NCBI GenBank assembly: GCA_041082215.1
Contig: JBDOIF010000050.1
Span: 1 to 52,257 of the forward strand
DNA: 52,257 bases
Reading direction: 5' to 3'
DNA from: Anaerolineae bacterium
Lineage (GTDB): Bacteria > Chloroflexota > Anaerolineae > B4-G1 > DUEL01
Below the pieces are notes generated by a model, which did not search any database, was not told the DNA's origin, and saw nothing but the letters and a program-made list of their open reading frames with translations. Shown piece after piece: positions 1 to 52,257 of this stretch (positions are counted from its first letter, which is position 1; every line of letters starts with the position of its first letter). Both the position numbers and the translations under genes were made by a program.

Positions 1-2
1 GC

Positions 3-1091
3 TACTCCAGCCCCCAGCGCAAAGCCATAGCGCCAGACGGGGTGGGGGAGATCGCCGTCGGGGTTCTGATAGCGGGGACGGACATCGGTCAGGTTGCCCC
101 AGGGGCCGGGGCCGACGGCGCGGACCAGGCTTCCCTCCGCCACCAGCCAGAGGCGCTGGCGCCGCTGGGCCGCCCCCTCCCACGTCCGCAGCCACCCCGC
201 CACGGCGATCAGCGCGTAGCCTGGGGAGCCGGTCAGCGCGGCGGGGAGTTCCGCCTCGCGCGGGTGGTAGCGGGAGAGAAGCCACACCAGGCCGCCATCG
301 GTCGGGTCGGGCAGGGTCAGGTGCTCCTCCTCCGGCGGCCACCTGAATCCACCATAGCCGACAGTCCTCTCCCCGCCCAGGCCGTCGTCCGCCAGGACCG
401 CCAGCGCCTGCAGGAAGAGGCCCTGCAGAGAGGCGCCGTTGCTTCGCCACTGGACGCCGAACCAGAGGCCGCAGCCGGGGGCGAAGGAGACCCGCCCGGC
501 ATGGTAGATGTTGGAGGCGGAGGTGATGCGGTCCAGCGTCACGCGCGGGAGCTGGTGGGCCTGGAAAACATGGTGGTAGCGCAGGGCGTGCAGGCGCTTC
601 GGGCGAACCCGCATTTCCACCGGAAGTCCCCCCGTTTCCTCCACTGTAAGCCAGAAGGCCCCGCCCTGGAGCGCCACGCCCCGTGTCGGTTCATTCTTTT
701 CCTTCTCCGCAAAGAGCCAGTCGTCCATCCGCTCCCCGTCCACCATTCGCCGGAAGAGCGCCTCGGAGACGAACTTCACCCTTTTCAGGTCCTTGGAGCG
801 CTCGCGGAGCGTCTCCGGGCCGAACCAGCGGTCCAGCGGGACCGGCATCGGGAAGAAGCGGACGCTTCCGGCGAAGGGGAAGGCGGAAGTCAGGAGGAAA
901 GGCGGGTTGCCATCGGCAAAGGGTTCCGCGAGGACTTCCCCACTGCCCGAAAGGCGAAGGGCGGCGTCCACCAGAGCGGCAAAGAGCGTGTCGGAGGGGA
1001 TGTGCTCTGCGCTCTCCTCCAGGTCCACGCCGCGCGCGCCCAGGTGGAAGCCGCCGCGAAAGGTGAGGCGGTAGACGGTCAGTTCGGCCAT
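3..1091 (-). CDS. csm4: Type III-A CRISPR RAMP protein Csm4 (3' end cut by window edge)
   Basis: Not in the ORF track because no stop falls inside the window. Read manually from ATG 1091 (RBS AGGAGG): MAELTVYRLTFRGGFHLGARGVDLEESAEHIPSDTLFAAL..., ending ...HPVWRYGFALGAGV at the edge. H..G, SDTLF.AL and C-terminal HPV.RYG are typical Csm4 motifs, and it lies directly after csm3. Confidence 0.92.
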   Translation of the reverse strand, partial: MAELTVYRLTFRGGFHLGARGVDLEESAEHIPSDTLFAALVDAALRLSGSGEVLAEPFADGNPPFLLTSAFPFAGSVRFFPMPVPLDRWFGPETLRERSKDLKRVKFVSEALFRRMVDGERMDDWLFAEKEKNEPTRGVALQGGAFWLTVEETGGLPVEMRVRPKRLHALRYHHVFQAHQLPRVTLDRITSASNIYHAGRVSFAPGCGLWFGVQWRSNGASLQGLFLQALAVLADDGLGGERTVGYGGFRWPPEEEHLTLPDPTDGGLVWLLSRYHPREAELPAALTGSPGYALIAVAGWLRTWEGAAQRRQRLWLVAEGSLVRAVGPGPWGNLTDVRPRYQNPDGDLPHPVWRYGFALGAGV

Positions 1092-1104
1092 CGTCCGCCT
1101 CCTT

Positions 1105-1926
1105 TCACGCCAGTTCCAGGACGCCCTTCACCTTCCGGAGCAGGTTGTCCAGGTCGTTCACCAGAGCGGGGAGATCCGCGTACGCGCCGATTTCTTGGGG
1201 CGTTTCCAGATACTTTCCACCGGGGCGCACGGAGACTTTAATCTCCTGGAGTTTGACCTTGCCGGAGCCGCGGGAGCCCAGGCCGCCCAGGTAGTCGTCC
1301 TCCAGGAGCTGGAGGCCCTCCACCAGGGTGCGGAGCCGCTCCACGTCCTTCTTCGGGTCGGCGATGGGGGCATTGCCGTCCTTCCCCTCGTAGACGGAGT
1401 AGACCAGTTCGGCGGGGCCGAAGACGGCGCCAGCGGGCACCCGCTCCATCCGGCGGGGGTTGGCGGCGGAGGTGACCCGGTCAATGGAGACCTCGGTCTT
1501 GACCTCTGTGTAGGGGAGGTCGGTGTGGGCCTGCTGGGTCAGGATTTGGTGGCTCTTCTCGGTGAGGTGGACATCCCGCACCACCAGCCGGGTGGGGGTG
1601 GCGAAATCCACCTCGCCGGGGACGCCGAAGACCTGGCAGACATCGCAGGTGGGGTACACCTCCGGCCTGTCGCAGGAATGGATGGCAGTGCCGCCGATGT
1701 TGCGGTTCAGGGGCAAGCCCCGGTACTTCTCAAGCAGGGAGCGGACCTTGCCCTTGAGGGAGGAGCCGGGGATGTAGGGGCGGTTGGTGATGGGGTCGCG
1801 GATAACGACCTTGTCCACCCCGCCGATCTCGATGCCGGTCTCCGAACCACCGATGTGCAGGCCAGTGACGGCCTCAATGTCAAAGGTCAGGAAAACGCGG
1901 CCTTTGAGTTGGATTTTCTTGGACAT
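1105..1926 (-). CDS. csm3: Type III-A CRISPR backbone RAMP Csm3 (Cas7)
   Basis: TGLHIGG, IGGVDK with the catalytic Asp, PYIPGSSLKGKVR, ERVPAG, and G-rich loop LGGLGSRGSG. Confidence 0.96.
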   Translation of the reverse strand: MSKKIQLKGRVFLTFDIEAVTGLHIGGSETGIEIGGVDKVVIRDPITNRPYIPGSSLKGKVRSLLEKYRGLPLNRNIGGTAIHSCDRPEVYPTCDVCQVFGVPGEVDFATPTRLVVRDVHLTEKSHQILTQQAHTDLPYTEVKTEVSIDRVTSAANPRRMERVPAGAVFGPAELVYSVYEGKDGNAPIADPKKDVERLRTLVEGLQLLEDDYLGGLGSRGSGKVKLQEIKVSVRPGGKYLETPQEIGAYADLPALVNDLDNLLRKVKGVLELA

Positions 1927-1973
1927 AGGATACCTCCTGTTCCAGGGAGCAAGTTACAAGTTGCAGGCGTGCG

Positions 1974-2426
1974 CTACTGCCCGCCGTAGGCCTTGTGGTA
2001 GGCCAGGATGGCCTCGAAGAACTCAGCGAAGCGCTGGAAGTTGTCGTCCTGGTTGTTCCCACTCCCAGGCGACTGGTCCTTCGGGCGGGGCTGGGCTTTG
2101 ATGACGTAATCCAGCGCGGGGTCCAGGACAGCGACCAGTTCTTCCACAGCCTTGCCGCGCTCCTTGCGGGCGCGGTAGGCCATCTTGGGCCGAAGGAGGA
2201 CCAGGCGGCGGAAGGCGCGCTGGCGGTTGATGCTCCAGTCGGCCTGAATCTGGCGCACTTCGCCGAAGAGGGCGCGGATCTGGTTGGTGGTGAGGCCCAT
2301 ATCCTTCAGGGACTTTCCCAGCCGGTCGGCCCAATGAACCAGTTTCTCCGCACCGCCCGGGTCGGTGATGATAACTTTCAGATCATCACCGCTCGGGCGC
2401 TGGAAAGTCTGTTGCTGTTGAGCCAT
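1974..2426 (-). CDS. csm2: Type III-A small subunit Csm2 (Cas11)
   Basis: LTTNQIRALF, LRPKMAY and C-terminal FFEAILAYHKAYGG motifs; lies between cas10 and csm3. Confidence 0.95.
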   Translation of the reverse strand: MAQQQQTFQRPSGDDLKVIITDPGGAEKLVHWADRLGKSLKDMGLTTNQIRALFGEVRQIQADWSINRQRAFRRLVLLRPKMAYRARKERGKAVEELVAVLDPALDYVIKAQPRPKDQSPGSGNNQDDNFQRFAEFFEAILAYHKAYGGQ

Positions 2427-2449
2427 GACATACCTCCGTAACAGTTGAT

Positions 2450-2498
2450 ATTTTATATAAAAAAAGGTTTGTAGCAGCCCTCGGTTGCCGCAAAACCT
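2450..2498 (-). promoter_or_regulatory. Imperfect hairpin with U-tract, followed by an AT-rich putative internal promoter, between cas10 and csm2
   Basis: Minus strand reads AGGTTTTGCGGCAACC-GAG-GGCTGCTACAAACCT then TTTTTT. TAAAAT (-10-like) at 2450-2455 has CTGCTA 16 bp upstream. Confidence 0.4.
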
Positions 2499-2534
2499 GA
2501 TATCTCCACACTACAACGATTGACGTCGGGGCGA

Positions 2535-5096
<2,562 letters not shown>

Positions 5097-5109
5097 ACTA
5101 TCCCTCCGT

Positions 5110-5127
5110 CGAACTGCGTAAGTCCTG
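5110..5127 (-). repeat. 18-bp motif CAGGACTTACGCAGTTCG, copy 1 (possible IS/MITE end)
   Basis: Exact reverse-complement match to 43298-43315. Confidence 0.7.
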
Positions 5128-5132
5128 AGGAC

Positions 5133-5179
5133 AAAAAAGGGCGGAGCCGAAAAAAAGCCTCCGGCCTGCCGCCCCGCCC
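5133..5179 (-). terminator. Terminator-like hairpin in the cas10 leader
   Basis: Minus strand GGGCGG(CA)GGCCGGAGG...CGGCTCCGCCC followed by TTTTTT. Confidence 0.6.
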
Positions 5180-5218
5180 GTTCATCTGTTCCCCTCTACA
5201 GTTTCCTGCTCGCCCTCT

Positions 5219-5248
5219 ATTCTACCCTCTCCCCTCCCCTCCCGTCAA
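5219..5248 (-). promoter_or_regulatory. Sigma70-type promoter for the csm operon
   Basis: TTGACG (5243-5248) -N18- TAGAAT (5219-5224) on the minus strand. Confidence 0.75.
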
Positions 5249-5286
5249 TAGAAAATTTCCCTATTTTCTTTCAGAGATTTCTCCGA
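5247..5286. promoter_or_regulatory. Two imperfect palindromes adjoining the -35 box (candidate operators)
   Basis: AATAGAAAATTTCCCTATT (5247-5265, 7 of 9 pairs) and TCAGAGATTTCTCCGA (5271-5286, 6 of 8 pairs). Centres are about 22 bp apart. Confidence 0.5.
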
Positions 5287-5310
5287 TGCCTCCCCTCTCC
5301 CAATAGGATA

Positions 5311-6213
5311 TCATGTACCCGGTGCAATTTCCAGCGGCTCGCGGAAGGCCAGCCAGGGGCCGAAATGCTCCCGCAGCCAGTGATAGGTGATACGAGCATC
5401 TTCCGCCAGACCCCACACCACACGACACTCGGCCAGAATCTGGGTCTTGTGGGCATCCAGGGTCTTGAGGGTGATCCCCAACCGCTCGGCCGCCTCCTGG
5501 GGCATCAGCCCCACCGCCAGCACCTCCAGCACCTCCCGCTGGCGGTCGGTGAGCCGCCCCCAGACCATCGCACAGCGGATTCTTTCATCAGGGTGGAGGA
5601 GAAACGGCAGGCGGCCGTCCGGACGGGCCAGCGCCCGCAACGCCGGGAAGTAGGCCCCCCAGGGGACCAGCGGGACGGGGATCAGAAGCACGCCCGCCTC
5701 CGGCGGCGCATGGAGGATGGCTCCGTCCCGCGCCTGCTCCAGGAACTCAGGAGGCGTGTAGAGGTGCCACAGCCGATCCCGATGGTCGCACTGCAACATC
5801 GCCGCCGTGGTCAGGGTGAGCGCCAGAATGCGCGGCCCGCCAGCTATACAGAGATGAAGCCGACCACGCTCCCGCTTCAACGTCGCCAGCAGGTCCCGCG
5901 CCATCTCCCATACCCCCTCCGCCTCCTCCGCAGTGCGGATGGCGGAAAGCGGACGGCCCTGCACCTGCACGACCAGGCGGTGAAATGCCACGGGCCGACC
6001 GCGATACCGCCCACCCGCAAACTCACGGCTCAACTGGGAGAGGGCACGCTGTACACGCGCATCGTCCGGGGACAGGTGGAGGACGACAACCGTCTCTACG
6101 GCCTCGCCACGCGCCAGCAAACCGTCCAGCGCAAAGGTGACCACCTGGGCCTGACCGCCCATCGTGATCAGAGCGGTGACGCCCTCACGTTCCAGCACTC
6201 CGTTCTCCATCAT
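5311..6213 (-). CDS. CRISPR-associated CARF protein (Csx14/NE0113-like) fused to a C-terminal LuxR/GerE-type HTH
   Basis: N-terminal Rossmann-like ALITMGGQAQVVTFALD and LHLCIAGGPRIL (CARF motif II-like). C-terminal LTDRQREVLEVLAVGLMPQEAAERLGITLKTLDAHKTQI is a LuxR-type HTH. Confidence 0.82.
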   Translation of the reverse strand: MMENGVLEREGVTALITMGGQAQVVTFALDGLLARGEAVETVVVLHLSPDDARVQRALSQLSREFAGGRYRGRPVAFHRLVVQVQGRPLSAIRTAEEAEGVWEMARDLLATLKRERGRLHLCIAGGPRILALTLTTAAMLQCDHRDRLWHLYTPPEFLEQARDGAILHAPPEAGVLLIPVPLVPWGAYFPALRALARPDGRLPFLLHPDERIRCAMVWGRLTDRQREVLEVLAVGLMPQEAAERLGITLKTLDAHKTQILAECRVVWGLAEDARITYHWLREHFGPWLAFREPLEIAPGT

Positions 6214-6228
6214 CGCGCAAGGTAAATA

Positions 6229-6257
6229 AGTATATGAAAAACGGCTCAGAAAGTCAA
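6229..6257 (-). promoter_or_regulatory. Sigma70 promoter for the CARF-LuxR gene, overlapping the start of the divergent gene
   Basis: TTGACT (6252-6257) -N17- TATACT (6229-6234). Predicted leader is only about 9 nt. Confidence 0.75.
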
Positions 6258-7529
6258 ACGCTCTTCAACCCTCTTCCCGCCGTCGCCATCGGCGGGCCGC
6301 CCCACAGCGGTAAGTCGGTGCTGGCCTACAGCCTGACCCAGACGCTGCGCGAAATGGAGGTCCCCCATTACCTGCTCCGCGCCTACCCACCCGACTACGA
6401 AGGGGACTGGTTCCACGAAGGGGACCAGGAGCTGGTGCGCCACCTGCGGATCAAAGGGAGCGCCACCGACGACTGGGTCGCCTCCCTGCGGCGGGATGTG
6501 GCCCGACGCCACCTCCCCCTCCTGGTGGATATGGGCGGCCTGCCCACGCCGGAGCAGGAATCCATCCTGGACTGTTGCACCCACGGGGTGCTCCTCACCC
6601 CCACCGAGACAGCCCGGGAAGAATGGGCGGAGCGGTTCGCCCGCCACGGCCTGGTGCTCCTGGCCGATCTTCGCTCCGATCTTCACGGAGAAAACCGGCT
6701 CGAACGGACAGAGCCGGTCCTCGAAGGGACGCTGAAAGGGCTGGAACGGGGTTCCCGGGCAGATGGCCCTGCCTTCGAGGCCCTCGTCGCCCGGCTGGCC
6801 GATCTTTTCCGCGCCGCCTCCCACGGCCTCCGCCGCCGCCACCTGGAGAGCGCCCCCATCGAGCTGGTGGTGGACCTGGACCGGCTGGCCCGGTCATTGG
6901 GCAGGGACCCTATCCGCTGGCAGCCTGAGGAGCTGCCGACGGTGCTCGATCATCTGCCCCCGGGAGAACCGCTGGCCCTCTACGGACGGGGACCGAACTG
7001 GCTCTACGCTGCCACCGCCGCCCACACGCTGCCAGCCCCCTTCTGGCTCTTCGACGCCCGGCTGGGCTGGGTGGAAGCGCCCGCTATCCGCTGCGGCCCC
7101 TCCCCCGCCCTGAACTCACTCGTCCTGCTTGAAGTCAGCGCACTGGATGCCTGGATGCTGAGCTTCTTCCTCCCCAGCGCCTATCTGGACATCACGGACG
7201 CGGACAGGCTGGCCGTCCCCCCTCCGCTGAAACGGGGCACCATCCTGAGCGGCAAGCTCCCCCTCTGGCTCTGGGCCGCCCTGGCCCGCTCGCTGGAGGC
7301 CCCCTGGGTGGCCGTCACGCAGCCCCAGCTCCCGGGTGCAGTGGTGGTGCGGAGCCCAGGCGGACAGCCAGCCGTGGGCACCGTCATCCCTCTACCGGGC
7401 TTTGCCCACCCTCTTCCCCACACCGCCTCGCCTGCCCCATCCCCACCGTCGTCTGATATCCCACGCCAGCGTAGAAGGCGTAGTCGGCCAGCAGGTGGAT
7501 CAGGCTCAGCCAGTACCGGTCCCGGTTGA
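6234..7529 (+). CDS. P-loop ATPase fused to two Csx3 (Crn3 ring nuclease)-like domains
   Basis: Walker A GPPHSGKS and Walker B-like LLVDMGG. Csx3-like motifs LYGRGPNWLYAATAAH...FDARLG and ILSGKLPLWLWAAL...WVAVTQPQLPGAVVVRS. Confidence 0.82.
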   Translation: MKNGSESQTLFNPLPAVAIGGPPHSGKSVLAYSLTQTLREMEVPHYLLRAYPPDYEGDWFHEGDQELVRHLRIKGSATDDWVASLRRDVARRHLPLLVDMGGLPTPEQESILDCCTHGVLLTPTETAREEWAERFARHGLVLLADLRSDLHGENRLERTEPVLEGTLKGLERGSRADGPAFEALVARLADLFRAASHGLRRRHLESAPIELVVDLDRLARSLGRDPIRWQPEELPTVLDHLPPGEPLALYGRGPNWLYAATAAHTLPAPFWLFDARLGWVEAPAIRCGPSPALNSLVLLEVSALDAWMLSFFLPSAYLDITDADRLAVPPPLKRGTILSGKLPLWLWAALARSLEAPWVAVTQPQLPGAVVVRSPGGQPAVGTVIPLPGFAHPLPHTASPAPSPPSSDIPRQRRRRSRPAGGSGSASTGPG

Positions 7530-8229
7530 GGACCGCGTACCGGCACCGGCCCACAAAGCCGATCTGAACCGACTCCCCTTTCCCCGCAACAGCCTGCGTC
7601 GAAAGCCGGTACCGGCTGATGGCCAGGCACTCTGCGGCAAACCGCCGCACCTCCTCGGAGACGGTAACCGGCGCGAAGCTGTTCCACTTCTCCACCAGGC
7701 TGCTGAAGACCAGATCGGGCAGCGGCACGGGAAGGGTCCGTCCGCCGGACCGGAAGGCGGTGGGGGAGGCAAACTCCAGCTCCACCCGTGAGGCCAGTGG
7801 CCCACCGGGCAGTAAACGCCTGGAGGCCAGCTCCTCGTAAGAGGTCCGCCCCGCCCAGGGATGGTCGGCGGGGTCCAGCGTGGCCTGCCGAACCGCCAGC
7901 GGATTTCCCTCTATCTCGATGTGGTGGGGGGGCCTCTCTGCCATCCGCTCCAGTTGACGGGACATCTCCTCGCTCAGCCCCGTATACCGGAGAAAGGCGG
8001 ATTCGCCCGGCTCCAGCACCAGGCTCTGCCCCCGACGGCGGCCACCCCAGAGGGTTGAACAGGTGAAGGGACGGCGCTCATCGGGGGCGTGAAGCCGCTC
8101 GGCCAGGCCCCGATCCTCCTCGGCGACGAACCGCAGCAGCGCCCCGTGGCTGGCCCGGCCCAGGAAAGGGGGCAGAGATAGAGGTTGCTTCGCCTCCAGT
8201 GTCAGTACCAAGCTAGTGAGTGCAGTCAT
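7384..8229 (-). CDS. cas6: CRISPR endoribonuclease Cas6
   Basis: RPFTCS, FASPTAF, GFVG, and the C-terminal G-loop GVGYQTTVGMG. Confidence 0.95.
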   Translation of the reverse strand: MTALTSLVLTLEAKQPLSLPPFLGRASHGALLRFVAEEDRGLAERLHAPDERRPFTCSTLWGGRRRGQSLVLEPGESAFLRYTGLSEEMSRQLERMAERPPHHIEIEGNPLAVRQATLDPADHPWAGRTSYEELASRRLLPGGPLASRVELEFASPTAFRSGGRTLPVPLPDLVFSSLVEKWNSFAPVTVSEEVRRFAAECLAISRYRLSTQAVAGKGESVQIGFVGRCRYAVLNRDRYWLSLIHLLADYAFYAGVGYQTTVGMGQARRCGEEGGQSPVEG

Positions 8230-8294
8230 ATCCAGCGTTCCTCTGCGTCCTCCGCGCCTTCGTGGTTTTTTTCACCACCAGTGCGTAACCCCTG

Positions 8295-9638
8295 TCAGAA
8301 AACCAGCACAAAGGCCAGGTCGTTGACGTTGGTGCCGGTGGGACCGGTCAGGATGAGGTCGCCCAGGGCGGCGAAGAGGGGATAGGCATCGTTGCGGGCC
8401 AGGTGGGCGAGGGGGTCCAGCCCCAGGGCGCGGGCGCGGGACGCCGTCTCCCCGGTGGCGATGGCCCCGGCGGCGTCGGTGGGGCCGTCGGTGCCGTCGG
8501 TGGCCAGGGCCACCACCATCACATCCTCCCACCCCTCCAGCGCCAGCGCCGCCCCCAGCGCCACCTCCTGGTTACGGCCGCCCTTCCCCTCGCCGACCAC
8601 CGTCACCGTCGTCTCCCCCCCCACCACCAGGCATGCAGGACGGGGGAGCGGGGAGCCGTACCGGGCCTCCTCCTTCGCCAGCCCCGCCAGCACCCGCCCC
8701 ACCTCCCGCGCTTCCCCCTCGACGTAGGTGCTCAGCACCATCCCGTTGAGCCCCAGAGCCCCGGCCCGCCGAACCGCCGCCTCCGCTGCCGTCCGGTTAT
8801 CGCCCACGATCACATGGTGCACTCGCTCGAACAGAGAGTCGCCCGGCTTGGGGGTCTCCTCCAACTCCCCCCGCAGCCCCCGCCTCAGATGCTCCACCAC
8901 CGGGACGGGGGCGGACGCCGTCAACCCGTACCGCTCCAGCACCCCCCACGCATCGGCATAGGTGGAGGGGTCCGGCGCGCAGGGACCGGAGCCGATGACA
9001 TCCAGGGGATTGCCGACCACGTCGGAGAGGACCAGGACGGCGGCCTGCGCCCCCCGCCGGACGATCCGCCGGGCCAGCCGCCCTCCCTTGATCCGGGAAA
9101 GGTGCTTGCGGACGGTGTTCAACTCCCGGATGGTTGCCCCGCTGCGGAGCAGCCCGTCGGTCAGCCGCTTCAGGTCTTCCAGCGACACCCCCTCTACCGG
9201 CAGCTCCAGCAGCGCCGACGCCCCACCGGAGATGAGCACCAGCGCCAGGTCCCCCTCCCCCAGCCCATCCACCAGCTCCAGGATGCGGCAGGCCCCCTCC
9301 ACCCCGGCCGCATCCGGGATGGGGTGGCCGGCGGGGTGGATGTGGACCCGCAGGAACGCACCGGGCCGACCCCCTGCGGGCTCGTATCCGTACCGCACGT
9401 TCACCCAGCCAGCGGCGATCCGGTCCCCCAGGATGGCCTCCGCCGCGGCCGCCATCCCTGCTCCGGCCTTCCCCGCCCCTACCACCACCACCCGACGGCC
9501 AGCAGGGAGGTCATAGGACCGGTCGCCCACGCGGAGCCGGTCCCCCTCCCACCGGAGATAACGGGCTACAGCCCGGGCTGGGTTCACCGCCCCCAGCGCC
9601 GCCCAGACCAGCTCCATCGCCAGCTCCCGGCCGTCCAT
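8295..9638 (-). CDS. Glycerate kinase type 2 (DUF4147/MOFRL family)
   Basis: GAGKA, GHPIPD, SGGASAL, RKHLSRIKGG, GGETTV, GGRNQE, TDGTDG and TGTNVND motifs. Confidence 0.95.
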   Translation of the reverse strand: MDGRELAMELVWAALGAVNPARAVARYLRWEGDRLRVGDRSYDLPAGRRVVVVGAGKAGAGMAAAAEAILGDRIAAGWVNVRYGYEPAGGRPGAFLRVHIHPAGHPIPDAAGVEGACRILELVDGLGEGDLALVLISGGASALLELPVEGVSLEDLKRLTDGLLRSGATIRELNTVRKHLSRIKGGRLARRIVRRGAQAAVLVLSDVVGNPLDVIGSGPCAPDPSTYADAWGVLERYGLTASAPVPVVEHLRRGLRGELEETPKPGDSLFERVHHVIVGDNRTAAEAAVRRAGALGLNGMVLSTYVEGEAREVGRVLAGLAKEEARYGSPLPRPACLVVGGETTVTVVGEGKGGRNQEVALGAALALEGWEDVMVVALATDGTDGPTDAAGAIATGETASRARALGLDPLAHLARNDAYPLFAALGDLILTGPTGTNVNDLAFVLVF

Positions 9639-9666
9639 CCTCTACCCCCAGCGGCTCCCTGCGTCC

Positions 9667-12357
9667 CTACTTCGCCTCCAGGGAGAGGAGCTTCTTCGCC
9701 CACGCCTTCAGGTCGTCGTAGGCTGCCGCCACCGGATCAACGCCGGTGCTCACGCCGATCCCCCAACCAAAAGCCCCCAGGTACTCCTCAAAAGAGCCAA
9801 AGGTGAGGCCGAAGACCTGCCTGGCGACCATCCCGCCGATGAGCGCCACCAGCCCGGCCGCCAGCCGACGGTTGAAGTTGTGGCGCCGCTTGTCCCGATA
9901 GACCGCCTGCAGGCCGGATGGGCCGATGAGGAACTCCCGGGAAACCTCCACCGGCTCCCCCTGTGGGGGCTTCACCACCGCCCTCACCTCCCACCTGCCC
10001 TCCTTCTGGAACTCGGCCGTCGCAGTGAGGGGGTCTTCCCCCACCCTGAGGATCGGCCCCTCCCAGGCGACATCCGTACCCTGCGGGGGAGGCCCTCCTC
10101 GCCGCACGATCCTGAGCGGGATGCTCTCCCGAACACGGTAGCGGACCGATCCGAAAGGCACTTCGATCTCATATTCCGGCCGGGCCGGCAACTCCACCTC
10201 ACGCTCGACAAAGAGGCTAACCAGCCTCCCTTTCACCTGCGGGAACTCCTGCTGCAACCGTCCCCTCACCCCGTCCGCCTTGATCCACGCCTCCTCAAAC
10301 TTCCCATTGTCCAGCAGTTGCTCCGCCTCCTGAAGGAGCGCCTTCAGGGCTTCCAGCAACTGCTTCTTCTGGTCATCGGCCGGCTGTGAGAGCGCCACCT
10401 TTACCTCGTCCTGAAGGGATGCGATGAGGCGACGGAGTGCGCTCTGCACCTGCCCGACGGCACCCTCCAGGTCTCCCTGGCTAAGGGCACGATGGGCTCC
10501 CTCAAACGCTTTATCCCCCTTCTCTTCACGGATGCGGACGAGGGCCCTGCCCAATTGCTCATACGTCGTCAACCGGGTCCCTACCTCTTTCACCGCATCG
10601 GTCACTTCCTCGATCCCCCACTCGATCTCCTCTTCGAGCAGGCGAAGGACGTAATCCAGATCGAATCGGACCCGGCTGTAGATCGGGTTGACAGAGCCCT
10701 GTTGAGAATAGCCGTAAGGGTCGCGGGGCAGGTAGTCGTCCCATTGTTGCCAGGCCTTTTCGATCTCCCGGCGCTTCTCCGGTCGTTTTCCTGCCAGCTC
10801 CTGCTGATACTTCACCCATCCGCCCAGAACGACCCCCAGCAGGATGACGAGGACCGGCCAGAGGATGAAATCGTGTACGGTGGCCTGGACGGGGACCGTC
10901 ACCACGCCTGCGGCGATGTCGGGCGACTGGATCAGGAGGTAACCGCGATAGGCGCCCGGCCGGGTAAGGCCCACAGCTCCGACCGATACCTCCACCGCCT
11001 CCCCCCGGCCGATCTCGAACCGGACCGGCTGGTCGCTGCCGTTGAGCCGGAGCTCTCCCCCGGCGCCCATCGGGCCAGCCATCTGCCCCGGCAATACGGC
11101 CACATCCCGCACCGGCCCGCGTCCCTGGACCTCCCAGATTTGCAGCGTCCGTTCGCCGACGCGGCCCAGTCCGGCGCCGGACCCGCCGGCCAGGAGCACC
11201 ACCAGCGCACCGGCCACCCCGCCCGCCGCGACAGCCGCGATCCACGGCCAGTTTCGGCCCAGCCAGCGGCCATCTCCCCGCGCCCCCGGCACGGCCAGCG
11301 CCCACACCGTATAGCCCACCAGGACAACCACCGCGACAAAGGCCAGCAGCGCGCCGGCCACTACCGGCCACACCTTTCCAGCGGCGGCGGAGCCAGGTAG
11401 CCAGCGGACCCCGCTGAGCTGGAGCGCCGTCGTCAGCGGCAGTGAGGGGGTGAGCGCAGGGGAACCCCCCAGCTCGCCATACGCGATCTGGTAGACCCCC
11501 CGGGGCTGATCCGGCACGATCAGAGTGAACGGAGTCGAGATGGCCCCGGCGTTGGCTGCGCTCAACCGCAGGGCCCCCTCATAGGTCCCCGGCGCAAGCA
11601 GACGGTCGGCGTCGAACTCCAGCAGCAATTCGGCGACGACGCCCTCTGTCAGTGTGGGAGGAGGGGTGATGGTAAGGAAGGTGGAGGTATCCAGCGAACC
11701 GGTCACCTCCCCCTTCGGGCGCAACGCGGCCAGCTCTGCCCGGACCCCCTCAGCATCCCCGTAACGGGCCACAACTCGAACGGCGGCCCATCCGTGACCC
11801 GGGCCGATCTCATAGGTGAAGTCTTCCTGTGCCCATTCCAGCTCCACAGGCCAGCGGGAGGCCACAAGGACAAGGGGCAGGGTCAGCGGCTCAACCCCAT
11901 CCGCTGAGAAGTGGAGGGTGACCGTCATCGTCCCTTCCGGCATCTCCCCCCCGGCCAGGGAGAGGGAGAAGGCTCCCACCCCACCGCCGTCCACGACACG
12001 CCCGGCCGGTGACAGGCCCAACACCGCCGGGACGACGGGCTGGCCAGCCCCGGTGGGCCCCTCCAGCCGGGCTACTACGGTAACAGGGGAAGTCGTCGGG
12101 TTGTGGACGCGAAGGGTGCAGCTCCACTGCCGATCAGACAGGACAAAGCGGCAGGCCGGCGGCGTGGAGAGAAGCTCACCGGCGGAGCCGACGAGGGTCA
12201 GGGTAGGGCTTAACGGCACAGCGGGGAGGTCGAGGGGGCTTTCCAGAGCAGGGGAAGCCGGGGAAAGGGCGGTAACCTCCGTGGCGGCGCCCATCATCCA
12301 CCAGAACCCTGCCACAGCCAGGATGCCCATAGAACAGGCCAGCACAGCTTTCTTCAT
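9667..12357 (-). CDS. Large hypothetical membrane protein with Ig-like repeats
   Basis: 896 aa with RBS AGGAGG and an N-terminal signal/TM segment. Repeated PGxYxGxL beta-sandwich-like motifs, several TM helices and a charged helical region. Confidence 0.8.
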   Translation of the reverse strand: MKKAVLACSMGILAVAGFWWMMGAATEVTALSPASPALESPLDLPAVPLSPTLTLVGSAGELLSTPPACRFVLSDRQWSCTLRVHNPTTSPVTVVARLEGPTGAGQPVVPAVLGLSPAGRVVDGGGVGAFSLSLAGGEMPEGTMTVTLHFSADGVEPLTLPLVLVASRWPVELEWAQEDFTYEIGPGHGWAAVRVVARYGDAEGVRAELAALRPKGEVTGSLDTSTFLTITPPPTLTEGVVAELLLEFDADRLLAPGTYEGALRLSAANAGAISTPFTLIVPDQPRGVYQIAYGELGGSPALTPSLPLTTALQLSGVRWLPGSAAAGKVWPVVAGALLAFVAVVVLVGYTVWALAVPGARGDGRWLGRNWPWIAAVAAGGVAGALVVLLAGGSGAGLGRVGERTLQIWEVQGRGPVRDVAVLPGQMAGPMGAGGELRLNGSDQPVRFEIGRGEAVEVSVGAVGLTRPGAYRGYLLIQSPDIAAGVVTVPVQATVHDFILWPVLVILLGVVLGGWVKYQQELAGKRPEKRREIEKAWQQWDDYLPRDPYGYSQQGSVNPIYSRVRFDLDYVLRLLEEEIEWGIEEVTDAVKEVGTRLTTYEQLGRALVRIREEKGDKAFEGAHRALSQGDLEGAVGQVQSALRRLIASLQDEVKVALSQPADDQKKQLLEALKALLQEAEQLLDNGKFEEAWIKADGVRGRLQQEFPQVKGRLVSLFVEREVELPARPEYEIEVPFGSVRYRVRESIPLRIVRRGGPPPQGTDVAWEGPILRVGEDPLTATAEFQKEGRWEVRAVVKPPQGEPVEVSREFLIGPSGLQAVYRDKRRHNFNRRLAAGLVALIGGMVARQVFGLTFGSFEEYLGAFGWGIGVSTGVDPVAAAYDDLKAWAKKLLSLEAK

Positions 12358-12516
12358 CGCTCCTCCTTATGCAGGCCCACCGCAGCTCCTGTAGTCGGAA
12401 ACAAGAGGTGGCCTGGCGGCATAGCGCACCCTCCGCACAGCTTCGGGATACCCCCACGCTCACCAGGTCCGGAAAGCGAGGAAAGACTGTGAGGACAGTG
12501 GCCAGGAAAACTCAAG

Positions 12517-12563
12517 GTAGGACAGGCTTTCCAGCCTGTCCCGCAGGCTTTCCAGCCTGCTAC
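12517..12563. repeat. GTAG-type REP-like doublet palindrome
   Basis: GTAG-GACAGGCTTTCCAGCCTGTC-CC-GCAGGCTTTCCAGCCTGC-TAC: two tandem hairpins bounded by GTAG and CTAC. Confidence 0.7.
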
Positions 12564-13024
12564 TCGTACACCCTCCAATACGGCTTTTCTTCTTCCCAGC
12601 GGGCGCGGAACGATTCCGGCACGGCCCCCAGGAGGGACTCGCACTCGGCAGTGACAGTGCCATCCGGCAGGTGGATCCGGCCGGCCACCCGCGCCCCCAC
12701 CCCACTGGCCTGCTCCACCCATCCCACGGCGATCAGCGGTGTTCCGGTGGGGGTCGGACGACGGTAGCGGATGGTGAGGCGAAGGGTGGCCATCAGATTC
12801 TCGTCGGAGCCGTGCAGCAGCAGCGCCCGCCCCGACACCTCGTCCAGAATGGCGGCGACGATCCCTCCGTGGACGACGCCGGGGTAGCCCTGATACGCAT
12901 CGGGCACGGTGAACTCGGCCCGCACCTGCCCTGCTTCGTGGTCCTCGTAGAAAACAAGATGCAGGCCAAAAGGGTTCTGAACGCCACAGACAAAGCAGTT
13001 TCTGGAGTTCGGTTGTTTGCGCAT
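12560..13024 (-). CDS. PaaI/hotdog-fold thioesterase
   Basis: Start moved to MRKQPNS. CFVCGVQNPFGL and YQGYPGVVHGGIVAAILDE motifs. Confidence 0.9.
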   Translation of the reverse strand: MRKQPNSRNCFVCGVQNPFGLHLVFYEDHEAGQVRAEFTVPDAYQGYPGVVHGGIVAAILDEVSGRALLLHGSDENLMATLRLTIRYRRPTPTGTPLIAVGWVEQASGVGARVAGRIHLPDGTVTAECESLLGAVPESFRARWEEEKPYWRVYE

Positions 13025-13028
13025 GCTC

Positions 13029-13064
13029 GTTGCTGGTTGCTGGTTGCTTGTTGCTGGTTGCTGG
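13029..13064. repeat. Tandem heptamer (GTTGCTG)n
   Basis: gttgctggttgctggttgcttgttgctggttgctgg. Related degenerate runs at 19781-19823 and 22457-22474. Confidence 0.8.
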
Positions 13065-14150
13065 TCAGGTAATGGATAGGGCGCGGACGGGGCAGCGGGT
13101 GACGCAGAGGCCACAGCCATAGCACTTTTCCGGGGCAAGGACCGCTTTCCCATCTACCACGTGGATGGCGTCGTAGACGCAGCTTGCCTCACAGAGGCCG
13201 CAGCCGGTACAGGCGTCCACATCCAGCTCGGGGGGAACGTGGACTGTGCGGTAGGCACGTTTTTCCCAGTTGCGGATCGCCAGACCTCGGACCTCCTCGA
13301 CGGAGCTATACCCGTGCCCATCCAGCCACTCCCCGATCTCGCGGGCGATCTTGCCGAAGACCGACGGCCCCTTCAGGATGGCGGCGGTGCAGACCCCCAC
13401 GGCGGAGGCCCCCACCATGAAGAACTCAATGGCGTCGGTCCCTCTGCTCACTCCCCCCACGCCGATGATGGGCAGGTCCACCGACCGGGCTACATCGAAC
13501 ACGCAGCGCAGGGCCAGCGGCTTGAGGGCCGGGCCGGAGAGCCAGCCGTACCCCTCCCGGCTGCCCATCAGGAGCCGCCCTGTCTCGATGTCAACGCCCA
13601 GGCATGGGCCGAAGGAGTTGATGGCGACGATGCCGTCCGCCCCGGCCTCGGCGGCAGCCCGGGCAGCGGTCTTCATATCCCGGAAGGGGCTGAGCTTCAC
13701 AAACACCGGCACGTCCACCGCCTCCCTGGCGGCACGGATCGCCTCCATCATTGGGGTGGGATCGTCGCCAATGTAGTGGGTGGATAGCTCCAGCCCGTCG
13801 GCAAAAGGGCGGACGCGGGGGGCCAGCTCGGCGATCTCCTCGGCGGTGTACCCCAGACTGATGATGAGAGGGAGGCCCGTCTCCCTGGCCAGGGGGTACT
13901 CCCGCTCGATGAACTGTTCCACCGGCAGCTCGCTCCAGAGCTCGGTGTTCAGAAAGCCGCCGGGGATCTGCGCCATATTGGGCGTGGGGACTACCGCCGG
14001 CCGCACCGAGACCGTCTTGGAGACAATCGCCCCCGCCCCCCCCTCGGCGCAGGCCTTCATCGCCTCCCCGTTCCACACCGGCGGCCCGGCGGCGGGAAGG
14101 ACAGGGTTGGAAAAGCGAAGCCCGGCGATCACAACGGACAGGTCTGCCAT
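13065..14150 (-). CDS. Dihydroorotate/dihydropyrimidine dehydrogenase (PreA-like) FMN protein with C-terminal 2x[4Fe-4S] domain
   Basis: NPVLPAAGP, VSKT, VFVKLSP, AINS, SGPALKP and IIGVGGV motifs; CTGCGLC...C and CYGCGLC...CP ferredoxin motifs. Confidence 0.85.
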   Translation of the reverse strand: MADLSVVIAGLRFSNPVLPAAGPPVWNGEAMKACAEGGAGAIVSKTVSVRPAVVPTPNMAQIPGGFLNTELWSELPVEQFIEREYPLARETGLPLIISLGYTAEEIAELAPRVRPFADGLELSTHYIGDDPTPMMEAIRAAREAVDVPVFVKLSPFRDMKTAARAAAEAGADGIVAINSFGPCLGVDIETGRLLMGSREGYGWLSGPALKPLALRCVFDVARSVDLPIIGVGGVSRGTDAIEFFMVGASAVGVCTAAILKGPSVFGKIAREIGEWLDGHGYSSVEEVRGLAIRNWEKRAYRTVHVPPELDVDACTGCGLCEASCVYDAIHVVDGKAVLAPEKCYGCGLCVTRCPVRALSIT

Positions 14151-14155
14151 AGAGA

Positions 14156-15136
14156 CTACTCCTGTACAAATGGCCGTCCCAGCCCGCCCGGCGGCCGGCC
14201 GCGGATGGCCCGATCTATGCGGCGGGCCAGACGGGGAGGCAGCAGCTCAAGGAGCCGGTCCACCCCCTCGCTGCTGATCAACAGCAGGGCAAAGATCATC
14301 AGCGCGAAGGGGGCGGAGGAGAAGATCTGGGTGGGGACGCTGGCGAAAGCGGGGTTTCGCTGGAGAATGCTCCCCAACGCCTTGAGCAGGCCGAAGAGGT
14401 ACGACCCCGCCGCCACCCGCCAGGGGTCCCACCCGCCAAAGATGACAATAGCCAGGGCGATCCAGCCGATGCCGAAGGTATGGCGGTGGCTCCAGCCCAG
14501 CTTGATGCTCAGGGAATAGGAGGCGCCAGCCAGCCCTACCAGCGCCCCTCCAACGACGGTATAGATGTACCGGAGCCGGTTGACGTTCACCCCCCGGGCG
14601 AAAGCCGATTCTGGCCGCTCCCCCACCCCCTGCAGCTTCAACCCCGGCTGGGTTCTGTAGATCCACCACCAGGCAAACACGATGGAAAAGAGGCTCAGGT
14701 AGACGACCAGGTTGTGGTCAAAAAGGACCGGCCCCAGGAGGGGGATCTGGGAAAGGTAGGGAATGGGGGCATGAGGGACCGAGGGGCCGGGTTTGCGGAC
14801 GAAGGGGTTGCCCAGGAAGTCGGCCAGCTCCAGGCAGAGCATCGTCAGCACGAAGCCGACGGCCACCTGCTCCTGCCGGAGGGTGATGCTGGCGAAGGCG
14901 ATGATCAGGGCGACCAGCGCCCCCACGGCCATCGCCGCCAGGATGCCCAGCGTGATGCTGCCAGTGGTGAAAGCGACGGCGAAAGCCGTCATCGCCGAGA
15001 GGGCAATGGAGCCGTCCAGCGAGAGATTGATGACGCCGCTCTTTTCGGAGATGGTCTCACCGATGGAAGCCAGCACCACCGGCGCGGAGGCAGCGACGAT
15101 GGAGGAGAGGGTCTGGATAAGGAAATCGGTCTTCAT
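14156..15136 (-). CDS. Nucleoside-type (CUT2) ABC transporter permease
   Basis: Starts at MKTDFL, overlapping the upstream stop (TGATG). GETISEKSGVINLSLDG and GWIALAIVIFG motifs. Confidence 0.92.
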   Translation of the reverse strand: MKTDFLIQTLSSIVAASAPVVLASIGETISEKSGVINLSLDGSIALSAMTAFAVAFTTGSITLGILAAMAVGALVALIIAFASITLRQEQVAVGFVLTMLCLELADFLGNPFVRKPGPSVPHAPIPYLSQIPLLGPVLFDHNLVVYLSLFSIVFAWWWIYRTQPGLKLQGVGERPESAFARGVNVNRLRYIYTVVGGALVGLAGASYSLSIKLGWSHRHTFGIGWIALAIVIFGGWDPWRVAAGSYLFGLLKALGSILQRNPAFASVPTQIFSSAPFALMIFALLLISSEGVDRLLELLPPRLARRIDRAIRGRPPGGLGRPFVQE

Positions 15137-16182
15137 CAGGCGGCCTCCTTCCCGGCCTGCTGCCTGCGGGCCAGGAGGGCCCGCCAGCCGGATACCAGCA
15201 ACACCGCCAGCACCACCGACGCCTCCAGCACGCCGCCGATGGAGGAATCCAGATGCATGTTGAATTCCAGCCGGGGGCTGCCCACTCCTAAGGCGGCGAA
15301 GAAGAGGGCGATAAAGGGCACCCATTGGGGCCGGCAGCCGGCCAGCAGCGCCACCAGGAGGGAGAGGTAGCCCTGTCCACCGGAGATCTCCGGGATCATC
15401 CGTCCGTAGCGGGCGGAACAGCGGATGGCCCCGGCCAGCCCGGCCAGCCCGCCGCAGGCAGCGAAGGCAGTGAGCAGACGGGCAGTGGAAGGGACCCCCA
15501 GCACGAAGGCGGAGCGGAAATTCTTGCCCATCGCCTTCAGCTCCAATCCCCAGCGGGTCCCTCGCAGAAGGAAGAAGACCACCACGACCGAAAGCAGCGC
15601 CAGCACCACTTCCAGCGGCGCGACCCGCAGGTGGCCCAACCGGGGCATCCAGGCAGGGGCGGGGAAGGGATCGGTGCCGCTCATCGTCGCACCATCGGCT
15701 GGCTTCCAGGGGTTGAAGATGAGCCAGATGGCCAGCCCCTGGGCCACGTAGTTCAGTCCCAGCCCGCCGAAAATTTCATGCACCTTGCCGTACACCTTGA
15801 GGAGGCCCGCCAGCATACCCCACAGCGCCCCGCCCAGGAAGCCCAGCAAGAGCATCGTCGTCAGGATGGGGACACGGGGCCAGAGGAGGTTGCGGGCCGC
15901 CCAGGTGGCAAAGATCGCCCCCAGGACGATCTGCCCCTCCACGCCGACGTTCCACTGCCCGGCGGTGAAGGTGATGCTCATCCCCACGCCGCAGAGGATG
16001 AGCGGCACACAGGCCTCCAACACGTCGGCGAGCTTCTCCGGGCTTTCGAAAGCCCCCTGCAGGATGTTCCGGTACGCCTCCCACGGCGACGCGCCCACGG
16101 CGAGGAGGATCACCGTTGTGAAGAGAAGGGCCAGTACCACCGGCAACAGGCCCAAAAGGAGGTTCCTAACTCTCATGGTCAT
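15136..16182 (-). CDS. Nucleoside-type ABC transporter permease
   Basis: WNVGVEGQ and TRWGLELKAMG motifs; multiple TM segments. Confidence 0.92.
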   Translation of the reverse strand: MTMRVRNLLLGLLPVVLALLFTTVILLAVGASPWEAYRNILQGAFESPEKLADVLEACVPLILCGVGMSITFTAGQWNVGVEGQIVLGAIFATWAARNLLWPRVPILTTMLLLGFLGGALWGMLAGLLKVYGKVHEIFGGLGLNYVAQGLAIWLIFNPWKPADGATMSGTDPFPAPAWMPRLGHLRVAPLEVVLALLSVVVVFFLLRGTRWGLELKAMGKNFRSAFVLGVPSTARLLTAFAACGGLAGLAGAIRCSARYGRMIPEISGGQGYLSLLVALLAGCRPQWVPFIALFFAALGVGSPRLEFNMHLDSSIGGVLEASVVLAVLLVSGWRALLARRQQAGKEAA

Positions 16183-16188
16183 CGCTGG

Positions 16189-17685
16189 CTACCTACCGTC
16201 AGGATACTGCATACCCATATCAGCCCGCTTTCCTCCGATCAGATACCCCAACTGCTCCACCGTGGTCCGGGCGGTCGGGATCGGCTCCATCATCCGGCCG
16301 GCGAAAAAGACAACGATCCGATCTGACCGCTCCAGCAACTCTTCCAGATCGGCTGAGGTGAAGATGATGGCTGTACCTTCCTCCCGCCGGGCGAGCAGTT
16401 GCTGCCAGACCCAGTTGGCCGATTCGACGTCCAGTCCGCGGGTGGGGTGCTCCAGCAGGAGCAGCCGCAGCCGGGGAGGGAGCAGCGCCAGAAGGGCCCG
16501 CTGCTGGTTGCCGCCGGAGAGGGCCTCCACCACCGTCTCCGGCCGGCCCACGACGTTGAAATGGCGGATGCGTTCCTCAGCCCGCTGCCGGGCCGCAGGC
16601 CAGCTTATGAAAAAGGGGCCTCCCCGCTCCGTCAGAGCGAAGTGCTCGGTGAGGGTAAGGCCGCCCACCAGCCCCTCCTCCAGTCGTCCGGCGGGCATGT
16701 AGGCGACCCCCGCCTCCAGGAACCGCCGGTAGGATGCTCCTGTCAGGTCGCGCCCGTCCACCACAATACGGCCCGAGGCCACCCGCTCCAGCCCCGCGCA
16801 GGCCCGCAGGAAGAGCCGCTGGCCGCTCCCCTCCAGCCCGGCCAGCCCGATCACCTCCCCGGCCCGTACTTCCAGACGGGCTCCCTCGACGACAAGGCGA
16901 TAGGAGGGGACCGTCACATCCTCCACCCGCAGGACCGTCGGCCCCAGCTCCACCGTGCCCCGCCGGACAGGTGGCAGGCTGCGGCCGAACATCATCTCCA
17001 CCATCCGCTCCACCGGGCAGGGCATCTCCGCCTCCCCGCTCACCTTCCCCTGTCGGAGCACCGTCACCCGGTCGCAGAGCTCCTCCACCTCCTCCAGCTT
17101 ATGGGAGACAAACACCACCGACCGGCCCTCCTCCTTCGCCAGACGACGGAGGGTCTCGAAGAGCTGCGCCCGCTGAGGGGCAGAGATGCCGGTCGTCGGT
17201 TCGTCCAGGATGATGACCTGCGCCCCCAGCGCCAGGAGGCGGAGAATCTCCAGTTGCTGCCGCTCGCCGATGGTCAGGCTGGTCACCTCAGCGTCGGGGT
17301 CCAGATCGAAGCGGAAGCGCGCCCCCAGCTCCCGCAGCATCTCCCGTCCCCGCCGCCGGTCGGGTACGACCCGCCGATCGAAGGCCAGGAGGAAGTTGTC
17401 CAGCACCCGCATCTGGGGGAAGTCCAGCGGGTCCTGGTGGAGCATGCCGATCCCGTAGCGGATGGCGTCGGCGGGGGAGCCAAAGGTAACCAGCCGGCCG
17501 TCCACCCGGACCTCCCCTCCGTCGGGGGACAGGTAGCCGGAGAGGCACTTCATCAGGGTGGTCTTCCCGGCCCCGTTCTCCCCCAGAAGGCCGTGGATGA
17601 CGCCCGGCTCAATGGTCATCGAGATGCCGTCGTTGGCCCGAACAGGGCCAAAGTGCTTCCGGATATGGATGAGTTCGACCTTCAT
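16189..17685 (-). CDS. ABC transporter ATP-binding protein with tandem NBDs (CUT2)
   Basis: GENGAGKT, LDEPT, SHKL and LSGGNQQ motifs. Confidence 0.95.
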   Translation of the reverse strand: MKVELIHIRKHFGPVRANDGISMTIEPGVIHGLLGENGAGKTTLMKCLSGYLSPDGGEVRVDGRLVTFGSPADAIRYGIGMLHQDPLDFPQMRVLDNFLLAFDRRVVPDRRRGREMLRELGARFRFDLDPDAEVTSLTIGERQQLEILRLLALGAQVIILDEPTTGISAPQRAQLFETLRRLAKEEGRSVVFVSHKLEEVEELCDRVTVLRQGKVSGEAEMPCPVERMVEMMFGRSLPPVRRGTVELGPTVLRVEDVTVPSYRLVVEGARLEVRAGEVIGLAGLEGSGQRLFLRACAGLERVASGRIVVDGRDLTGASYRRFLEAGVAYMPAGRLEEGLVGGLTLTEHFALTERGGPFFISWPAARQRAEERIRHFNVVGRPETVVEALSGGNQQRALLALLPPRLRLLLLEHPTRGLDVESANWVWQQLLARREEGTAIIFTSADLEELLERSDRIVVFFAGRMMEPIPTARTTVEQLGYLIGGKRADMGMQYPDGR

Positions 17686-17693
17686 ACAACAGT

Positions 17694-18056
17694 CTACCCG
17701 TCCTCCAGCGCGGACCCTGCCCTTTCATAGAGAAGAATACCTTCGCGGAGCGCCTGCTTCAGGAAGGAGTTTCCTTCCCTCATCATCTCCTCGAACTCCT
17801 CCCTTGTATAAGCGAATATGTCCACCCCTATTCCTACTCCGGAGAGGCGGTACAGAACAGCGCGGTCGAGAAAAGGCACAGATGATTCTTGCAGCAACAC
17901 CAGCAGGTCTACATCGCTACCCGGCCCCGCATCACCTCGGGCCAGCGAACCGAATAGCAGGACCTGCTCGATCTCAGAACGGCGGCTGGCAAGCTGCTGC
18001 ACCGCCTCTCGCACGCGCTCCAGCACCGCGGCCCTATTCAGCCAGAATACGCGCAC
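17694..18056 (-). CDS. Minimal nucleotidyltransferase (MNT) antitoxin-like protein
   Basis: LFGSLARGDAGPGSDVDLLV (GSx10DxD). Start uncertain; GTG at 18056 chosen, overlapping the end of the HEPN gene. Confidence 0.85.
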   Translation of the reverse strand: MRVFWLNRAAVLERVREAVQQLASRRSEIEQVLLFGSLARGDAGPGSDVDLLVLLQESSVPFLDRAVLYRLSGVGIGVDIFAYTREEFEEMMREGNSFLKQALREGILLYERAGSALEDG

Positions 18057-18426
18057 AGAAGTTGACGACCCGCTCGGCGTTGGCGATGGCTCTTTCGGCC
18101 TCGTTTCTCGTATAATACTCATAGGGCGCTCCCTGCGGATGCGCGTTGGGGTAGCATGGGGGGATATAGTGCTTATCCAGTTCCCTGGCCGCATCCAACA
18201 ACTCCACACCGGCCTGCCACGGCTCAGGAAGCTCTTCCAGAAGCGCGGCAACGGAGCGGCCCCAAGCCATTCCTCCCAGCTTCAAATACAAGGCTTTGAC
18301 GGCCTTCTCCGCGCCCTGCTGCGCAGCGAAGCAGGCCCACTCGTAGTCCCCGGCCCCCATCGCCCGACGGGCATGGGCCAGATCCCGTTGCCCCTGCTTC
18401 AGCCAATCCCCGTAACGGCCAGCCAT
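18034..18426 (-). CDS. HEPN domain protein (COG2250-like)
   Basis: WLKQGQRDLAHA, YEWACFAAQQGAEKAVKA and LDKHYIP.YP motifs; paired with the MNT gene. Confidence 0.88.
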   Translation of the reverse strand: MAGRYGDWLKQGQRDLAHARRAMGAGDYEWACFAAQQGAEKAVKALYLKLGGMAWGRSVAALLEELPEPWQAGVELLDAARELDKHYIPPCYPNAHPQGAPYEYYTRNEAERAIANAERVVNFCARILAE

Positions 18427-18492
18427 CAACCGGACTCCTTGCAGGTGCCGGGCACCTCTGGACGAGATGCCCGGCACCATCTCCGAAGATGC

Positions 18493-19758
18493 TTACTCGC
18501 TGGGCCCTTCCATACCTTCCAGCAGTTGCTCCATGTACCAGATCTGCTCGTCGGTGGCCACCTCGCCCTCAGCCAGGAAGGGGGTGCCGTCCTGGTAGTT
18601 GAGCGGTCCGACGAAGAGGTTGATGGAGCCATCGGCCAGGCCAGCGATGAACTGGTCCAACTGCGCCGACCACTCTTCGGTGAGGGCAGGCCCCTTCATG
18701 AAGCCAACGGCGGTGGTGTCCCGGTTGTTGATGTCGCTCCAGTCTGGACCGGCCCAGATCCACTCCTGCTTCCAGGTGCCGTCCATCACCGCCTGCAACT
18801 GCTGCAGGTAGCCCGGACCCCAGTTGAAGTAGGGGACGCCCAGGCAGACATCGGGGGCCTCGTCGCAGGCATGCTCGTAGTCGTAGGGGATGGCGAAGAC
18901 CCGCTCTCCCTGAGCCGCCCGCTGCCCGACGACCACCAGCGCCTCGGTGGTGTCAATGCCGGACATCAGCACATCCGCCCCCTCGTTGATCAGGTCGTTG
19001 GAGACCTCTGTGGGGTCGAGGGTGACGCCGGGGATGTTAAACCAGAAGCCGATCCAGGTAACGATGAAGCGGAGGTCGTCGGGGTTCATCCCCCGGAAGT
19101 GCTCATAGCAGTACCGGGCGCCCAGGTAGGCGGAGGCAGCCAGCCGGCGGGTCTCGAAGTTGATCAGCGGCCCCACGTAGCCGATGGTGCCGGTCTCGGT
19201 CGCCAGCGCGGCGGCGCAGCCGGCGATCATCTTCCCGTACTCCATCCGGCCCATGTAGTTGCCCACGTTGGGCGGCGCCTGGCCGGTGAGGACATGATCC
19301 CCGGAGATGTGGATGAAGATGATGTCGGGATACTTCTCCGCAGCCCGGTCGGTGTCCTCCATAAAGTCGTCGGAAGTCGTGAAGATGACCTTGGCCCCCT
19401 GCGAGACCATATCGTCCACTGCCTGCTCCAGCGTGGTCTCCGGCCGATCGGCGGGATTGAGCTTATCCAGATAGACGAAGGTGGCGTTGGGCAGCTTCTC
19501 GGTGACGTACTCGGCGGCGGTGTAGTGAGCCTCGCTCCAGCCGTGATCGTTATAGGGGCCGACGAGGATGACGCCAAAGACGAACTCCTCGGGCGTCGCC
19601 TCTTCCGTGGGGGCCTCCGTCGCTTCCTCCGTCGGAGCCTCCGTCGCCTCCTCTGTGGGCGGCAGCGTCGGAGTCGGCGTCGGGCTCGGCTTGCAGGCGG
19701 CCAGCAGCATAGCCGCAACGACGAGAAGCCCCAGCAGACTCCACAGACGTCTGGACAT
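18493..19758 (-). CDS. BMP family ABC substrate-binding lipoprotein (nucleoside/purine)
   Basis: Lipobox LLAAC, TEEATEAP repeat linker, and GPYNDHGWSEAH, GFWF and YFNWGP motifs. Confidence 0.92.
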   Translation of the reverse strand: MSRRLWSLLGLLVVAAMLLAACKPSPTPTPTLPPTEEATEAPTEEATEAPTEEATPEEFVFGVILVGPYNDHGWSEAHYTAAEYVTEKLPNATFVYLDKLNPADRPETTLEQAVDDMVSQGAKVIFTTSDDFMEDTDRAAEKYPDIIFIHISGDHVLTGQAPPNVGNYMGRMEYGKMIAGCAAALATETGTIGYVGPLINFETRRLAASAYLGARYCYEHFRGMNPDDLRFIVTWIGFWFNIPGVTLDPTEVSNDLINEGADVLMSGIDTTEALVVVGQRAAQGERVFAIPYDYEHACDEAPDVCLGVPYFNWGPGYLQQLQAVMDGTWKQEWIWAGPDWSDINNRDTTAVGFMKGPALTEEWSAQLDQFIAGLADGSINLFVGPLNYQDGTPFLAEGEVATDEQIWYMEQLLEGMEGPSE

Positions 19759-19865
19759 TCTTCGCCTCCTTAAAAAATAGGTTGCTTGTTACTCATTGCT
19801 GGTTGCTGGTCGCTGGCTGCTCGCGATATGCACCACCTCCTTCGGGGGAAAGTACGGACACTCCG

Positions 19866-19894
19866 AATGTAGCACAATTCACCCGGGTTGACAA
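19866..19894 (-). promoter_or_regulatory. Sigma70 promoter for the bmp-ABC operon
   Basis: TTGTCA -N17- TACATT with an extended -10 TG. Confidence 0.6.
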
Positions 19895-19942
19895 ACCTCG
19901 CAGATTCGGCGCAGGGCTATCGCCGGAGCTGGAACAACCACA

Positions 19943-20698
19943 TTACATTCCTGTCGGAATGTCCAGGAAGATTGTCTCCAGGCCGAATTTCTCCTCCAAA
20001 TGCCGCCCCAGCGCCTTCACGCCCAGCGTCTCGGTGGCGTAATGGCCAGCGAAAAGGAGGTTAAGCCCTCGCTCGGCCGCCTGATGGAAATAACCGTGGC
20101 TGGTCTCGCCGGTGATGAACGTATCCAGCCCCGCCTCCTCCACCTGGTCCACCATCGAAACGGCGAAGCCGGAGATGCACCCAACCCGATGCGCCCTCTC
20201 CGGCCCGTGGGCCAGCACCCGGATCGGCGGCCGGTTCAACGCCTGGATCAACCGTCCGATCAGCGCTGGCATCTCCAGAGGCGGGTCCAGCACCCCGGCT
20301 ATGCCGATCTCCACCCCGTGGTACTTCCCGAAAGGCCGGACGTCTCCCAGCCCCAGGAGCCGGGCCAGCTCCGCGTTGTTCCCCACCTCGGGGTGGGCAT
20401 CCAGCGGCAGGTGGGCGGCATAGAGGCCGCAGCCCCCCTCAATGAGGGTCCGCACCCGCCGGAAGTGGGGCCCCACCAACCGGAGCGGTTCGTCCCAGAA
20501 GAGGCCGTGGTGGACGATGAGGAGCTGTGCTTCGGCCTCCACCGCCTGCTCGAAAGCCGCCAGGCAACCGTCCACGGCGAGGGCCACTTTCGATACCTCC
20601 TCCGGCCCCTCAACCTGCAGTCCGTTCTTGGAGCTATCTTCGATCTCGGCAATGCGAAGGTACGCATCCAGGTAATCGGTCAGCTCAGAGAGTTTCAT
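19943..20698 (-). CDS. Nif3-like dinuclear metal centre protein (DUF34)
   Basis: NGLQVEG, VHHGLFW, AHLPLDAHPEVGNN and AGHYATE motifs. Confidence 0.95.
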   Translation of the reverse strand: MKLSELTDYLDAYLRIAEIEDSSKNGLQVEGPEEVSKVALAVDGCLAAFEQAVEAEAQLLIVHHGLFWDEPLRLVGPHFRRVRTLIEGGCGLYAAHLPLDAHPEVGNNAELARLLGLGDVRPFGKYHGVEIGIAGVLDPPLEMPALIGRLIQALNRPPIRVLAHGPERAHRVGCISGFAVSMVDQVEEAGLDTFITGETSHGYFHQAAERGLNLLFAGHYATETLGVKALGRHLEEKFGLETIFLDIPTGM

Positions 20699-20711
20699 AT
20701 TTGCTCACTTA

Positions 20712-22442
20712 TCACCCTACAAACAGCGGCACAAAATCGAACTTCTCCACATCCACCAGCCCCTGGTCGGTGAGCTTCAGCGCCGGGATGACCTCCAGGG
20801 CCAGGAAGCCCAGGCTCATGAAGGGGTCGTGCAGGGGGGAGCCGAGGGATCGAGCTGCGCCGATCAGCCGGTCCATCTGGTGGCGGACGACCTCGACGGG
20901 CTGGTCGGACATCAGGCCGGCGATGGGGAGCGGAACGGAACCGACGACCTGCTCGCCGGCGGCGGCGACCAGCCCTCCGCCCATCTCCCCCACAGCGCGG
21001 GCGGCGGTCATCATCGAAGCATCGTCGCAGCCAGCGACGATCAGGTTGTGGGCGTCATGCCCCACGCTCCCGGCCAGCGCCCCCCGCTTGAGGCCCAGCC
21101 CGCGCACGAACCCCAGCCCCACATTGCCGGTCCCCCGATGCCGCTCGATCACCGCCAGCTTCAACAGGTCCCGCTCCGGATCGGCCGCCACCTCCCCGTC
21201 CCGCACCGCCATTTCCTCCACCAGATGCTCCGTGATCACCTGGTCCGGCACGACGCCGATGACCCGCACAGAGGCCACGACAGCAGCCGGGTCGGGGGCG
21301 GGGACGGCGAAGCGGAGATGCTCCCAATCCACACGGACCGTCCCCCGCACGCCGGATTCGTCCGCTTGTGGCTGGGGCCAGGTCCCCACAGGCTCTCCCG
21401 CCTGGGCCACCAGCAGCCCGCCGGAGAAGACCATCTCCGGACGGAAGTGCTTCAGGTCGGAGAAGACCACCAGGTCGGCCCGCTTCCCCGGCGCGATCGC
21501 CCCCCGGTCGTAGAGGCGGAACCACTCGGCGGCGTTGAGCGTGGCCATCTGGAGGGCAGTGATGGGGTCCAATCCTTCTGCGACGGCCAGCCGGACCAGA
21601 TGGTCCAGGTGGCCCTCGTCCAGAAGGTCGGCCGGGTGGCGGTCGTCGGAGCAGAAGGCACAGCGACGGCTGTTCTGGGGGGTGACGGCGGGCAGGAGCG
21701 CCCGCAGGTTCTTAGCAGCAGTGGACTCGCGGATGAAGACGACCATCCCCAGCCGCAGCTTCTCCAGCATCTCGGCGGCGGTGGTGCACTCGTGGTCGGA
21801 GCCGGGGCCTGCGCCCACATAGGCCTGAAGCCACTTGCCGCCAAAGCCCGGCGCATGGCCGTCTATGACCCGGCCCTGAAAGGCCTCCACCTTGGCGACA
21901 ACCTCCGGGACCCCCAGCACCAGCCCTGGCACATTCATAAATTCGGCCAGGCCGAGCACGCGGGGGAGGTCGGCCAGGGCGCGGAGGTCCTCCGCCGCCA
22001 GCTCTGCCCCGGCGGTGCCCATGGAGGTGGCAGGAACGCAGGAGGGGAGGTTGATGTAGACGGTGAGGGGCAGTCCTTCGGAGGCGGCCAGCATGTAGCG
22101 GATGCCGTCGGCGCCGAGGACGTTGGCGATCTCATGGGGGTCGCATACCACTGTGGTGGTGCCCCGGGGGACGACCGCCCGGGCAAATTGGGGAGGAGCG
22201 ACCATCGAGGATTCGATGTGGACGTGGGCATCAATGAGGCCAGGGCAGATGTACCGACCACCCAGGTCCAACTGCTGGCGGCCCACGTAGCCCCCTCCCA
22301 CCCCGACAATCCGGTCGCCGGTCAGGGCCACCTCTGCCTCGATGATCTCACCGGTGAAAACGTTGATCACCCGCCCGTTTCTGAGCACCAGATCGGCAGG
22401 CTCGTCGCCACGGGCAATGGAGAGAAAGCGGGGAAGGTCCAT
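20712..22442 (-). CDS. ade: Adenine deaminase
   Basis: DAHVHIESSM, DPHEIANV, DGHAP, SDHEC, SDDRHP and GHDAHN motifs. Start MDLPRF follows RBS GGAGG. Confidence 0.95.
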   Translation of the reverse strand: MDLPRFLSIARGDEPADLVLRNGRVINVFTGEIIEAEVALTGDRIVGVGGGYVGRQQLDLGGRYICPGLIDAHVHIESSMVAPPQFARAVVPRGTTTVVCDPHEIANVLGADGIRYMLAASEGLPLTVYINLPSCVPATSMGTAGAELAAEDLRALADLPRVLGLAEFMNVPGLVLGVPEVVAKVEAFQGRVIDGHAPGFGGKWLQAYVGAGPGSDHECTTAAEMLEKLRLGMVVFIRESTAAKNLRALLPAVTPQNSRRCAFCSDDRHPADLLDEGHLDHLVRLAVAEGLDPITALQMATLNAAEWFRLYDRGAIAPGKRADLVVFSDLKHFRPEMVFSGGLLVAQAGEPVGTWPQPQADESGVRGTVRVDWEHLRFAVPAPDPAAVVASVRVIGVVPDQVITEHLVEEMAVRDGEVAADPERDLLKLAVIERHRGTGNVGLGFVRGLGLKRGALAGSVGHDAHNLIVAGCDDASMMTAARAVGEMGGGLVAAAGEQVVGSVPLPIAGLMSDQPVEVVRHQMDRLIGAARSLGSPLHDPFMSLGFLALEVIPALKLTDQGLVDVEKFDFVPLFVG

Positions 22443-22499
22443 CGAGATACCTCCTCGTTGCTGGTTACTCGCTGATTGTATCACACCCGGCAACACGGG

Positions 22500-23891
22500 T
22501 CAAAGCCTGGTCGAGAGGCCTGACCGGGCTACGAACTGTCCAAGCCCCTTCCTTCCGTTGAACTGGCCCTCGTGGTAGATGAGCTGGCCGCGGGAGATGG
22601 TGGTTCGCACCCGTCCACGCACCCGCATACCCTCGTAGGGGGAGTAGCCAGCCAGGTGATGGAGGTCGGCGGCACGGATCACCCCCTCCGGCTCCGGGTC
22701 GTAGATCACGACATCGGCGTCCGCCCCGGGCAGGAGCGACCCTTTGCGGGGCCACAGCCCCCAGAGCCGCGCGGGGTTGGCAGAAAGAAGGGCGACCATC
22801 TGGGGCAACGTCAGCCGCCCCTCGGCCACGCCGCAGGTGTAGGTCAGGGGCAGCAGAGTCTCCAGCCCCGGTAGCCCTCCGGGTGTGCGGGTGAAGTCGT
22901 CGGCGGCGACCTTCTGATCCCGCGTATAGTCGCAGTGATCGGTCACCAGCAGGTCCACCGCCCCGTCCTCCACCAGCGCCCACAGCCGATCCGGCTCCTG
23001 GGGGTCCCGCAGAGGGGGCTGGAGGATGTACCGCCACGGCTCCTCCCCCTCATAGGCCGTGTTATCCAGCAGCAGATACTGGGGACAGGTCTCACAGGTA
23101 GCCCGCTGCCCCTCCTCTCGCGTCCCGGCCACCAGCGCCACGGAGCGGGCGGTGGAGCAGTGGCAGATATGGACCGGGCAGCCGGCCGCTTCGGCCAGGA
23201 AGAGGACCCGCTGGACGGCCTCCTGCTCGGCCAGGGCGGGGCGGGAGCGGCCGTGGAAGCGCCAGCCGGTCTCCCCTGCCGCCATCAGCGCCCCCGTTTG
23301 GGCTGTGACCATATCGTCGTTCTCGCAGTGGATGAGGGGAAGGATCCCCAGGCTGGCACAGGCCTCCATCAGCCGGAAGATGGTGGCGTCGTCGGCGTAG
23401 TAGTTGGGCCGGTAGGTGGTGTAGAGCTTGATGCTGGGCGTGCCCAGCTCCACCAGGTCGGCCAGCTCCCCCTCACGGCCCGGCGGCAGCTCGGTGACCA
23501 TCACGTGGAACCCGTAGTCAATCACCGCATCCCGGGCTTCCCTCTTACGGGCCTCGACCGCCTCCCGGAGGCCCTGACCGGGGAACTGGGTGGCGAAGTC
23601 CACCACGGTGGTCACGCCGCCGCAGGCAGCCGCACGGGTCCCGATGAACCAGTCGTCGGGGGTCCTGTAGATGCCAGTGTCGAGGGCGATGTGGGTGTGA
23701 GCGTCAACGGCGCCGGGGAGGACGTAGCAGCCCTCCGCCTCGATCACGCGGGTATCGTGGGCCACCGGCAACCCCCGGCCCACTGCCCTGATGCGTTCTC
23801 CCTGGATCAGCAGGTCCGCTTCCAGGAGCCCCTCGGGCATAACCAGAGTCCCACCCCGAACAAGGAGCGTAAGCGTCGTGGGCTGCTTCAC
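22500..23891 (-). CDS. hydA: Dihydropyrimidinase / cyclic amidohydrolase
   Basis: DAHTH, GGVTTVVDF, carbamylated Lys in SIKLY, HCEN, ETCPQYL and TDHC motifs. Confidence 0.85.
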   Translation of the reverse strand: MKQPTTLTLLVRGGTLVMPEGLLEADLLIQGERIRAVGRGLPVAHDTRVIEAEGCYVLPGAVDAHTHIALDTGIYRTPDDWFIGTRAAACGGVTTVVDFATQFPGQGLREAVEARKREARDAVIDYGFHVMVTELPPGREGELADLVELGTPSIKLYTTYRPNYYADDATIFRLMEACASLGILPLIHCENDDMVTAQTGALMAAGETGWRFHGRSRPALAEQEAVQRVLFLAEAAGCPVHICHCSTARSVALVAGTREEGQRATCETCPQYLLLDNTAYEGEEPWRYILQPPLRDPQEPDRLWALVEDGAVDLLVTDHCDYTRDQKVAADDFTRTPGGLPGLETLLPLTYTCGVAEGRLTLPQMVALLSANPARLWGLWPRKGSLLPGADADVVIYDPEPEGVIRAADLHHLAGYSPYEGMRVRGRVRTTISRGQLIYHEGQFNGRKGLGQFVARSGLSTRL

Positions 23892-24061
23892 CGTGGCACC
23901 TCCTGTAGAGAGCGGATGCGCTGAACAGGATAATTATACCCCAATTCGCGCCGTTTGGGGCGATTCGGTGCCCCTAAGGGGGGTATTTCAATTTCGGGGC
24001 GAGTGGTCCTCCCGCCCGCCGGTGGTAACTGCCTGCGCTGGAGGCTAACTGCTCTGCCTGG

Positions 24062-24102
24062 CCCTCACCCCACCCCCTGGCCCCCTCCCGGAGGGGTGAG
24101 GG
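24062..24102. repeat. CCCTCACC...GTGAGGG palindromic intergenic element
   Basis: Inverted ends. Related copies at 26376-26423, 27814-27845 and 52194-52250. Confidence 0.65.
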
Positions 24103-24179
24103 ATCAAACCACCATCAGGCGGGCAAAATTAAGGTGTAACTCGCCACCAAACTGAAATGCACCCAAAAGGGGTTCAACT

Positions 24180-24208
24180 TTGCCTTTATGGCAAACCGGT
24201 AGTATAAT
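24180..24208 (+). promoter_or_regulatory. Sigma70 promoter for the LCP gene
   Basis: TTGCCT -N17- TATAAT. Confidence 0.7.
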
Positions 24209-24233
24209 TTTCATTCAGGGGCGCGACGCCGAC

Positions 24234-25748
24234 ATGAGAACTTCAACCCGTTACCTGCTTGAAGGAGCGATCCTGATCCTCCTCCTGGCCCTGACCACCA
24301 TCGCCACCCGCTGGCTGCTGGTCGCAACTGGCGGGGACGCAGTGGCCGTCCTCACCCCCACGCCCCGGCCGTCCCCTACGGCCCTTCCTACCCCTCTCCC
24401 TCCCACTGCAAGCTCTACCCCCACCCCTACCCCGTCGCCAACCGCCACACCCACGCCGACCCTTATACCGCCCACCCCCGTTCCCCCTTCCCTTATCCAC
24501 ATCACTCCGGCGTTCACCCTGCCCATCACCGGTACCCCCTTCCCCCTCCCTGTGCCAACCCCGATGCCTACAGTCGAGCTGCCGGAGGGGGTCATCAACC
24601 TCCTGCTTCTGGGGGCGGACAGGGAAGGGCTGGGAGGTAACGGCGGCCTGCGTACCGACGTCATTGTGATAGCGAGTATCAACCCCGACACCCCCTCCGT
24701 CAGTCTCCTCTCCATCCCACGGGACTACTATGCCTGGATCCCCGGCTACGGTTTCGGGAAGATCAACACCGCCTATGCCCGTGGGAACGGTTACCCGGGC
24801 GGGAGAGCAGCCCTGATCAAGGCGACCATTGAGTACAACTTCGGCATCCCCATCCACTACTACGCCCTGGTGGATTTCTCCGGCTTCATACGGATTGTGG
24901 ACACGCTCGGCGGGATAGACGTGCCTGTGGAGTGCGAGCTGCACGACACCTTCCCCGATCCCGCCAATCCAGAGCAAGGGATAGACGTGGACTTCTACCC
25001 CGGCATCCAGCGCCTGGACGGCTACCACGCCCTCGCCTACGTCCGCTCCCGCTGGTCCACCCACGATTTCGACCGCAACCGACGGCAGCAGCAGGTCCTC
25101 CGGGCCCTCTACCGCCAGCTCCTGGCACTGAACTACATTCCCCGCATTCCTGAACTGTGGGGAGCCGTTGGGGAAACGGTGGAGACCGATCTGGGGCTGG
25201 ACGAGGTCCTGTATCTGGGATGGGTCGGGAGCAGGCTGGAGTGGGTCAACATCAAGAGCCGGTTCATCGCTCCCCCTTATGTGGCGTCCTGGACCACGCC
25301 TGATGGGGCCTATGTACTTCTGCCGGTGGAGGGGGCGCTGGAGCCGCTGGTGGCCGAAGCGCTACAACCGCCCGCCGTGGGCCGGGCCAACCAGCCCCCC
25401 TTCCGCGTCGAGGTCTGGGACGGCACGGGCCGCCCCGGGATCGCGGAGGTGGCCGCCGAGCGGCTCCGATGGGAGGGGTTCAACGTTGTCGGCGTCTATC
25501 CCGCCGATCAGCTCTACTCCCACACCCAGATCGTGGACCTCACGACCACAAGCAAAGGCTCCCCTCTATGGCTGCTGGAACGGCTCTACCACCGCTCCAA
25601 TGCCTCTGTGGTCCGCCAGCCGACGGAGGGGAGCCCGGTTGACTTCCGTATCCTCCTGGGGGCCGATTATGACTCCTGCGTGCCCTCCGGCGCCATCCAC
25701 TATGTCCCCGCCCCGACGCCGACCCCAACCCCGACGCCGACCCCCTGA
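24234..25748 (+). CDS. LytR-CpsA-Psr (LCP) family protein with PT-rich linker and LytR C-terminal domain
   Basis: N-terminal TM helix; NLLLLGAD, RTDVI, SIPRD, YVRSR and DFDRNRRQQ motifs; C-terminal VEVWDGTG. Confidence 0.93.
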   Translation: MRTSTRYLLEGAILILLLALTTIATRWLLVATGGDAVAVLTPTPRPSPTALPTPLPPTASSTPTPTPSPTATPTPTLIPPTPVPPSLIHITPAFTLPITGTPFPLPVPTPMPTVELPEGVINLLLLGADREGLGGNGGLRTDVIVIASINPDTPSVSLLSIPRDYYAWIPGYGFGKINTAYARGNGYPGGRAALIKATIEYNFGIPIHYYALVDFSGFIRIVDTLGGIDVPVECELHDTFPDPANPEQGIDVDFYPGIQRLDGYHALAYVRSRWSTHDFDRNRRQQQVLRALYRQLLALNYIPRIPELWGAVGETVETDLGLDEVLYLGWVGSRLEWVNIKSRFIAPPYVASWTTPDGAYVLLPVEGALEPLVAEALQPPAVGRANQPPFRVEVWDGTGRPGIAEVAAERLRWEGFNVVGVYPADQLYSHTQIVDLTTTSKGSPLWLLERLYHRSNASVVRQPTEGSPVDFRILLGADYDSCVPSGAIHYVPAPTPTPTPTPTP

Positions 25749-25763
25749 TCGGGCCAGCGCCCA

Positions 25764-26345
25764 TCATCCCGGCGCCAGGTAGGCCAGCGCCCGGCGCACC
25801 CGCTCCTCCAGCGTCATCTCCTCGTCCCGTGGCAGGTTCTGGAGGGCCGTCTGCGCCTCGACGATGCTGAAGCCCAGCGCCGTCAGGGCAGCGATCACTT
25901 CCGCATCCTGATCGGTGAGGAGAGGGACTGCCTCCGCACCGACCAGGGTCAACTTATCCCGCAGATGGAAGATGATAGCCCGCGCCGTCTTGGGGCCGAC
26001 ACCCGGCACGCGGGAGAGGATCCCTGGCTCATCCCGCACTACCGCCTGCCGCAGCGCCTCCGGCGAGACGGTGCTCAACGTAGCCAGGGCCACCTTCGGC
26101 CCCACACCGGAAACGCCCAGGAGCAGCTCGAAAAGGGCAAGCTCTTCCTCAGTGAGGAAGCCGTAGAGGGCCAGTTCGTTCTCCCGCACGTGCAGGTGGG
26201 TGACCAGCTCCACTGGCCGTCCCACCCCGTCCACCCGTTCCAGAACAGGGGTCGGCACGAAGACGCGAAACCCCACCCCTCCCACCTGCACCACCAGATG
26301 GTCTGGCCCCACTGCCGCTACAACCCCGCTGATCCGCGCGATCAC
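25764..26345 (-). CDS. ruvA: Holliday junction branch migration protein RuvA
   Basis: VGGVG, HVRENELALYGF, VSGVGPK, VPGVGPKTA and ALTALGF motifs. Confidence 0.97.
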   Translation of the reverse strand: MIARISGVVAAVGPDHLVVQVGGVGFRVFVPTPVLERVDGVGRPVELVTHLHVRENELALYGFLTEEELALFELLLGVSGVGPKVALATLSTVSPEALRQAVVRDEPGILSRVPGVGPKTARAIIFHLRDKLTLVGAEAVPLLTDQDAEVIAALTALGFSIVEAQTALQNLPRDEEMTLEERVRRALAYLAPG

Positions 26346-26430
26346 ATCCTCTCCCCAAAATCCCGACTACTTTGACCCTCACCCCACCCCCTGTCCGGTA
26401 GGGGGTAAGGGGAGGAGTGAGGGCTGCCCC

Positions 26431-26922
26431 CTACTCACCCTCCAGCGCCCGCATCCGGGCCGAGTGCAGGTGACAGATCGCCACCGCCAGCGCATCGGCA
26501 GCATCGTCCGGACGGGGGACCTCCGGCAGGCCCAGCAGCATCCGGACCATCTCCTGCATCTGCCGCTTATCCGCCCCTCCGTAGCCGGTGAGCGCCTGCT
26601 TGACCACCAGGGGGCTGTACTCCGCCACGGCCAGGCCCGCATCCGCCAGCGCCAGAAGGGCCACCCCTCGCGCCTGGCCCACGCTCATCGCCGTCCGCAC
26701 GTTGACGCTGAAGTACAACTCCTCCATTGCTGCTGCGTCGGGCGACCATTCCCGGGCCAGGCGGATCAGCTCCCGATGGATGACCTGCAGCCGCCGGGCA
26801 AGCGGCTGACCGGCTGGCGTGGTAACAGCCCCGTAAGCCAGCGCCCGGAGCCCTTCCCCGGTTTCCTCCACCACACCGTAGCCGGTCGTCGCTGTGCCGG
26901 GGTCCACCCCCAACACCCGCAT
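26431..26922 (-). CDS. ruvC: Crossover junction endodeoxyribonuclease RuvC
   Basis: LGVDPG, EELYF, GQARG and DDAADALAVAICH motifs. Confidence 0.97.
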   Translation of the reverse strand: MRVLGVDPGTATTGYGVVEETGEGLRALAYGAVTTPAGQPLARRLQVIHRELIRLAREWSPDAAAMEELYFSVNVRTAMSVGQARGVALLALADAGLAVAEYSPLVVKQALTGYGGADKRQMQEMVRMLLGLPEVPRPDDAADALAVAICHLHSARMRALEGE

Positions 26923-27677
26923 CAGCCTGCCGCCTCGAACTTGGCCATCACCTCGTCGGAGATATCCAGGTTGGAGTACACCTGCTGGACGTCGTCGAGG
27001 TCCTCCAGCGCGGTGATCACGCCCATCACTTTGAGCGTTTCCTCCTCGCCCAGTTGGAGGGTGTTCTTGGGAACCAGGGAGAGTTCCGCCGTCTCGAACC
27101 TCACCCCCAGCCTCTCCAGCGCCTGCCGCACCTGCTGGAAGTCCTCCGGCTGGGCGAAGACCTCGATCAAGTCGTCGGAGATCATCACATCCTCGGCGCC
27201 GGCCTCCACGGCCGTCTCAAAGACCGCCTCCGGGTCTCCGCCGTCGGGGGAGATGGCGATATAGCCTTTCCGTTCAAACTGCCAGGCGACAGCGCCGGCC
27301 TCGGCCATCGTGCCTCCCTGGCGGGTCAGCACACGCCGCACCTCGGCCACCGAGCGGTTCCGATTGTCGGTCAGCACCTGGATCATCAGCGCCACCCCGT
27401 GAGGGGCATAGGCTTCGTAGAGGATCTCCTCCAGCACCTCCCCTTTCAGCTCCCCTGTGCCCCGCTTGATCGCCCGCTCGATGTTATCCTTGGGCATGTT
27501 GGCGGCCCTGGCCTTGTCTATGGCCAGCCGCAGGCGCAGATTGGCCTCCGGGTCGCCTCCCCCCTCCCGTGCTGCAATGGTGATCTCCCTGGCCAGGCGG
27601 GTGAACATCTGGCCCCGCCTGGCGTCCGTGGCCGCCTTCTTATGCTTGATCGTAGACCACTTGCTATGCCCCGACAT
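26922..27677 (-). CDS. yebC: YebC/PmpR family protein
   Basis: MSGHSKWSTIKHKK, TDNRNR and DDVQQVYSN motifs. Confidence 0.96.
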   Translation of the reverse strand: MSGHSKWSTIKHKKAATDARRGQMFTRLAREITIAAREGGGDPEANLRLRLAIDKARAANMPKDNIERAIKRGTGELKGEVLEEILYEAYAPHGVALMIQVLTDNRNRSVAEVRRVLTRQGGTMAEAGAVAWQFERKGYIAISPDGGDPEAVFETAVEAGAEDVMISDDLIEVFAQPEDFQQVRQALERLGVRFETAELSLVPKNTLQLGEEETLKVMGVITALEDLDDVQQVYSNLDISDEVMAKFEAAG

Positions 27678-27749
27678 GCCCTCCTCCCCACTTTCGTCAA
27701 CAGTAGGAACGTCTTCCTCCGAAATTTCCAGATGCCATCGGCTATTACG

Positions 27750-27779
27750 ATTATACCACCGCCCTCGACCGGCAGGCAA
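27750..27779 (-). promoter_or_regulatory. Sigma70 promoter for yebC-ruvC-ruvA
   Basis: TTGCCT -N18- TATAAT with an extended -10 TG. Confidence 0.65.
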
Positions 27780-27870
27780 GCAGCCATCTGAGATCTTCGT
27801 CGGCCGCCCCTGACCTCACCCTACCCCCTGGGGTATGAGGTGAGGTCAGCCCTCTCGCCCGCGTCTCCCG

Positions 27871-28134
27871 TCAAACCAGCCACAACGCCAGAAGGATCAT
27901 CACCACCAGCATAGCCGCGGCGATGATCGCGATCCGTTTCAGGTCGGTTACCACGTAGCGGTACTCCTCCCGCAGGTCTGGCAGCGCCCGCGCCACAAGC
28001 TTCGCTGTAGGTATGGACGGCGCGGCCGGAGCAGCCTGCTTCCCCTCCGCCCCCTCCTGGCCTGGCCGGACCAACTGGGCAGGGGATAGACGGGGCATCT
28101 GTGTACGCCCGCTCTTTCTCTTCTTCTTCGTCAT
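27871..28134 (-). CDS. Small hypothetical protein with a C-terminal TM anchor
   Basis: RBS GGAG, basic N-terminus, EEYRYVVTDLKRI followed by a hydrophobic tail. Confidence 0.7.
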   Translation of the reverse strand: MTKKKRKSGRTQMPRLSPAQLVRPGQEGAEGKQAAPAAPSIPTAKLVARALPDLREEYRYVVTDLKRIAIIAAAMLVVMILLALWLV

Positions 28135-28215
28135 TTGTCTCCTCCAGGTGTTCTCTCAAAACGCGGCAGAGGACCTCCAGATCCCTCCGCGTCTTCCTAC
28201 ATCCGTGTTCATCCC

Positions 28216-29202
28216 TCACCGCTCAAGCTCGGCGATGACGACGATCCGATGCGTGTCAACCCCATAGGGGTAACAGGAGATCAACGTCAGAACCGGGCTG
28301 CTGGTCGGGTACATCACACTCACATCAGTCGGCTCGATGATCCGCTTCTGGGTCACCACGTACTGGTAGACCTGGCCGACGGTGTACACCTCCACGACAT
28401 CCCCCAGCTCCACATCTGGAAGATAGCGGAAGATCTCGCCGTAGATGTCGTTGTGGGCCGAGATAATGCAGTTGCCTCGCTGGCCGGGGTTGGCTGACCC
28501 GATGTGGTGGCCTGCCCCTCGCTTCAGGCTCTCCCAGTCGTCCCCCTCCACCACCGGCGCGTCCACGCCGATGGACGGGATGCGGATACGGACCGCCTGC
28601 TCCGGCCCCGGCGTGGGCACCGGCAGCGGCGTGATCGAGGCCACCAGGTCCCGCAGATGGGCCGGGATCGGCTCCGGCTGGGGGCCGCCCGGCGAGTCGG
28701 GCGGCGTGTGGCCGCCAGGGAGAAGGACGACCTGGATCAGCGGGGTGGGCGTGGGCGACGCCGGTACAGGGAGCTGGGATTGCTGAACCTGCTGCATCAT
28801 CCGGTTCAGCTCCCGCCGCTCCTCCTCCATCCCCCAACCGATGAGGATCAGGCCCACCAGGGCAGCGACCTCCAGGATCAGCAGCCCCTGATCCCGCACC
28901 CAGGCCCAGTTCAGCCGCAGCCGTCGGCCCTTCTCCTTCCGGGGCAGCTCCTCATCCACAGGCCGGGCGCGAAAGCCAGCCGTGGCCCCCTCCTCCTGGT
29001 AACGGAGGTGGTCGCTGGGGATGGGGGGAGGCTCCGGTTCCGTCGGCTCCGGCGCCAGCGGGTCCACCGGCCCCACCGGCCCCTTCAGCCTTCGCAGCCG
29101 CTCCAGCCGCGCCTCGGCTTTGCGGATGCGGAGGACTTCCTCCAGCTCCTCTATGGACAACTCATCTACCGGACGACGATCCTTCATAAACCTGGCACGC
29201 AA
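28216..29202 (-). CDS. Sortase (class D-like)
   Basis: IRIPSIGVDAPV, ISAHND, and TLISCYP with downstream catalytic Arg (THRIVV); one TM helix. Start may be ATG at 29187. Confidence 0.92.
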   Translation of the reverse strand: MRARFMKDRRPVDELSIEELEEVLRIRKAEARLERLRRLKGPVGPVDPLAPEPTEPEPPPIPSDHLRYQEEGATAGFRARPVDEELPRKEKGRRLRLNWAWVRDQGLLILEVAALVGLILIGWGMEEERRELNRMMQQVQQSQLPVPASPTPTPLIQVVLLPGGHTPPDSPGGPQPEPIPAHLRDLVASITPLPVPTPGPEQAVRIRIPSIGVDAPVVEGDDWESLKRGAGHHIGSANPGQRGNCIISAHNDIYGEIFRYLPDVELGDVVEVYTVGQVYQYVVTQKRIIEPTDVSVMYPTSSPVLTLISCYPYGVDTHRIVVIAELER

Positions 29203-29207
29203 ATTCT

Positions 29208-29280
29208 CACCACGGAGACGCGGAGAGCACGGAGTTTTTCAGTTCCTCCGCGCTCCTCTGTGCCCTCCGTGCCTCTGTGG
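29208..29280. repeat. CACCACGGAG...CTCTGTGG palindromic element with 9-bp periodicity
   Basis: Inverted arms. Related copy at 39030-39101 and a half copy at about 8240-8266. Confidence 0.65.
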
Positions 29281-31704
29281 CGCCTCTCTTTTCTCCGCCA
29301 CAGCGAACACCTCCCGCTCGAAGAACCAGCGGAAGGGAGGCCAGTTGAAGAGGATATGGCGGGCAAGACGGAACAGCCATCCCTCCTCCCGGTTCTGCGG
29401 CGGAGTGTCCAGCCAGACCCGCGCCCGGAACCCGTTCCGGCGCAGCACCCGCCGCAGGCTGAGCAGGCTCTGCTCATTGACATGCACGTCCACGTTGGCG
29501 GGGATGATGGCCCGCGGGTCCTTCGGATACCGGTCCCCCTGCCCCATCAGGACGCGCACCAGCCGCACGACGGGGTAAGCGAACCGGTCGTACCACGCAT
29601 TGGGGGCCGTATGGATGATGGCCCGCCCATCGGGCCGGAGCACCCGCCGCACCTCCCGAAGCGCCTGGTCCAGCTCCCAGGGGTGGAGGTGCTCGACAAT
29701 GTCGAAGAGGAGCACCCGGTCGAAAACGCCGTCGGCGAAGGGGAGATACTTGGCGTCGGCCCGGTAGACGCCGGTCGCTTCCCCCTCCTCCAGCGCCCGC
29801 TGGGACATGGCGACGGCGGCAGCAGCGTAGTCAATTCCGTAGGCCAGCGCGCCCATGCGGGTGCAGCGGCGCAGGATCTCCCCCCGTCCGCACCCCACAT
29901 CCAGCACCCGCATCCCCGGCTCGATCCCCGCCACCTCGAAGGCGGCCCGCAGCCGGCGGGAAAGCTCCCGCCCCTCGCTGGCGACAAACTCCTCGTACCC
30001 CTCACAGGCGGAGAGGAAGTAGGTCTGATCATAGAGGTCCGAGGGGACCGGCCGGGACTGACGCTCTTTCTCCTCCATACGTTCCTCTATCGAGATTATA
30101 TCGGGCGGGCGGCGGCCCGTCAAGCGGGCCAGGCCGTCGGCGAGGGCCAGCCGGAGCAGGTGGACCTCCTCCATCCGCAGTCCGAGCGCCAGCAGGCCAT
30201 AGGCGAGAACACCGACCCCGCCCGCGCCTCCCACCACCAGCAGCTCCCCTGCCAGCCCGGCGGGGGCAACGCCGGAAAGGAGGTGCACCAGGCCCGCCAC
30301 CGCCGCCCCCATCACCAGCGCCGCCAGGACAGCCTTCAGGGTCAGGCCCAAAAGCTTCCGACCTTCCAGCCCCCCCATCCGATGCCGGGCCAGCGCCAGC
30401 ATCGCCAGCGCATGGGCGGTCAGTTTGAGGGAGTTGACCAGGACCAGGAGGGGAAGGGTGAGGATACCCAGCCACCAGAGGGAGAGGGCCGTGAGGGCGT
30501 AGAGGCAGGTCGCCCCCACCCCCACCAGGGCGGGGGTCAGCGTGTCCTTACGGGCGTAGAAGGCAAAGATGAGGGGCTGGTCCACAGCGGCGAAGAGCAA
30601 CCCCAGGAGGGCACACCGCAGCGCCTCCGCCGTCGCCACCGTGTCGGCCGGGGTGAAGTCGCCGTGCTCGAAGATAAGGGCCACGACGGGGTGGGCCAGA
30701 ACGTAGAGGCCGACGGTGGCGGGGATGATCAGGGCCAGGACCAGCCGCAGTCCCTGCGAAAGGGTGGCACGGAAGGGCCGCAGCTCGTCGGCGCTGGCCT
30801 GGCGGGAGAGGGTGGGCAGGATGGCGAGGGAGACGGCGGTGACGACCAGCCCGAGGGGGAACTGGATGATGGTGGCAGCATACTCCATCCAGGAGATGCG
30901 GGAGACGCCGATGTGGGAGGCCAGGTTGTAGCTCAGAAAGACCGCCAGCGTGTTGTCCACCACCAGACCGACCAGGATGGGAAGGTAGAGGCGGCCGATG
31001 CGGGCCAGGGCCGGATGGCGGAGGTCGAGGGTCGGCCGGAGACGGATACCCCGCAAACCCGGTAGCTGGAAGGCCACCTGGAGGGCCGCCCCCACCAGCA
31101 ACCCTGCCGCCATGCTCCGCACCCCCCACCGACGGCCCAGGGCCAGCGCCAGGACGACGATAGCTGCGTTGAAGATGGCAGCGATGAAGGCGGGGAAGGT
31201 AAACCGCCTCAGGGCGTAGAGGGCGCCGGCCAGGATGCCGGCCAGGTTGAGGAAGAGGACCGCTGGAAGGACCAGCCGCAGGAGGCCGACGGCCAGTACT
31301 TGTGTGGAGGGCGCCATCCCCCCTGCGATCAGCCAGACAAGCTGGGAGGCCAAGAGCTCCCCCAGGACGACCAGGCCGCTCAGGGCCACCAGGGCGATTG
31401 TGAACAGAAGGCTGAGCACCCTCCTTAGCTCTTCCCGTCGCTCTGGAACGACGTAGTCGGAAAGGACGGGGATCAGAGCGGAGTTGATCATTCCGCCGAC
31501 CAGGAGATCGTACAGTGTGTTGGGGACGCGGAAGGCGGCGTTCAGCGCGTCCACCTGAGGGCCGGCGCCGAACAGGCCGGACTTGACCATCTCCCGCAGG
31601 AGGCCCAGCGCCCGGCTGGCGACGTTCCCCAGGGCGATGACCCCCGCAGCCTGGGCTACCTGCACCTGCTCATGGATCGGAGGACTTTCAGACGGCCTTT
31701 CCAT
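29239..31704 (-). CDS. murJ: MurJ/MviN lipid II flippase fused in frame to a class I SAM-dependent methyltransferase
   Basis: MurJ motifs SRALGLLRE, AFRVPN, QFPLG and FYARKDT..P. The C-terminal ~280 aa carry VLDVGCGRG, DAKYLPF and EHL. Confidence 0.88.
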   Translation of the reverse strand: MERPSESPPIHEQVQVAQAAGVIALGNVASRALGLLREMVKSGLFGAGPQVDALNAAFRVPNTLYDLLVGGMINSALIPVLSDYVVPERREELRRVLSLLFTIALVALSGLVVLGELLASQLVWLIAGGMAPSTQVLAVGLLRLVLPAVLFLNLAGILAGALYALRRFTFPAFIAAIFNAAIVVLALALGRRWGVRSMAAGLLVGAALQVAFQLPGLRGIRLRPTLDLRHPALARIGRLYLPILVGLVVDNTLAVFLSYNLASHIGVSRISWMEYAATIIQFPLGLVVTAVSLAILPTLSRQASADELRPFRATLSQGLRLVLALIIPATVGLYVLAHPVVALIFEHGDFTPADTVATAEALRCALLGLLFAAVDQPLIFAFYARKDTLTPALVGVGATCLYALTALSLWWLGILTLPLLVLVNSLKLTAHALAMLALARHRMGGLEGRKLLGLTLKAVLAALVMGAAVAGLVHLLSGVAPAGLAGELLVVGGAGGVGVLAYGLLALGLRMEEVHLLRLALADGLARLTGRRPPDIISIEERMEEKERQSRPVPSDLYDQTYFLSACEGYEEFVASEGRELSRRLRAAFEVAGIEPGMRVLDVGCGRGEILRRCTRMGALAYGIDYAAAAVAMSQRALEEGEATGVYRADAKYLPFADGVFDRVLLFDIVEHLHPWELDQALREVRRVLRPDGRAIIHTAPNAWYDRFAYPVVRLVRVLMGQGDRYPKDPRAIIPANVDVHVNEQSLLSLRRVLRRNGFRARVWLDTPPQNREEGWLFRLARHILFNWPPFRWFFEREVFAVAEKREAPQRHGGHRGARRN
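30095..30123 (-). promoter_or_regulatory. Internal sigma70 promoter at the MurJ/methyltransferase junction
   Basis: TTGACG (30118-30123) -N17- TATAAT (30095-30100), then GAGGAA and an in-frame ATG at 30078. Confidence 0.75.
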
Positions 31705-31740
31705 AAAACTTATACTAAAAATCCGTTTTCTACCATACAC

Positions 31741-31766
31741 AAAAAAAAGCCTGCTTTGGAGCAGGC
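31741..31766 (-). terminator. Intrinsic terminator after the ABC/PAS operon
   Basis: GCCTGCT-CCAA-AGCAGGC followed by T8. Confidence 0.85.
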
Positions 31767-31791
31767 ATTCTACCCCGCAATGGCGGAAGCG

Positions 31792-32121
31792 TCAAACGCT
31801 TTGACGGGGCTCGTACCGTTCGTAGTACCCCAGCAGCCTCCCCTGCCGGTCCCGCACCGCACGCATGTAGATCCGTCGGCCCTCCTCCTCCGAGATCAGC
31901 CGCTCCTCTTCCCCGGCCTCCAGAGCGGCCAGGACCTCTTTGATGATCTGACGGGACCGTTCGTTGTGACAATCCAGCAGAGAACGCCCGAGCAGCGCCT
32001 CCCCTTCCTCGTAGTAGGCGACAGCTGCCCTATTCATGTAGCGGATGATATGGCCGGTATCCACGAAAAGCACCGGGTCCTTCAGACTATCCAGAATCGC
32101 CTCCAGCAGCGTCGTCTCCAT
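31792..32121 (-). CDS. Stand-alone PAS domain protein
   Basis: ILDSLKDPVLFVD...IRYMN, LLGRSLLDCH and VRDRQGRLLGYYE motifs. Confidence 0.85.
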   Translation of the reverse strand: METTLLEAILDSLKDPVLFVDTGHIIRYMNRAAVAYYEEGEALLGRSLLDCHNERSRQIIKEVLAALEAGEEERLISEEEGRRIYMRAVRDRQGRLLGYYERYEPRQSV

Positions 32122-32166
32122 ACTCCATCCCCTCCGCGTCTCCGCGCCACTCCATCCCCCCTCCAC

Positions 32167-33924
32167 CTAACGCACTGTCCATGCCTGGGTTCTCCGCTGC
32201 ACCCCTCGCGTCATCAGGTAGAAAAGCCCCCGGGCCGAGAGGCTGGTCACCAGAATCAGAAGCGACATCGCCATCGCCTGGGCGCTCTCACCGGCATCGT
32301 CCAGGAGCATCACCGCCAGCGACGCCAGCTCCTTCCCCGGCACGAAGAGGAAGACCACCGCCGAAAGGGTGACCATCGCGTTGAGGAAGAAATACATGGC
32401 GATGGAGATGATAGCCGGGAGAGCCATCGGCACCGTCACCCGCCAGAAAGTGCGGTAGAAGGGCACGTCCAGCGACTCCCCAATGGACTCAAACGCGGGG
32501 TCCATCTGTTTGAGGGCGGTGGTGGCGGTGAGGAAGGGGACTGTGTAATAGTGGAAGATAGTGGAAAGGACAAGGATGCTCATCGTGCCATACAGCACGT
32601 ACAGGGGGCTGGCCGGGTTGTTGAAAGCGAAGAGGTAGGCCAGGCCCAGGACCATGCCGGGGATCGCCAGCGGGGTGATGGAGAGCAGGTAAAGGACGGA
32701 ACGGACCCAGCGCAACCCTCGACCCTTTTCGATCAGATAGGCGTTGAAGAAGACGACGGCTGTCCCCACGGCAGCGGTGGCCGCCGCCATCTTGACGCTG
32801 TTCCACAGCACGAGGAAGGCCCCGGCTTTGTGGTGGGCGCCGGCCACGTAGAAAGTGCCGAAGTTCCTGAGCGTCAGCGAGAGGTCGTAGGGCCAGTAGC
32901 GGGTGAACGCGCCGACCACCACGATGCCGTAGATGCTGAGGATGAAGACGGCGATGGCCAGGCAGACGACGAAGACGACGGTCTGAACCAGAGGATGGTG
33001 GGGCTTCGGGCCGAGGGGAGTGATCTCCGCCGTCACCTGGGCGACCTGCCGCCGCTGGACAATCCGGTCCAGCACAAAGGAGATCATCGCCGGAATCAGG
33101 AGCAGCGTGCTCACCGTGGCCCCCATCTCGAAGTTCTGCTGCCCCACCACTTTATTGTAGATGTCGGTCGCCAGAACATCGTAGTTGCCGCCCACGACCT
33201 TCGGCGCGCCGAAGTCGGTGATCGCCAGGGTGAAGGCGACGAAGGCCGCGCTCATCAGGCCGTACCGGACCGCGGGGAGGGTCACGGTGAGGAAAATGCG
33301 GGGCCCTGTCGCCCGGAGCGATTCGGCGGCCTCGTAGAGACGGGCATCGGCCAGGGAGAGGGCGGTGATCAGGATGACCATCGCATGGGGAAAGGCGTAG
33401 AAGACCTCGGACATCACAATGCCGACCGGTCCGTACAGGTGGATGTTGATGCCGAAGGTGCGGGTGAAGAGGCCGTTGTTGCCGAACATGTAGATAAAGG
33501 CCAGCGCCTGCACCAGCGAGGGGACGAACATCGGCAGCATGGCCACCGCACGGAGGATGCCCTTGCCCGGGATCGTCGTGCGGGTCAGCCCGTAGGCGTA
33601 GATAAAAGCCAGCACAACCGTGAGCACCATGCTGATCACGGAGATGTTCAGGCTGTGCCGGAGCGAGGCCGACATCGTCGGTGAGGAGAAGTAAGCGATG
33701 TAGTTTGCCAGCCCGATAAACTCCCCGGCCCTGTTCTGCAGGCTGCGCACCAGCATTTTGACCAGGGGATAGATCAGGAAAAGATACAGCCATACGCCGA
33801 TCAGCACGAAGAGAAAACGGCGCAGAAGCTCATCTTTGCCCAGCTTCTGCCGCACACGCTGTCGGCGCAGCTTCTTATCCACCACCGTCTGCGGGACCAT
33901 CCGGGCTGTCACCGAGGCGTTCAT
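32167..33924 (-). CDS. ABC permease with fused double TMD (2-aminoethylphosphonate PhnU2 / FbpB-like)
   Basis: Two EAA-like loops (LYEAAESL, FESIGESL), TDFGAPKVVGG and FFLNAMVTLSAV. Confidence 0.88.
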   Translation of the reverse strand: MNASVTARMVPQTVVDKKLRRQRVRQKLGKDELLRRFLFVLIGVWLYLFLIYPLVKMLVRSLQNRAGEFIGLANYIAYFSSPTMSASLRHSLNISVISMVLTVVLAFIYAYGLTRTTIPGKGILRAVAMLPMFVPSLVQALAFIYMFGNNGLFTRTFGINIHLYGPVGIVMSEVFYAFPHAMVILITALSLADARLYEAAESLRATGPRIFLTVTLPAVRYGLMSAAFVAFTLAITDFGAPKVVGGNYDVLATDIYNKVVGQQNFEMGATVSTLLLIPAMISFVLDRIVQRRQVAQVTAEITPLGPKPHHPLVQTVVFVVCLAIAVFILSIYGIVVVGAFTRYWPYDLSLTLRNFGTFYVAGAHHKAGAFLVLWNSVKMAAATAAVGTAVVFFNAYLIEKGRGLRWVRSVLYLLSITPLAIPGMVLGLAYLFAFNNPASPLYVLYGTMSILVLSTIFHYYTVPFLTATTALKQMDPAFESIGESLDVPFYRTFWRVTVPMALPAIISIAMYFFLNAMVTLSAVVFLFVPGKELASLAVMLLDDAGESAQAMAMSLLILVTSLSARGLFYLMTRGVQRRTQAWTVR

Positions 33925-35033
33925 AGGGCCAACCTCGCATTCGCCGGATAGACCCGGATCAGGGAGGGAGGCATGTGGATCAGGAGCGAATCCCCCCGCC
34001 GGATGTTCATATCCCGCATCCGGTTGTTGGAGACCTCCACTGCCAGGGGGGTGTCGAGGTGTTCCAGCAGGAGGCTCAGGCGGTAGAAGGAACCCAGGAA
34101 CTCGATCTCCTCGACGGAGGCCCTGACGGTGTTGGGAGCGGTCGTATCGGAGACGCCGAGCCGCACATCCTCAGGCCGGATGGCGACCATCACGGGCGTC
34201 CCTGCTGCAAAGTCGTGCTCGTCCGCACACCCCAGCTCGAGGGCTCCGCACCGCACCCGGTTGGGTGTGGGACCGGCCTCGCCGCACAGGAAGTTCATCA
34301 CCCCCACGAAATCGGCCACGAAAGCGGTCGCCGGCGAGCGGTAGATCTCTTCAGGCGTGCCCACCTGTTCGATATGCCCCTGATTCATCACCACGATCCG
34401 GTCTGCCATCACCAGGGCCTCCTCCTGATCGTGGGTGACAAAGATGGTGGTGACGCCGACCTGTCGCTGGAGCCGCTTGATCTCCAGGCGGAGGGAGACC
34501 CGCACGCGGGCGTCCAGCGCCGAGAGCGGCTCGTCCAGCAGCAGGAGGCCCGGCGAGGTAGCCAGAGCGCGGGCCAGGGCGATCCGCTGCTGCTGACCTC
34601 CGGAGAGCTGGGAGGGGTACTTGTGGCCCACGTCGGGCAACCCCACCAGTTGCAGAAGCTCCCGCACCCGGGCCTCGATCTGCTGTTTGGGCAGCCGGCG
34701 GCTCACCAGCCCGTAGGCGATGTTCTGCGCCGCCGTCAGGTTAGGGAACAGGGCGTAAGATTGAAAAACAATACCGAAATCCCGCTCCCTCGGCGGCAGG
34801 CGGGAGATGTTCTTTCCCCCCTGATAGATTTCACCGACGTTCTGCTGCTCCAGCCCGGCGATGATCCGCAGAAGCGTTGTCTTCCCGCAGCCGCTGGGGC
34901 CGAGGAGACAGATGAACTCCCCTTCCATCACATCAAGGGAGAACTGGTCCACCGCGACCAGGTCGCCGAAGGTCTTGGTCACACCGACAATACGAAGATA
35001 AGGCTCCCCCTGAGACTCACGAAAGCGATTCAT
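33921..35033 (-). CDS. ABC ATP-binding protein with TOBE domain (PhnT2-like)
   Basis: GPSGCGKT, FQSYALFP, LSGGQQQR and LDEPLSALD motifs. Start could be GTG at 35105. Confidence 0.92.
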   Translation of the reverse strand: MNRFRESQGEPYLRIVGVTKTFGDLVAVDQFSLDVMEGEFICLLGPSGCGKTTLLRIIAGLEQQNVGEIYQGGKNISRLPPRERDFGIVFQSYALFPNLTAAQNIAYGLVSRRLPKQQIEARVRELLQLVGLPDVGHKYPSQLSGGQQQRIALARALATSPGLLLLDEPLSALDARVRVSLRLEIKRLQRQVGVTTIFVTHDQEEALVMADRIVVMNQGHIEQVGTPEEIYRSPATAFVADFVGVMNFLCGEAGPTPNRVRCGALELGCADEHDFAAGTPVMVAIRPEDVRLGVSDTTAPNTVRASVEEIEFLGSFYRLSLLLEHLDTPLAVEVSNNRMRDMNIRRGDSLLIHMPPSLIRVYPANARLAL

Positions 35034-35117
35034 GGAGACCTCTCTGAAACTGGAGGGTGTCCCGGCCACCCTGACCGGACCGGGTGGCCGGGCACCGTTA
35101 TCCACAACCGCCAGCGC

Positions 35118-36170
35118 CTATTCCTGCTCGACCTTGGCGGCGAACAGGCTGGTCCACCTTTCCAGGATCTGATCCCGGTTGCTGGAGGACCACCCGAAGT
35201 CCATCGGGAAGAGCCGGTCCGCCGCGTCCTGCGGCAGGCCTTCGGGGACGGGGAAGCCGGGCTTGGCGACGATGGCGAAGTATTTGGCGTAGAGCGTCAT
35301 CGCCTCATCGCTGATCGCCCAGTCCAGGAACCGCTTGGCCGCCTCCGGCACGTCGGTGCCCCGGACCAGCGCGTTGGCCTCCACCTCATAGCCGGAGCCT
35401 TCGGCTGGCAGCGTCATCTCCAGCGGAGCCCCTTCCTTGATCAGCCGGGCCGCGACGAACTCGAAGGAGATGCCGATGGCATACTCGCCCGCCGCCGCCA
35501 GCTTGCAGGGCTTGGAGCCGGACTTGGTGTAGATGGCGATGTTCTTATCCAGAGCGGACAGGTACTCCCAGCCCGCCTCCTCCCCCAGCCCCTGGAGGAC
35601 GCTGGAGACGAACATGTAGCCCGTGCCGGACGAGGCGGGGTTGGGCATCACGATCTGCCCCTCATAGGCCGGGTTCAGCAGGTCCTCCCACGAGGTCGGG
35701 ATGGGCAGGTTGTGCTGGGCCACCAGCTCTTTGTTGACGCAGAAGGCGGTCATATAGGCGTCCACACCGACCCAGGTGGGCGGATCTTTGGGGGAACGGA
35801 ACTGCGGCAGGATGGCCTCCAGCCCCTGGGGGGCATACGGCTCCAGCATCCCCTCCCGCTCAAAGATCATCATGCTGGTGGCGGCCACGCCCCAGATCAC
35901 ATCGGCCTGGGGGTTGTCCTTCTCGGCCAGCAACCGGGCGGTGAGGTCGCCGGTGGAGAGGCGCAGGACCTCCAGATCCAGGTCGGGCAGGGCCTGCTCG
36001 GCGACGGGGATGTATTCAGCGATCTCCTCGTTCTCCTTGGCCGTGTAAATCACGACCTTTGTCTTCTCCCCCTCCCCTGCTGTCGGCCCCTTACAGGCGC
36101 CCAGCACCAGGGCAATAAGTAGAAGGACCCCTACTCCTGCAAAGAAGCGCTCTCGAACTCGGTGGGACAT
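35118..36170 (-). CDS. ABC substrate-binding lipoprotein (putative 2-aminoethylphosphonate, PhnS2-like)
   Basis: Lipobox LGAC; STGDLTARLLAEKDNPQADVIWG, MPNPASSGTG and YTKSGSKPC motifs. Confidence 0.85.
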   Translation of the reverse strand: MSHRVRERFFAGVGVLLLIALVLGACKGPTAGEGEKTKVVIYTAKENEEIAEYIPVAEQALPDLDLEVLRLSTGDLTARLLAEKDNPQADVIWGVAATSMMIFEREGMLEPYAPQGLEAILPQFRSPKDPPTWVGVDAYMTAFCVNKELVAQHNLPIPTSWEDLLNPAYEGQIVMPNPASSGTGYMFVSSVLQGLGEEAGWEYLSALDKNIAIYTKSGSKPCKLAAAGEYAIGISFEFVAARLIKEGAPLEMTLPAEGSGYEVEANALVRGTDVPEAAKRFLDWAISDEAMTLYAKYFAIVAKPGFPVPEGLPQDAADRLFPMDFGWSSSNRDQILERWTSLFAAKVEQE

Positions 36171-36317
36171 GGGTTTCCTCCCTCCTTTCAGAAATGGAAT
36201 TGGCCTTTCCAACTTCCAGGGTACGCCACATCCGTAAGAACGCTCCGATCACCTCCTTTCCAAAGGCTATTTCATTGAACCCGACACGAGGGAGAAAGGG
36301 TTGGGGATCAAGAAATA

Positions 36318-36345
36318 ATTATACTTCCACGACCCCGAATCGCAA
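36318..36345 (-). promoter_or_regulatory. Sigma70-like promoter for the ABC operon
   Basis: TTGCGA -N16- TATAAT. Confidence 0.55.
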
Positions 36346-36557
36346 CTTTTTTCACCTTCACAGGTGTATTTCAGTCTGGGGGCGAGGTGCCCCTGGCCCG
36401 GGCCGGACCTGGGGAAGCACGAATGGCGCGAATGGAAACGAATACCGCAAATGGGGCAGGTATCCCTCTGTTCGCGGCATTCGGGCCACTCGTGGGATTC
36501 ACGATCCACCGGCGAGCGGGAGGACCACTCGCCCCGAAATTGAAATACGCCCCACCT

Positions 36558-37346
36558 TCACTCCCTCTCCCACCTGTCTGCCTGTTCAACCAGCCCGGCG
36601 ATGCTTTCCAGCACGAAGTCGGGCTGCACCGGCGCATCCTTCAGCTCGTCGGGTCGGGTGACACCGGTCAGCACCAGGGCGGTGCGCATGCCGGCCCGGT
36701 GGCCCATCAGGATGTCGGTCTTCAGCGAATCGCCGACCACCACACACTCCGGGGCAGGCCGTCCCAGCCGCTCCAGCGCCACCCGGGCGAAGAGGAGCGA
36801 AGGCTTACCGACCACCGCCTCCACCTTACGGCCGCTGCACCCCTCCAGCGCGCCGATGACCGCCCCCGCGTCGGGCAGCTCCCCCCCTTCCACGGGCGCC
36901 ACAGGGTCGTCGTTGGTGGCGATGAAGCGGGCGCCCCGCTTGAGTGCCTGAAAGCCGACTGTCAACTTCCGGTAGTCGAAAGAACGGTCACAACTGGCGA
37001 TGACCACGTCAATCTCCGTCGGGTCGTCGCTGAGCCGAAACGACGCCGACAGCGCCTCCAGGAGCGGCGGGTCGCCGATGACGAAAAGCGTCGCCCCTGG
37101 CATCTGTTCCTCAAGGTATCGGAGCAGTACCATCGGCGCCTGGACAATCTCCTCCGGCCGGGCGGGGATACCGCAGCGGGCAAGCCTTGCCGCCTGCTCC
37201 GCTGGCGGCTCCAGGGCGTTGGTGGTGAAAAGGAGGGGGCAACCCCGGCGGTGCAGCATCTCCACCGCCTCGCCCGCTCCAGGGATGGCCTGCTCCCCCC
37301 TGCAGAGCGTGCCGTCTATATCGAGGAGAAAGCCCCAACCGTCCAA
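36558..37346 (-). CDS. HAD-IIA family hydrolase (NagD-like)
   Basis: DIDGT, FTTN, GKPS, VGDSLKTDI and LTGVT motifs. Confidence 0.93.
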   Translation of the reverse strand: MDGWGFLLDIDGTLCRGEQAIPGAGEAVEMLHRRGCPLLFTTNALEPPAEQAARLARCGIPARPEEIVQAPMVLLRYLEEQMPGATLFVIGDPPLLEALSASFRLSDDPTEIDVVIASCDRSFDYRKLTVGFQALKRGARFIATNDDPVAPVEGGELPDAGAVIGALEGCSGRKVEAVVGKPSLLFARVALERLGRPAPECVVVGDSLKTDILMGHRAGMRTALVLTGVTRPDELKDAPVQPDFVLESIAGLVEQADRWERE

Positions 37347-37371
37347 TGCCCAACGTCCAGAGCAGTTCGGG

Positions 37372-38001
37372 CTACGTCATCTTGACGACGATGTCGGTGA
37401 TGACGTTGGCCGCCTCATCCCCCCGGTCCGCCGCATTGCTGAGGTGACGGTAGGTCTCCCGCAGCTTCAACATTTCCACGATGTGGTCCACATCGCGGGG
37501 CCCGTTGAACAGAGCGGCCAGTGCCTCCCGGTAGACCCATTCCACCCGGTTCTCCAGCGCCTTAGCCCGCACCGCGTGGTCCTCCGCCACCGCCGGATGG
37601 TCGGAAAGCCGCAGCACGCCCAGGTGGATCTCCCGGGCTGCATCCACCAGCAGGGAGACCATCCGCTTCAGGTAGTCGTTGGGCTTCACCTCCAGCATCA
37701 CCATCTCCCCCACGGTCGTGTAGGCATAGTCCAGCACATCGTCTATGGCACGGGAGAGGGCGTGGATGTCTTCCCGGTCAATGGGCGTGATGAAAGTGCG
37801 GTTCAACTCATCAATGAGGATGCGCCGCACTTCGTCCGCCTCTTTCTCCAGCCGGGTGACCTCGTCCGCTTTCTGGGGGGAGGGGTCCTCCAGATAGGCA
37901 TACAGCGCCTCCATCCCCTGCACGGTGAAGTCCGCCTGCTGCAGGAGAAGCTGAATGAACCGGTTGGGATTCCGTTTGAAGAGCTGTCTCAAACCTCCCA
38001 C
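37372..38001 (-). CDS. DUF47 / PhoU-like phosphate transport regulator
   Basis: LEKEADEVRR and TFITPIDREDI motifs; directly follows the PiT gene. Start approximate. Confidence 0.92.
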   Translation of the reverse strand: MGGLRQLFKRNPNRFIQLLLQQADFTVQGMEALYAYLEDPSPQKADEVTRLEKEADEVRRILIDELNRTFITPIDREDIHALSRAIDDVLDYAYTTVGEMVMLEVKPNDYLKRMVSLLVDAAREIHLGVLRLSDHPAVAEDHAVRAKALENRVEWVYREALAALFNGPRDVDHIVEMLKLRETYRHLSNAADRGDEAANVITDIVVKMT

Positions 38002-38003
38002 AG

Positions 38004-39005
38004 CTACCAGATCCTTTCCACAGCCAGGTAGATCAGCCCCGCCACGAGGGCTGAAGCCGGTATGGTGAGCAGCCAGGCCATCACAATCTGCCCCACCACA
38101 CCCCAACGGACCTTGCTCAGGCGCTCCGCCGATCCCACCCCCAGGATAGAAGTGCTCACCACGTGGGTGGTGCTCACCGGACCGCCGATGAGGGCGGCCC
38201 CCAGGATGACCCCCGCCGAGGCGATCTGGGAGGCAAAGCTATGGACCGGCCGGATTTTGTAGAACCTGCCGCCCAGGGTATGGATGATCCGCCAGCCTCC
38301 CAGCGCCGTCCCCAGCGCCATCGCCCCAGCACAGGCGGCGATCACCCAGAAAGGGACATGGAAACGGGACAAAGCCCCCTGGGCCAGGAGGCCCATCGTG
38401 ATGATCCCCATCGTCTTCTGGGCATCGTTGGTCCCGTGGCTCAGAGCCAGGGCGGTGGCCGTGACCATCTGGGCCCGCTTGAAAAAGAAGTTGATGCGGG
38501 GCGTGGCCGCCCGGGCCAGGAAGAGAGTGAGCTTCATCAGGAAGTAGCCTGACATCAGGCCGATGAAGGGAGAGATGAAGAGCGTCAAAACCACCTTTGT
38601 CAGGCCTGGCAGCAGGATGGCGTCGAAGCCGTAGCTCACCGTCGCCGCCCCGATCAGCCCCCCCACCAGGGCGTGGGAGGAGCTGGAAGGGATGCCGAAA
38701 AGCCAGGTGACCACATTCCACACAATGGCCCCCATCAGCGCTGCCAGGACCGTCGGCAGCGTAGCCGCCTCCTCGGCGATCACCTCATGGCCGATAGTCG
38801 TGGCGACGGCGACGCCGAAGAGGAAGGGGCCGGCGAAGTTGGCCACAGCGTTGAGGGCCAGCGCCGACCGTGGCGACATGGCCCGCGAGGAAATCATCGT
38901 CGCCACCGTGTTGGCGCTGTCGTGGAAGCCGTTGAGGAAGTCAAAGAGCAGCGCGGTAGCGACAAAGAAAATCAGAAACGGCGTCAATGCAGATAAACCG
39001 TCCAC
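38004..39005 (-). CDS. PiT family inorganic phosphate transporter
   Basis: NGFHDSAN, GIPSSSSHAL, HGTNDAQK and PVSTTH motifs. Confidence 0.96.
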   Translation of the reverse strand: MDGLSALTPFLIFFVATALLFDFLNGFHDSANTVATMISSRAMSPRSALALNAVANFAGPFLFGVAVATTIGHEVIAEEAATLPTVLAALMGAIVWNVVTWLFGIPSSSSHALVGGLIGAATVSYGFDAILLPGLTKVVLTLFISPFIGLMSGYFLMKLTLFLARAATPRINFFFKRAQMVTATALALSHGTNDAQKTMGIITMGLLAQGALSRFHVPFWVIAACAGAMALGTALGGWRIIHTLGGRFYKIRPVHSFASQIASAGVILGAALIGGPVSTTHVVSTSILGVGSAERLSKVRWGVVGQIVMAWLLTIPASALVAGLIYLAVERIW

Positions 39006-39135
39006 AACACTCCCATATACCTGTCTTTACCACAGAGGCGCAGAGAACACAGAGGGTTCGAAACCTTTTTACACTTCTCCGTGTCCCCTGCACCTCCGTG
39101 GCGTATTCATCCTCTCCCCGCTCGGGGCCGGTCGG

Positions 39136-39903
39136 TTACCTTCCCGAGAAGTACGCGATCAGCTGGTCAAGCCGGAGGACGCCGTCGTAAGCCAGCCCCT
39201 CGCCTCCCTTCTTGAGCACCCCCTTCTCGCCGTCGGGGTCGCCCAGGCAGGTGACGACAATATCCGCCTCGCTCAGGTCCTCCCGCTCCGTGTAGACGTT
39301 GGTCGTCGCCACGACGTGCATCCCCGCCGCCTTGGCTGCCAGCACTCCGTTGCGGGAGTCCTCGATGACAATGCACTGATCCGGCCTGAGGCCGGTCCGC
39401 TCCAGCGCCAGGAGATAGATCTCGGGGTCCGGCTTCTTCCGGCTCACCACGTCCCCGGCGAGGACAAAGTCGAAGCGGATGTCCTTGAGGATCTGGTAAG
39501 CGATGGCGTGGGCCGCCCGCTCGTTGGAGGTGGTGCAGACACCGATGATCAGCCCGGCGTCCATCGCCTCCCGCATCAGCCGCCTGACCCCCGGGCGGAT
39601 GGGGAGCTTACCGCTTTCGATCAGCTCGATGAAGATCTCCGTTTTCCGCTGGTGGAGCCGCTTGATCAGATCGTCCTCTTCCTCCGGCTTCACCTCGACG
39701 CCGAAGCCCTCGGTGTGGAGATAGTGGCGCATCCGCTCCTTACCACCGGCGATCTGGAGCAGCTCGTGGTACTTTTCCACATCCCATTCAAAGTTGAAGC
39801 CAAACTCCCGGAAGGCCATATTGAAGGCCACCCGGTGACCATCCCGCTCCGTATCTATAATCACCCCATCCTGGTCGAAAATCAACGCCCTGATCTCCGC
39901 CAT
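39136..39903 (-). CDS. HAD-IA hydrolase, CbbY-like sugar-phosphate phosphatase
   Basis: FDQDGV, TERDGHRVAFN, GGKERM, KKPDP and IEDSRNG motifs. Confidence 0.9.
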   Translation of the reverse strand: MAEIRALIFDQDGVIIDTERDGHRVAFNMAFREFGFNFEWDVEKYHELLQIAGGKERMRHYLHTEGFGVEVKPEEEDDLIKRLHQRKTEIFIELIESGKLPIRPGVRRLMREAMDAGLIIGVCTTSNERAAHAIAYQILKDIRFDFVLAGDVVSRKKPDPEIYLLALERTGLRPDQCIVIEDSRNGVLAAKAAGMHVVATTNVYTEREDLSEADIVVTCLGDPDGEKGVLKKGGEGLAYDGVLRLDQLIAYFSGR

Positions 39904-39932
39904 CTCCCTTCTCCTTATCCCCAGTCACCCAG

Positions 39933-41042
39933 TCACCGGGAAAAGAACTCCCGGATCACCTCCACCGCCATCCGGTTTTCCTCCTCCGTGCCGATGGTGA
40001 TGCGGAAGAAGCCATCGCGGCCGTACATTTCCGACTGGGGCCGGAAGATCAGCCCTCGCTGGCGGGCAAACTCCACCATGTCCTTCCCCGTCTTGCCCGC
40101 GTCGCTGCCGTCGAAGAGGATATAGTTGGCGTAGGAGTGGAAGAACCTGAGGCCGGGGACGTCTTTCAGCGACTCCTCGATGTAGGCGACCTGCCGGTTG
40201 TTGAACTCCACCCGCTCCCGCAGTGCTTCGGTATCCTCCAGGGCTGCCAGCGCCGCCCACATCGGGATCGTCCCCACGTTCCAGGGAATAAGCATCGCCG
40301 CGATCTGGGAGATCACCTCCTTATCTCCCAGCGCGTAGCCGAAGCGGAGGCCGGCCAGCCCGTACGCCTTGGAGAGGGTGCGGGTGATGATGACGTTCCG
40401 GTACTTCTTGGTCAGCCCCACCTGGGAGCGTTCCAGGCCGGCGAACTCGACATATGCCTCATCCACGACGAAGGGGACCCCCGTCTCGGCGATGCGGACA
40501 AAGTCCGCGGGGTCCATAAAGTTGCCGGTGGGATTGTTGGGGTTGGCGATGACGATGATCTTCGTCTTCGGCGTGATGGCGGCGATCACGGCGTTGGCGT
40601 CGAACAGAAAGCGGTTGTTCTCTCTGTCGTAGATCATCGGCACCGAGACCAGCTTGCCCCCCAGCGCCGCACACCGCAGCTTATAGATGCCGAAGCAGGG
40701 GGTATGCTGGATCACCTCTTCCCCCGGCAGGAGGAAACTGCGGAAGATCATATCGAAGACCTCGCTGGAGCCGTTGCCGATCATCACGTTCTCCGGCCCC
40801 TCCAGCCCGTTGATCTCGGCGATCCTGGAGCGGACCACCAGCCCCTGGTCCGGGTATCGGTTGGCCATCTTCCCGTACTTGACGATCGCCTCCAGCACCT
40901 TTTCGGAAGGCGGGAGGGGGTTCTCGTTGGACATCATTCGATGGAGGCTTGGATCCCGCCAGGCCAGTTCGATGTGGGATGAGATATACATTTTTTGCCC
41001 GCGCAGCCACGGGACGAAGTACTCCTCAACGCTCTTTCCCAT
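39933..41042 (-). CDS. PLP-dependent aminotransferase, HisC-like (class I/II)
   Basis: SNENP, GNGSSE, NPNNPTG, DEAY and RTLSKAYGLAGLRFGY motifs. Confidence 0.9.
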   Translation of the reverse strand: MGKSVEEYFVPWLRGQKMYISSHIELAWRDPSLHRMMSNENPLPPSEKVLEAIVKYGKMANRYPDQGLVVRSRIAEINGLEGPENVMIGNGSSEVFDMIFRSFLLPGEEVIQHTPCFGIYKLRCAALGGKLVSVPMIYDRENNRFLFDANAVIAAITPKTKIIVIANPNNPTGNFMDPADFVRIAETGVPFVVDEAYVEFAGLERSQVGLTKKYRNVIITRTLSKAYGLAGLRFGYALGDKEVISQIAAMLIPWNVGTIPMWAALAALEDTEALRERVEFNNRQVAYIEESLKDVPGLRFFHSYANYILFDGSDAGKTGKDMVEFARQRGLIFRPQSEMYGRDGFFRITIGTEEENRMAVEVIREFFSR

Positions 41043-41106
41043 ATTTACTGCAACTCCTTTCAGTGGTCTCCTGATCACCCAGTCATCGGGTCACCGAGTC
41101 ACCCAC

Positions 41107-41985
41107 TCACCCTGCCTTTCCCGCGCAGCCTAGGATGTCAATCCAGTAGGCGATCTTCGCCCGGGTGGCGTCCTTCACCACTGCGTCCACCTTCCCCGGG
41201 TCGTATTCCTCCCGATGGGCGGAGATGTAGTCGAAAGTGGCGTCTATGAGGACGTGCTTGAGATCGGTGGAGACGTTGAACTTGGCGCCGCCCAGCTCGA
41301 TCAGCCGCTGCACCGTAGCGGGCGGGAGGCCGGTCCCTCCGTGGATCACCAGCGGGACACGGGGGCCGCTCCCGTTGAGGAGCCGGTTGATCCGGTCCAG
41401 CCGCGCGAAATCGAGCTTGGGGTCCTTGGTCTTGTAGATGCCGTGGGCGGTCCCGATGGCCGGTGCCAGCAGGTCCACCCCCGTCTGTTCGACGAAGATC
41501 ACCGCCTCGTCGGGGTTACAGAGGACCGCTTCATCCTCCACCACCCGGATCTGGTCCTCCACGCCGACGATGGCCCCCAGTTCCCCCTCTACCGAGATGT
41601 TGCCCACCCCATGGCAGTAATCGCACACCTCTCTGGTCAGGCGGACATTTTCCTCGAAGGGGCGCTTGGAGGCGTCAATCATAATGCTGGTGTAGCCGGC
41701 ATCGGCGCAGGCCTTGCAGTAGCCGACATCCTCGCAGTGGTCCAGGTGGATAGCGATGGGGATGGGGGCGGATTCGGCCAGCGTCCGATAGACCGCAACC
41801 AGGACATGGCGGCCCAGGAACTTGGAGGGCTTCACCGAGGTCTGGATGATCAGCGGTGCACGCTTCTCGATCGCTGCCTCGATCACCGCCTCCATCTGGA
41901 TGATATTGGTCACGTTGAAGGCGCCCACAGCATACTTCCCCGCCGCCGCCTCCAGCAGAATCTCCTTCGCATTTGCTATCGTCAT
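41107..41985 (-). CDS. Class II (Zn) fructose/tagatose-bisphosphate aldolase family protein
   Basis: GAFN, HLDH, VEGELG, GTAHG and HGGTG motifs. Confidence 0.93.
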   Translation of the reverse strand: MTIANAKEILLEAAAGKYAVGAFNVTNIIQMEAVIEAAIEKRAPLIIQTSVKPSKFLGRHVLVAVYRTLAESAPIPIAIHLDHCEDVGYCKACADAGYTSIMIDASKRPFEENVRLTREVCDYCHGVGNISVEGELGAIVGVEDQIRVVEDEAVLCNPDEAVIFVEQTGVDLLAPAIGTAHGIYKTKDPKLDFARLDRINRLLNGSGPRVPLVIHGGTGLPPATVQRLIELGGAKFNVSTDLKHVLIDATFDYISAHREEYDPGKVDAVVKDATRAKIAYWIDILGCAGKAG

Positions 41986-42057
41986 CTTTCCTCCCCATCA
42001 TTTTTTACAGATTTTCTACCACAGCCAGTCACCCAGTCACCCAGTCACCCCATCCCC

Positions 42058-43251
42058 CTACCCCCTCACCTGAGCCACCCGCTGGCGGACGTACTCCTCC
42101 AGCCCGCTGGCCGCCTTTGAGAACTGCTCGATGGTGAAGAGGGTGGACGGATGGGTGTTGAACTGCTCCAGCTCCAACCCGTTAGGGTCGTAGGCCTGGA
42201 TACAGAAGGGGATCCTCGACATTTTGTCCAGCACCTCCTCGGGCACCGGCTCCTCGATCTCGGGGCGGAAGTGGAGGCCGTCACCAATGGCGAAGAGGGG
42301 TTCCAGGACGTAAGGGGGAAAGGTGAAGACAATGTCCCCCCCGGCCAGCTTCTCGATATCCCAGAACCGGGGTTTACCGGCCACCAGCGGCCCGTGCCGC
42401 AGGGAGCAGGCCAGCATCTTGCTGGGATACCCCAGGTCCTGCAGCATACGGTAGGCCCGCCGGAAGACGGCGATGCCGAACCAGTGGCGGTCCTGTCGGG
42501 TCAGTTCGATCCCCCGTCGCTCGGCCTGGATGGTGAGCGCCTCCCGTTCCGTCAGCCGGCCGATCATCATAGTGATCACCGCCCGCCAGCGGGAGAGGTC
42601 CACCCCGTTCTTCTCAGCGATCCGCACCCCTTCCACCGTCGCCCGGGCGGAGGCGAGGATCTGGGGGAGGGTGAAACAGACCGTCGTGTTGGTGGAGATG
42701 CCCTTTGAGTTGAGGACCTTGATGACCTCGATCCCCTCCTGGCTGGCCGGGACCTTGATCATCACGTTAGGGGAGAGGGCGCTCAGCTCTTCTGCCTGCT
42801 GGATCATCACATCCTTTTCTGTGAAGAGACGGGGGTCGAGCTGGCCAGAGATCCAGCCGAAACGGCCGTTAGAGGCCTCGAAGATAGGCATATACATCTC
42901 TGCGCCCCGCTTCACCACCTCCTTGTACGTGCGCCAGAAAATCCCTTTGACGTCCATCTCCGGGTGGGCGCGGATGAGGTCATCCACCCACCGATCCCAG
43001 AAGGCCGGATCGCTCTGAACGGCCTGGAGGGAAAGAGGCGGGTTCGTGGTGCATCCCCGGAAGACACTCCGGGCCGGGTCATCGGCCACGTAGAGCCGCC
43101 GGAGTTGCTCCTCCAGCACCGACCGTCGTTCCGGTGGGGCAGCGTTCAGCATACCCTGCACCCACTTCTCGAAGATCAGAGGGGACGAATCCCACCAGAT
43201 CTCCATATCCGGATGGGTCTTCGTCAACCGTTCCACCGGACTTTCGACCAT
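42058..43251 (-). CDS. Transaldolase family protein (divergent, long form)
   Basis: WWDS, TTNPPL, Schiff-base Lys in VMIKVP, and NTTVCF. Confidence 0.88.
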   Translation of the reverse strand: MVESPVERLTKTHPDMEIWWDSSPLIFEKWVQGMLNAAPPERRSVLEEQLRRLYVADDPARSVFRGCTTNPPLSLQAVQSDPAFWDRWVDDLIRAHPEMDVKGIFWRTYKEVVKRGAEMYMPIFEASNGRFGWISGQLDPRLFTEKDVMIQQAEELSALSPNVMIKVPASQEGIEVIKVLNSKGISTNTTVCFTLPQILASARATVEGVRIAEKNGVDLSRWRAVITMMIGRLTEREALTIQAERRGIELTRQDRHWFGIAVFRRAYRMLQDLGYPSKMLACSLRHGPLVAGKPRFWDIEKLAGGDIVFTFPPYVLEPLFAIGDGLHFRPEIEEPVPEEVLDKMSRIPFCIQAYDPNGLELEQFNTHPSTLFTIEQFSKAASGLEEYVRQRVAQVRG

Positions 43252-43297
43252 AGATACCTCCTGAATTTACAACAGCGGATTGGCCGGATTTACGAAA

Positions 43298-43315
43298 CAG
43301 GACTTACGCAGTTCG
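43298..43315 (+). repeat. 18-bp motif CAGGACTTACGCAGTTCG, copy 2
   Basis: Identical to the reverse complement of 5110-5127. Confidence 0.7.
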
Positions 43316-43377
43316 CAACTGTTCAGCTTTTTTTCTCGCCCCTGCGGCATTTATCCCCGCGTCTCCGCGTCATTCCC

Positions 43378-45816
43378 TCACGCCCGCACCCGCTCCCCTT
43401 TCGGATCCCAGAGAGGTTCCCGTTCCACCACCGCCTCGATTCGCTCCCCCAGGATTTCGACCGTCAACTGAGTGCCGATCGAAGCATATTCGAGCGGCAG
43501 GTAGCCGTAGGCGATGCTCTTCTGGACCGCGTAGCCGTACCCGCCGGAGGTCACCCAGCCGACCACGTCCTCTTCTCCCCGCAGTCGGATCGGCTCCTTG
43601 CCGATCACCACTGCCGTCGGGTCGGCCAGGCTCATGCAGCAGAGCTTCTGCCGAATCCCGGCTTTCTTCTGAGCCAGCAGCGCCTGCCGACCCAGGAACT
43701 CTCCTTTATCCAGCCGCACGGCAAAGCCCAGGCCGGCCTCGAAGGGGGTGTAATCGGGAGAGATGTCGGCGCTCCAGTACCGGTATCCCTTCTCCAGCCG
43801 GAGGGTATCAATGGCCCGGTAGCCAGCCGGCACCAGCCCTTCCGGCTCCCCGGCTTCCCAGAGGGTGTCCCACAGCCGCTGGCCGTATTCCGTAGGGCAG
43901 TAAAACTCCCAGCCCAGTTCCCCCACATAGGTCACCCGGAGCGCCAGCACCGGCACATAGCCGATGGCGATCCGTTTCGCCGTCATGTAGGGGAAGCCCT
44001 CGTTGGAGACATCGTCCCTGGTGGCCCGCTGGAGGATGGCGCGGGCGCGCGGCCCCCACAGCCCCAGGCAGGCGTAGGCGGAGGTGACATCCTCGACGAT
44101 GACGGAGCCATCCTCCGGCATATGGAGCCGCAGCCAGGAGAGGTCGTGCTCCCCGAAGGCGGTGCCGCTGATGATGAGGAACCGGTCCTCCTCCAATCGG
44201 GTGATGGTGACATCGCACTCGATGCCGCCGCGGGGGTTGAGCATCGGCGAGTAGGTCACACTTCCCACCGGCCGGTCCAGGTCGTTGGCGCAGAGGTGCT
44301 GGAGGAAGGCCAGCGCTCCGGAGCCGCGCACCTCGGTTTTGGAGAAGGAGGTCTCGTCGAAGAGGCCGGCCCGCTCGCGGGTGGCGAGATGCTCGTAGCC
44401 TATGGCGGGCGACCAGTGGTAGCGGGCCCAGCCCCGCGGCTCGTAGCCGTGGGTCGCTTTCCCCTCGTGGGGCGCGTACCAGTTGGGCCGCTCCCACCCG
44501 GCCTTCTCCCCGAAGACCGCTCCCAGCGCTTTCTGACGGTGATAGGCGGGGGAAAGGCGGAGCGGCCGGGCGGACTCCCGCTCCTCGTTGGGATAATGGA
44601 TGTCGTAGTGACGGGAGGCGGTCTCCAGGGTACGGGCCAGCACGTAGTCCTGGCTGGCGTAGTTGGGGCCGAACCGCCGCACGTCGAGCCGCCACACGTC
44701 CCACTCCGGCTGTCCCTCGACGATCCACTCCGCCATCACCTTGCCGATGCCGCCGGCGCCGGCCAGCCCGTGGGCGCAGAAGGCAGCGGCCACCCAGAAT
44801 CCCTTGACCGAGGTGGGGCCGAGGAGGAACTCGCTATCGGGGGTGAAGGCCTCAGGGCCGTTGAGGAGCTGGACGATGCCGGCCTTTTCCAGGGCGGGTA
44901 CCCGCCGGATGGCGTTCTCCATCAGAGGAGTGAAGCGGTCCCAGTCGGGGGCCAGGAGCTGGTAGCTGAAATCGGGGGGAATGCCATCCAGCCCCCAGGG
45001 GGCCGGGTTCCGCTCGTAGCCGCCCATCACCAGCCCCCCCACCTCCTCGCGGAAATAGACCAGGAGGTCGGGGTCGCGCAGGCTGGGGAGGTCGCGGGTG
45101 ATCCCCTCGATCGGCTCGGTGATGAGGTACTGATGGGCGATGGGGATCACCGGCAGCCGCAGGCCCACCATCCGGCCGATCTCACCGGCCCACTGGCCCG
45201 CCGCATTGACCACGATCTCCGTCTCGATGCTCCCCCGGTCGGTGATGACCTTATGGACGCGCCCTTTATGCAACGCAATCCCGGTCACCCGGGTGTTGAG
45301 AAAGATGCGGGCGCCGCGGGCTTTGGCCCCGGCCGCCAGGGCCATCGTGAGGCCAGAGGGGTCAACCCGGCCGTCGGTGGGCATGTAGGCCGCCCCCACA
45401 ACGCCATCGAGGGTCATCAGCGGGAAGAGCTCCTGGGCCTCGCGGGGGGTGATCAGCTCCAGCGGCATGCCGAAGGAGCGGGCCAGCCCCACCAGCCGCT
45501 TGAGCGCCTCCAGCCGTTCCGGCGAGGAGGCGAGCTGCAGGCTGCCACACTGATACCAGCCGGGGTCCTGGCCGGTCTCATCCTTCAGCTTCTTGTACAG
45601 CTCGGTGCTGTAGCACATCATCCGGGTGAGGTTGACGTCGGAGCGCAACTGCCCGACCAGGCCGGCCGAGTGCCAGGTGGAGCCGCTGGTCAGTTCGTGC
45701 CGTTCGAGGAGGACCACATCGGTCCACCCCATCCGGGTGAGATGGTAGGCGATGCTGCATCCGCCGACACCGCCGCCGATGATGACGACATGGGCATGAG
45801 AGGGAAGTTCTGCCAT
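43378..45816 (-). CDS. GcvT-family FAD-dependent oxidoreductase (dimethylglycine/sarcosine dehydrogenase-like)
   Basis: GGGVGG dinucleotide fold, GSTWHSAG covalent-FAD His, GWERPNW, GELGWE and LRLEKGY motifs. Confidence 0.93.
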   Translation of the reverse strand: MAELPSHAHVVIIGGGVGGCSIAYHLTRMGWTDVVLLERHELTSGSTWHSAGLVGQLRSDVNLTRMMCYSTELYKKLKDETGQDPGWYQCGSLQLASSPERLEALKRLVGLARSFGMPLELITPREAQELFPLMTLDGVVGAAYMPTDGRVDPSGLTMALAAGAKARGARIFLNTRVTGIALHKGRVHKVITDRGSIETEIVVNAAGQWAGEIGRMVGLRLPVIPIAHQYLITEPIEGITRDLPSLRDPDLLVYFREEVGGLVMGGYERNPAPWGLDGIPPDFSYQLLAPDWDRFTPLMENAIRRVPALEKAGIVQLLNGPEAFTPDSEFLLGPTSVKGFWVAAAFCAHGLAGAGGIGKVMAEWIVEGQPEWDVWRLDVRRFGPNYASQDYVLARTLETASRHYDIHYPNEERESARPLRLSPAYHRQKALGAVFGEKAGWERPNWYAPHEGKATHGYEPRGWARYHWSPAIGYEHLATRERAGLFDETSFSKTEVRGSGALAFLQHLCANDLDRPVGSVTYSPMLNPRGGIECDVTITRLEEDRFLIISGTAFGEHDLSWLRLHMPEDGSVIVEDVTSAYACLGLWGPRARAILQRATRDDVSNEGFPYMTAKRIAIGYVPVLALRVTYVGELGWEFYCPTEYGQRLWDTLWEAGEPEGLVPAGYRAIDTLRLEKGYRYWSADISPDYTPFEAGLGFAVRLDKGEFLGRQALLAQKKAGIRQKLCCMSLADPTAVVIGKEPIRLRGEEDVVGWVTSGGYGYAVQKSIAYGYLPLEYASIGTQLTVEILGERIEAVVEREPLWDPKGERVRA

Positions 45817-45888
45817 TCTGGGTATCTCCTTGAGGTTCTGGCCGTTCGATCCGTTCAGGACTCACACATCTGTGGTTTTCCGCCCGTT

Positions 45889-46680
45889 TTATTCAACCTC
45901 GTCCACTTCCTTATACCATTTGACCCGGTCGCCCAGCCGGGCCCGCAGCCGCCAGCCTGCCGTCTTCGGCTCCGCCTCGATCCGGGCCAGCGCCGTCTCC
46001 ACCTGGGCGGCCACATGGGCCTTCTGCTCGTCGCTCAGCTGGGGGTAACGGTGCACCAACTGGCGCACCTTGTCCAGATTCATCGTCGTCGTGCGCCAGA
46101 GGCCCCAATCCCGGGCACACAGCTCCGCCACACGGCAGAGGTTGATCGTTTCCCTGTCCGTATCCCCCAGGGGATGCTCCAGGAGCAGCATAATGGTGTC
46201 TACCACGTCCTTCTCGTTGAGCTTCACAATCTGCATCTTTTCCAGCAGCATCTCCGCCAGAGGGATCGTGGGCGCGTCCACCTCCAGCCGCCCGGTCCAG
46301 GGGATGATGTGGCAGAAGTCGAGGCGGTCGTAGAACACGTCCACATGGATGGGGTGTTCCAGATGGGCGAAGATGGCCCGCTGTCCCCCGCTGACGACCG
46401 AGACCTCCTGATTCTCGATATAACCGAGGCTGGCCATCAGTTCGCCAACCGCTCTGGACTGGCGGGAATATCCGGCGAGGTCAATGTCGGTATAGGCGCG
46501 GCCCATTTCCGCCTGGAGGTAGCCGTACCGGGGGCAGTGGAGCTGGAAGGCCAGGGAGCCGAGAACCCGCAGCATCAGCCCTCCCTCGTCGCCAGCCCTG
46601 ATGATACGCCAGAGTTCCTGCTCGAACCGCTCCCGTTCGGCCCTGTCCTGAGGGTACATCCCGACCGGAGTTGAGGACAT
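45889..46680 (-). CDS. Uncharacterised Pol-beta superfamily nucleotidyltransferase-like protein
   Basis: LGSLAF...YTDIDL (GS..DxD), third acidic residue in VDVF, and EKMQI. Confidence 0.7.
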   Translation of the reverse strand: MSSTPVGMYPQDRAERERFEQELWRIIRAGDEGGLMLRVLGSLAFQLHCPRYGYLQAEMGRAYTDIDLAGYSRQSRAVGELMASLGYIENQEVSVVSGGQRAIFAHLEHPIHVDVFYDRLDFCHIIPWTGRLEVDAPTIPLAEMLLEKMQIVKLNEKDVVDTIMLLLEHPLGDTDRETINLCRVAELCARDWGLWRTTTMNLDKVRQLVHRYPQLSDEQKAHVAAQVETALARIEAEPKTAGWRLRARLGDRVKWYKEVDEVE

Positions 46681-46720
46681 TCGGGGTCTCCTCCAGTTTT
46701 CTCGACCTGAAGAGTTTCCC

Positions 46721-46775
46721 CTATTATAGCCAAAAGGCCAAAACTTGCAAATTGGGGCAAAATTTGCTATAATAG
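46721..46775. promoter_or_regulatory. Symmetric bidirectional sigma70 promoter
   Basis: Palindromic TTGCAA at 46745-46750, with TATAAT at 46768-46773 (+ strand, N17) and 46723-46728 (- strand, N16). CTATTATAGC/GCTATAATAG form a perfect inverted repeat. Confidence 0.75.
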
Positions 46776-46880
46776 AGTATGAATCGTTCAAGATTTGTCA
46801 TCCTACACACAGAGCGTAGCGGAGAACGCCAGCCATAGCTGCCCTCGGGGAGGCGCAGCGAAAGAGCAGGTAGAGCACAG

Positions 46881-47669
46881 ATGGGCAAGCACCTCATCCC
46901 CGCTCAGCGGCGCGAGCGGATACGGGAGCATCTGCAGGCCTACCGCGTCGCCCGTATCGCCGATCTCGTGGAGATGCTGGAGGTCTCAGAGGCCACCGTC
47001 CGCCGCGACCTGGAATGGCTGGAGCAACACGGCTTTCTGGAGCGTACCCATGGCGGGGCGATCCTCAGCCAGCGGATGCCGCTTGAGCCGGAGTACGCCT
47101 ACAGGGCACGGACCCATCCGGAAGAGAAGCGGCAGATCGGGGCAGCGGCAGCGGCTCTGATCGAAGACGGAGACGTGGTTTTCATCAACAGTGGCACCAC
47201 CGCCACCCAGGTCTTTCATCACATTCAGCCGGGGGCGAACATCACTGTGGTCACCAACAATGTGAGCGCCGTGCTGGAGGTGCCGGCCCCGGGCTTCCAG
47301 TTGATCCTGGTAGGGGGGACCTTTCGCCCTCCCTCCAATTCGGTGGCCGGGCCGATCGCCGCCCTCGCCATCCGCCAGATATACGCCAGCAAGGCCCTCA
47401 TCGGTGTGGACGGCATCAGCCCGAAGTTTGGCTGCACCATCCCCAGCGAGGCGGAAGCGGAGGTGGCCCGACTGATGATCGAGCGCACCCGCGGCCCCAT
47501 CATCGCCCTGGCCGACCACAGCAAGTGGGGTGTGGTCTCCAACTTCCAGATCGCCTCCATCGAACAGATCCACATCCTTATCACCGATCGCCAGCTCGAC
47601 CCCAGCGCCCGCGCCGAACTGGCGGCCCGTTCCGTCAAAGTCATCATCGCCGGCACTGAGGAACACTGA
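46881..47669 (+). CDS. DeoR/GlpR family transcriptional regulator
   Basis: VSEATVRRDL HTH, RTHGGA, NSGTT and ADHSK motifs. Confidence 0.96.
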   Translation: MGKHLIPAQRRERIREHLQAYRVARIADLVEMLEVSEATVRRDLEWLEQHGFLERTHGGAILSQRMPLEPEYAYRARTHPEEKRQIGAAAAALIEDGDVVFINSGTTATQVFHHIQPGANITVVTNNVSAVLEVPAPGFQLILVGGTFRPPSNSVAGPIAALAIRQIYASKALIGVDGISPKFGCTIPSEAEAEVARLMIERTRGPIIALADHSKWGVVSNFQIASIEQIHILITDRQLDPSARAELAARSVKVIIAGTEEH

Positions 47670-47756
47670 AAAATACCGCGTCGCGGCGCAAGATTGAGCC
47701 TTGCGCCCCATTTCCAGCCGTCTCAATTGATGTCTGATTCTCCACGAGAGGAGAGC

Positions 47757-49211
47757 ATGATCACACCAGCAACCCTTCTCACCCCGGAGCAGGTCGAGCG
47801 GGTCCACGAGGCCTCGCTGGAGGTACTGGAGAATGTGGGCCTCCTGGTGCGGAATGAAAAGGCCCGGGAGCGCTTTGCCCGGCACGGCTGCCGGGTGGAC
47901 GCCGGGACACAGATCGTGAGGTTCCCGCGGTCGGTGGTAGAGGAAGCCCTGACCGCCCTCCCCTCCACCTTCACCTTCTACGCCCGCGATCCCCAATACG
48001 ACCGCACCCTCCCCGACGACGGCCCGGTCATCGTCACCGGCAGCTCTGCCCCCAACATCATTGATCCGCTCACCCGGGAGGAGCGGCGGGCCCGCTCCGA
48101 CGACATCGCCCGCATCGCCCACCTGATCAACGCCCTCTCCGGCTATGACGTCTTCTCCATCTCCACTCTGGCAGAGGACGCCCCGCCCGGTCAGTTCAGC
48201 CTGGCCCGTTTCTACCCTGCCCTCAAGAACTGCGCCAAGCCGATCCGGGGCAATACGCCCAACCCGGAGGAGGCGGAAAAGGTCCTTCGCCTGGCTGCCC
48301 TCGCCGCCGGAAGCGAGGCCGCCTTCCGGGAGCGCCCCTTCATCACCTTCCACTGCTGTCCCGTCGTCTCCCCCCTCACAATGGACCACGACTCCACCGA
48401 GATTTTCATGTTCTTCCTCGACCAGGGACTGCCGGTCTACCCCAGTATCGTCCCCAACGGCGGCGTCTCCGCCCCCTTTACCCTGACCGGCACCCTGGTG
48501 CAGTGTAACGCCGAGTTTCTGGCCACGGTGGTGCTGGCCCAGATCTCCCGCCCCGGAGCGCCCCTCATCTACAGCACCCTGCCCACGATGACCGACCTTC
48601 GCACCGGAGCCTACACCCCCGGCGCTATCGAGACCGGCATCCTCCTTATGGGCTGTGCCCAGATGGCCAGGTTCTACAACCTCCCCTGCGGCGGCTACAT
48701 CGGCCTGACCAACGCCAAGGTCAACGACGCTCAGTCCGGCTACGAGACCGGGATGTCCACCGTAGCGGGAGTGCTGGCGGGCGCGGATATGCTGAACATG
48801 GGGGGGCTGCTGGACGCATTGATGGCCTTCGACTTCGCCAAGGCGGTGATTGACCACGAGATCGGGTTGATGCTGAAACAGCTCAAACGGGGCCTCGATT
48901 TTTCGGAAGAGAACCTGGCACTGGAGGTGATCGCGCAGGCGGGGCCGGGCGGCACTTTCCTTGACAAGCCCCATACGCTAAAATATATGCGGACCACCGC
49001 GTTGCTGCCGCAGATTGCCGACCGGACCCCCCGAATGCGGTGGAAGGAGGAAGGAGCGCTGGACGCCCATGCTCGGGCGATGCGGAAAGCCCGGGAGATC
49101 CTCACCCGCCCCAACCCGGCCGTCCTCCCTCCCGAGGCGGATGCCCGCATCCGCGCCGAGTTCCCGGACCTGGTAGCAGGGGATTCCATCCCCCCCACCG
49201 ACTGGTCCTGA
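47757..49211 (+). CDS. Trimethylamine methyltransferase (MttB) superfamily protein, non-pyrrolysine
   Basis: VERVHEASLEVLENVG, VSPL, GTLVQCNAEFL, DAQSGYE and GPGGTFL motifs. No in-frame TAG. Confidence 0.92.
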   Translation: MITPATLLTPEQVERVHEASLEVLENVGLLVRNEKARERFARHGCRVDAGTQIVRFPRSVVEEALTALPSTFTFYARDPQYDRTLPDDGPVIVTGSSAPNIIDPLTREERRARSDDIARIAHLINALSGYDVFSISTLAEDAPPGQFSLARFYPALKNCAKPIRGNTPNPEEAEKVLRLAALAAGSEAAFRERPFITFHCCPVVSPLTMDHDSTEIFMFFLDQGLPVYPSIVPNGGVSAPFTLTGTLVQCNAEFLATVVLAQISRPGAPLIYSTLPTMTDLRTGAYTPGAIETGILLMGCAQMARFYNLPCGGYIGLTNAKVNDAQSGYETGMSTVAGVLAGADMLNMGGLLDALMAFDFAKAVIDHEIGLMLKQLKRGLDFSEENLALEVIAQAGPGGTFLDKPHTLKYMRTTALLPQIADRTPRMRWKEEGALDAHARAMRKAREILTRPNPAVLPPEADARIRAEFPDLVAGDSIPPTDWS

Positions 49212-49265
49212 ACCAGCCTTACGTCCTGTATCCTGCCTCTTTAAACTCTAAAGAAGGGAGCACAG

Positions 49266-50207
49266 ATGACCAGACTGTTCTTCGCCACCGACGTCCATGG
49301 CTCGGAGATCTGCTGGAAGAAATTCATCAACGCCGGCCGGTTCTACGGAGTGGATATCCTCGTCCTGGGCGGAGACATGACCGGCAAGGCGGTCGTGCCC
49401 ATCGTCGCCCAGGGCGGGGGAAAATACAAAGTGAGCCTGCTGGAGCAGGAGAGCATCCTGGAGGGAGAGGAAGAGGTCCAGGAGATGGTCCGGATCATCC
49501 GTAACAAGGGATATTACCCCTATGTGACCGATCCGGACGAGGTGGCTCAGATCAACGCCACACCGGGCCGCTCCGACGAGCTGTTTGTCTCTCAGGTGAT
49601 CGAGACCGCACAACGGTGGATGGCCTATGCCGACGAGAAACTGGAGGGAACGGGCATCCGCTGCTACGTCTGCCCCGGCAATGACGACATGTTCGAGCTG
49701 GACAGGGTGGTCGCTGCCTCGAAACACGTGGAACTGGCCGAAGGGCGGGTGGTCCGGCTGGACAACGGCCTGGAGATGATCAGCAGCGGATGGACCAACC
49801 CGACGCCCTGGAAGACGTTCCGCGAAGAGAGCGAGGAGGCCCTCCGGGAACGGATCGAGGCCATGGTCAGAAAGCTCCAGGATGTCCGCAACGCTATCTT
49901 CAACCTGCATGCTCCGCCGTTCGGCTGCGGGCTGGATGAGGCGCCGGAGCTGACGGACGACCTGCGCCCGGCCTACGCCGGCCGCTCGCTGGTCTCCGTG
50001 GGCAGCCGGGCGGTGCTGGAACTGGTGGAGGAATACCAGCCCCTGCTCGGCCTCTTCGGCCACATCCACGAGGCAAAGGGGGTTCGGAAGATCGGGCGGA
50101 CCCTCTGCATGAATCCCGGCAGCATGTACGAGCAGGGGATGCTGCCGGGAGCGATCATCGAGCTGAAGCGGAATAAGGTGAAAAACTACCTGCTCACGAC
50201 CGGTTAA
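49266..50207 (+). CDS. Calcineurin-like metallophosphoesterase (Icc-related)
   Basis: TDVHGS, GGDMTG, PGNDD, HAPP, GHIHE and NPGS motifs. Confidence 0.92.
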   Translation: MTRLFFATDVHGSEICWKKFINAGRFYGVDILVLGGDMTGKAVVPIVAQGGGKYKVSLLEQESILEGEEEVQEMVRIIRNKGYYPYVTDPDEVAQINATPGRSDELFVSQVIETAQRWMAYADEKLEGTGIRCYVCPGNDDMFELDRVVAASKHVELAEGRVVRLDNGLEMISSGWTNPTPWKTFREESEEALRERIEAMVRKLQDVRNAIFNLHAPPFGCGLDEAPELTDDLRPAYAGRSLVSVGSRAVLELVEEYQPLLGLFGHIHEAKGVRKIGRTLCMNPGSMYEQGMLPGAIIELKRNKVKNYLLTTG

Positions 50208-50338
50208 CACACGAATGACGTGAATGGAACGAGAGGAGGTGATGCGCGGGGAGGAAGCTCAAGGGGGAGTCTACCGTTTGGCTGTGGGCCTTCTCTTTAT
50301 CCCGGTCCGTTCACCAATCAGCCAGAAAGGAGTTTCCC

Positions 50339-52189
50339 ATGAGCGAAGTGTCGTTGTTCGTGCGTAAGGCAAGCGGCCTGGTGAGAGCCTGGTCCGTCTT
50401 CGACGCGTTCATCTACGCCACCTTTTCCATCAACCTTATCACCCTCGGCCTCTACATCTTCTCCTACTGCTATTACTTCAACGGCCATCTGGCATCGGCA
50501 GTGGTGATCAGCGCCATCTTCACCATTTTCGAGGTGATCGTCTATGCCAGCCTGATCTCGATCATGCCCCGCGCCGGCGGCGACTACGTGTGGCAGAGCC
50601 GCATTCTTGGCCGGGGGTTGGGGTTCGTCCTCAGCGTCACCGGCTGGTGGTTCATCCTCTGGCTCTGGGTGCCGCTCTACGGCCAGATGCTCGCCTACGA
50701 GTTCTTCACCCCCATCCTGGCCATCGCCGGTGCAAAAGACGCTGCCCTGTGGTTCACCGGCACCCCGGACGGCCTTCTGGTCAGCTCCCTGGCGGTCTGT
50801 GTCATTGTCTCTATCTACATCGCCCTGGGCATGAAGTGGTACGCCCGCATCCAGAAGGCCTGCTTCTGGGGCGGCGCGGTGGGGCTTCTGCTGGTCTTCC
50901 TGCTGTTGCTCTTCGGCAACAACCAGCTCTTCATCCAGAACCTCAACGCTATGGTGCCCAGGATGTTCGGCACTGAGGCGATAGACCTCTACCAGGCCAC
51001 GCTGGAGGCGGGAGAGGCGGCGGGAACGGTGGCCGCCCCATGGGGGAACCTGGCGATCGGCGCCAGCCTGGCCCTTATCCCGATGGTCGTCTTCTTCAAC
51101 CTGTGGCCGAACTGGGGTTCCACCCTCTATGGCGAGGTGCGGGGGGCGAGCGACTTCAAGCGGAACTTCTGGGGCATGGCCTGGGCGATCATCGTCACCA
51201 CCGTGCTGGCGCTGATCTTCTTCGCCCTGATCACCAAGACCATCGGGTGGGATTTCTACCACAAGGCGAACGGGGCCTTCTGGAACTATACCTGGGGCTA
51301 CACCGACCAGGCTCCGCCGCTCCCCTTCTGGCCCTACCCCGCCCTCTTCGCTGCCTTCATCTCCCCCAGCCCGGCGCTCCAGTTCATCACCATCCTCCTG
51401 ATGAGCCTGTGGTGGTTCGGCTGGTCCGGCACGGTCTTCCTCAGCTCCACCCGGGTCATCTTCGCCGCCGCCTTCGACCGGATGCTGCCGGAGTGGGCCT
51501 CCGCCGTCGAACCGCGCACCCGCGCCCCTGTCAACGCGCTGCTATTGATGTCCATCCCCTCCGCCATCATCTCCGCCCTCTACGCCTACAACATCTTCGA
51601 CTTCCAGACGCTGGCGCTGGACGCCACGCTGGTCATCGCCGTGACCTTCCTGGGCTCCACGGTGGCGGGGATCATCCTGCCCTGGCGGAGGAGGGAGCTT
51701 TTTGAGGGTTCTCCCATCTCCAGGCTCAGGGTGCCGGCCTGGCTGAGCTGGATCGTGACGATCCTCTACGGCGCTGGAGCCATCTACCTGATCATCACCT
51801 CGATCCGGTATGGCATCGGCGCGTTGGGGATGGCCTCCGACGCGTTGAGCTGGGCTATGCTCATCATTACCTGGGCGCTCACCGTGATCAACGCTGTGAT
51901 GCTGATCTGGATCCTGTACTACGTGATCTCCAAGCTGCCATCCCAGGGCGCCCTGCCCCTCGTCACTGTGGCCGGGCTGATCTTCCTCTTCTTCCTGGAC
52001 TGGCTGCTGGTAGAGTGGGTGTGGGACCCGAATCTGCTCTACGGGATCGGGTGGACGAACAGCAGCTCGATGCTCTTTATGCTGGCCAACTACGTGCTGG
52101 CCGCAGTGATCTTCTACGGCTTCACCGCCTACCGCCGCAAGCAGGGCATTGATATTGACAAGGTGTACGCGGAGATCCCGGTAGAGTAG
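50339..52189 (+). CDS. APC superfamily amino acid/amine permease
   Basis: FVRKASGLVR, MPRAGGDYVW and TRVIFAAAFDRMLP motifs; many TM helices; C-terminal YAEIPVE. Confidence 0.92.
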   Translation: MSEVSLFVRKASGLVRAWSVFDAFIYATFSINLITLGLYIFSYCYYFNGHLASAVVISAIFTIFEVIVYASLISIMPRAGGDYVWQSRILGRGLGFVLSVTGWWFILWLWVPLYGQMLAYEFFTPILAIAGAKDAALWFTGTPDGLLVSSLAVCVIVSIYIALGMKWYARIQKACFWGGAVGLLLVFLLLLFGNNQLFIQNLNAMVPRMFGTEAIDLYQATLEAGEAAGTVAAPWGNLAIGASLALIPMVVFFNLWPNWGSTLYGEVRGASDFKRNFWGMAWAIIVTTVLALIFFALITKTIGWDFYHKANGAFWNYTWGYTDQAPPLPFWPYPALFAAFISPSPALQFITILLMSLWWFGWSGTVFLSSTRVIFAAAFDRMLPEWASAVEPRTRAPVNALLLMSIPSAIISALYAYNIFDFQTLALDATLVIAVTFLGSTVAGIILPWRRRELFEGSPISRLRVPAWLSWIVTILYGAGAIYLIITSIRYGIGALGMASDALSWAMLIITWALTVINAVMLIWILYYVISKLPSQGALPLVTVAGLIFLFFLDWLLVEWVWDPNLLYGIGWTNSSSMLFMLANYVLAAVIFYGFTAYRRKQGIDIDKVYAEIPVE

Positions 52190-52257
52190 AGAACCCTCAC
52201 CCCTCCCCCTACCCCTTCCCTTCTCCCGCTGCGCGGGAGAGGGGAAGGGGTGCCCGC

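Follow-up and report, generated by a model that had tools for sequence, protein, structure and literature searches.

The window (the whole 52,257-nucleotide stretch of DNA analysed here, from an Anaerolineae bacterium) begins inside a type III CRISPR operon, which is preceded by a gene for a fused CARF–LuxR protein and, divergent from it, a gene for a P-loop NTPase joined to a Csx3 domain. The genes and domains are as follows.

3–1091, minus strand: csm4, truncated by the contig end (TIGR01903, E 2.6e-53)
1105–1926, minus strand: csm3 (TIGR02582, E 3e-66)
1974–2426, minus strand: csm2 (Pfam Csm2_III-A, E 3.4e-29)
2535–5096, minus strand: cas10/csm1, 853 aa, with HD at residues 18–19 and GGDD at residues 630–633 (nt 3198–3209) (TIGR02578, 650 bits)
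5311–6213, minus strand: CARF–LuxR regulator gene, 300 aa (Pfam and NCBIfam matches)
5626–6180, minus strand: CARF domain of the regulator, about residues 12–196 (Pfam/NCBIfam matches)
5341–5592, minus strand: LuxR/GerE HTH of the regulator, about residues 208–291 (Pfam/NCBIfam matches)
6234–7529, plus strand: P-loop NTPase–Csx3 fusion protein of 431 aa, Walker A at residues 20–28 (Pfam Cas_csx3)
7384–8229, minus strand: cas6, 281 aa (Pfam CRISPR_Cas6, E 5.6e-20; TIGR01877, E 3.9e-16)

We assigned the operon to type III-A (Csm) on the basis of a cas10/csm1 with a cyclase GGDD together with csm2 to csm5, the last of which lies on a second contig, C38, followed by a TM1812/DxTHG CARF gene. The GGDD-bearing Cas10 is a candidate source of cyclic oligoadenylate (cOA), and the TM1812/DxTHG CARF gene is a further candidate target. 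No CRISPR array was found within the window.

The protein encoded at 5311–6213 matched Pfam Cas_NE0113 (PF09623) over residues 23–196 (E 3.8e-31; 108.9 bits against a cut-off of 23) and Pfam GerE (PF00196; E 1.4e-07; 31.5 bits against a cut-off of 23.5). Its AF2 model (pLDDT 88.1) contained a Rossmann-like CARF fold that aligned with Cad1-CARF (Z 18.1, rmsd 2.5 over 166 residues; VIA-align) and with Sso2081 and Sis0455 (Z 16.2–16.4; VIA-align), followed by a tetrahelical HTH of the GerE type, with helices at residues 208–220, 223–233, 238–245 and 249–267. The DNA-binding domains of LiaR, VraR and NarL also matched the profile of the CARF–LuxR family (E 8e-10 to 1e-06). The first-pass annotation of this DNA had described a CARF–LuxR fusion, with an HTH unlike the winged HTH of Csa3, beside a Cas10 that keeps its GGDD; the Pfam and NCBIfam matches, the family-profile match to LuxR/NarL-type DNA-binding domains and the GGDD at residues 630–633 bear out this description.

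Sequence motifs in the CARF domain bear on whether it binds or cleaves its ligand. In motif II, the invariant residues G125, G126 and R128 align with the GGRK of Sso2081, and R128 falls at the position of K106, which has been reported as the cOA-contacting motif II residue of that protein (PMC8844856). Motif I has the unusual form GGQxQ and not GxS/T, the motif reported as the catalytic one (PMC8844856). The catalytic S11 of Sso2081 aligns with Q21 of the regulator, which is nearly invariant (at least 90% among 43 family members); this alignment is a weak sequence match (E 0.03) that rests on the motif register and the strong fold match. Because a glutamine occupies the position of the Crn1 catalytic serine, cleavage of cOA by this CARF domain, for which the first reading had left room, is doubtful, and from its sequence the regulator looks like a candidate sensor rather than a signal remover. 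We consider it improbable that the protein works mainly as a ring nuclease of the Crn1 kind, removing cOA, with an HTH that merely autoregulates or tethers it. NCBI names some members of the cluster 'CRISPR-associated ring nuclease', Csx14 has been predicted to be such an enzyme and grouped with Crn1 (PMC8284326, PMC12409355) and the Crn1-type protein Sis0811 likewise bears an HTH (PMC9638899), but the glutamine at the S11 position argues against this activity, as does the placement of the operators described below.

The regulator gene is present as a single copy in the genome, and at least 217 species-representative genomes encode a member of the CARF–LuxR family. Some members of the cluster are misnamed in databases, as 'ring nuclease' or 'histidine kinase'. 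Among 177 related Chloroflexota loci, all from uncultured-genome or metagenome assemblies, the fusion gene precedes type III-A, III-B or III-D operons and is almost always paired with a divergent P-loop–Csx3 gene. Where a genome locus had enough flank, the first downstream gene encoded Cas10, Cmr1 or Cas6 in 15 of 20 cases, and it did so in 40 of 54 metagenome loci, the latter not deduplicated. Of 58 unique loci with at least 2.4 kb of downstream flank, 35 showed a GGDD-type motif. This confinement to type III loci with a GGDD-bearing Cas10 is one of several observations against the proposal that the CARF domain senses a signal not made by Cas10, such as another nucleotide or RNA ends, or serves as a dimerisation module only. 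Divergent CARF domains, for example in RtcR, answer other signals (PMC7790460, PMC4012209), and the GGQxQ form of motif I is unusual. However, the basic residue of motif II is invariant, the nearest structural relatives (Cad1-CARF, Sso2081 and Sis0455) all bind cA4 or cA6, and the obligate partner bears Csx3, a cA4-binding fold. We therefore regard a different ligand, or none, as unlikely, and a response of the regulator to cOA as probable.

The region between the regulator gene and cas10, and the start of the divergent gene, contain the following predicted control elements.

5219–5248, minus strand: cas10 promoter, with −35 TTGACG (5248–5243), an 18-nt spacer and −10 TAGAAT (5224–5219) (promoter scan)
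5248–5264: proximal operator (op2), in the family register, centred at about −44 (matrix score 5.9–6.0 bits)
5270–5287: distal operator (op1), the canonical 18-bp site, centred at about −66.5 (matrix score)
5133–5182, minus strand: terminator-like hairpin (5182–5139) and T6 run (5138–5133), inside the inferred 116-nt cas10 leader (sequence scan)
6229–6257, minus strand: regulator-gene promoter TTGACT-N17-TATACT (10/12 consensus matches)

The CARF–LuxR gene had been placed directly upstream of a cas10 promoter, with two palindromes beside the −35 box, and we recovered both elements. The promoter lies between the two genes; it was one of two promoter-like sites in 4800–6600 (shuffled region mean 0.3), matches the consensus at 10 of 12 positions, with 5 of 6 in the −35 box, and would start cas10 transcription near 5212. 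The palindromes are an imperfect 18-bp palindrome at 5270–5287 and a perfect 7-N6-7 inverted repeat at 5250–5256/5263–5269, which abuts the −35 box. The distance between their centres is 19 bp, and 22.5 bp in the family register, in which op2 shares the first base of the −35 box. We scored these sites with weight matrices built solely from other loci, with the window excluded. The distal site (26.4–26.9 bits) was the top-scoring position in the 3,531,556-base genome, the runner-up reaching 18.3–20.7 bits. The proximal site, at 5.9 bits, is degenerate by the family standard; scored at 6.0 bits at −23, it was the sole positive-scoring neighbour among the top nine genome matches.

The regulator-gene promoter is near-consensus and without an operator, and it overlies the start codon of the divergent gene. 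Of 131 unique related loci, 35 have a promoter in this position that matches the consensus at 10 or more of 12 bases. The hairpin in the cas10 leader had a folding energy no different from that of shuffles (z −0.53), gave no Rfam match and was not conserved in relatives; together with its T-run, it hints at another layer of control or a different cas10 start site.

The related loci carry a putative operator composed of twin 18-bp palindromes with the half-site ATCAGAG, located 3′ of the fusion gene and near a −10 box. A de novo finder, which accepts only gaps of 20–24, recovered the twin palindromes with a −10 box, at a score of at least 14, in 51 of 85 unique regions; among 255 shuffles it did so once, and among 85 coding controls never. 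Matrix matches of at least 18 bits numbered 109 in the 548 kb of loci, and 102 of them lay within −60 to +300 of the regulator stop codon, an interval covering 6.6% of that sequence. Of the five matches elsewhere, two lie ahead of a further type III operon in locus L008, on the other strand. Only 2 of the 109 were in the divergent region, so that the operators precede the type III operon and not the regulator gene, which speaks against a ring nuclease whose HTH serves autoregulation.

The geometry of these sites is nearly constant. Among 71 unique loci, the two sites were 22 bp apart in 58 and 23 bp apart in 13, and the proximal site was separated from the −10 box by 21 nt in 54, by 20 nt in 10 and by 22 nt in 7. 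In an independent scan over offsets of 8–35 nt, the best −10 box fell at the corresponding distance in 22 of the 25 loci. The palindromes, whose absence from orthologous loci would have counted against the first reading, are thus conserved, with fixed spacing and a fixed distance to the −10 box. Because the proximal site ends 20–22 nt before the −10 box, its centre lies near −42.5, which is the position reported for the lux box, overlapping the −35 region (PMC7585371). The family sites are centred near −42.5 and −64.5, and those of the window near −44 and −66.5.

We also observed that the half-site varies with the recognition helix of the adjacent gene. ATTGGAA-type half-sites accompanied the helix TVKTVHA in 6 of 6 rows and D-type helices in 0 of 62, and this pairing needs three changes on a careful ML tree (bootstrap 5–95% range 3–4). 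The variable residue, D253 in the regulator, aligns with the lysine of KTVKTH in the recognition helix of LiaR/VraR. Some of this covariation could be due to physical linkage, as the HTH-coding end and the operator are about 100 bp apart and one recombination tract could carry both. The family may nevertheless hold a natural specificity switch, in which a D-type helix goes with ATCAGAG and an H-type helix with ATTGGAA.

The palindromes lie just 3′ of the regulator stop codon, and in a few loci (L004, L032 and L035) a T-run separates them, as might be expected of RNA hairpins that act as terminators or processing signals of the regulator transcript. This origin, or a role as sites for an unrelated host factor, is very improbable in our assessment. 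The identity of the half-site bases is conserved (1.2–1.8 bits per position) and not mere pairing, arm mismatches being common; the distance to the −10 box is fixed; the site is unique in the genome; a further copy in L008 stands ahead of a different operon, on the opposite strand; and the site changes together with the adjacent HTH helix. Binding of the regulator to the twin palindromes is, by contrast, highly likely.

The same geometry bears on the direction of control. A fixed distance between operator and −10 box is typical of activators that touch RNA polymerase, and in this family the distance is held within ±1 nt. Across 25 loci, the −35 boxes of the family's operon promoters match the consensus poorly, at 3.2 of 6 positions on average (at most 2/6 in 12 loci and at most 3/6 in 18). 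On balance, we favour activation rather than repression. Possible, if less probable, is that the same regulator at the same operators is a repressor: apo dimers would occlude the −35 region until cOA or its decay releases them or, alternatively, cOA would strengthen repression in a negative feedback that limits toxicity. The proximal site does overlap the −35 box where one is present, the TTGACG of the window starting at the last base of the site, and because this box is good (5/6) the window promoter, at 10/12 consensus, may fire without an activator. Csa3b offers a precedent as a repressor, binding more tightly in the presence of a cA4 analogue (PMC8844856). However, most family promoters lack a usable −35 box, and an operator held at a constant distance from the −10 box is needless for occlusion.

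The divergent protein has a recognizable Csx3 domain. Pfam Cas_csx3 (PF09620) matched residues 318–385 of the product of 6234–7529 (E 1.6e-15, 57.2 bits), and the C-terminal part of its AF2 model (pLDDT 81.7) aligned with AfCsx3 structures (3wzg, 3wzi and 6yud) in Foldseek, with TMt 0.75–0.80 and rmsd 2.1–2.4 over about 97–99 columns. In the model, the N-terminal domain resembles a SIMIBI-type P-loop fold, with the CTP synthase N-domain, MeaB, GPN-loop GTPases, FtsY and MinD as neighbours (E 6e-05 to 1e-03; Foldseek). No AAA+ chain was among the Foldseek matches listed for this domain, and it matched no Pfam or NCBIfam ATPase family.

Five residues of Archaeoglobus fulgidus Csx3 (H57, H60, D69, R71 and H80) have been described as conserved and needed for Crn3 activity (PMC7371418). 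The corresponding positions in the window protein hold R352, L354 or a gap, Q363, Q365 and P375. Glutamine replaces D69 in 28 and R71 in 26 of 34 family members, and no conserved histidine was found at the three AfCsx3 histidine positions. The S-G-basic motif that contacts cA4 is kept (S in 28, G in 33 and K or R in 32 of the 34 sequences). Because the Crn3 catalytic residues are all absent, the Csx3 domain looks like a sensor and not a signal remover. The domain is liable to be taken for a ring nuclease all the same. In the first-pass annotation, the regulator fed back on the type III operon through the palindromes and the ATPase–Csx3 protein removed the signal; the palindromes of this circuit are conserved at type III operons, but its proposed signal remover lacks all five Crn3 residues.

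The explanation that we consider best overall, with moderate confidence, is that the CARF–LuxR protein is a ligand-sensing activator of the type III operon that works by positive feedback. Its dimeric CARF domain would most likely sense Cas10-made cOA, with cA4 as the best guess, and two regulator dimers would occupy the twin 18-bp palindromes on the same face of the DNA, in a geometry that may be read as LuxR-like class II activation. Infection-triggered cOA would then lead to more Csm complex and thereby to positive feedback. The conserved double site at an activator position suggests that the immune system probably tunes its own production. The P-loop–Csx3 partner would also bind cA4 and, in place of ring-nuclease activity, have the role of a buffer, a timer or an effector. 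Catalytically dead AfCsx3 polymerises on cA4, and the partner might do the same in order to buffer, time or relay the signal. More tentatively, the pair may form a portable 'sense-and-amplify' cassette, in which a cOA-binding CARF–LuxR activator serves III-A, III-B and III-D operons alike and the dead-Csx3 NTPase is another receptor for cA4. On this reading, the second messenger made by type III systems of Chloroflexota would itself induce their immunity, with Csx3 taken over purely for sensing.

To our knowledge, little has been reported on the regulation of type III effector operons. The CARF–LuxR family offers a bacterial case with a precisely defined putative operator, a predicted mode of control and a feedback hypothesis, and it shares features with several known systems. 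Crn1/Csx14 proteins (ring nucleases of the CARF7 type, among them Sso2081, Sis0455 and Sis0811) are the closest to its CARF domain by sequence family, with a fold similarity of Z about 16 and the GG-x-basic form of motif II; the regulator differs in its motif I glutamine at the S11 position, its LuxR HTH and its length of 300 aa, which places it outside a ring-nuclease survey that applied a 250-aa cut-off (PMC12409355). The partner shares the fold and S-G-basic motif of Crn3/Csx3, but H57, H60, D69, R71 and H80 are all replaced and its NTPase is SIMIBI-like. Csx3–ATPase fusions have been noted before as Csx3-AAA in cyanobacteria (PMC12409355, PMC8284326); the partner has the NTPase first and Csx3 second, whereas Crn3 is placed N-terminally in the review account.

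As in the CalpL–CalpT–CalpS system and RtcR, a sensor of the CARF or SAVED type would be wired to transcription. CalpL has been described as triggering sigma factor release in response to cA4, and RtcR as a CARF domain joined to a sigma-54 activator, whereas the regulator would combine sensor and DNA-binding domain in one polypeptide at a sigma-70-type promoter. With LuxR, TraR and NarL it has in common a GerE-type HTH, a predicted N-terminal ligand-sensing domain and putative dyad-symmetric sites of 18–20 bp, the proximal one centred about 42.5 nt upstream of the start (PMC7585371). Its sensor is a CARF domain, and not an acyl-homoserine-lactone-binding or receiver domain, and its putative sites are twinned, 22–23 bp apart.

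The closest parallel is Csa3, a group of transcription factors with a CARF domain and a winged HTH found in Sulfolobales, mainly at type I-A loci, in which the CARF domain binds cA4 without cleaving it and which show cross-talk with type III signalling (PMC8844856, PMC8699464, PMC9704534). Csa3 is described as the sole experimentally characterised CARF transcription factor, archaeal and acting mainly on type I genes (PMC9704534). Both proteins have an N-terminal CARF domain (Z 12.8–13.2 between the folds) and a C-terminal DNA-binding domain, and palindromes occur in cas promoters in both cases (PMC8844856, PMC8699464, PMC9704534). The regulator is not itself a Csa3 protein: TIGR01884 gave 16.2 bits against a cut-off of 60.2 and covered only CARF residues 105–144. 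It differs further in its tetrahelical LuxR/GerE HTH in place of a winged helix, its bacterial (Chloroflexota) host, its predicted target, a type III effector operon, and its strict pairing with P-loop–Csx3. The CARF–LuxR system takes up the Csa3 principle in a new form, for which a predicted operator can be specified.

The regulator, a 300-aa CARF–LuxR protein, is encoded directly upstream of cas10/csm1 and divergently from a partner gene that encodes a P-loop NTPase with a Csx3 domain. The type III-A locus is arranged as follows.

8229–7384, minus strand: cas6, first in minus-strand order
6234–7529, plus strand: P-loop–Csx3 partner gene, divergent from the regulator gene
6213–5311, minus strand: regulator gene, followed by a 214-nt intergenic region
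5096–2535, minus strand: cas10/csm1, followed by csm2, csm3 and csm4

The window is one entire contig of an assembly of 174 contigs (3.53 Mb), and its end truncates csm4; csm5 and a CARF gene of the TM1812/DxTHG type are found on a 2.5-kb contig of the same genome (C38). Cas10 carries HD at residues 18–19 and GGDD at residues 630–633, the latter as the first-pass annotation had stated. The gene that follows csm5 (C38 1134–2483) matched TIGR02221 (cas_TM1812, E 8e-35) and the model for the DxTHG motif, with no match in Pfam, and its ORF is truncated at the contig end; it is likely to be an effector of this type III system activated by cyclic oligoadenylate (cOA). We found no CRISPR array within the window, the remainder of which carries housekeeping genes, as well as an 896-aa ORF (9667–12357, minus strand) that has no Pfam or NCBIfam match.

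The regulator gene is present in one copy in the genome. Its product matched Pfam Cas_NE0113 (E 3.8e-31) and, above the cut-off, GerE (31.5 bits), and matches to the NCBIfam Csx14 and Csa3 models fell far under their cut-offs. In an AlphaFold2 model built with 43 homologues as input (pLDDT 88.1), residues 9–204 superposed on the cOA-binding CARF domains of Cad1 (Z 18.1, rmsd 2.5 over 166 residues), Sso2081 and Sis0455 (Z 16.2–16.4) and Csa3 (Z 12.8–13.2). The family profile also matched the DNA-binding domains of LiaR, VraR and NarL (E 8e-10 to 1e-06), and together these results uphold the earlier identification of a CARF domain joined to a LuxR-type helix-turn-helix. A profile alignment to Sso2081, which is weak at the sequence level (E 0.03), pairs the loop G-T-S11 with G-G-Q21 of the regulator and GGRK106 with GG-x-R128; R128 is invariant across the family and Q21 nearly so. 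As described in a passage of PMC8844856, the GxS/T motif of CARF ring nucleases is catalytic and a Lys or Arg of motif II binds cOA. Because Gln occupies the position of S11 and R128 is kept, the CARF domain looks capable of ligand binding but not of Crn1-like cleavage.

Aligning the intergenic regions between the regulator and the operon downstream brought out a pair of 18-bp palindromes whose outer half-sites are ATCAGAG and CTCTGAT. For loci with ATCAGAG-type sites, a matrix built with each locus left out in turn gave its top matches in this intergenic region. Across all loci there were 109 matches of at least 18 bits, 102 of which fell between −60 and +300 of the regulator stop codon, a zone making up 6.6% of the 548 kb searched; two lay in the divergent region and five elsewhere. 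Because an earlier finder that lacked a −10 constraint had picked GC-rich hairpins in several loci, we used a constrained, motif-free version that seeks two palindromes 22–23 bp apart and a TAnnnT hexamer 20–24 nt beyond. The first-pass annotation had made its circuit depend on the palindromes being conserved in orthologous loci, and twin palindromes with a −10 box scored at least 14 in 51 of 85 unique regions, whereas a single shuffle out of 255 and none of the 85 coding controls did so.

The spacing of these elements is also conserved. The full set comprised 177 loci (128 unique), with 71 at a finder score of at least 14; in these 71, the two sites were 22 bp apart in 58 and 23 bp apart in 13, and the gap from the proximal site to the −10 box was mostly 21 nt (54 loci), with 20 nt in 10 loci and 22 nt in the other 7. 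A separate scan of offsets from 8 to 35 nt placed the best −10 box at the corresponding position in 22 of 25 loci. Counting from a −10 box at −12 to −7, the proximal site covers positions −51 to −34 and has its centre at −42.5; the centre of the distal site falls at −64.5. A passage of PMC7585371 puts the lux box of LuxR 42.5 nt ahead of the start site. The −35 hexamers of the family's type III promoters averaged 3.2 of 6 matches. On this geometry the regulator would act as a cOA-sensing, LuxR-like class II activator, and activation would feed back positively on the type III operon. The main alternative is repression exerted through the same twin sites; as to the mode of control, we lean towards activation. 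That the regulator protein itself binds the twin sites is very probable.

Some strong matches lay outside the usual zone. Two of the five found elsewhere precede a RAMP gene in a second type III operon at locus L008, where a second complete twin operator with a −10 box (753–803, minus strand) lies on the far side of the partner gene, which suggests that one regulator may serve two type III operons in that genome. The two matches in the divergent region, at L015 (~1871) and L019 (~3976), are 25–26 nt before the regulator start, and each of these loci has a single site downstream of the regulator; this arrangement may be an autoregulated variant. With only these two cases among the 109, we rejected autoregulation through a divergent-region operator as a general feature.

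The regulator gene has its own near-consensus promoter, TTGACT-N17-TATACT (6257–6229, minus strand), which lies over the ATG of the partner gene; the start codons of the two genes are 20 nt apart. A promoter with at least 10 of 12 matches recurs in 35 of 131 unique loci, mostly without an operator, and the sensor is thus probably made constitutively.

In the window, a scan confirmed the cas10 promoter (TTGACG-N18-TAGAAT) reported in the first-pass annotation, and the two palindromes it had described upstream were recovered as an imperfect 18-bp palindrome (5270–5287, the distal site) and a perfect 7-N6-7 inverted repeat (5250–5256/5263–5269). With matrices built without the window, the distal site scored 26.4–26.9 bits, the top position genome-wide, and the runner-up scored 18.3–20.7 bits. 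Nine positions in the genome reached at least 14 bits, and only the distal cas10 site had a positive-scoring neighbour 22–23 bp away; with a partner site beside just this one of the nine, we rejected a wider regulon in this genome. The proximal site scored just 5.9–6.0 bits and resembles the equally degenerate proximal site of the related locus L002, the spacer next to it is one base longer, and the −35 box is good (5 of 6 matches). Given the top-scoring distal site, the degenerate proximal site and the good −35 box, the window is by its sequence clearly a member of the family, and its cas10 promoter may rely on the regulator less than is usual among family promoters.

The inferred 116-nt cas10 leader contains, between the promoter and the ribosome-binding site, a GC-rich hairpin (arms 5171–5182 and 5136–5147) with a T6 run after it (5133–5182 in all, minus strand). 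In form it resembles an intrinsic terminator or an attenuator; its folding energy was not better than that of shuffles (z −0.53), and it was absent from relatives. A known RNA element was rejected, as 5000–5400 had no Rfam match at E ≤ 1.

The recognition helix and the operator vary together. Most members carry the helix ITLKT-L/V-D-x-HK (D253 in the window), and ATTGGAA-type half-sites accompanied 6 of 6 TVKTVHA rows versus 0 of 62 D-type rows; single cases couple ATCACCG with a Tyr variant and ATCAGCG with an Arg-containing variant. On a maximum-likelihood tree of 79 proteins, the TVKTVHA/ATTGGAA pairing requires three changes (bootstrap 5–95% range 3–4), and none of 200 bootstrap trees permitted one change. 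In an alignment with LiaR and VraR, the variable residue falls at the Lys of KTVKTH; the counterpart in NarL, Lys188, contacts bases. Because the HTH-coding end of the gene adjoins the operator on the DNA, a single recombination event could move both and so account for part of the covariation.

The partner protein was modelled with a pLDDT of 81.7. The structural neighbours of its N-terminal P-loop domain are of SIMIBI type (CTP synthase N-domain, MeaB, GPN-loop GTPases, FtsY and MinD), and its C-terminal part adopts the Csx3 fold (TMt 0.75–0.80, rmsd 2.1–2.4 against AfCsx3). Passages of PMC7371418 list S44, G45, R46, I49 and R71 of AfCsx3 as contacts to cA4 and H57, H60, D69, R71 and H80 as conserved and required for activity, and report that H60A formed fibres with cA4. 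By phmmer comparison with AfCsx3 chains and in a 34-member family alignment, we found that S-G-K/R is kept in the partner, that Gln replaces D69 in 28 of 34 sequences and R71 in 26 of 34, and that His is not conserved at any of the three AfCsx3 His positions. On this basis we predict that the Csx3 domain binds cA4 but does not cleave it, which argues against the earlier proposal that it removes the signal. The partner ORF overlaps cas6 on the opposite strand by 146 nt (7384–7529). Its C-terminal tail (residues 391–431) has a pLDDT below 50, and relatives are ~370–425 aa long; this extra segment probably lacks either structure or function.

The cassette is largely a Chloroflexota feature. A scan of species-representative genomes gave 37 loci, all in this phylum, and a profile-based scan found a relative encoded in 217 genomes; all except two of the best 80 of the 217 are labelled Chloroflexota. 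One exception, L191, is a cassette at 63% identity on a 3.1-kb contig in a Paracoccaceae bin, which probably reflects misbinning and not gene transfer. A metagenome scan gave 393 relatives, with 80 of them retained, and a protein search gave 534 at E ≤ 0.001. The partner gene was upstream of the regulator and divergent in 108 of 116 loci (not deduplicated) and on the same strand in 2; the remaining 6 had no upstream sequence. Of 20 genome loci, 15 had a gene for Cas10, Cmr1 or Cas6 immediately downstream of the regulator, and 3 more had a Cas10-like gene one position further. Among 54 metagenome loci, the first ORF after the regulator encoded Cas10/Csm1/Cmr2 (29), Cmr1 (4), Cas6 (7), another CARF protein (2) or a weak match to a MADS3-like ATPase (1), and 11 had no family at E ≤ 1e-6. 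Models for Csm1, Cmr1–3 and Csx10 identified III-A, III-B and III-D operons behind the same cassette. Short tandem repeats (units of ~7–12 nt) flank the cassette in many loci, either just past the regulator stop codon (L006, L008, L009, L014 and L016) or between the divergent genes (L050, L057, L058, L155 and L169).

We consider it fairly likely that the ligand of the regulator is cOA made by Cas10. A literature search found no LuxR-type CARF fusion with a defined twin operator, although the bare architecture may already be catalogued in earlier CARF surveys, and no account of class II geometry for such a fusion, of its placement ahead of III-A, III-B and III-D operons or of its obligate pairing with a dead-Csx3 NTPase. 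NE0113-family CARF proteins were predicted to be transcription regulators in 2014, in a passage of PMC4012209. What we regard as new is the operator, the geometry of the promoter and the pairing, and we do not claim the first sighting of a CARF–LuxR fusion; for a CARF domain joined to a DNA-binding domain, Csa3 provides the precedent.
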